Source of the DNA: Hyphochytrium catenoides
Taxonomy: Eukaryota > Protista > Hyphochytriomycota
Assembly: GCA_900088475.1 (NCBI GenBank)
Contig: FLMG01001680.1
Location: forward strand, 1 to 41,417
Reading direction: 5' to 3'
DNA length: 41,417 bases
Notes under the pieces: model-generated
What the model was told of the DNA's origin: nothing
What the model saw: only the letters and a program-made list of their open reading frames with translations
Database searches by the model: none
Part shown: positions 1 to 41,417 of the stretch, in pieces
Position numbering within the stretch: position 1 is the first letter of the stretch
How the letters are laid out: each line of letters opens with the position of its first letter
Made by a program: the position numbers and the translations under genes

Positions 1-152
1 GTTTGCCTTGATACAAGCCGAGAGGTCTCATCCCTGATAGGAAAGCGACAGAGGCCAAAGGATGTCACGCTTAATGGATAGACAGCTTGGATTCGAAAAT
101 TATGCCCACAACCTAAAGAACAGCATTGACCTATGTGTCTCTCTTCTTTCTT

Positions 153-186
<34 letters not shown>

Positions 187-641
187 CTCCCACTTGTCCG
201 AGGACTGCTTCTTCGCAGCTGACCATTGTTCCCTTCCTCATTCTCCCATCTAGTTAGCTAACTGTTTATTCATCGCCAGCCACTGCCGGGCGGCGCGCCT
301 TGACAGAAGCTGCGCTTACCTGTGACCTTTTTCTGTATTTCCACAGCCTTGCGGATGTGGTCCCTTTCTTCCTCTTCCGGCACGTACTGATAGTCTATCC
401 AGCGATAGCCATGACTCGCAATCTCCCAGCCAGCTTCGACCATCGCCTCTGCAGCCCGGGGGTTTCGTTCTAGAGCCATCGCTACAGCATACACTGAGGG
501 AGGAAGACGGAGGCGGAGAGAGGGTTATAAGTATGAGTCCGAGCCAATAGTACGTATGATGGAGACTAGGGATTATACCCGGAAAAGAAGAGTTGCATTA
601 GAAGTTTCTCTGACTTCTCCCTCTTTAGTCTTTCTTCTTCT

Positions 642-695
<54 letters not shown>

Positions 696-1058
696 TCTTT
701 CTCAGTCTTCCTGCGTCTCACCCTTACACTCTGTTGGCTCACCTGTGCAGGGTAGATTTCTCTCCGTGAACATCCGATGCAGTCTCCAAAAGCCAGCTCT
801 GCTGCCATACTCATATATACTTTCCATATTCATATGCCGCACCCCGGGATAAGGAGCTGCACCGACTATCTCGCTGAGAAGATGCTCTGAAGCTTTGTCT
901 CCATGCAGAATGCAATTCTCCCCTCCTTCCTCATAGTTAATGACGAACTGAACGGCAATGTAGGCGCCGCCGGGCCACTGAGGATGAGGAGGATTGGAAG
1001 CATACCCTACGAGGTCACGGGGATAAGCAGAAGAGGAGCCAGCCTTCTCTGATTGCAT
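1..1058 (-). CDS. puuE: PuuE-type allantoinase (polysaccharide deacetylase family), 5' part; continues beyond the window start
   Basis: Spliced exons 1058-743, 493-320 and 33-1 with GT/AG borders give MQSEKAGSSSAYPRDLVGY...WPGGAYIAVQFVINYEEGGE...ESIYEYGSRAGFWRLHRMF...VYAVAMALERNP...WEIASHGYRWIDYQ...GMRPLGLYQGK. These are hallmark PuuE motifs. Confidence 0.92.
153..189. repeat. (TC)n microsatellite in puuE intron 2
   Basis: Near-perfect TC dinucleotide run. Confidence 0.9.
646..688. repeat. (TC)n microsatellite in puuE intron 1
   Basis: About 21 perfect TC units. Confidence 0.95.
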
Positions 1059-1436
1059 AATTTGGCGCTCGTGCTCTCTCCCTGCAACCACTTTCCTGCT
1101 CCCGGCGGCACAGCAGCACGACACAAGAGATTCTCCACCCGTCTAAGCTCTAAGGCCTGTGGTTGGCAGCCCGAACTTTCTTCTCCTGTCCTCTTAACAC
1201 CGATGTAAGTTGACGAATGACAGACACGAGGGGGAGAGAGAGAGCGTCGGTCGCTCGGTGGTTTCTGAGGATTTCTAGGGCTTTCGGAAGCAGAAAGAGG
1301 GACGCAGCTGTTAGGGGGAGGAAGGGTTCGGGAAGGGGAAAGGCAACGGCCTGTCTTTCCTTGTCGCTTCCCATCTCACCGCTCAATGCTTCTGTCTCCT
1401 TATAGACTGTTGCTCTTTCTCGCTCATTAGCCTCTC

Positions 1437-1618
1437 CCTCTCTCTCTCTTTCTCTCTCTCGCTCTTTCTCTCTCTCTCTTTCTCTCTCTCACTCTTTCAT
1501 GTTTCTGTGCCCCTTCGTTTTCTTCTCTACTTCTATCTGTCTCGCCTCTGTCGCTCTCTGTCTCTCGTGCTCTCTCTGTCTCCCTCTCTGTCTCTCTCTG
1601 TCTCTCCCTCTGTCTCCC
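1437..1618. repeat. Compound, degenerate CT/TCTG low-complexity repeat
   Basis: Pyrimidine-rich TC/TCTG runs upstream of puuE. Confidence 0.85.
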
Positions 1619-2623
1619 TTGGTTATTTATTCCCCACATTGGGCTGCCACAAGCTTGTCAAGACTTGAAAATTTTCCCTTCCTCTCTCTTGGTCCAGTAC
1701 TCCCCTCGGTGTTTTCCCTGAGCTTTGCATTGGATCTTGAAGAAGCTCAAACTTGGCTTTGGAGCTTGCGACAATGCCTCTGGTGACAACTCTTCAGGAA
1801 GACACATCATAAGGCCAGAGGATCCTTCATCAAGGATTCTGAAGCTTTGAGACGCTATGAATGCTTATGATAATAGATGTAACAAGCAAAATCTAGCTCT
1901 GCGGCGATGTTGCGTACATATTAACTCTTAGGGAAAGACGGGGTCAAAAGAAAGAGATGAACGGGGCACAGAGACATAAGAGAGGGAGGAAGGGCTTTCA
2001 TGGCGGACTTCTATGACGTACAGAGGCTTGGTAGATGGAGATGGTCAGGAAAGGTACGAGGTACAAGAAGAGGGAAGGAGACCCTGAGATGAAGCTAAAG
2101 GTTAAGCCCCTGTCCTCTGCTAAAGTTTGGTCGTTTGGGTCTCTTTTTCTTCCTTTCTTAACACTACTCGCACATACAGCAGGCTATACCATCCCTAAGA
2201 TGTGTCTTCTACCATATGATATACTGCTCACACACATCTTCCCAGATAGCCAGGGTCACCTTGTAGATATAAAGACACTCGACCAACTTGAGGCTGCTCC
2301 TTGAGCCACGTGGTACCTCTACCGATTATTAAAGAAGGCCTCTCCACTAGGATCAATGAGGTCCTTGATCTTCTTCCTTCACAATACCTTACATTCTTCT
2401 CTCTCTGCACTAATCCAGATCTATATTCTCCTAAGTGTACAAGCTCTCCAATCCCAACTTCCTTCATGCAAGTCTAGCTGCGGTGTTTGCTAAGAAGTTT
2501 GGAAGTCGTAGAAGAGTGGGGTGGAACTTATCATACATAGAGTAAGGACAGAGTCAGTTGGAAGAGGTATCACGCTCAAGACCAAGGGGAACGTGGGAGA
2601 AGTGGGTCCGCCAGGTCCTGAAG

Positions 2624-5600
2624 CTATTTCCCTCCTTGCCGTGCGATTCTCTGTAGATTGTACTTGATCTTTGCCACGATCTCGGCTGAATTGAGAGACA
2701 GTTAGAGGAATCATGGCTAGGACTGTGGACCTCCAGTAAACGTCTCTAGAGTCTTTCCACTTCACCCTCCGTCCATCAGCCTTACCCCACCCTATATGGT
2801 CTACCGCTTTCCCCGCAGTCCCCTGTCTCCTCTCTTTCTCTCCTCAACACGCAGCCCAAGTACGTCGGGAGACACACATTCGCCTGATATCTCTAGCTGT
2901 GGCTGCATTATCTCCCTACCTCGTTCTGATGGCTTTTCTGCCTCATAATCCACAACGGACACATCCGTTGACTCCTTGAAGGTAATCCGAAAACAGCAGC
3001 CCGGTGGGGAGATGGAGTCCAATATTTTTATCTCTACAACGTCCGCAATAAGCCGTTCCGACTACAGAGAGGGGCAAGCATTTAGTTGGCACCGAAGGTA
3101 GCTCAAAAGAGAGAGAGAATAGAAGAAAGAAAGCTAAACAGGCAACGTAACAGGATTTTCTCAGGCCCAGAAAGATGAGGAGACCAGGAGGTAAAGAAGG
3201 ACTGGATGGAGACAGAGGGAAAGTGTTTCCAGATCGGAGCCGGAAAACATAGGATCCATGCCACTAGGAAGTGACAGGAAGGACCTACTCTCTTAACGCC
3301 AGCAATTCTTTTCATCGTTTTGTCGGTGATAGGCCTCTTGCTATAGATTCTGGTGGAGTCGACACCCATAATTCTGCTCTGTCTGATGCCGTATTTATTT
3401 GTCTTGATCACCGTCCACTCCTGGTACCTGAGATCGGCAAAGAAGGGTCAATCAGCACAAGCTCCAATAATCCAGTGACAAATGAAGTAGAGAGGACTTC
3501 CACATGCTGAGGACAGGTACTGAGGGTGGCAAGACGGCCGCCGTCAGTTGCACCTACTAAAACTGAAAAGGCGAAAGTTATAATCGATGTCGCCATCGCA
3601 CACCAAAGATAGACTAGGGCAAAACCTTGAGAAAGGCGCTCAGCCCTTTAGGGAATCAAGACGAAAGGCAAATAGCTGGACTGGGTAGCTAGAGCTAGTA
3701 CCTAGCTCCAGTAACATCATTGAACATAAACTGGTCCACGTCAAATGTTGCCTCAGCTGATGCGGCGTTAGCAGGTTCTGATGCCTGCTTATCTTTGTCT
3801 AACTGTGGGGTGTCCGCATACGTCTCTGCAAAAAAATAAATATGAGATAATGATTGTGGAACGAAGAAACAGCAAATTACGGCTGCAATAGGGAAACGCT
3901 TGATGGCGCCAAAATTCTATGCATAGGCTTGACACCTCCAAGTCTAAGGAGACAAGCAAGGAGGATACGAACAGACAAGGAGCTGGGGAGAAGCTGAATA
4001 AGATAGATATGAGTAAAGGGTCTTTCTAAAGGGAAGTATAACATTGCTGAGGAGGCTCTGGGTACACTTGTCGCTTCAAACTTCCTTACTTGCTGCTAAT
4101 CTTAGTTCTTCCACTCCCAGCTGCATGATGTTCGCATCTAACTCAAGCTCCGCGGATGATCTTTTTAGCCGTTCCTTTAGGCATGGAAAAGGGCAGCAGA
4201 GGATGAAGCGTAAGCAGCGCATACCCATGGAGCCAACTCTCTATCTCTCTTTTGCGCAGCGAATAGAAAGTGGAATAGGTGCCTCTAGAGAAAGAGTGAA
4301 TAGAAAAAGAGTAGGTGTACATCGTTAGGGAGGAACAGCAGATCCTACCTGGTCCTCTTCCGTGAGCCTAAAGACATACTCGTTTGTGTAGGTCCTGAAG
4401 TTCTGTTTCTTTGCCAGTATAGGAAAGAGGTCGTTGCAGGTCATATTTGCATTGACCGGAACCACTGTGTAGTTATCGTTTGGCCTACACAGAATAGGGA
4501 CGGTAAGAGACACGGCACTGCTCCTTCCTGATTGAGGACACCTTGTGAGCGGAATTAGGTTGAAAGTTGACTATGAGCAGGGTGAATAAGAAGCGCTTGG
4601 TAGTCTAGGTGGGATCTGAGATGAATAGGAGGAAAGCTGGAGAAAACTCCATGCCCACATACAGGATAATCTTCAACAAATAAGTCCCGCCGGCTTTATT
4701 GCTGTTCAGCGCGAGATTTCTTGATGAGCGGACTTGAGGCATTGTCTTTTTCTTCTCTTCACTGACTGGTCGCGCTGTACCATGTGCGGGGTTAGAACCT
4801 TGATAGAAGTTGCCAAGGAGAGAGAGTATGAAAGACAGATAATGGTGTGTGAGAGAGGGAGAAGGAAGTGATAGAGCAACAGAAAAGTGAGGGAAACACA
4901 AAACATGAGAGAAAGAGAAGATCGATATCCGCAAGACGGGAAGGCGTAAGGTCTTACCGGTTTCCTTAGGAGGACACATGTCTGGTCTCTCACAGAGGCA
5001 GTATGTATGCCCATCCGCATCTCCAAAGTTCTTGATCTTGCGTTGACGGTCGAGAGCTAAGGCATAGGTGTTATAGGTAAATCAAGGTAGAGCAGGGCAA
5101 CAGGAGATCCAAAACGACTGGAACGACAACGCAGAACAGAGAGGAAGCAGAAGTACCACTAAAAACAATTTGCAAACGGCAGCTGAGGCACGTTGGTCTG
5201 CAAGTAGAGCAAAGATACTACGATTGCATAGTAAAAGCACCTGGGAAGTCATCATCTGGGTAGCCATCTCCTTCGTGTAATCGCAGCTCATAGCACTCAG
5301 GATGGCCGTAGTACAGCACTGGCAGCTTCTTCTCTGCCTTGCGCACTCTAAGAATGGCCTCAATCGCCTCCTCAACCGTAACGATATCATAGACCTGGAA
5401 GACATTGAGGTGACGTTAGGGCATCATAAAGCTGACCGCAAAGACTACTAAGGGACGGCTATCCTTTTCGTCAAAGCAGATAAAGAAATGAAGGATGGGA
5501 CAGAAGCGCTGTGAAAAAAGAGACCACGTATCGCAGCGGGAAAGCTTCAGAATGTCAGATAGCTGCAAGGTGTCAGGAGCTAAGGCCAAGAGAAGAGTGA

Positions 5601-6421
5601 GCCTTACCTCCACACTCATCTTGCTTCTATCAGGAAGATAGATGGTAAGGTTGATCATGGGCATATCGGCATCATGAGCAGTGGGAGCCCCAGGAACCAC
5701 TCTTCCTTTCTTCAAGATTCTTGACAGCTCTCCGATCTGAGATTTTGCTTTTCTCTCTACAGTTTGCTCTTTAGTGAAGGTGAAGTCTGACGGCGTATCC
5801 TGCAAAGGTACGAGCGAGTGTATCAGAAGAAGAAGGCAGAAGGACTAAGGGAGACTCGGCAAAGATGTTTGGCAGTCTTTTTCATAGGGGTAAGGGAGGG
5901 ATAGAGAACAAAGGGTGACCACCTTTCAAAAAGAGTACATTGACAGAGCTGAGGGCTGGAGGAAGACTGCGCTCGGAGTTAGCACCTTACACTTCCCACG
6001 TCATGTCCCTTCCTCTGTAGCTAAAGGCTCTAGCCATACTTTCTGGCTCTATTATTCTACCTGACAGAAGCCCTTGGCCTCTCATCGGGTTGGGTACACT
6101 CACCTTCTTGGTCACTAGGGTCTTGTCAAAGACGACAATCTTGGTTCCTCCTTTGTTCCTCACAGTAGGTTGTGATTCCTGTTGCCGAGCTGCGCCATTC
6201 TCCATGCCATTCGGAAGCTTCTCCACGGGTGGCGGCAGGGGTGCAACAAGGGGGACTGGGTCTTCAACGTTGATGTTCGAGTCATCATCAGGGGGTGAGT
6301 TGTTATACATACGATCAATCTCGGAGTCATGCCGGTCATGGAAACGTGGGCTGCCTCCAGCGCCTCCTGACCGCATGAGGACGATAATGTTCGTCAGCTC
6401 ACTGAGCTCTGAGAACTGCAT
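2624..6421 (-). CDS. SIN1: SIN1/Avo1 (MAPKAP1)-like TORC2 subunit: CRIM, RBD-like and SIN1-type PH domains, ~11 exons
   Basis: Spliced translation gives a CRIM domain (INLTIYLP...TVEEAIEAIL...CYELRLHEGDGYPDDDFPALDRQRKIKNFG). A ubiquitin-like segment follows (YTVVPVNANMTCNDLFPILAKK), then a C-terminal PH domain (YQEWTVIKTNKYGIRQSRIMGVD...FRITF...VDYEAE...AEIVAKIKYNL), with TAG at 2624-2626. The first-intron borders are uncertain. Confidence 0.85.
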
Positions 6422-7250
6422 GATGGGCTGCGATGAGGCAAGTCTCTGTGTTTGCTACTCCTGGTTTCCTGTTAACCTAGTCCACTTCTCGAACTCTTCG
6501 CAACAACTAGCCAAGTGGCAGTCATACTGCATCTACAATCTAAGCTCTTCTCACAAGCTGTAGGCACCTCTCGTCTTTATCTGCTATATTTGAACCGAGT
6601 TGCAACTTGAATGCAACATAAAAAACTCCGCCGACGGTCCTAATAGTGCTCACTTGAATCCTTTGATAGCTCTCAGTCAACGCAATGATTGAGAGACGAT
6701 GGGGATGCGCTACGGCGGCGCGACTTGCATCAGAGGTGTCAGCTTGCCCCCTATCCCTCCGTCACCAAGCAGCGCATCATCTCTCTGTCTTTATTGAAGA
6801 CACGAACCAAGCTGCCGGGAGCTTCATTTTATCGGCATCGCCCGTTCCAGACGCCTTTCTCTCTCTTCCTCAATAGCATCAGAATAGCTCCGGGATTTGG
6901 AATCTTTCAGTACTATAATACACAATACGAGCCGATAGCATTAACGTTGTATGGAATAAGCTGTATGGTTGGGTCAGTTGATAACATCTTGGCAGAGCTT
7001 TGTCCTTCCCAATAGCAGCTGGAGCTTGAGTCAGTCTTTCAGTCTTCATCAGTCCATCAGCATCTTCTCCGCCAGCAGCTCTAAAAAGCAGGAAAAGAGA
7101 ATGGGAGTGCCCGAGTGTTTGATAGACGGCTCTTAGGGCTGGCTTCGGGCTATGAGGCGTTGTTAGTAGCTCTTCTCTTGTCTTTGACCACCCTTTGTTG
7201 ATAATAGTTGATACTCGTTCACGCTCTATGAGCTCCTAAGACTAGTCGGT

Positions 7251-7348
7251 GGGTGTACGTCAGTTTGGTAGGAGTAGGAGTCTGTGATGGAGCGTGGAAG
7301 GGTGTACGTCAGTTTGGTAGGAGTAGGAGTCTGTGATGGAGCGTGGAA
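7251..7348. repeat. Perfect 49-bp tandem duplication
   Basis: gggtgtacgtcagtttggtaggagtaggagtctgtgatggagcgtggaa occurs twice head-to-tail (7251-7299, 7300-7348). Confidence 0.95.
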
Positions 7349-7354
7349 GAGTTG

Positions 7355-8586
7355 TCAGGTCTCCGCTGCTGCGTGTTGGCAGTGTCCACAGGTGTTCCTA
7401 ATCGCCCAAGTAGATGGCTGTCTCGCCTCCAACAAATCGTTAATAGGCAGGTGCTCATGATCTAATCTCTTTGCCCCAGCTTGATGCGTGTAGGCATGTG
7501 CCTTGCACTTAACCGCCGATTCCAAAAGATCTCGTACCATTTGGTCCTCTCCTATCTGTTGGAGAAAGAGGAGAAAAGCTGTTGCCGTCATGATCCGCTC
7601 TCCGTCATCAGGCTTCTTCCTAAGTGGTGCAGCAGCATCCGTGGCTCTGCCAGCTGAGGAGATCTTCACTCTCTGCATTGCAGGATTAATTCTTCTGTTT
7701 AGAAGGCGGGCTTGAGGCCAAGTCCCGTCCAACACTATCACCCGAAGTCTTCTCCTGCTGCACTCTAGAGCCACTCCTTGACTCTCAGCATCAGGTTTCT
7801 CCACAGGTGCCTTCCGCTTGTCTCTGAGCTCCTCCTCCGTAAACTTTTTGATGAGCTCTGTGGCATTAACCGCTTCCGCAGCCGGAAAGAGTACGATACA
7901 CATAGGAGAGGATAGTGACTCTTCGCTCTGCGAAGCTTCGCCTCTCTCATCGCAACCGCTGTTCGCTGCTTCAATGCTATGGTGACCGGGCTTCTCTCCA
8001 AAGAGCATCTTCTCTAAGGGTAGATCTCCATATAAGACGATACTGGCTCCAAATAGAGCTCGCAATAGTATACCTGTATTGCTGCCTCTACCTAGTTCTT
8101 TGTGGTGCATGTAGACTATGATGTTCTCTATATAGCGAAAGTGAGAGGAGATAGGTGCGGCAAAAAAGCCCATTGTCGACGGCACTGAGGACGCCACAGA
8201 GGAGACAGGCCTTTCTCGCTCTCCGAGAAGGATAAGCCGTCGGGCTTCACCTAGCACTTCACATATGCAGTAACCACCAAGTAGCCAGCAGTTCTCGCAC
8301 CAGTGGCCGCGAGCTAAACGGTCCCTCCACTCTCGCAACTGCACCTGACACTGTTTATGAATGAATGTAGAGGCGCTTAGTTGGGCGAAAGATAGCAGAA
8401 ATATAAGTTGCACATTTCAAGTGCAAGACGCATGAAGCCCACCTGAAGTGCTAGACGCTGCTCTCCAACAGGCAGTAGTTCAATGCCTTCATGACAGCGC
8501 TTCCTTGGCCGCGGCTGTCTTCCTCTTGGCTTCTCGTCTACCAGCTGAACGGACTCTAGACTACTATTCAATACAGAGAGCTCCAT
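7355..8586 (-). CDS. DTW-domain tRNA-uridine aminocarboxypropyltransferase (DTWD2/TapT-like)
   Basis: Contains CxxC...CxC (CENCWLLGGYCIC), MHHKELGRGSNTG, VLFP and VIVLDGTWPQA (DxTW). Probable intron 8442-8351 joins ORF 8377-8586 to ORF 7355-8413. The true start may lie further upstream. Confidence 0.85.
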
Positions 8587-9468
8587 GTCAACTTAGCTAG
8601 GCCCTCATTGCCGAGGCCCCAGAGCGCGGAACGCACTGGAGGCTCACCAATGCAGATAGAGTAAGAAGAAAGATTGAAACGGTGAAGTGACATTGGAACC
8701 TTTTGACTCTTCTGGACGGAAGAGTAAGCATCAAAGAGTGGCTTGGGTTCTTCAAGAGTGATGGGAGGCGGCATCAAGAGTCAAGAGCTGGCAGCAGAAC
8801 GATTGTAGTTTCTCGTTAATCTCGGTAAGCGATACTTTCATCATATGTTAAGCCTGTTACAGTGATGTAGACTTCGGTTCCGTGATCTATTCTAGTTAAA
8901 GTTTGGGCGTGGCTCAAAGCAACGCATAGAGCTTATCATCCACATTGTTGAGCTCATGTAGAGATAATGTACCTGACCATCCGCTGCGCCTCGTCTCTCC
9001 TTGAGCATCATTGGGCATACTTAACAGCCGTTCTGGACTGTTCACTTCTGCTCATGTCCTTCAAAAGAAGTTGCTCAGGTTATTAGGAAGTGTACTTCGT
9101 ACTTTAAAGCTCAGCTATTCTTATTATCGCTCTTTGGGTTGTGGGAAGGGGGAAGTAGGAGGAGCAGGAAGTATCTGTGCATACTCATTTATTACCTCGT
9201 CCTGTTATGATGGAGTTGGTTGTGTGCTAGCGAGAAAGGAGAGATGGGCTGAGAAGGTAGAATAAGCAGTGGCAACTAACGCACACTGACACCTCTAGCA
9301 CACTATCATACAGAAAAAGACGGACAGTTCTGGCCACACTACACTGAGAAAGCGCCTCTAGTGGTGGGCTATGCCCATAAATTAGTCTGAGAGGGCCATG
9401 TCTCACCTCCGCTCTTACCAAGAGGAGACGACCCCAGAGTGTATCTTGCAAGTCACTCTGCCTGCCTG

Positions 9469-10836
9469 CTAATGCGCTTGGGCATTAGGTGGAGGGGTTC
9501 CCAGCGAGAGGCAGAACGCATCGAGATCATCAGGTACGGGCCAACCGAGCTGTGTTAAGGTTGAATACAAGTCCCAGACTTTATCAATCTGGGAGATCAG
9601 GCCATCACCATTAAAGTGGAAAGTGTAAACGGACATTGTCTTGAAGCGCTTCGGTGGATTTGTAGGTAGTAACGGACCGGCGGGCTTGTCATGAACACCC
9701 ATGAGAAAAGCTGTGACTGTTATCCTGTTCTCATGCTGGGCAACTGAATAGTTCTCGTAGTGTAGTTGGCTGAGGACGTGTCTGTGCAGATTGAACATTA
9801 CATCCACAAACTCCTTCACTGTCTTCAGAGGCCGGAAAGCGTCGCAAATGAAAGGAGCATCCGGGACGAACTCCTTTGCCATTTCCCGCCAAGAGACACA
9901 TGCACTCATCTGATCCATGAACATAATCGCTTTCTGGATGTTCTGCTGTGGTAAATCCACGAAAGGAGAAATAGGGGATGAAGGCACTGACGCGAGACGT
10001 TTGTTCTGCTCCTCGAGCTGTCGATTCTTCTCCTCGATCATCTTCACTTTTTCCAGATCTACCGCTCGTTTGGCAAGAAGCTCCTCATACTTCCTTTGCT
10101 CTTGTGTCAATCTATCCACAGCACTTTGTAGCTGCTCAAGGTACAAACGCTTTCGCATTCTGGACTTCCTTGCATGCTCTCGATTTCGCTGCCGAATTGC
10201 CTCTGCCTTGTTATTGCTGCCATCGTCTAGATCAAACATCTGTCCCAGGTCCAGTCCACCTCTAATCGCCGCAGAGTTTCTTAAGGTCAGGTTGACCTTG
10301 TGTTCCGCCGACTTTGACGAGCTGGAGATCTCGCCCACATCTTCCATCATAACGTTTCCACCCGAATTATTCGAGTCCGTTGGGGATACATATCCAGCTT
10401 CCCCTTCCACGCCGGCGCCAATCCCCGGCGCCAACAGAGTAAAATCTGGGAAGTTGAATCCTGCAAGCTGCTGGTTGATAATGACGGGGTCTGTTGGTGC
10501 CATTAGCAAGCTCTGCATAGGGTCCTGACTTGCGACGGCTGACATCTGTCCGAAGCTGTCCATAGAGTGAGACGCTGTCGCCGCCGCAAGATGTTGGTGC
10601 TGCTGCAAGCCAAGACCTTGTGATGATCCTAATAAAATATCAATGTTTTCCAGATAGGGTTGCGTGGCAGTTGCTGCATTGCTCTGTGAATTTGGAAAAA
10701 GAGCGCTCAACGCCGCTCCGCCCCTAGCTTGAGCGACACTTTCAGCCTTCATGTGCTGTCTACCATTCGGATGGTAGAGCCCAGCCATACGGTTTAGATC
10801 ATCCTGAGAGATCATCCCGACCTGTCCGGCATTCAT
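9469..10836 (-). CDS. bZIP transcription factor with a C-terminal SnoaL/ester-cyclase-like (NTF2-fold) domain; intronless CDS
   Basis: 455-aa ORF with a Q/S/M-rich N-terminus, basic region and zipper IRQRNREHARKSRMRKRLYLEQLQSAVDRL, and a C-terminal GVHDKPAGPLLPTNPPKRFKTMSVYTFHFNGDGLISQIDKVWDLYSTLTQLGW resembling SnoaL-type cyclases. Confidence 0.85.
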   Translation of the reverse strand: MNAGQVGMISQDDLNRMAGLYHPNGRQHMKAESVAQARGGAALSALFPNSQSNAATATQPYLENIDILLGSSQGLGLQQHQHLAAATASHSMDSFGQMSAVASQDPMQSLLMAPTDPVIINQQLAGFNFPDFTLLAPGIGAGVEGEAGYVSPTDSNNSGGNVMMEDVGEISSSSKSAEHKVNLTLRNSAAIRGGLDLGQMFDLDDGSNNKAEAIRQRNREHARKSRMRKRLYLEQLQSAVDRLTQEQRKYEELLAKRAVDLEKVKMIEEKNRQLEEQNKRLASVPSSPISPFVDLPQQNIQKAIMFMDQMSACVSWREMAKEFVPDAPFICDAFRPLKTVKEFVDVMFNLHRHVLSQLHYENYSVAQHENRITVTAFLMGVHDKPAGPLLPTNPPKRFKTMSVYTFHFNGDGLISQIDKVWDLYSTLTQLGWPVPDDLDAFCLSLGTPPPNAQAH

Positions 10837-13092
10837 TCCTCAAATTCAAGTCAGCCGAGGTCTCTTTAACCTAGCAAGTTGAAGAGTCTAAGAAGCTTCT
10901 CTGTAGATCACAATTTCTCTCGGCCACGCCAAGCAGAGACGTCCTGCGAGTGTTTGTGGACAATTCACTGCATGTCAAGCAGAAAGAGGGAAAGATAGAA
11001 GGACCAAGGACTTGATTTGCAAGGCTCGTGTTTGTCAACTGGGCAAAGTGTGCCGCCGTTTAGCGAGAGGGAGCGGGAACCCGATTGAACTCTGCAAGGT
11101 AGGCAGTTCGGTGTGGACGTTGACTTATTGAGGATCTCAGATAGTGCTGAGAATTGTTCAGAGCCGCAAGCAGGAAACGATTGCGAGACAGAGGAGCTGA
11201 CACATATACCAAGCGGAACTAACAAAGAGGTGAGAAGCAAAGGAGGGAAGGGAACGCCACGTGCGAGACAGAGCGAGCGAGAGCGAGGCCCTTCCTTAAC
11301 CTTCCTATCAAGGACTAACCCGCCACTTCTGTCGGGCTCACAGGAGTGCAATGCGAGAGAAGGGGGAAGCGAGGGGGGCCGGCGATCACAATCGCCCGCA
11401 TCTGAGAGTATTACTACTTCCATTGCACTCCTAGTACATCGCTAGACAGGCAGCGGAAAGTGGTGAGCTATTACTATCTTGCAGGTTCTTGGATGGCGGC
11501 TGGGAGTGTTTGGGTCTGCCTCACTCTCACTTTTCTTTGCCCTTCTCTTTCCTGTCACAAAGTGCTTGCTGGTCTAACCCTCTCTATTCAGCGCTCTTTC
11601 TCTGTCATTATCGCGGCCCTAATTACGGCAGGAGGTTATCTCACCACTGTTCTGGCTAGCGCTCTGTCTCGTGCTTTGTCTTGTTGCTCTTCCTCCTGTT
11701 CTTCTGTCCTTCTTCTTGCTTCCATCTTGAGCTTCCGAAAAAAGCTTGCAGCCTGGGCCTTTCCCTCCTTCCCTTTCCCACCTCTTCCTCTCAACCCGTG
11801 CCCGTTTCCTTTACTCAGTCGTTCGCTCCTGTTCCGTGTTCTTTGCCTCGGTTGAGTCTTTTTATACTTCTCTCCTGCTGCTGTTGGGGTCATAGGCCTC
11901 ACCACCACAAGTACAGTGTGTTGTAATAAGGGGAACTGGGTGGGATCAAGGATGGGTAAATGGATGTTTAGGACATGAGCAGAAGACCAGCACTTCTCAC
12001 TTCTCATTATCAAACAGGTTTATTCTTCAGAACCCGAGAAGAGGTGCCTGTTCCTTTTGGCTGCTTGTTGTTTGGCAAAGAGCGAGCTATGATGATTCCT
12101 TCACACTTTGTACCTGTACTTGTAAGATAGGGACTTGCACCTCGTACAGTAGCAAACGCGCCTTTCTCACACTTCTTCCCACTGTCCGCATGATTCGAGA
12201 AAGGGCCTTTCCCTTCATTCCTAGGAACTACTACCCGTAGCGGAATAACTCACATCCTAGTGGCGGGATCTAATGGTGGTATATATCGCTACGCCGACCG
12301 GTAAATACCGCTTAGGCTTGTGCCTTCTGGATAGTTCATACCGTAATTGAACCACAGTTACCTGGTAGAAATCAAACATGTGAGAGAGGCAGGAGGTACC
12401 TTGCCACCTGCTTCATTCTAAAAAGACAGAGCAACATTTTCCTCAGGCACAAAGGAGAAGTACAAAAAGTGGCCCTGACCCTACTGCAGAGTATACTATG
12501 GGGCAGTAGATATAAGGGGCATTGGGGGTGACTCTTACGAGGAGGCTAGACGAAGGGAGAAAGTGAAGCAGACCAGAAAGTAGCCCCAGAAGTGCTACAT
12601 GAATCAATAATAGGTTATCACAGGCATAAAGGGATGATTACTGCAGAGCGTTGAGCATTGGGAGTTACTTTGTGATGACAGGTCCTCAGCTTCTTATTAT
12701 TACTTTGACGTTTCGACGTCTGTTTGTGCCCCGATGGAGTTGACCGGTAGTCACAGGAGCGCTGGGCCTGCTGCACAGTTCCTCTCGATGGATCTTCACT
12801 TTTCAAGGGTTATACTCTTCTCCTGCCGTCCTCACCATAGCTTATGGCGTCATTTCTGAAGGCGTAAGGTGAATCCCGCGTGGTGGACTACCAGACAGCT
12901 TATAAGAGATAAAGATCCTTGTTGGGGGTACGGAGGAACGCGTGTGGGTGCTCTTCTACTGCTCAGTAAAGACTGACTCTAGAGAGCCTCGGACCTTCTC
13001 GTAAGAATGAGAGCAAGTGTTATTGTTCCTACAGCGGTAGATAAAAAACGTTAGGGCTTCCTTGTGAACATCCTAAAGCGGGGAGCACCAAG

Positions 13093-14318
13093 ATGGCATC
13101 AACACAAGGAAAAAGTTCAGACGAAGAGAGCAGTGATGCGGAGGAGACAAAGAATGTGAAGGGCCATACTCAAGAAAGGAACCCAGTCACCAACAAAGGC
13201 GCTGAAGAAGAATCCCCACCGCTACCTTTCAACATCAATGGCTTTGTTAAAAACAAACACATCCTCAGTGGAAGGGGCGGTTCTTCTGAGAGGCAACATG
13301 TTGCATCAGGTGGGATATCTGAGCTTATACTCCCTCTCATCGTCTACTACCGTCCTCTCCTCTGCTTTCTCTACTTCCTTTCTTCTGGCTGGTGCTTTTA
13401 TTACAACTCAATCTATTGTGGCTGTGGATTTTAATCTGTTGGGATGCAGGTTTAGTCTCGACTGCGGAGGGACTCACCCTAGCTTCTGGGGCGCTTATAC
13501 TGTTAATCACAGAGGTCAGTAGCAAGTGCAGGTTGCGATAAAACACCTAAGATGCATGTGACTACAGTGTCGCAACTAATAACACTTCATCTCACACAGT
13601 TTCTTCTGCATAACTTCCGTGTTGCTAGTTGGTATGTCTGTTTGGAAACATGTGCTTCAACTGGGCGGATCCCTCCGTGCCAACCTTCGGCAATAGTGCC
13701 TTTTTCCCCTTGTCAGGTCAGCCTCGTTCCGTCATCAGTTCTCCATCATGGTCATGAAGCGCTTGACTCAACATCATCTTTCCATCAGTAATGACCCTGG
13801 TAGTCGTTTTGCCTGTATCATACTTGACCCTGAAAATGTGGGACGTCAAAAGCATGCTACTAGGACTCCTGGTGAACGTATGGCCCATTGTGGACTTAGG
13901 TCTCTCGCCTTTATTGAAACCTTACATTCGTTCTCCCTTCACGACAGGCTTCTGTAGGAACTGTCCATCTAGCTGCAGCATCAATATCTTTCCTTAGTCC
14001 ATCGCCTAGGTATGGTAGCGCCCGCCTCAAAGGCAAATAGAATCACCATCTCAGCCAGCTTACCACCCTTACTCACGTTCTCCATCGGTGGACTCCTTGT
14101 TATCTAGCTGGGGATTTTTAGCGATTCAAGACAGAGATAGCTTCAAAAGCGAAGCTGCTTACTCGGAGGCATGCCATGCCAAACGGTCCTACATGGGTAG
14201 TGCTTTTCTAGGCTACTGCCTCCTCCTTTATGCCACCGGTCTTATCCAAGTCTTCTTGCTGGCTTACATTTTGAATGAGAGAAGATCACACCTCGTAGGC
14301 AACCTTAGCACTCGGTAG
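13093..14318 (+). pseudogene. Possible decayed or unresolved multi-exon membrane-protein gene
   Basis: A series of short hydrophobic + strand ORFs (13238-13522, 13791-13997, 14088-14318) in different frames. No recognisable family. Confidence 0.25.
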
Positions 14319-14580
14319 ATATAGATTTACATATATATATATGTCTTGTAACAAAATCCACAACGCCGGCTGGCTAATGTCTGTCCTCGCTGTGGTCTGG
14401 CTGCCTCGTCCTCACGCATAACGGTTTTCCTGAATCTGATGAGATTCGTGATCGTCATCATCGTTAAGTTATGTTGATGATCCGCTGCTGTGTACTTGTT
14501 CTACGGCATTCGTCACTCACCGCGACCTTGTCTTGGTGAAAAGAAATATCCGATATCCTCGTTCATCTCGAGCGGAGCCT

Positions 14581-15429
14581 AGTGAAGCAGGCGTTTAAAG
14601 AATATCGACCAGCTCTAATGGCCCTCTGTCATGAAGCAGAGTTTATCCCTGAGGCCCTAAGAGATGGTGTCAAATGGACGATCTGTTTACTAGTGCAGGT
14701 AAACTCCACAGTCAGGATCTAGTGAGCATCGTGCTTGCTCACAATTTGCAATGGACAGAGCCGGGATTAATAGTACCATGGAAGCGTATGATACTGTCCC
14801 CAAGAGGACTGTGTAGCGAAGGCCTGGGCCAGAGAGAAGAAGAGTGAAAGAGAATGTGATGGCGAAGCTGCTGGATGCCCATAAGTTCTTGATTGGGTTG
14901 AAGCCAACATCCAGGCTGGTCAGTGATCAAATTTTGCACTCGGAAAACTGACAGGGAAGAGGAATAAAAAAAGAGATGACGATCAAAAGATTGAAAAAAT
15001 AAAGGCAGTTGCGAGATGGGAAGGGACAGACGAAAAGGTAGAAAGACTGGACGAGAGATCAAGAGGTGGATAGAGGGATTCGAAGAGAAGGACAAGAGGG
15101 AAAAGGTTATTTGACGGAAAAAAGTGATACATGAGCATCCAGCAGCTTCGCCATCACATTCTCGTTCACTTTCTTCTCTTTGGCCCAGGCCTTCCCTGCA
15201 CAGTCCAGTTGGGGGACAGTCTCATACGCCTCCATGGTACTATTAATCCCGGCTCTGTCCGTCGCAAATTATCAGGAAGCAGGCTCACTAGATCCTGACT
15301 GCGGACTTTACCTGCACTAGCAAACAGATCGTCCATTTGATACCATCTCTTTAGGGCCTCACGGATAATTTCTGCTTCTTGACAGAGGACCATAGAGCTG
15401 GTCCATATTCTCTAAACGCCTGCTTCACT
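14581..15429. repeat. Long inverted repeat: arms 14581-14882 and 15131-15429, ~250-bp spacer
   Basis: The left arm agtgaagcaggcgttt...gcgaagctgctggatgcccat matches the reverse complement of the right arm throughout. Identity is roughly 85-90% by eye, with a few small indels. Confidence 0.95.
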
Positions 15430-16798
15430 GTGGTCAGCCGGACGTAGACCCAACCCTCGGGAAGGCTAGAGTAGTAGTCGTCGTCCTTATCTAAGTCCTC
15501 TACAGTTGAGGAAAGAAGAATAATTGAGCAAACCCTGCAGATGGGATGCTATCAATCATTTCAATCCACTTTCGTAACGCGTGACCTGTCGGCCTTTGAG
15601 GCTAACCTTCGCAAAGATACCTCAACACCGGCCGATAGTTCAGGCGTTACGAAAGTGGTAGCACCCATTCTATGCGTGGCTGGCCAAGGAAATACGTCTC
15701 CTACACCTAAAAGAGATGGCCCAATGCGAAAGTTTAGGCCCATTTTACTCAGAGGGATCCACACGCTAGTGGCTATTAAACTTACCATGACTTTGAACAA
15801 CCACAACTTCTCCTTTAGGGCTTTGGCTTTCAGTAGCAATTCGCTTTCCTTGGCCATCGCAAAGAAGTCGGAGGTGTGGAGAAATATGTTCCCATGATCC
15901 CAGATGGTACTTGCTTAGGACACTATCCAGCTGAATCCAGGCAAGCTCGTGTCCACATGTGATATGGTCGTTTGTCTTAGTAAGTTGGCCACCGATTTTA
16001 GGGTATCAGCGAGCTACTCTGTTGTGATAGTTTCCTTTTTTACCTGGAGCGCGAGCAACATCCTGAAGAATACCCAAATAACGTTTTTCCCGGAGGGCTT
16101 GTTTGGACCGACAGCGCTAGTCGTCTTCGCCTGCCCCAGGGAATCTCGACATATCAAGGTGGAGCGTTTAGTTTGTACAAGCTAACGCGCTTGCCTTTCA
16201 TCGCAACCAAGGGCGGCCTCTGGCGCTGAGACTCGTGATTATTATTGTCATCTCGAGGCTGAGTTGTCGCTTCTTCCACCCGTGGTTCTTCAGTCGTCAC
16301 ACTGCTCCTGGTGCTCCACTACGACACCTGGCCGGTCGATCTCGTCTTCAAGGGCAGGCGCTCGCTCGTCCATCTTGAGAGGCGTCCGTATAGAACGTCC
16401 TCATCAGACCTCGTCAGACACATCGCCGCCCCATCACTGGATGATGAGACGCTTCAGAGTCGTGCTGGTGAAAGATATCTCCAGATCCAACCTCCCTCTT
16501 CCTAGCCAAGACCGAGACTGTATTCGGTTAAAATCTAAGCTCGACTAGAGACAGTTACCAAACCACAGATCAGGTTTACCTCTTCCGTGATAATCAGTAT
16601 GTGCGAGGATCTTATGTTGTCCGTTATGAGAAGTGAACTACTTCTCTCTCATGCTCTACGCCGCCCCGATCATTCGCCTCTTCAACCGTCATTTTGCTGA
16701 CAAGCATTCCACAATCACAGCAATCCTTGGTACAAGGGAACGCCCACCCACCGTAACTCGTCTAAAGATAGGCAGGTAGTGAAGAGATGTGGAAGCAC

Positions 16799-16827
16799 TA
16801 TATATAAGGCCTCGGTTATTTCACTCT
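16799..16827 (+). promoter_or_regulatory. Candidate TATA box plus initiator for the URC1-like gene
   Basis: TATATATAA at 16799-16807 is followed by TCACTCT (Inr-like) at 16821-16827 and then a pyrimidine-rich leader, ~700 bp upstream of ATG 17504. Confidence 0.45.
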
Positions 16828-17503
16828 GTCTTCCGTTGCAAACTCTCCTTTTGCTCCTTTCCGTTCCAAAGCCTCCTGCTGTTTCTCAAGCCCCTTTTCG
16901 TGCCACATGTTTGCCCCATCACTCTGTATTGTGAGAAACAGGCTTGGGTGAGGCGACCAGGAACATTAACTATGGGCTTCCCCATCGTCACGACTCCTCA
17001 CCTAACATTGTGGGGGTAAAACGTCTTCCTCGAACTAGCCTCACGAAAACTCTATCTCTCCAACATTCTTACCTCTTTCTTACTCTTTCTCTCAATGCAC
17101 CAGCTGCTATTGCCGCTTTTGTCACATCTCACACTCTCTGTCTCGAACTCTGCATATATATTTTGAGTTGTAGTACAGATTTGTCTGACGTTTTTGCCCA
17201 AGCTTTCCGCCCTATCTTTCTTCTACTTTTCCTTCACCTTCTGTGGCGTTTTCTCTTGAATGTCAGTCACCTTATAGAAAACCTTAGCGATTGCCCTTCT
17301 GTGTGCAGTCAGATCCATCGCGCCGTCACTTGCGCGCGGCTGCTTGACAGAGCTCACAATCGAAACGGAACCGGCAGTGACCAGAGGGCAAAGCAGCTAA
17401 CAGCGCTGATTTGCACCAGACATCAGGGAGCACTTGCAGGTCCTCACTTCTCGAATAGCAAGACAATCAACAGACTCAACAGACTTTTTTCAAGACCACC
17501 ACG

Positions 17504-20374
17504 ATGAAGGCAGTAAGCACTCTAGGCAAGCGCAAGAAGTCTGTGGATGGTAAGTACTGTTTACGAGCTATTGATTCCGGATCTGATGAATGAGACGTGC
17601 TAATATGTCCTTGCGCTCTGCAGCGGATCACGTGGCTGACATCCCAAGCCACCACAAGGAGGCCGCAAACTCTTTTACCCATATATCTCTCACAACCCAC
17701 GCTGGAGTACATGGAGATGAGTCCTCACGCATTAGGGTATGTTCTCAAGAACGCAACTAGCTCGTCGTTGAACGTACCGCGTCTCTCAAAGACGCTGACG
17801 CATAGAAGAGCTTCCTAGAGACTGCGGTGTCTCCAAATCTCAGTCGTTCCTCTCCTGTCTTTCTGCCGTTTTTCGGGTTCAAATGTCGTCCCGGCTATAA
17901 CTCATTCTCTCTTTATCTACAGTGGGGACACCCTGAACCAGAGGTGCGCGGCCCCGTCATCGCCACAAACAGGCATGAGATGTACCGCAATGCAATCGGC
18001 GCTCATGGTGGCCCATACTGCATTTATAGAGCACTAGCAGTTGTATCCAAGGCTTTGAACACGGTATGATCAATGTGAAGCTGCTATAGTTGCTCTCACA
18101 CTTTCGGCCATCGACGTTGCCCTCTCCGTATTCAATCATGCAGGGGTCGGGTAACTTGCTTACTTGCTTCTTCCTTCGTTGGTTGCTTGCTATGTTTCAA
18201 CACGATTGCTTCTTAAAACATAGTCCCGAGAGATCTGATCCATGGGGGCCATTGAGTTCTCCGTCGGCTGTAATCTCTTAACTTATCTGACCTTTGTGGC
18301 CTTCTCCATGTTGCCCTGCAGTCCCAATATCCTGACCTATCAAAGACCCTGCCGGCCGCCAAGATCGGTCCTCATCCTCAGTGGGGAGAACCCGAAAAGA
18401 TTGTCACTATCGATCCATTTGGCCACGTCGTTACAGAGGCCTTCCCAGAACACTTCGAAAAGGGCTACGATATTCGCCCCACAATCGCAGGTCAGTGCTT
18501 GGGTCGGTCCACTCCGCCTCCTTTGATGGCAAACTTCCGTCGAAACATTAGTTCTTGGAGGTGGAGTCTTGTTGAGGTGCCTGGGGGTGTCTTCATCGTC
18601 TTCCCTCCGCACTTTTCCTTACACCTACCTCCTGTCAGTTACAAAGGCGCACATGGATGTTCCAGAATTGCAAGAATGGATTCGCAAGGGTTACACAGTG
18701 CCCGACGGACAAATTTTGACCAAGACGGGGCAGCTGCATGTTACTAAGGCAGCTATTGAGCCCGTATGGTATCTTCCAGGTAAGGTTGGTCCGGCAGGCA
18801 CGGCTGTCTCCCACCGTTTGTCTGTTAACCTTGGGGTCCTTTAGGTGTCGCCAAGAGGTTCGGTTGCAGTGAGTACGAGCTACGGACAGTGCTTTTTAAA
18901 GAGACAAACGGCATGTATCCAGAGCTCCTCACTAGGACAGACCTTAAGGTCTTCCTTCCCCCCATTGGAGGGTACGTTATATTACTTCACGGCATTTAGC
19001 TGTACATAACCTACTTTAAACAGTCGCTACATTAGCTCTGTGACCTTTTCGTAGCTGCTCAATTAAGCTTTCTTCCCCACAGAATCAGTATTTACATCAT
19101 CGGAGACGTGGAAGCTATCACAGATCCCAACCGCAAGTTGGCTGTCCGTGTCCATGATGAGTGCAACGGCTCCGACGTGTTTGGTTCAGATATCTGCACT
19201 TGCAGGCCGTACTTGGTGCATGCTATCGATGTTTGTGTCAAGACAGCACAGGAAGGAGGGTAAGAATTCATGCCCGCTTGTGCTGCATGCAGACCTTATT
19301 GAACAAAGACGCGCATACATACTGAGTATTCTACCTCTACTTCCTCAACACTGGTTTTCAAGGGGTTCTCGCGTCTCATCTCTAGTACCACATCGCTGAC
19401 AATCTCTTTTCCATTTTACCTGCTGTGCAGTTGTGGCCTTATTGTCTACTTCCGCAAGGAGGGCAGAGCGCTAGGAGAAGTCACCAAGTACCTTGTTTAC
19501 AACTTGAGAAAGCGTCAGGAGGGCGGCGATACGGCGCAGGAATATTTCAACTGCACCCAGCAGATTGCTGGTATCCAGGATGTTAGGTTCCAGGCTCTGA
19601 TGCCTGATGCACTCCATTGGCTTGGTAAGGCATTCGCCAACTGTTGTCCAAGTCTCAGCGCTGCCCCGCAGAGTGTATGTCCCTGTGGGGAATGGGGTCT
19701 GTCAGCCCACCTTTGAGTATCCTTAGCCCTGGCTCTTCTTCTGGAGACATGTCTAACCCTCGACTCTCAACTTCGTAGGGGTGACAAAGATTGACCGCTT
19801 CGTCTCTATGAGTGACATGAAGTACAACGCCATCGTGAATTCGGTAAGACACTGTGTCGTCTTAGTTCCGCTCCCGAACTGCACACCTTAATTCATCCGT
19901 CTCTGCTATCTAGGGAATTGAGATCGTTGAGAGGATCCCAATCCCTCCAGAATTGGTCCCTGATGACGCGCAGGTGGAGATTAGTGCTAAGGTTTTCGCA
20001 GGATATAATGGTACGGACAAGCCCTTTCTTTTCTCGTCGCTTGGTGCTATATTTTGCCTCAATCACGCCACCGTGCCTTATGTTCTACTCCAGGTCTGAC
20101 TTATTCTTGGTCTCCGACGCACTTTCTTATTCAAACCGTTGCTAACAATCTCACCTTATCAGGCGGTGATGTCTATCACGTCGAGAAGGATGATCTGAAG
20201 AAGGTCAAGGGACGCAGCTTTGATGACGCCCAGCCTAACTCTCCCAAGGCTGATGCCTTCAAGGAAGTCGTGGCCAAGAAGACCGCTGGTAGCCCAGCCA
20301 CTAGCCCCAAGAAGGCTGGTAGCCCTAAGAAGGTCACGAGGCCTCCGAGCCCTACAAAGCAAGGAGCCAAGTAA
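17504..20374 (+). CDS. URC1: URC1/Urg1-type GTP cyclohydrolase II-like protein (GTP_CH_N + GCHII domains), ~11 exons
   Basis: Spliced product contains WGHPEPEVRGPVIAT...RNAIGAHGGPYCIYRALAV...DIRPTIAVTKAH...AIEPVWYLPGVAKRFG...VRVHDECNGSDVFGSDICTCRPYL...YFRKEGRALGEVTKYLVYN...QDVRFQALMPDALHWLG...SMSDMKY...AKVFAGY. The three GCHII Zn-binding Cys are present. Confidence 0.92.
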
Positions 20375-20848
20375 TGTCAAGATCCCCTCAGTTCGCTGTT
20401 CTACACTCTGTTGATTGAGCTTCCTCTTTCCCAAGCAAGTATTTAGGCGCAATAGTGACTCGCGGTCTTGCCATAAAAATCTTTGAACTAATATATGGGC
20501 ACATTGTCGGCTTGGAAATTAGCCTTCCCCGAGTGGTAAGCGAAGTACTAGTGATAGTATGAAGACAATAAGGGTCAGTTAGAGAGCATCTATGGGCAAA
20601 CTCTCCCGCTAGCAAAGAAGGCAAAATCCAGTGGACGAGATGGTACGGCTGTAGTTCGAGGACCCGGTCAGAGTTCTCCTCAAACCCAACAATGATAGCT
20701 CTGAGAAAGCTGGTACAGGCTGAGACAGACATCACTATCTCTGGAAGAGCAGCTTGAAGGGGAAAAGAAAGAAAGCAAAAGCGTCACGTTCTTACAAGGT
20801 CACTAGAACTGAATAAATATAAAAAGTAGGCGGTTCGAAGAAAGAGAA

Positions 20849-22320
20849 TCAATGTAGGTCTAACTCCAGCTGGAGGAGCTGCTCTTCCAGAACGCGCTCT
20901 TCCTCCTCTTTTATCTTCTTGATAGCATCTTCAGCTAAAGAGTCCTTGTCCTCATCGTCTAAGTCACCTGTTCCTCCTTCTTCAAGATCAGGACCTTCGG
21001 CTGCCTCAGCCAGAAGCTCTGGCCAGTGTTCCGAAGCTCTCAGGACGGAGTGGGCAAAGACTGCCAACGTTCTATCAATATGCTCAATCAGGGAATCACC
21101 ATCTATAGTTTCTATCAAAAAATAACAAGGCAGTCAACGTACATTACGCATAGCACCCGTAGAGTGAGATAACTTAGAAAGTGGCCAAGCCCCGCGGCTG
21201 TAGCTGCGACCAGAAAGAGACAAATTGTGAGACTAAACTGGACNNNNNNNNNNNNNNNNNNNNNNNNNNNNNNNNNNNNNNNNNNNNNNNNNNNNNNNNN
21301 NNAAACGGCTACTATGGAGCTTCGCTGGATGCGGACGCTGCCTGACAAACGAAGCGATCCAGGCAATTTGCTAGGGATAAAAGTGAGCGTGAGGGCTTCA
21401 TAGGAACCACTGCATGGGGCTGTGGACTTCCATTCCTCCAAAAGTCGGCTCGAGGTTTGCAAGCAGTAAACTATCAAACGTGCCCTCCCTTCTGGTCATA
21501 TTTCCCGGTTAACACTTCGCTTTTCTCCTTGTCTCTTCTCTCGCGCGCTCTCTTTCCTTCTCGTCTACTTTCCATAGCATGAGTTGGTATGTCTGTGCTC
21601 TGTCTCCTCTCACTCCATATTGTAGATCCTCCATCAATGTGCTCCTTACTTTGCGTAGCGGCTGAAGCTAGTCCAGAACATGACCAGTCCCGCGACGAGA
21701 AGAATCAGCAAAGGATTGCCTAGCCTGCCATCCATGACCACGCTGGTCAGATAGAGGGTAACGCAGTGGGGATAACAGAGAAGATAATACAGATAAAGAA
21801 CCTCAATGAACAGCATTGCCATTACGGAGATGGCTGTCAGTATAGGAATCGTGCATCCTATGCAGCTAAAGAAAGAGGAACAGCGAAGAGGACAGTTTTA
21901 CACGAAGTGCAGATCTCACATTGCCCAAGCGATGACGAGAGCTGCAGAAAGCTGTAGATAGTTCAAGAGATAGATATCCCAGTTATCATGCAGCCTCTCG
22001 AGCAGCAGCTCCTTAATCAAAGGGATCCCATAGCTCCAGTGCTCAGCAGAGCAGCACCAGCAGCAGCAACAAAGAACAGTAGCGCAATAAGAACGCATGC
22101 CTCTCCCACAGCTTCCTTTCCTCTGCCTGGGAATGCCCCAAAAGCCTTCCCAGGTGGCCGCTCCGTATCCATATTGGAGGCGTCGTGTGAAGAAGCCCTG
22201 ATTACGACTTTCTTTAGAGAATGAAGGCCCTGCTGATGATGCTCTGGACTTACTATAAGTATGACAAATAGCATGTCGTGCGCTCTCTGATGTCTCCGGC
22301 GCCATCTGCTTCCGTTGCAC
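20849..22320 (-). CDS. Hypothetical multi-exon membrane protein with an acidic C-terminus (spans the assembly gap)
   Basis: ORF 21916-22320 ends at a GT donor and splices to a hydrophobic exon (CIGCTIPILTAISVMAMLF...PLLILLVAGLVMFW). The last exon ETIDGDSLIEHIDRTLAVFAHS...EEQLLQLELDLH follows a good acceptor. Connectivity between exons is uncertain. Confidence 0.45.
21244..21302. other. Assembly gap (59 N)
   Basis: Run of n. Confidence 1.
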
Positions 22321-23415
22321 GGTCTGCGAGCTAGGATGCGCACGTAAGTAAACACTTAGGACATCAGGGTCGTTGGGGACAGCTATATCGGAGACCTGTC
22401 TGATACCACCGACGGCACCACCGTCTCACTTTATAAGTGAGAGCCATATCTCCTCGCTATGCCCCGCGTGGTACGCGTCCTCATCGTCCTCACAGAGCTC
22501 TTAGGTCCGGCTGGAAGCAGTAGCAAACTGCAGCAATCTTGTCGTGTGATCGAGGGTCACCCAGGCATGAGTATCGCCAGTGAGGCATCATGGTAACAGT
22601 CACAACCCTCTCGTTCTCTCCTTGTATATATAATGGCAACGGAGCAGGGCCTCGAGTGACAGTCCGCGGTGATGCCAAGGGTGACAGATCCAGGCGGATG
22701 CTGCCTCACATGGTGATGAAGAATGATGAAGCTGAGGGTGACAAGCTGAGCTTCTGATCTGCCTGTTAACCTGCTGACAGCTGACAGCGCAGTTTATGTG
22801 GTTTTATGGAATCCATAAAACAATGGGTTTAGTGATAACAATTCTGCACTAAAATAAACAAGGAAAGACTAAGGTTAGCCTTTGGTAAAGTTGCTGGGTA
22901 ATAAACGTTTTATCTTTTATTGTCTTTTTATTTCCTATTTTTTGTCGTCGCAGCTCCTTCCGGTCCGCCCTTGTCTCGTCTTGTCTCTCCCATCAGCCGG
23001 TGCCTTACGTTGAGCTCAGCTGTAGAAGAGACCAGAGCATCTCAGCAGAGGAGGCGTCTCTAGCGCAAGCGTCGCTCGTGTCTCACGAGCAACACTATTC
23101 ATCATGCCAGGGGCCACATACATACTTTCCGCAGCTCACGCACTATCTACAGGAACCTTGGGGAACAGATGGAGATCAGAAGGTTCTATGAAAGCCTTGA
23201 ATGACGAAGGAAAGGCAGATGACATCCACTGGTCCTCGTCCTGTGGGCCCTTCTTGCGGAAGAGCCATGATATTGATAGCAGCATTAAGTTAACAGTTGA
23301 CCGTGACCACATCTTTTTCTTGGAGGTGCTCTCCAGCTCATCAATAAGATTGGAACCTTTCTTTGCGACTTCATTCTCTCCTTTTCCGTTCATTTCATCC
23401 CTCTCCTTCACCAGC

Positions 23416-24200
23416 TTACACCTTGTTCATGCTAACCATATCTACACTCTGTACTTCATCCTCAAAGGCCTCAATAGCCTCGGTAATATCATCGACGCCA
23501 ACCATGTCGTCAACGATAATGCAGGAGACGACTAGCTTCTTGATGCCAAAAGCCACAGGGACAAGTTTGTGTCCCTCACCCCACTTTAGACCCTCAATCT
23601 GAACGGCCTTGATCTTTGCAGCAAGAGACTCCAGATCCTGATCAGACTCCCAAGGCTTCACCTCCAGGACACACTGAGACCTCTCGACGGGCTTAGCCTT
23701 CTTGGCCTTGGCCTTTGCAGCCTCAGCGCGAGCAGCGGCAGCCTTCTTAGCAGCCTCCGCGGCGGCAGGGTCTTCTTCCTCATCGTCATCTCCGAAAAGG
23801 TCATCATCATCGTCATCTTCGTCGTCATCCTTTGCCGCAGGCTTTGCTGCCGCAGCAGGGGCAGGCGCAGCAGCCTTCTTAGCAGGAGCAGGAGCTTCGA
23901 CTTTTGGTGCCTCCTTGGAAAGCACGACTGAAGTAAGAAGGTGCAAGCTTTAGCAACAACATAATCATTTGTCAAACATGTGAAAGGCTTACCAGTCAGT
24001 CCAAGAAGAGCAGCGATATGAATGTACCATCTGTATGCATATGGCGTGGTCTTTGGGTTGGGGGTTGAAGGGATGCTCTTGAAAACAGACACATCGGCAT
24101 CAGTGAAGGTGTACCCTTCGATGTATGATCGGGTGGTCAAGAAGCCATTGAGCTTCTTCATGCCACCCTCAGAGTCCAGGTTATCAAAAGCCATCACCAT
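23416..24200 (-). CDS. EEF1B: Translation elongation factor 1-beta (guanine nucleotide exchange subunit)
   Basis: Exon 1 has LNGFLTTRSYIEGY...RWYIHIAA. Intron 23992-23928. Exon 2 has an acidic DDDLFGDD segment and the exchange domain EVKPWESDQDL...GLKWGEGHKLVPVAFGIKKL...VQSVD. A 5'UTR intron is also likely (~24292-24218). Confidence 0.97.
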
Positions 24201-24811
24201 GGTTCTTAGTTTATATCTACAAATACAGGACGAGATGTCAGTAATTCGAAGACAGCTTCAGCGCTTCCTCAGTGCTTCATCGTGTTCCTTACCTTTTATA
24301 TGACGACCGCAAAGAAGGAAGATGGCTTGTGCAGACGGAGATTGCAGACGAAGATTGAGACTGCAGCTCTGTGAGCCCATCGCCCATCAGAAGAAGGATA
24401 CGCGGCCATGATCACTTCACCTCCACCCAGAGCACCAAGGATTCCAGGGCAAGCTCCAAATGACCCTAAACCTGCCGGCCATCATGCTCAGGGAGAGCTG
24501 ACAAGCACTAACATTTTACAAAACCTGGCTCTGGCATAAAGGATCATATGAGTCCGAAGCGGTATTCTACTGAAATCTTGTTATCACGGATAACACTAGT
24601 GACAATTGAGAATATGCATGAAGAGGGAAGAGGGAGGAAGGGTGAGGTCCAAGGTTCATCGTTCATCAATTTATTGGGCCAATAATCTTCAGAATAGCTG
24701 ACAGCAGAGACTCCGGAGAGTCTGGCGTCCGGACTCGTGACGGTGAGAAGCTAACTACGAAGGAAGGCGAAGGAGGAAGAGATGTTCTAGCTCAGGGAAA
24801 TCGGGGTTACC

Positions 24812-25726
24812 ATGGTACAGGAGCAGGAAAAGGTCAAATGCGTGGAGCGCGAAAGTCAAAAGCGAGGACGTTACATTCCGCCCCATCTGCGCACATCTCC
24901 TCCATTATCAATCAACCTCAGCACCTCTGGCGGTCCGGCGCAGCATGACATCGCCTCTCCTCGCTCAAAGTATGCTCTGCAGGTTCGTCAGTGGCGGTGG
25001 TTCATGAACAAGATAACCCCGTCAAAGTTTGATAAGTATATCAACAAAGCTTTAGTTCTCTCCCCCTACTCTCACGATGCCTTACATGCCATCGGAGACA
25101 TCATAGTCCACCATGCGGCGATCACTCCAGGATATAGCGATGTATACGTGAAGTATTGTGCTGCTCTAGGTGAGAGTGTCTCTACATGTTCTCCCGCTGT
25201 TACAGAGGTTGTAAATGGAGAGGTGAACAGCGGTGGACACCACTCTCTTCGTCAGGAGCTGCTGGTGCAAACCAAGAGGAAGATCGAAGGCTTGTTCTCC
25301 TCTTCATGTTGCGGGGACTACACAGCCAAGGAAAGACTCAGGCAATTTAACTTTCTCGGAAAGCTTCTCTCCTGTGCCCTGCGACTTGATGACGGAACCA
25401 AAAGGCAGATGTTAGTTAAGAAGGCCGAGGAAGCATCAGAGCACATTAGAGGTGGAACGAGCAGTGTGTGCCGCGCTTGCTTAACTTCGTCACTCGAGCT
25501 CTTTTTGCTGTCGGGGGTAGATCATCTGTTAGCAGTTGAGGAGCTACTCTCTCTTCCCTTGCTCGACCTTGCTTTGAGAGGACAGCTCTCTCTCTTTCTG
25601 GCCCACGATCAAGCTCCAAGCTGCTCCAGAGTCACACTGTATCACGATGACTACGATCCCATCGACAGAGTGATTTTAAGGAAGGAGATTATGGAGGATC
25701 CTGATAGAGGAACGGCTGACAGATAA
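24812..25726 (+). CDS. Intronless MIF4G (eIF4G middle domain)-like protein
   Basis: 304-aa ORF. RQWRWFMNKITPSKFDK...AIGDIIVHHAAITPGYSDVYVKYCAAL...LRQELLVQ...FNFLGKL matches the MIF4G pattern LNKLTPEKF...EP.FS..YA.LC...FIGEL. N-terminal RYIPPHLR. Confidence 0.65.
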   Translation: MVQEQEKVKCVERESQKRGRYIPPHLRTSPPLSINLSTSGGPAQHDIASPRSKYALQVRQWRWFMNKITPSKFDKYINKALVLSPYSHDALHAIGDIIVHHAAITPGYSDVYVKYCAALGESVSTCSPAVTEVVNGEVNSGGHHSLRQELLVQTKRKIEGLFSSSCCGDYTAKERLRQFNFLGKLLSCALRLDDGTKRQMLVKKAEEASEHIRGGTSSVCRACLTSSLELFLLSGVDHLLAVEELLSLPLLDLALRGQLSLFLAHDQAPSCSRVTLYHDDYDPIDRVILRKEIMEDPDRGTADR

Positions 25727-26472
25727 CTTCTCTTTGTTCACACGATACCGGGCAATGCTGCTAAGATGCAGGAGTTATCGAAGTCCGCTTGACATTTTGA
25801 GCCTACCTTCGTCTCTAGACCCCTGCGCGAAGAAGTCTACGAGTTATCATATGGCCATGTCGAGCTGAGATCAAAACAATCGAGAGTGTAGAAGGCCTGA
25901 GAGAAAGCCCTAGCTCAGTGGCTGGTTGGGTTCATGCTTCGCCTAGAAAATAATGAGGCTGTTGTAGGCTTTATACTCAGCTATCACCATGGCCTCAGAA
26001 ACCTAGGAGAGGTGGAAAGGATGGCCAGTGCTCAACGATGGAATTTATACCCCTTCGTTGCCACCGGTGGCTAGGCGGCCGCAGGGACAAGTGGAGATTA
26101 TCGATGTCAACACACTCAAGACAGTATGGTTCCTGCAGCTAGTGCTTCTACCCTCAACGGCTTTTCCTTAGAGATAGACTGCCAACGGAACGGGTGGTGG
26201 ACTCTCTTACGGCCAACAAGCAAGCATCAACATACACGCGGTGAAGGTCGAATAGTACCTATCTAGAGATTAGAGACCATAGGATGACAAGCCTTAACCT
26301 CTTCTAAGCATAGCCAATGGCATCTTCAAATCGCCGCGGTGGAATGACTTAGCGGCATTGATATAGAGACAGAAGAAGGACATCACTCTTATCACATGAC
26401 GACCACCAATACCTTCAGCTATTCAAGATGTTCTGCCTACACTATCAAGTCTCCTTGCTTATCTGTCTTGCA

Positions 26473-29400
26473 CTACTTAACTGCGGAGAAGAAGATGCAA
26501 TCATAGACAACATGCATCATGGACCTCACATCTCGCGTGTAGCAACTCTCTCTTGACTCTTCTCTCTGCCGCACGCAGAATGAGCAAGGTAGAAGTAAGT
26601 CTCGACCATCAAGGTGGAGAAAGAGACGGAACCCATCCATCAGAAAGAAGAGCATCTCCACCAAGGAGACAAAAGGTTTGCTAGTGCTGTTCTACATACC
26701 TCAATCTTGAACCCACTTGTTTGCATCGCCTGGCGTACGTCCTCCCAACTGAGCTCTATAGAGGCTGCATATCTGTCATCGTCAGGTTCATGGTCACCCG
26801 ATCCCTGCCAGTGATAGAGCAGCGGACCTGCAATGGGGTGGTAAGAGAACCTAATCCAAGCGCAGTAGCCAAGAAACAGTTTGCACAGTTGATTTCTAAA
26901 AGGCTCATCGTGGGCGCTCTTGCACTTTCGTGCTTGGTGCTGCTAGATCTATCCTTCTGATAATACACTGGCTTACCAAAGTTAATCCACCGTCCTCCCG
27001 GCCTCAGGATGCGATGGATGGTCTCAATGTAGGTCAAGACGTTGGGCGCCGTGTCCAGGAAGAAGCATGTCACAATTGCATCCCACGATTCTGAAAGTGA
27101 AGTTGTCATTGGTAGAACCAAGAGCCACAGTGAAAAGGTTTTATAGAGAGAAAGCAGTCGAGGGTGGACTATCCGCGAGAGACCGAGAGCTGACTAGAGA
27201 GTTTTCGCTTCTTCCAGGTATAGGGCTCAGTCCTATAGAGGTAGCCATCTACTGAAGCACAAGAGGACCTTGAAGCGTCAACGGAGAAAGACCAGCGACC
27301 AGAAGACTACTTTTGACTGTCATCACCTGGGTGGTTGCCGTAAATTTCAAGAAATTCTCCGGCTGCCATAGAGAACTGAGGTCGATTTCCACTCTCTCCG
27401 TCTAGCAGGGAGGAGGGGCAAACATCTGGGATCCGAACACCCCGCAGGTGATCAAAGGCTCCTCGGTTGTTGGACGGATTGTCAATCCAAGGGAAGATTT
27501 CTTGTTCATTGGGCTCACTTGTACTATGCGGTAGAAAGACAAAGGACCATTTGAGAGGTTGAACTTGAAAAGAACCCATTGGCTAGCCCATGAGGCTGAA
27601 GAAGAAGTAGATTCTTTTAAATTGGTAGGGCAAAATAAAGAAGAGATAGACCAGATCACGCAGCACGAGATGGGAAAGTTCTTACCAGTTTAGTAAGAAA
27701 TTGCTTGTGAGAAGCATGAAGTAAGAAAACTCATTCCCTTGACATTCATAGCCTGTGAGACGCGTGTCATAGCGTGTGAGACGGATGTCGTAGAGGGGCG
27801 TGTTAGCCTCGACTTTCTGCTGGATTTTATGGGTAGGAACCCAAAAGAATCAAGAACAATCCGAAGAGATAGAGGGAAGGCAGAACGATGAAGGCCTAAA
27901 GAAAGCTCAACTAGCAATGCCCGGAAGTATATTCAAAAATGGTACAGCTATAATGAGCTAATGGGGTTACCTCTCGCCGCTATCTCTAAGGGCAGCCTTC
28001 CCAGTCCTGAGCCTGGTACTAGAACCTGGAGTGGCCGAGAAGAGGATTCTGGCGGTAGTACCCTAACAAGTTCCTCTATTAAAGGACCATAGCACTGATC
28101 TCTTTCCGCTTTGCCCTACAAACAGCGCCAAAATGAGAAGCGGCGCCAGAAGTGTTACAAGTGCCAAGGTCTCATACGGACATGGATTTCGGGAGACGCA
28201 AGACAGGAACAGGTGGAGACATAGATTTGTATGTTGACTTTACCTCTTCAGACCAATCCCTGACGCATTGGTGCAGCGTGCTCTTCAGTTTACTGAAGTG
28301 TCGCTCCGGACTGACGATATTCTTGTCTCTGGGAGGACGGGGAGGATAGGAGTCGTCGTCTCCCGTAGGTCCAAACCCTTTATTCCTGTTCACTATCACG
28401 TTGAGAAAGAGCTGATTCTGCTGTATAGCTCTCTGCGGAGGAAGGAGACGGTAAGACCTTAGGGACAGATGACTGAGTGATGATGCTATCTGCGTCTACT
28501 CTAGCACCGTTCACTGTTGCTACCAGCTCACTCAGATCCATGCTCACCAACTCTCTATGTTACATCATTCCTCGCACCTTCATCTGCGCTTTCCGGCTCT
28601 CGTAGGTGCTGTATAACTTTTTATGACTTTCACTAAGATTCCGGTAGGCGCGCTCTCGACGGAAGAGCTCTCGCAGCATGAACTTGAAATACTCCTAATG
28701 GCGAGACAATGCTTTCAGCCACTGTGCTGTATAGGCCAGAAAGAGAGAAGAGAGAACGAAGAAGAGTAGCAGTCGGCAGGGCGAAACAGCGGTAGACAAA
28801 GCGAGTGATGCTATACCAGCAGACGGGGCGCAAGCACTTGAGCATTAAAACCCTTTGCCAAAAAGAGTGAGAAAGGCCTCGCGGAGATTGAGAACATGAG
28901 AAACAAAACGGTCATGGGACAATGCTAAGAAAGGCATGGGACGGGTGCTACCTGGAAAGATACGACCACGGAGTTGAAATGCTCGATCTCTGCCAGCATT
29001 TCCTCCTCAGGCACGCCATACCCGTGATCATGACCATGGTGGTGATCGTGATCGTGACTATGACCGTGGTCTATGCAGGAGTGGCCGTGTCCTTGATGTT
29101 GATGAGAAGCATGACGGGAGTCATCGGCTAATGGTCGCACTAGATACGTGCATTCTTCGTCCTCGAAGTACTTTAAAAAGCCTGAACGCAGATAGAGGTG
29201 CAGCGCGTCTTGCCACACTGTGTTCGTCTCTACTAGGATGTGGGTCATGCCTTGCTGGTGTGCTTGCAGAAGAAGATCTGCGGTGATGGCCTTGCCCACT
29301 CCCTGGCCACGGTATTCTCTCTTCACTGACATCCGCACTAGGCGCCCACAGAGAGCCGATGGTGGCAGCTGAGGAGGCAAGGGCATCTCACCCTTATCTC

Positions 29401-29674
29401 TGATAAGTATCCCGACGCCAATCAACTGCCCTTTCAACCACACAGTGCGGATGAAGCCTCCCTCCGCGACATAATAAGAGTGCAGGTCGTTAATGTCAGG
29501 ATTTCGGGTCAGGTCCGTCTGCTCTCCCCACCGCTCAGTGATGCCCTGCACAAGAAGGTCTCGGACCTGCCCTTGGTCTTGGGATTGAAAGGATTTGAAA
29601 GCACATTGGCTAAGGAGATCGCTGGACCCAGCACTGGCCGGCTTCGCCTTCTGTGTCCGTCGATGCTTGCCCAT
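26473..29674 (-). CDS. CARNMT1: GNAT acetyltransferase + His-rich linker + carnosine N-methyltransferase (N2227/CARNMT1) fusion, ~9 exons
   Basis: Exon 1 (29674-28952) holds the GNAT domain (RMSVKREYRGQGVG...ALHLYLRSGF), the His tract and EIEHFNSVVVSFQ. Later exons give [94 protein letters not shown] and SIELSWEDV, with the stop at 26473. Confidence 0.9.
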
Positions 29675-30453
29675 CGCTCTTAGGATAGGCTAATTGGCCT
29701 CCAACCGGCACTACTCGCCACTGGCTTGGGATACCGGTAGTGAGCTGACAATCCTCGCCCTTGACGGCTCGCGTGAAGCTGCTTTAGGCCACACCGCACG
29801 CCCTAGGTTCCAGGGCAGACAAGCCTGCTCATAGAGAGTCAGTGCGTCGGGTGGCCGATCTGGTTGAGCTTGAAGCTCGGACAATGACCTTCCGGCGTGG
29901 AGGCGACAATGATTCTGATGATTTTGTGGCCTCCACAATAAAACCAGGTTTGAACATGGTTAGAGACTCACTTCACGCCCTAGTAACCCAAGACTAACCC
30001 AGAAATCTTCACTAATAGATTAGAGCATTAACACTAATTAAAGGTTTTGTGGGTGTGGTATCTGGGATTCTACCCACTGGCTAACATGGGGATCTAGGTT
30101 CTTAGTTAGAACAGAGGCACCTTCATAACGCTTCTGATGATCGCTCCGCCCCACGCCTGCGCCTGGTCCTGCCGCTGACCAGCTTTGTCGTTTCCCGGAA
30201 GCGCAAGCTCTGGTCCGTTGTCTTCTCAGCAGCATATAGTGGTCTGTTTGCAGGCGCAGCCAAGCGTCTTCAGCGTGCCTGGTGAAAGCTACGAGCGTCT
30301 TGTCTGTCATTGCTGCCCGTCAGGACGTCTCTTTGGGTCAGTCCTGTACAGCCCATCAAGCTATGTAGACAAAGAATGTAGGAGAATGTTGGCCGCTTGG
30401 TCACTTAGAATGAATCATTACTGGCTCACTGAGCTTTGGGCAAGGAAGCTGTG

Positions 30454-33186
30454 ATGTCGACCACGAATGGCAATCTGTCACGCCAAGATGAAGCTCAGTT
30501 TAACGAGCTTCATTGGAGCAGTTATGAAAAGCTCAGTAATGAGTTGTGGGAGCTGGTTTGCGGTTATTTAGACAATGGGTCTCTCTCCAATCTGGTCTGT
30601 GCTTCAAACAGCTTCCAACTTTCTCTTGAAAGGTGAGCAGAGCCAGCGTAGCGCCTCTCGGTCTCCATATTGGGTCGTCTCACGGTTTGGTTGTGATCCT
30701 CTCGGCCGCAGCTTCCTCGAGGAGAGATGTAAGAAGGCGTGTATAATCACGAAACTCTACACCCTCCTTTCCATAAATGGCATGGCCTCGAGAGTGCCGA
30801 AGGTGGGTTTTTATAGCAAAGGCTTTGGTTGTACGCTGCGATGGAGAGCTGACTCCACTCATCCACGCTACTCTCCTATTAAAAGACCTGGCGTAGGCTT
30901 TGCAGAGGTTTGACGGATCTGCATGCCTTGCGATGGGAGGAATGTGAGAAGGGGACAGGAGGTGCTCTGAGGGAAATGAAGTCTGATCGGTTAGAGTACG
31001 TAGCGGACTATGAGAGTGGACTGCTATATAGGTGAGCAACACAAGGAACAGAGCGAAGTGGGGGAGGGAGCAGAAGCACAGGATGGGCTTAAGATACAGC
31101 GGTTGGAGAAGAGATTGACTCATAGTATGAGTGCAAGGTGCGCTGAAGGGACAGTGAGGTAGAGCCGAAAAGGCGGAAAGAGGGATATCTAACCGAGAGA
31201 CTTTTTCCTAGGGTCGGGGGCCACTACTTTTTTTCTGTCGCCGTCCTGGAGCTCAGTGAGGTGCAGATCGTTCCTCTAACTCCGCCCGCTGGTCCTTCTA
31301 CTTCGGAGATCGGACAGGATAATAGAGGAGAGCATTACATTCAAGGCGAGCAAGAGTCAGAAAAGGGCTATCCATTGTCTCCGTTCACTTCTCTTGGCCC
31401 TCCGTCCATAGTGCCGCCTTCAGCGCCACCACCTCCTACAGCGCCACCACCTCCTATTCCACTACCTGCGGCAGAAGAACCTTCGCTCAGCCATCTGGTC
31501 AGCTTTGGACCTTGGAAGAAGGTCAAGGCAGTGGGCATACCGCCAAGCGCGCGCCGACACCACGCTCTTGCTACTCTCCCTAGTATAAAAGGTAGTGCAC
31601 CATATACATATAAGATATTCTGCATAAAGTCACTTTCTCTTCAGGCCGTGCAGTGCAGGCCCATTTGCAGCCGACTTTTTCTCCAGATGGGTTTGAATAT
31701 TCGCCATCAGATGTTCTAGATCGTCTCCTGATTTTTGGCGGGCAAACTGAAGGTTTTCCCTTCGATGCAAAGGATGATCTACACCTTCTCCTGGTCGGCA
31801 AACGTGAAGGCCAGCAGCGGTAATACTTGCCCTATTTTCCATTTCACCTTATTCTGACTGCTTCTTGATACGTTGTAGCTGGTAGTAAGCTTTCTCAAAC
31901 AACCTTTGATGGATGCGCGTTGTCAGCATCTTTTTCATTAATATTCACGGTTTGAAGACCACCGCCGTCCACTCCGTTTCCCTGTCTATTAGTAGTTTCA
32001 AGCCTCACGTGAATCTTCTCTCCACCCCATGGTCCAGCCCTCGGGGGCTCTGGATTTGCCCAGAAGTATCTGGGGAGCAGCCAGGTGGCCGTTGTGGTCA
32101 CTCAATGACCAGAGTCTTTGAAGGAGAGATTGTTGTCATTGGGGGCTCGAAGGGAACCACAGCCATTAATGACCTTGAAGTCTTTGTCCTGCATTACGAC
32201 GAAGAGAGTAAGTTCCTCAACTTTGTGTGCCGAGCCAAAGGATCTCATTCTGCGCGCTGAACGTCCACCGTTCCTATTCGCGCATCCATCTTCTGACCCA
32301 TACTTGGCTTCTTTTTCTGCTCGCTGCTAGGCCCTCTTGGTCCGTTCCGATGGAGTCAGCCGAATATTGCAGGCACTGTTCCCAATGGACGGTCTCTGCA
32401 CTACGTTCTTCCGTAAGGGACTTTGCTATTTGGCCCTCGTCTTACGTGAATTCCTAAGTCTGCCACTCATGACCTCGGCTCTAGGCATCCGAACAAACCT
32501 TATGAATTGAAGATCTTTGGGGGAAAGCAGGTTGGAGTGTCCAACGCTCTGTATGATGTGCAGACTTTGGTGACCTCGCCCAGCGACGACGGCTGGCATT
32601 GGAAAGAGGTCCCAACTTCTGGACATTGTCCGCAAGGAAGAAGAGGTATCCACTTTTCAACTTATCTTGTCGATGGTGTTCAGCCATAGTCGTATCTACA
32701 TCCTCCTCTTATTTCGAGGGATCAACTGGTTACTTTGTGTGACTCTCTCTCTCTCTATACTTCTCTTGCTCAGCCCACCAAGACCTGCACATCTGCTGTG
32801 GGGCATTGTCTCGACGTCTATGCCGTACTTACGGACTACTTACCACTTCTTTTTGTCTCCCTTTAGGCCACAGTGTAACTACGATCGGGGCTAAGTTAAT
32901 CCTCTTTGGTGGCCAGCTAGAAGATGTGATGCCGGAAGAGGCGTTATCGGACGAGTTACTGGTGCTCAACGTGCATACGAACGTTTGGGATCGGCCAAAG
33001 GTGCCAGGTCCTCCTCTGTCTGCTAGACGCAGCCATGACGCCAAGCACTTCGGCAGTTGCATTGTGTTCAATGGTGGCTTCACCTATCCTTATGACAGCA
33101 GCGGTGGGTCTGCTGAAGGCTACCGGCAGGGCACTTACACCCTCATCAAGGAGAAGGAGCCTCAGCGGTTGAGGCTCCTGGACTAA
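30454..33186 (+). CDS. F-box / Kelch-repeat protein (multi-exon; some junctions and the 3' end unresolved)
   Basis: N-terminal F-box-like LSNELWELVCGYLDNGSLSNLVCASNSF and a Pro-rich stretch. Kelch blades PPSARRHHA, PGGRCGHSMT...IVVIGG, PQGRRGHSVTTIGAKLILFGG and PLSARRSHDA...IVFNGG. Confidence 0.75.
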
Positions 33187-34039
33187 GCCCAGGTCGAGAT
33201 TCCGGCAGACAGCATTTCGCGTAGACTACCCTTTCTTCAATTATTCATTGCTCTTTCCTGTCGGTCTTGTGAAGCTCGGCGTGAAACCAGCGCTGCCAAG
33301 GACAAGGGCCAAGGATGAAAGGTCTGACGCTGTCACCTTGTCACGTGGCCTAAGGATGCTGAAGACTCTGCTCAGTAAGAGGCACCATCCGTACCAACGC
33401 TTAGCCTATGTAATTTTAGGTCATATATAAGTCCTAATAAGCAGGAATACCTCTCAGACGACAAAGATAACTCTCCATACTGAGCTTCCACGTAACAGAA
33501 GGTCTCCACAGGTTCCATTTGCTATCAGCTACAACTCCCCGACGCTCCATCACTCAGGCCCACTTCGTCTTGGACAGCAAAGCTCGATGCCTCTGGATGT
33601 AATAGCACTAGCAGGGGAAGAGCACGTAGAGCAGGAAGTCTTTGTACGGCAGAAGTAGGTCTCATGACTCTTCCACCCTCCTAGGGAACGGCGTTGACAG
33701 CAGACCCACGCGGCCGACCAGCTCTCCAACTCTTCAGCTTGCAGAGCACTTTCCAAACTTCAACATGAGAAGCACCGGGAGAGCCGGTAACAGCTGCGGG
33801 CATCCTCCTAGGATCGAGGCGATCTTCGGCAGCGCAAGATCGAGGGCAGTCAGCCGCAGGGTCGCGTCTGCAGGAAGATCTCTGCGTCCTGAGGAGCTAT
33901 CGGTCAGCACATCCTCCATCTCCCGACCAGCGCTGCAGAAAGCATCTCCTGGAACTTTCAGACTTCTGACTGTGGGATTAACGCAGCCGGGGCGGGTCAT
34001 TGGCATTAAGCTGACGTGTTGAGATACGACGACGGGGCG

Positions 34040-37000
34040 ATGGTAGTCTTCAAGTCCTTCCTAGCCACCATTTCTCTGGCAGCTCTTGGGGCTTCCTGGG
34101 CTCTGGGTACGTGCTCTCTTCTGCACTCTGGGATCACAGGCTTACCTAGGCTCTCCCAACTAATACGTCTCTTTCAACCAGACAATGGCATGTACTTGAC
34201 TCCCCCTATGGGATGGCTCGCTTGGTAAGAGATCCATCAAACCTCTTTCTCCATTGCTCTCTCCTTCTCCTTTCGAAAAGCCAATGAACGCTGTCTGCTT
34301 CATCCGTATCCCTCTCCAAAGATAGGTACTACCTCTACCTTGTTCCGATGCGTCCTGCGCCTACATACGAGGGCTATCGCCGCTATCCCAGGCTCCATGA
34401 AGCTCAGTCATTTGAAAGCCATAATCTCACTGTCCTCCTTGCCTCTTCACTTCCCTGCTGCGAACACCTGCTTTGTGGTTAAAGGGAACGTTTCCGATGC
34501 AATACTGATTGCGACAACTACCCTAAGGAATGCATCAGTGAGCTCCTCTTCCAGGAGATGGCGGAAGTAATGGTTAAGGACGGCTGGATTGACGCTGGAT
34601 ACAACTGGGTGAGACGACGAGCATGGCAGTTCTCCCAGCCTTTGGCTGCCAGTGCTTGCCTCCATCACTCTATGGCTTTCCTTGGCTCCTACCTGCAATT
34701 CCGCTAGCATGACATCGGCTGTTGCTCCTCACTTGCTCTGTCGTTCTCTAATTTGTATGCTACTAGGAGCAACTGCTAACTGCGACACTGTCACCTGCTG
34801 ACCTCAAACACTCTCACCTCCCTAGGTTAGCGTGGATGACTGCTGGGCGGAGAAGGTACATATAATCTCATATAGTACGGACTCTGTGCATAGCTTCCGT
34901 GCCATATTGCTGCTCCCGGCTGTACATGTGAGGAGGTCTGATTACGTGCCTTGGTTTACCTTATGCAGACGAGAGATCCCAAGACCAAGCAACTGGTGGC
35001 GGACCGTCAGAGATTCCCAAGTAAGCTTGATATGATATCCAGAGCTGGTAGATCACCGCTTAGGAGATGCTTTGCATCACGCTTCTCTGTTCTGCTAGGC
35101 GGCATGAAAGCTCTTGGAGACTTCCTTCACAAGCGAAATATTAACTTTGGGATATACGGAGACATTGGGACGGCGACCTGTGCAGGTGAGGTGTCCAAAG
35201 TCTGGCTTACATCTCTGGGTCTTTCTGCTATTATTTTGCCTCCCAACCGTAGTCGCCTTTTAGCATGGTCCCTTGTTGCTCCGCACGCCCGTTATCACTT
35301 ACCGAGTACGGTGGTCCCCCGCCCTTTCTCTAGGATACCCGGGAGCGCTAGGTTACTTTGATATCGATGCCAAGACCTATGCGGATTGGGGAGTGGACTC
35401 CTTGAAGGTGGATGGTATGGGCTTCCTCTCTCCATAATTACTTGCGGTCTAGCTTGATAATGCTCATTGGCGTCATGGTCTTGAATTGGCGTTCATCTAA
35501 TGCATATCACCGGGCTACCCTGGATAACTCTATAGGCTGCTACATGGACACAAGTCGATATGCAGATCTTTATCCCAGGATGGGACAGGCTTTGAACGCT
35601 TCTGGGCGTCACATTGCCTACATCTGTTCCTGGCCGGCTTATATTATAGGTAAATGGCGCAAAAAGAACTCCGGCTTGAGAATAAAGTGGAAAGTTATTG
35701 ATAGACATAACGGATAAAGTAAGGGGAACAGAAAGCGAGGGAGAAGGCAATCGTCGTGTCAGTCACTCTTCAGTCAGCTTGTGGAGACCAGTTTTTTCTA
35801 TCTGCTGTTTTCTCGTTGTAAGGGCTCCTGTCATATTCTTCCGTCTTCTTACGTTCCTGTCACGTCAAAAGGCAGCGATCTCTTTACAATTACTCCGTGC
35901 TTGTCTTTCAGCTGGTAGCTTGTCCTCGGGCTCATCTTAGGTCAAGAACTAACAACTAGGTCACTTTAGGGTCCGCGAACTTCTCTCTTATCGCCGAACA
36001 CTGCAATTCCTGGCGCAACTATAACGACATACAGGACACTTGGGACTCAGTCAGCGACATTATCAATTGGTGGGCCAAGAACCAGGATTCTCTTGTCGAA
36101 GCTGCCCATCCTGGAGCATGGAATGACCCAGACATGCTTGTCATTGGAAATTATGGTCTTAGCGAGAGCCAGAGTAGGGTGCAGATGGCAATCTGGAGCA
36201 TCGTGGCAGCTCCTCTGATGCTATCTCACGACTTGCGCCAGACTCCTGCTTGGGCCAAAGATATTTTGCAGAACAAGGAGGTAATCGCTGTGAACCAGGA
36301 CCCGCTAGGGATCCAAGGGAAGAAGATCGCAGTTCTGGACTATAACACTCAGGTGACCTGCTCTCGACTGCTTCGGTAGTGAAGAGATTGGCACTGCACT
36401 GCCATACTAGTTCATGCTCCTTCTCTGTTGGTGCTTCTAAACTTAGTCATCTCGGGATCTGAGTGAATGCGCTTTCTCTCCTTTTCTGCCGGCCGTCTCT
36501 CCGTCCGCTCTGTTTCGTCATCTCACTCTAAATCTTTTCATCTCTTTCTGGGCTTAGTCTTTTGCATTACCCTTAATGTCCAGTTCCTATGCGTCTGACT
36601 CTACACGTTTAGCTCTGGGTCAGAAAGCTGAAAGATAACAGGGTAGCGGTGGTGCTGACCAGGTTCGATAACTTCCCAGGTGCGATTCGTGTCGACTACC
36701 GCGTTTGGCTCAATGCCTTTGGTGATGCGTCAAATGACAAAGCATTTCTTCTTATCCTCTTCTTTTGACCTCATCTGACTCTCCGTTTGCCGCCTTCCAT
36801 GATCTATCGGGGTCTTAGTGTCTCTGCTTGTCGGCTCACCCGTATTCTTACACTTCGTAGACGACATTCCACTACTAGTGACATTCACCCTGCACCAAGT
36901 GGGATGGACTATGGATAAAGCCAAAGGTTAGCCTTCAGATTCTTGCTGCCAAGCACGAGCTAAGTCGCTTCCTTGCTCGATCTCTCTTTCGCCATGCAGT

Positions 37001-37196
37001 ACGAGATCTCTTCGCGAAGAAGGACATCCAGACAGCTGTCAACAAGGTGACGGTCAGAGTGGCACCTTTCGATGCCGTTTTCCTGCTTCTCTCCCCCGTT
37101 ACGCAGGAGTCTCCTGTTCCATCCATGACACCTTTGAATTGGGTCTATTCTCCGCTCCAGGAGCTGGAAGACGCACGATCTCAGGCAGTAGTGTAG
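34040..37196 (+). CDS. NAGA: Secreted/lysosomal GH27 alpha-N-acetylgalactosaminidase / alpha-galactosidase, >10 exons
   Basis: Signal peptide, then [48 protein letters not shown] (nucleophile), [16 protein letters not shown] (acid/base), [24 protein letters not shown], and a C-terminal VRDLF beta-domain. TAG at 37194-37196. Confidence 0.93.
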
Positions 37197-37960
37197 TTGA
37201 TAGCACCATGTTAGTGAAGAGGAGACTATTGGTTAAAGTGCCCTCAGATTGAGCATCAAGTTCATGAAAAGCATCCCTTGAGCTTACGGACCGAGGTCTA
37301 TCGCCGGCCTCCATCCTCCTGCTCATAATTTCTTGCCGATCTTTCTGCTTTCGCCTGTATTGTCTCTCGATAAGATCTGCCGCCATTTGCCTTAGAGTAT
37401 GTTTATCCAACTTCGCTAGCCCCGACTCCAACTTACAAGGGTTGAGGAGGTCGCAGCACGGAAGCTTCCGCGTGGCTTACCTCTCACGTCAGGTTCCCGG
37501 ACCTTGCGGCGCCTTGGCCTCTGTGCAGAGCTAGCTGCTCCCAAGCAGCTCAAAGCAACCAGGTTATCGTTCTATTGATCTGACAGTGGAGGCGCGGCCA
37601 TGACCTGCCGTCGCAGTTCTCTCTGCTCCTTGCGTTTGTCGGCAGGTTGTCGGTTCCACTTCTGCCTTCGAAAGCCTCTGCTTTTCCCCTTTTTGTACAG
37701 TACCAACGAAACTATTCGAAATCTCGAGAATTGCACATGGGGTTCACTAAAAACGTATTCGATTCTCTAGCTCTAAAGCTGTGAAGAATCACCAGCACAA
37801 ATATACACAATTGTATTACGAGATTAACTGGGATAGAGACCAAATTTTGGAAAGGGAAGTACGCTTTATTGAGTCATCTTCATTCCGCCAAGCGGCAGAG
37901 CCAAGATTTCCTCAGCACACAAGGACGAGCCGAGCCGAGCCCTAGCGCTGACAAAGCTGA

Positions 37961-38091
37961 AGAGCTTGAAGAATCGATAATGACGAGAGAGTGATACTCT
38001 TCAAGAGGTACGGAGCTGCCCAAGAAGGAAAGAGCTTGAAGAGTCGATAATGACGAGAAAGTGATACTCTTCAGGAGGTACGGAGCTGCCC
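37961..38091. repeat. Imperfect ~70-bp tandem duplication upstream of the DHHC gene
   Basis: agagcttgaaga(a/g)tcgataatgacgaga(g/a)agtgatactcttca(a/g)gaggtacggagctgccc at 37961 and 38031, with 3 substitutions. Confidence 0.92.
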
Positions 38092-38121
38092 GCTGGGGCG
38101 TCCTAGTGTCCCAGCCACATC

Positions 38122-39930
38122 ATGACTTTAGCAGCAGATGTGCGTTCTGCGAATGGACTTCTGAAGTCTAATCGGACTGCTCAGCGGATGGCAGCAACAG
38201 TGTGGCTGGTTCTTCATCTCGGCGTACTGGGGGTTATTCTGGCGGTCGATGAAGAAACCCAGGCTTATCTCGGGTCGCTCTCTGATTTCTCAAAGGCGCT
38301 CTGGTGGCTAGTTATCGGCCTCAACCTTTTTGCCTATATTGCCATACAGCTTACGGATCCTGGATTCGTTAAGCCACCGCCTCCTGGTATATGTTATGTT
38401 AAGGCAACATGCGGTGTGCACAGTCAGGAATACGCTCATTTGCGCACAGAGGAAGATGGCAGAGACGCAGAGGATAAACCTGATCTTGAGCATGATCTCC
38501 CAGTTGAAGTTAAGCCACAGTCAATTGGCGAGAGCGAGGAAGGTGCACACGAGGCTAAAGACGCTGGTGGTGATACGTTACAGGATGCCAGGATGGAGCC
38601 CAGATTCTGTGAGACCTGCCATGTGTACCAACCGATAAGGGCAAAACACTGGTAAGAGACTGCTTTTCTCACAGATGTTGACCGAGGAAGCTCATCCGGC
38701 GACATCCGTGATATGGCGCTGATCCAGTGACTTTCCCTTTGCACCCTAAACCCAACACCTTCCGCCCCCGCAACGACTACTTCTAACAGCAGACACTGTG
38801 GGACCTGTGTGCTTCGGCATGACCATCATGTGAGGCCTCCCTAAAGCGTTTGTCATGCTTAATGTTCCTCTACTTTGGCTAACCTCAGTCCTCTTCGCGA
38901 TGATGTATGCTGTGCGCTCAACCGTACTGTCAACTGGTCCGCCTGATTTTGACTGACTATCGGTCCAACTCCTAGTGCCAACTAGTCGGAAACTGTATAG
39001 GACAAGAGAACCACCGCATCTTTCTGCTCTACCTCCTTACTCAAACAGGTTAGACAAGGACACGATCGCTTCTGAAAGCCTGCTTTTTCCCTGACCTCGT
39101 TGGTTGTGCTTTTACTTCGCTCTTTTGCTCTCTTGGCTCAATTACGTCCCTTTTCCCTGGTGTGCAGAGTGTCCATAAGGTAGCTCTCTATCCTTCTCGC
39201 AACATCTCCCATACATTGAGCACAACTAGCTGTCGCTCAAAGCGGTTTCTCACCTCTAGCAGCTACGATGTCTACCTGTATGATCAGCGGAAAAACTGAC
39301 ACCTTTGTCTGTTGCAGTTGAAGGTCTCTGCTTAAGCTGGGTCTCGTTCCAGGGACTGAAACCCCTTAGGCGTCTGGAGCTCAGCCACTGGATATCTGAC
39401 AATTTCCTTCTTTTCGCTTGTCTATATCTGACCGGTTTTGCTATTGCATTCGCGGCATCCATGCTACTATATCAGAGCTACCTGGTATTGACCAACCAGG
39501 TAAACAGAAGGGAGGGTTCAAAGATTACTAGCTTAGGGCCGCGGAGGATGTTTCCTGATCCCGTGGCAGTGCAAGGCGTCCTGTGCGTGGAAGAATAAGG
39601 GTCATAATCTTACGCCCACTGCACCTGCTCTACTTGTTCTTATCTCTCCAGACGACATGGGAGAAGCTCTCAGCGCACAGCATCACCTATCTTAAGGACT
39701 TGCCAAGAGGGGCCAGGCCTTTCAGCGCAGGAGCCAGGCGCAACTGCACGGCCTTCTGGCTGCACAGAACCAAGGCTTTGAACCATTGGTCCTGGACACG
39801 CCCCTTGGGCAATCAGGCAAAAGAAGATGTTAGGTTATTTAATGGCACACCTGAGGTCATCAGGAGGAGAAAAGAGAGCCACTCGATAGACAAAGGTAGT
39901 GGACAGCTACTTTCACTAAATGATGTATAG
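38122..39930 (+). CDS. DHHC protein S-acyltransferase (palmitoyltransferase)
   Basis: Two TM helices and TDPG, then FCETCHVYQPIRAKHC|RHCGTCVLRHDHH|CPLVGNCIGQENHR across introns. Further TMs, TNQ|TTWE and PFSAGARRN follow. Confidence 0.92.
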
Positions 39931-40558
39931 GCGTGAAGACACAATTTGCTCTTGCTCCCATGGCCATACTACTGTCTTGAGTTTAGAGACACTATCAACC
40001 CTTGGACTAGTGGAATAGTACCGGAAAGCCATTCACGTACGGGGCTGTCTTGTCATCCTTTTCCTTATCCACCCGAGTTACTACTGCCCTTGCGAGAGAC
40101 GATCGCTCCTTGTAGTCAGCGCGGTTGAGCATTATGGGGAGAGACTTCAGAGATGTGCCATCGCCTTTTCAATCAATCTTCATGGACTCTTGAAGTCGTA
40201 CAGAGTAGTGCTAAGCGGTCTCCGACAGGGCAGAAGATCAGAGGATGGCGTGCTGCCATAGATCCGAACTGTCGGCCTGTGATCCCTCATCCGCCCAGAC
40301 AAAGACAGAAGAAAGAACCACCAAGAAACTCACGAAAACGACGAGGCTGATGACCAGAGTAAGCCTCACTAACAGTTGCTCTAATCTCGGAAAGTTCATT
40401 CGGTGCACGTATTTTAGGCTGCGTAATCATCTGATTCTCCTGAGCGGTATATTATCGAGTTGATAGGATATAACATCGTGCCTAAAATTAACAATGGCGG
40501 TGCAATATCGGGATATCGGTTAGCGGTTAGTAGGACCGTTACTTCAGCCCGAAAGGTT

Positions 40559-41103
40559 ATGTTGCCTGAGAATCGCTTGGGCGGTGGCGAGCGCCGGGTG
40601 CCTGTCACTTCCTCTGGCCCAGAAGTCATCCATCGTCCTGCTCATACCTCGGATGTCTCACCGCCTCCTGTTCCCCTATCTTTCCTGCCTCCTTTCGTCG
40701 TCTCTACGCATTATCGTCCTCTGCTCGCTCCATTCTAAGCGACTGGGCAGCACAGCGCCAATCTTGATCGCCACTCACCTCAATGTGTTACGAGTGTCAC
40801 CCGCCAATCCAGACTGGTTGTTGCTACATATTATCCTCTACCCCCTTCCCACTGTCTCTCTAGCTACACGGCATAGAAAGGGCCGCTGCCATGCCCAACA
40901 GAGAAGGAAGCGTTTGCCAAGGTGTCGCAACGTACCGGCCTTCAGCCACCTTGTGGACGGCGCATGAGCTAGAGACGCTTAAGCAGGGCATTGTCCGCTA
41001 CCCTGCAGAGTCACACCGGAGTGTAGACAGATATATTAAGATAGCCGCGGAACTAGAGCACAAATCTGTCAGAGATGTAGCGTACAAGGTGCACGAACTG
41101 ATG
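40559..41103 (+). CDS. Myb/SANT-domain protein (plant DUF3755-associated type), partial; probably continues beyond the window
   Basis: Exon 40864-41103 encodes WTAHELETLKQGIVRYP...RYIKIAAELEHKSVRDVA and ends at a GT donor. The upstream exon from ATG 40559 is tentative. Confidence 0.7.
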
Positions 41104-41417
41104 GTAGGACACCTTCACGTGGTCTCTCTAGGTCTCTTTCTTCCCTCCTCTGGTCTCTGATGCTGCTTTCCCTCTCTTCGTCTCGGACCCCTTTCCTGGT
41201 CTCTCTCTCTCTCTGTTCCTTTTTTCATTTTTTGACCATTATTCTTCTAAACAAGTCCTCTTCCTAGCTCACTGGCTCACTGGCTCTGTTGACAACAGCG
41301 ATTCTGTTTTGCATCAGCTGTTGCCACTCGCTCTCACTCCCCTTTCTCTGCTTGCCTTCTCACTCTATCTTCAAGTCCACGGCGACGCCTCTTGGTGGGG
41401 ACTTGAACACCACCGTA

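Follow-up and report, generated by a model that had tools for sequence, protein, structure and literature searches.

A bZIP protein with a C-terminal SnoaL-like NTF2-fold domain in Hyphochytrium catenoides, a candidate metabolite-responsive transcription factor

A 41,417-nt stretch of contig FLMG01001680.1 of Hyphochytrium catenoides (the window) encodes on its reverse strand a 455-aa protein in which a bZIP region is joined to a SnoaL-like tail, a rare pairing that also occurs in a few marine algae and for which no published description was found. We hold the architecture and the fold of the tail with high confidence; that a metabolite in the pocket of this tail regulates the bZIP is a tentative reading of the modelled fold, somewhat short of probable. 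The gene product is a bZIP transcription factor, dimeric and belonging to a small family of stramenopile type, with the following features:

9469..10836, (-) strand: whole coding sequence, 455 codons plus stop at 9469-9471, ATG start (ORF listing)
10204..10836, (-) strand: N-terminal low-complexity region, aa 1-211, A/G/S/L/Q-rich by composition
10141..10203, (-) strand: bZIP basic region, aa 212-232, with N218-x7-R226 (N218-REHARKS-R226) within RQRNREHARKSRMRKR
9982..10140, (-) strand: leucine zipper and extended coiled coil, aa 233-285
9949..9981, (-) strand: Pro/Ser-rich linker, aa 286-296, PSSPISPFVDLP; model pLDDT low before residue 17
9535..9948, (-) strand: SnoaL-like NTF2-fold domain, aa 297-434; in the AF2 model three helices precede a curved antiparallel sheet
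9472..9534, (-) strand: C-terminal tail, aa 435-455, not conserved, with one short predicted helix (aa 438-445)

The coding sequence appears to be a single exon, and its description in an earlier note as an uninterrupted ORF with a low-complexity N-terminus is accurate from ATG to stop. The ATG has an in-frame TGA 6 nt before it, and at the local base composition a stop-free run of 455 codons would arise by chance with a probability of ~3e-10 (4e-5 if only the 213 N-terminal codons are counted). By their composition, residues 1-211, for which a Pfam scan gave no match, probably form a disordered region with an activating or regulatory role. Variation follows a purifying pattern, with mostly synonymous changes (4 of the 6 strain or RNA variants in the ORF) and with indels on both flanks and none in the ORF: the X1 DNA contig, spanning 9482-11369, carries indels of 4, 3 and 2 nt just upstream and none inside, and one allele has a 4-nt deletion just 3' of the stop codon. 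RNA-library contigs from three studies are confined to the ORF. The transcript check proposed earlier was answered in part, as three of these contigs cross the coiled coil-NTF2 junction (9855-10053) with no intron, but all stop short of the basic region and no full-length transcript of the 455-aa ORF was found among them; they derive from metatranscriptomes, with DNA carry-over possible. A chance ORF and a read-through of two genes are rejected in view of the collinear homologues and the variant pattern, and the antisense ORF at 9917-10528 (+), of 203 aa, only shadows the coding strand. The exact 455-aa protein is absent from the contig collection, and 1.84 billion protein representatives held no match to it at >35% identity.

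The bZIP and coiled coil together occupy aa 212-285 (~8 heptads), Pro and Gly are absent between aa 207 and 284, and the zipper is predicted to form an unbroken helix of ~78 residues. The motif RNREHARKSRMRKR of the earlier note was found at aa 217-230 (nt about 10147-10188), and the note's coordinates for both domains were correct within about 10-20 nt. The first zipper leucine, L236, lies 10 residues past R226, the same spacing as in GCN4; two heptad registers succeed each other, the first with L,L,Y,R,V at its d positions and the second with I,L,L at d and Asn at two 'a' positions, and R215, S225 and R226 are invariant among the bZIP-fused family (alignment A2). Pfam models matched the single protein below their cut-offs, at 21.7 bits for bZIP_1 (aa 214-252, E 2e-4, cut-off 27.6) and 18.4 bits for bZIP_2 (cut-off 22.3). 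Searched against the PDB, a profile of the bZIP segment from 7 family members returned 18 matches at E<0.01, all of them to bZIP structures; GCN4, CREB, Fos, Jun, TGA7 and C/EBP were among them, and the alignments were in register. Together with the N-x7-R signature and the heptad zipper, these exclusively bZIP matches confirm the bZIP that had been read from the letters. The aureochrome type given to the basic region in the earlier note is a candidate assignment; among solved structures its best match is plant TGA7 (NREAARKSRLRKKAYVQQLE vs NREHARKSRMRKRLYLEQLQ), and the resemblance of the NRE-HA-RKSR contact residues to TGA, CREB and GCN4 suggests that the basic region would bind an ACGT/TGACG-type site.

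The zipper is followed by the 11-residue Pro-rich linker and then by the SnoaL-like NTF2-fold domain; the parallel zipper and short linker would thus set two NTF2-fold domains side by side. With family alignment A1, AF2 modelled the C-terminal domain at pLDDT 92.2, and a single-sequence model of pLDDT 50 was discarded for this alignment-based one. Foldseek against the PDB gave 321 matches at E<0.001, the best being SnoaL2 and KstA15 (TM 0.79-0.80 by target to both), while VIA fold matching gave Z values of 16.2 for IdmH, 16.1 for KstA15 and 15.2 for SnoaL, and superposition on IdmH an rmsd of 2.4 A over 131 residues. In a structure atlas the domain reached TM 0.89 to SnoaL clusters, and a search with the SnoaL-like tail alone retrieved bacterial SnoaL clusters only. 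All top structural matches act on small molecules or bind them, and comprise polyketide cyclases and hydroxylases, ketosteroid isomerase, limonene epoxide hydrolase and a designed cortisol binder. Pfam SnoaL_2 matched the single protein at E 7e-4 (20.7 bits, under the cut-off of 27), and counting against our overall reading is that both single-protein Pfam matches, to bZIP and to SnoaL_2, lie under gathering cut-offs. The subfamily profile A1 matched KstA15 at E 2.9e-10 and SnoaL2 at E 1.7e-9, and the relatives P0001, P0021 and P0056 exceed the Pfam SnoaL/SnoaL_2 cut-offs. The proposed SnoaL/NTF2 fold has therefore stood up to the modelling suggested with it, through the pLDDT, the Z values and the A1 profile.

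The stretch GVHDKPAGPLLPTNPPKRFKTMSVYTFHFNGDGLISQIDKVWDLYSTLTQLGW reported earlier is present at aa 380-432 and includes H382 within G-x-H, the long loop at aa 383-395 (DKPAGPLLPTNPP), Y404, then K419-V-W-D422 and Q429-L-G-W432. The catalytic set of SnoaL2, E106/H119/D121, corresponds to E119/H131/D133 of KstA15 (PMC12939968). In an HMM alignment to 8r20_A these E/H/D positions are Y404/I417/K419 here, the fourth catalytic residue (H35/H49) falling beyond the aligned part; a polyketide or ester cyclase is ruled out because the SnoaL2/KstA15 catalytic residues are replaced by Y/I/K. The label 'SnoaL/ester-cyclase-like' consequently holds for the fold and fails for the chemistry. The Y and K at active-site-aligned positions are 81-87% conserved in stand-alone proteins and are kept here, as is the subfamily signature (G-x-H, the GP..P..PP loop, Y404, KVWD and GW); the GTHTG motif of stand-alone relatives reads GVHDK in the 455-aa protein. 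Within the bZIP-fused clade, G380, H382, P391, P394, F408, I414, G431 and W432 are invariant, E-x-GKGW and the leading Tyr of YVY, both features of the stand-alone family, are lost, and pocket-aligned positions vary (K/H/L/V, Y/F). To judge by the aligned residues, this variation and motif loss would fit diversified ligand specificity or relaxed pocket constraint alike.

The domain subfamily is small and mostly protist, with 44 matches among the 1.84 billion representatives. Elsewhere its members occur alone, in tandem, or fused to acyl-activating enzyme, ALDH, GST or FTO-like domains, one combining a triple tandem domain with an AMP-binding enzyme. The enzyme partners work on carboxylic acids, aldehydes and electrophiles, and these enzyme fusions argue that the domain handles small molecules. 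It had been described as bacterial-looking, a view not upheld by its closest relatives, which are eukaryotic protist proteins of Balamuthia, Sulcionema and Triparma and on whose account a recent bacterial transfer is rejected; bacterial SnoaL2-type enzymes match it only at profile or fold level.

The same architecture, for which a search had been recommended, was found in collinear form in Triparma, as uncharacterised 'BZIP domain-containing proteins' (GMI46057.1 of T. columacea; GMH52125.1 and GMH71306.1 of T. laevis), and in an unnamed 348-aa protein from Tara Oceans metagenome contigs (P0016/P0045). In tblastn, P0016, P0053 and P0054 covered the bZIP through the NTF2 domain (nt 10194-9535) at E 6e-28 to 3e-21. 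The Triparma and Tara Oceans relatives share the basic region, a long coiled coil, the linker and an NTF2-like domain with G-x-H...P..PP...F...I...QLGW, and the second coiled-coil segment N-x2-L-x3-N-x2-L is common to P0016 and the Triparma proteins. They are only 25-30% identical to the 455-aa protein, however, and have 50-70 aa ahead of the bZIP compared with 211 here, while in the Triparma proteins Q replaces H221 and the last hairpin contains the insert TTKHEGKK. In the domain tree a branch with support 83/91, present in 95% of bootstrap trees, separates the 8 bZIP-linked domains from the others, which, with the collinear layout, suggests one old fusion; the sequences thus point to a single origin of the bZIP and SnoaL-like pairing. 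One metagenomic relative carries a LOV-like domain at its N-terminus besides the NTF2-like tail, and the latter therefore need not be the sole sensor, or a sensor.

Several other searches were less productive. A single-protein search of JGI metagenomes found no relative, a word-index search with the whole protein found no match, and the same index queried with two family alignments yielded P0038 and P0057 alone; it is apparently swamped by low-complexity and coiled-coil words, and its negative results carry little weight. A feature search separately yielded as a lead (score 0.81) an oomycete bZIP family with Pfam PF27643 (BZP1_C); no PF27643 match was found in the Pfam copy used, which seems to predate that model.

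Aureochromes are stramenopile bZIP-LOV blue-light transcription factors. They resemble the present protein in stramenopile distribution and in placing the bZIP first and a sensor-type alpha/beta domain last in one chain, the order previously likened to theirs and seen here; they differ in that their C-terminal domain is a LOV with a flavin-binding Cys (GxNCRFLQ), whereas the tail here is of NTF2 fold without a flavin site, and a Pfam scan found no PAS or LOV domain in the 455-aa protein. The C-terminal domain of plant TGA factors is all-helical. These factors (8gyz, 7tac) likewise join a bZIP to a folded C-terminal regulatory domain, but theirs is not homologous to NTF2. The bZIP-PAS factors of oomycetes and diatoms (e.g. 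PsBZPc32, PlBZP32; PMC4046829; PMC7273347) also have a small sensor-type domain C-terminal to the bZIP, which is PAS rather than NTF2. Outside eukaryotes, Mycobacterium tuberculosis sigma-J has a fused C-terminal SnoaL_2 domain that modulates promoter binding, described by its authors as one-component-like, and that works through contacts within the protein, without a known ligand (PMC5766207). Such ECF41 sigma factors share with our protein a DNA-binding transcription protein with a C-terminal SnoaL-type NTF2 domain; they are bacterial, with sigma2/sigma4 in place of the bZIP, and represent an independent fusion, sigma domains being absent from the 455-aa protein in Pfam and NCBIfam scans. 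The polyketide enzymes SnoaL, SnoaL2, KstA15, AknH and IdmH (PF07366, PF12680) have the same fold (Z 15-16, rmsd 2.4-3.3 A, 131-139 residues) and profile-level sequence similarity including the G-T-H...P-T loop, but their catalytic E/H/D are absent here and the present protein is eukaryotic and bZIP-fused. Literature searches on a pairing of bZIP with SnoaL or NTF2-like domains, including in oomycetes, returned only unrelated co-mentions, and one stramenopile paper naming both terms concerned SnoaL with LOV; the impression that no characterised example existed was thus sustained in these searches.

We propose that the SnoaL-like tail is most likely a regulatory module that would bind a small hydrophobic metabolite in its cone pocket, and that binding would alter dimer geometry, DNA binding or partner recruitment. 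The protein would then be a bZIP that responds to a metabolite as a one-component system, and would compare with aureochromes, bZIP-PAS factors, TGA factors and sigma-J with its SnoaL_2 tail. The proposal draws on the small-molecule character of all top structural matches, on the retained signature residues and on the sigma-J precedent (PMC5766207); the loss of E-x-GKGW and of the first YVY Tyr in the fused clade counts against it, as does the relative with an N-terminal LOV-like domain, since sensing may lie elsewhere.

NTF2-like domains also serve as pure oligomerisation or protein-binding modules, and they commonly dimerise. The main rival, less favoured yet a serious possibility, is accordingly that the tail is a ligand-independent structural module, either a second dimerisation or partner-selection interface stabilising or sorting zipper dimers among many paralogues, or a docking site for a further protein, for instance a kinase or co-regulator, resembling NTF2-fold hub and heterodimer domains known elsewhere. 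The position of the domain only 11 residues past a parallel zipper suits this explanation, as do the lost GKGW and Tyr, the variable pocket-aligned positions, the LOV-bearing relative, in which another domain may sense, and the action of the sigma-J tail by intra-protein contacts with no ligand known (PMC5766207). It accounts less readily for the invariance of H382 and the long GP..P..PP loop across the fused clade, for the retention of Y404 and KVWD as in stand-alone proteins, and for the subfamily's enzyme fusions, which point to small-molecule handling.

An enzymatic tail, making the protein a moonlighting enzyme-transcription factor with an isomerase-, hydratase- or cyclase-type reaction and a catalytic set unlike that of SnoaL, is improbable: NTF2-fold enzymes do use many catalytic sets (as in the matches to KSI, LEH and SnoaL), and H, Y, K, W and D are strongly conserved in the stand-alone relatives, which also occur joined to metabolic enzymes, but the SnoaL2/KstA15 positions are Y/I/K, GTHTG has become GVHDK, GKGW is lost, and a nuclear DNA-bound enzyme would be unusual. 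More improbable still is that the tail sets localisation through an NTF2-type contact with the nuclear transport machinery, or that the ORF is an annotation-level artefact in which a pseudogene or two separate genes have been taken for one gene. The fold bears the name of nuclear transport factor 2, yet the domain belongs to the SnoaL branch and not to NTF2 proper; and while a full-length transcript is missing among the RNA contigs, the ORF is unbroken with indels in its flanks only, RNA-library contigs span the coiled coil-NTF2 junction, and the collinear architecture recurs in Triparma and Tara Oceans contigs.

The metabolite-responsive reading can be extended to a stramenopile-type protist family of one-component metabolite-gated bZIPs, in which a SnoaL-like pocket, recruited once from a protist family of enzymes or binders, senses a small hydrophobic molecule and thereby controls the activity of the zipper dimer, and to which one branch may add an N-terminal LOV light sensor; in this full form it is doubtful. 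How small molecules directly control eukaryotic transcription factors is well understood for few families only (nuclear receptors, bHLH-PAS, and some fungal zinc-cluster and plant factors), and gene regulation is poorly known in stramenopiles, which include major marine algae and oomycete-like protists. If the proposal is true, stramenopiles would possess a new class of sensor in the form of a bZIP carrying its own SnoaL-type pocket, a functional counterpart of nuclear receptors and bacterial one-component regulators. NTF2 cones are popular scaffolds for designed binders, and such a compact ligand-to-DNA module would possibly be useful in synthetic biology. Even if the tail only dimerises, the family is a clean case in which a transcription factor gained an enzyme fold in a single event and distant lineages have retained it.

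In the minus-strand gene at 9469-10836, a short linker connects a bZIP dimeriser and DNA binder with a SnoaL-fold domain, and this architecture is conserved across a family. Its 455-aa ORF begins with an ATG, has an in-frame TGA 6 nt upstream of it and is uninterrupted, as the earlier note had claimed, with indels in the flanks only. The chance expectation is ~3e-10 for a stop-free run of this length and ~4e-5 for the 213 pre-bZIP codons alone. A DNA contig spanning 9482-11369, from an independent run with the same organism label (X1), shows two substitutions and zero indels in the ORF interior and 4-, 3- and 2-nt indels in the 260 nt upstream, and one allele has a 4-nt deletion immediately 3' of the stop. 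Four of six variants within the ORF (DNA and RNA libraries) are synonymous; the nonsynonymous pair comprises a loop change, G410V, and a linker change, I289T. ORF length and chance figures, the indel-free interior and the variant pattern therefore identify 9469-10836 (-) as a real coding gene, apparently of a single exon. Over the range 8800-11600, the soil metatranscriptome X4, the plant-associated metatranscriptome X8 and the probable RNA run X7 together contributed six 151-nt contigs (98-99% identity), each lying within 9464-10053. Three of them (9855-10005, 9880-10030 and 9903-10053) bridge the coiled coil and the NTF2 domain without gaps, and none of the six reaches the basic region; they support a transcribed, unspliced junction, with the proviso that RNA contigs may include carried-over DNA.

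The window (1-41417, ~49% GC) contains only 5 ORFs of at least 200 aa in 41 kb, so most genes are intron-split or the region is gene-poor, and the intronless bZIP gene is conspicuous against this background. Two further domain-bearing ORFs were recognised:

7355-8413, minus strand: neighbour of the bZIP gene, DTW-domain ORF of 352 aa (Pfam PF03942, E 2e-18), presumably a DTWD-type tRNA-modifying enzyme
28925-29674, minus strand: GNAT acetyltransferase-domain ORF of 249 aa (E 3.5e-10)

An antisense ATG ORF of 203 aa opposite the bZIP gene (9917-10528, plus strand) has no family support and was set aside as a coding-strand shadow ORF. Logan contigs of X1 show two variants of similar depth at 9361-9511 and 11340-11509 (178/188 and 83/165), with 6-8 substitutions and some small indels between them in the non-coding flanks, which suggests alleles of a heterozygous diploid. 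Samples in which the sequence has a small share came from soil, rhizosphere and plants.

Pfam matches to bZIP_1 (aa 214-252, E 2e-4) and bZIP_2 (E 2e-3) were below the curated cut-offs. The basic region, RQRNREHARKSRMRKR, contains N-x7-R, the defining motif of bZIP basic regions, and was in register with TGA7 (E 0.0035), GCN4 and CREB in a phmmer search of the PDB. A profile of the segment from seven family members found a bZIP in 18 of the 18 PDB sequences matched at E<0.01, and this exclusivity, together with the motif, bears out the bZIP assignment made from sequence alone. No Pro or Gly occurs in aa 207-284. The first heptad register (~aa 230-257) has L, L, Y, R, V at d and L, V, Q, L, L at a; after a shift, the second (~aa 258-282) has I, L, L at d and V, N, N at a, and its N-x2-L-x3-N-x2-L pattern is common to the Triparma and Tara Oceans relatives.

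As a single sequence, the C-terminal domain gave weak matches to SnoaL_2 (Pfam, E 7e-4), SnoaL (E 0.056) and the ketosteroid isomerase-related TIGR02096 (E 0.01). A full HMMER scan of 1.84 billion cluster representatives with aa 281-455 brought up just 44 proteins (E<1e-3), with 30-35% identity to the window protein among the best of them; they share the signature A..FF...E.GKGW...ATF.C...GTHTG.GGPV.P..PPK.....YVY...F...GKI....KVWD........GWP. The profile of this subfamily matched KstA15 (2.9e-10), SnoaL2 (1.7e-9) and AclR (6e-7). AF2 gave pLDDT 92.2 and pTM 0.84 with the alignment (pLDDT 50 from the single sequence), and at E<0.001 Foldseek gave 321 PDB matches, among which SnoaL2, KstA15, AknH, PhzA/B and limonene epoxide hydrolase ranked highest. 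VIA-align scored the model at Z 16.2 against IdmH (rmsd 2.4 A, 131 residues), 16.1 against KstA15 and 15.2 against SnoaL; TM was 0.88-0.89 to ESM-Atlas models of SnoaL clusters, and an ESM-Atlas search with the tail alone retrieved bacterial SnoaL clusters only. The predicted SnoaL/NTF2 fold is thus confirmed by profile, model and structural comparison alike.

Subfamily members are varied in arrangement: a stand-alone protein of Balamuthia mandrillaris named 'polyketide cyclase', three tandem copies with an AMP-binding enzyme in Sulcionema specki, 2-3 tandem copies alone, and fusions whose partner is an aldehyde dehydrogenase, a GST or a zinc-ribbon-bearing FTO-like dioxygenase (the tandem and fused arrangements being those of P0001, P0014, P0021, P0056, P0022 and P0031). 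These varied enzyme partners suggest that the domain handles small molecules. Six clusters are bZIP-linked, and the named fused relatives (Triparma) are stramenopiles:

P0016/P0045: marine contigs of up to 379 kb, Tara Oceans among their sources
P0025: transcript-like Logan contig of 1.56 kb
P0038/P0057 and P0019: bZIP-linked
two Triparma clusters: sole name 'BZIP domain-containing protein'

P0019, a 646-aa relative (L006:104-2044, JGI metagenome 3300045300), has an N-terminal LOV-like domain that retains the adduct Cys (GKNCNFLQ) and whose PDB matches are exclusively LOV, including PtAUREO1a (E ~1e-4). A bZIP-like region follows (QQKCAFTRKSR, in which Lys stands in for the invariant Asn), then a lengthy acidic/Ser spacer leading to the NTF2-like tail seen in the window protein; in aureochromes the LOV domain flanks the bZIP on its other side. 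P0038, P0051 and P0057 look like 5'-truncated proteins of this type.

In tblastn, P0016, P0053 and P0054 align without a break over nt 10194-9535, basic region through end of NTF2 domain (E 6e-28 to 3e-21), and the fused family is collinear over its full-length alignment, with R215, S225, R226, L261, F306, G380, H382, G387, P391, P394, F408, I414, Q429, G431 and W432 invariant. In a maximum-likelihood tree built from 39 copies of the domain, covering every row of the subfamily alignment (P0053 and P0054 through their fragments P0013 and P0023), a single branch separates the eight bZIP-linked domains from the rest (support 83/91; 95% of bootstrap trees). bZIP linkage requires 1 change, where shuffled labels need 6.1 on average. 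Because the tree is unrooted, this is graded as consistent with a single origin of the fusion.

The active-site residues of SnoaL2 (H35, E106, H119, D121) correspond to H49, E119, H131 and D133 of KstA15 (PMC12939968). In the HMM alignment, KstA15 E119/H131/D133 (8r20_A) pair with the YVY motif's second Tyr, with a hydrophobic residue and with the KVWD Lys; the window protein has Y404, I417 and K419 there, and a polyketide-type cyclase was rejected on this replacement. With these positions replaced, and with Y404, K419 and H382 conserved in 81%, 87% and 87% of the stand-alone proteins, the subfamily thus has its own conserved set at the predicted pocket positions. Within the fused clade, E-x-GKGW is degraded (ACVSW in the window protein), A/T/S/V replaces the leading Tyr of YVY, the Trp of KVWD is Phe in most members and its Lys varies (K/H/L/V), and QLGW is invariant; the window protein retains Y404 and K419-V-W-D422 and has GVHDK where the subfamily has GTHTG. 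Such changes fit a shift from enzyme or binder to regulator, and are compatible alike with ligand sensing and with loss of pocket function.

The earlier reading, a candidate one-component sensor with an ester-cyclase-like pocket, is supported in part: its order of bZIP and C-terminal SnoaL/NTF2 fold stands, and 'ester cyclase' applies to the fold rather than to the chemistry. We infer that the tail regulates the bZIP factor; in the leading, still tentative, reading a putative small hydrophobic ligand would bind the tail and gate the factor. A SnoaL-type tail on a transcription protein has its closest functional precedent in M. tuberculosis sigma-J, whose promoter binding suffers when the tail is removed and which the authors of that study likened to one-component systems (PMC5766207). 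Somewhat less probable is a dimerisation or partner interface involving no ligand, with which loss of pocket function would agree. Residual catalysis is improbable given the replaced E/H/D positions, and control of localisation or an artefactual ORF, taken jointly, is more improbable still.

Literature searches turned up no account of a bZIP-SnoaL/NTF2 protein; a P. sojae census is reported to list 70 of 71 bZIPs as lacking any additional domain (PMC4046829). The top ESM-Atlas feature match to aa 200-455 was an oomycete cluster (253 aa, score 0.89), and the sixth a 1,514-member oomycete bZIP cluster with Pfam PF27643 (BZP1_C; score 0.81). The gene is a variant of the known plan of a bZIP plus a C-terminal sensor-type domain, in which the SnoaL-like tail is what is new.
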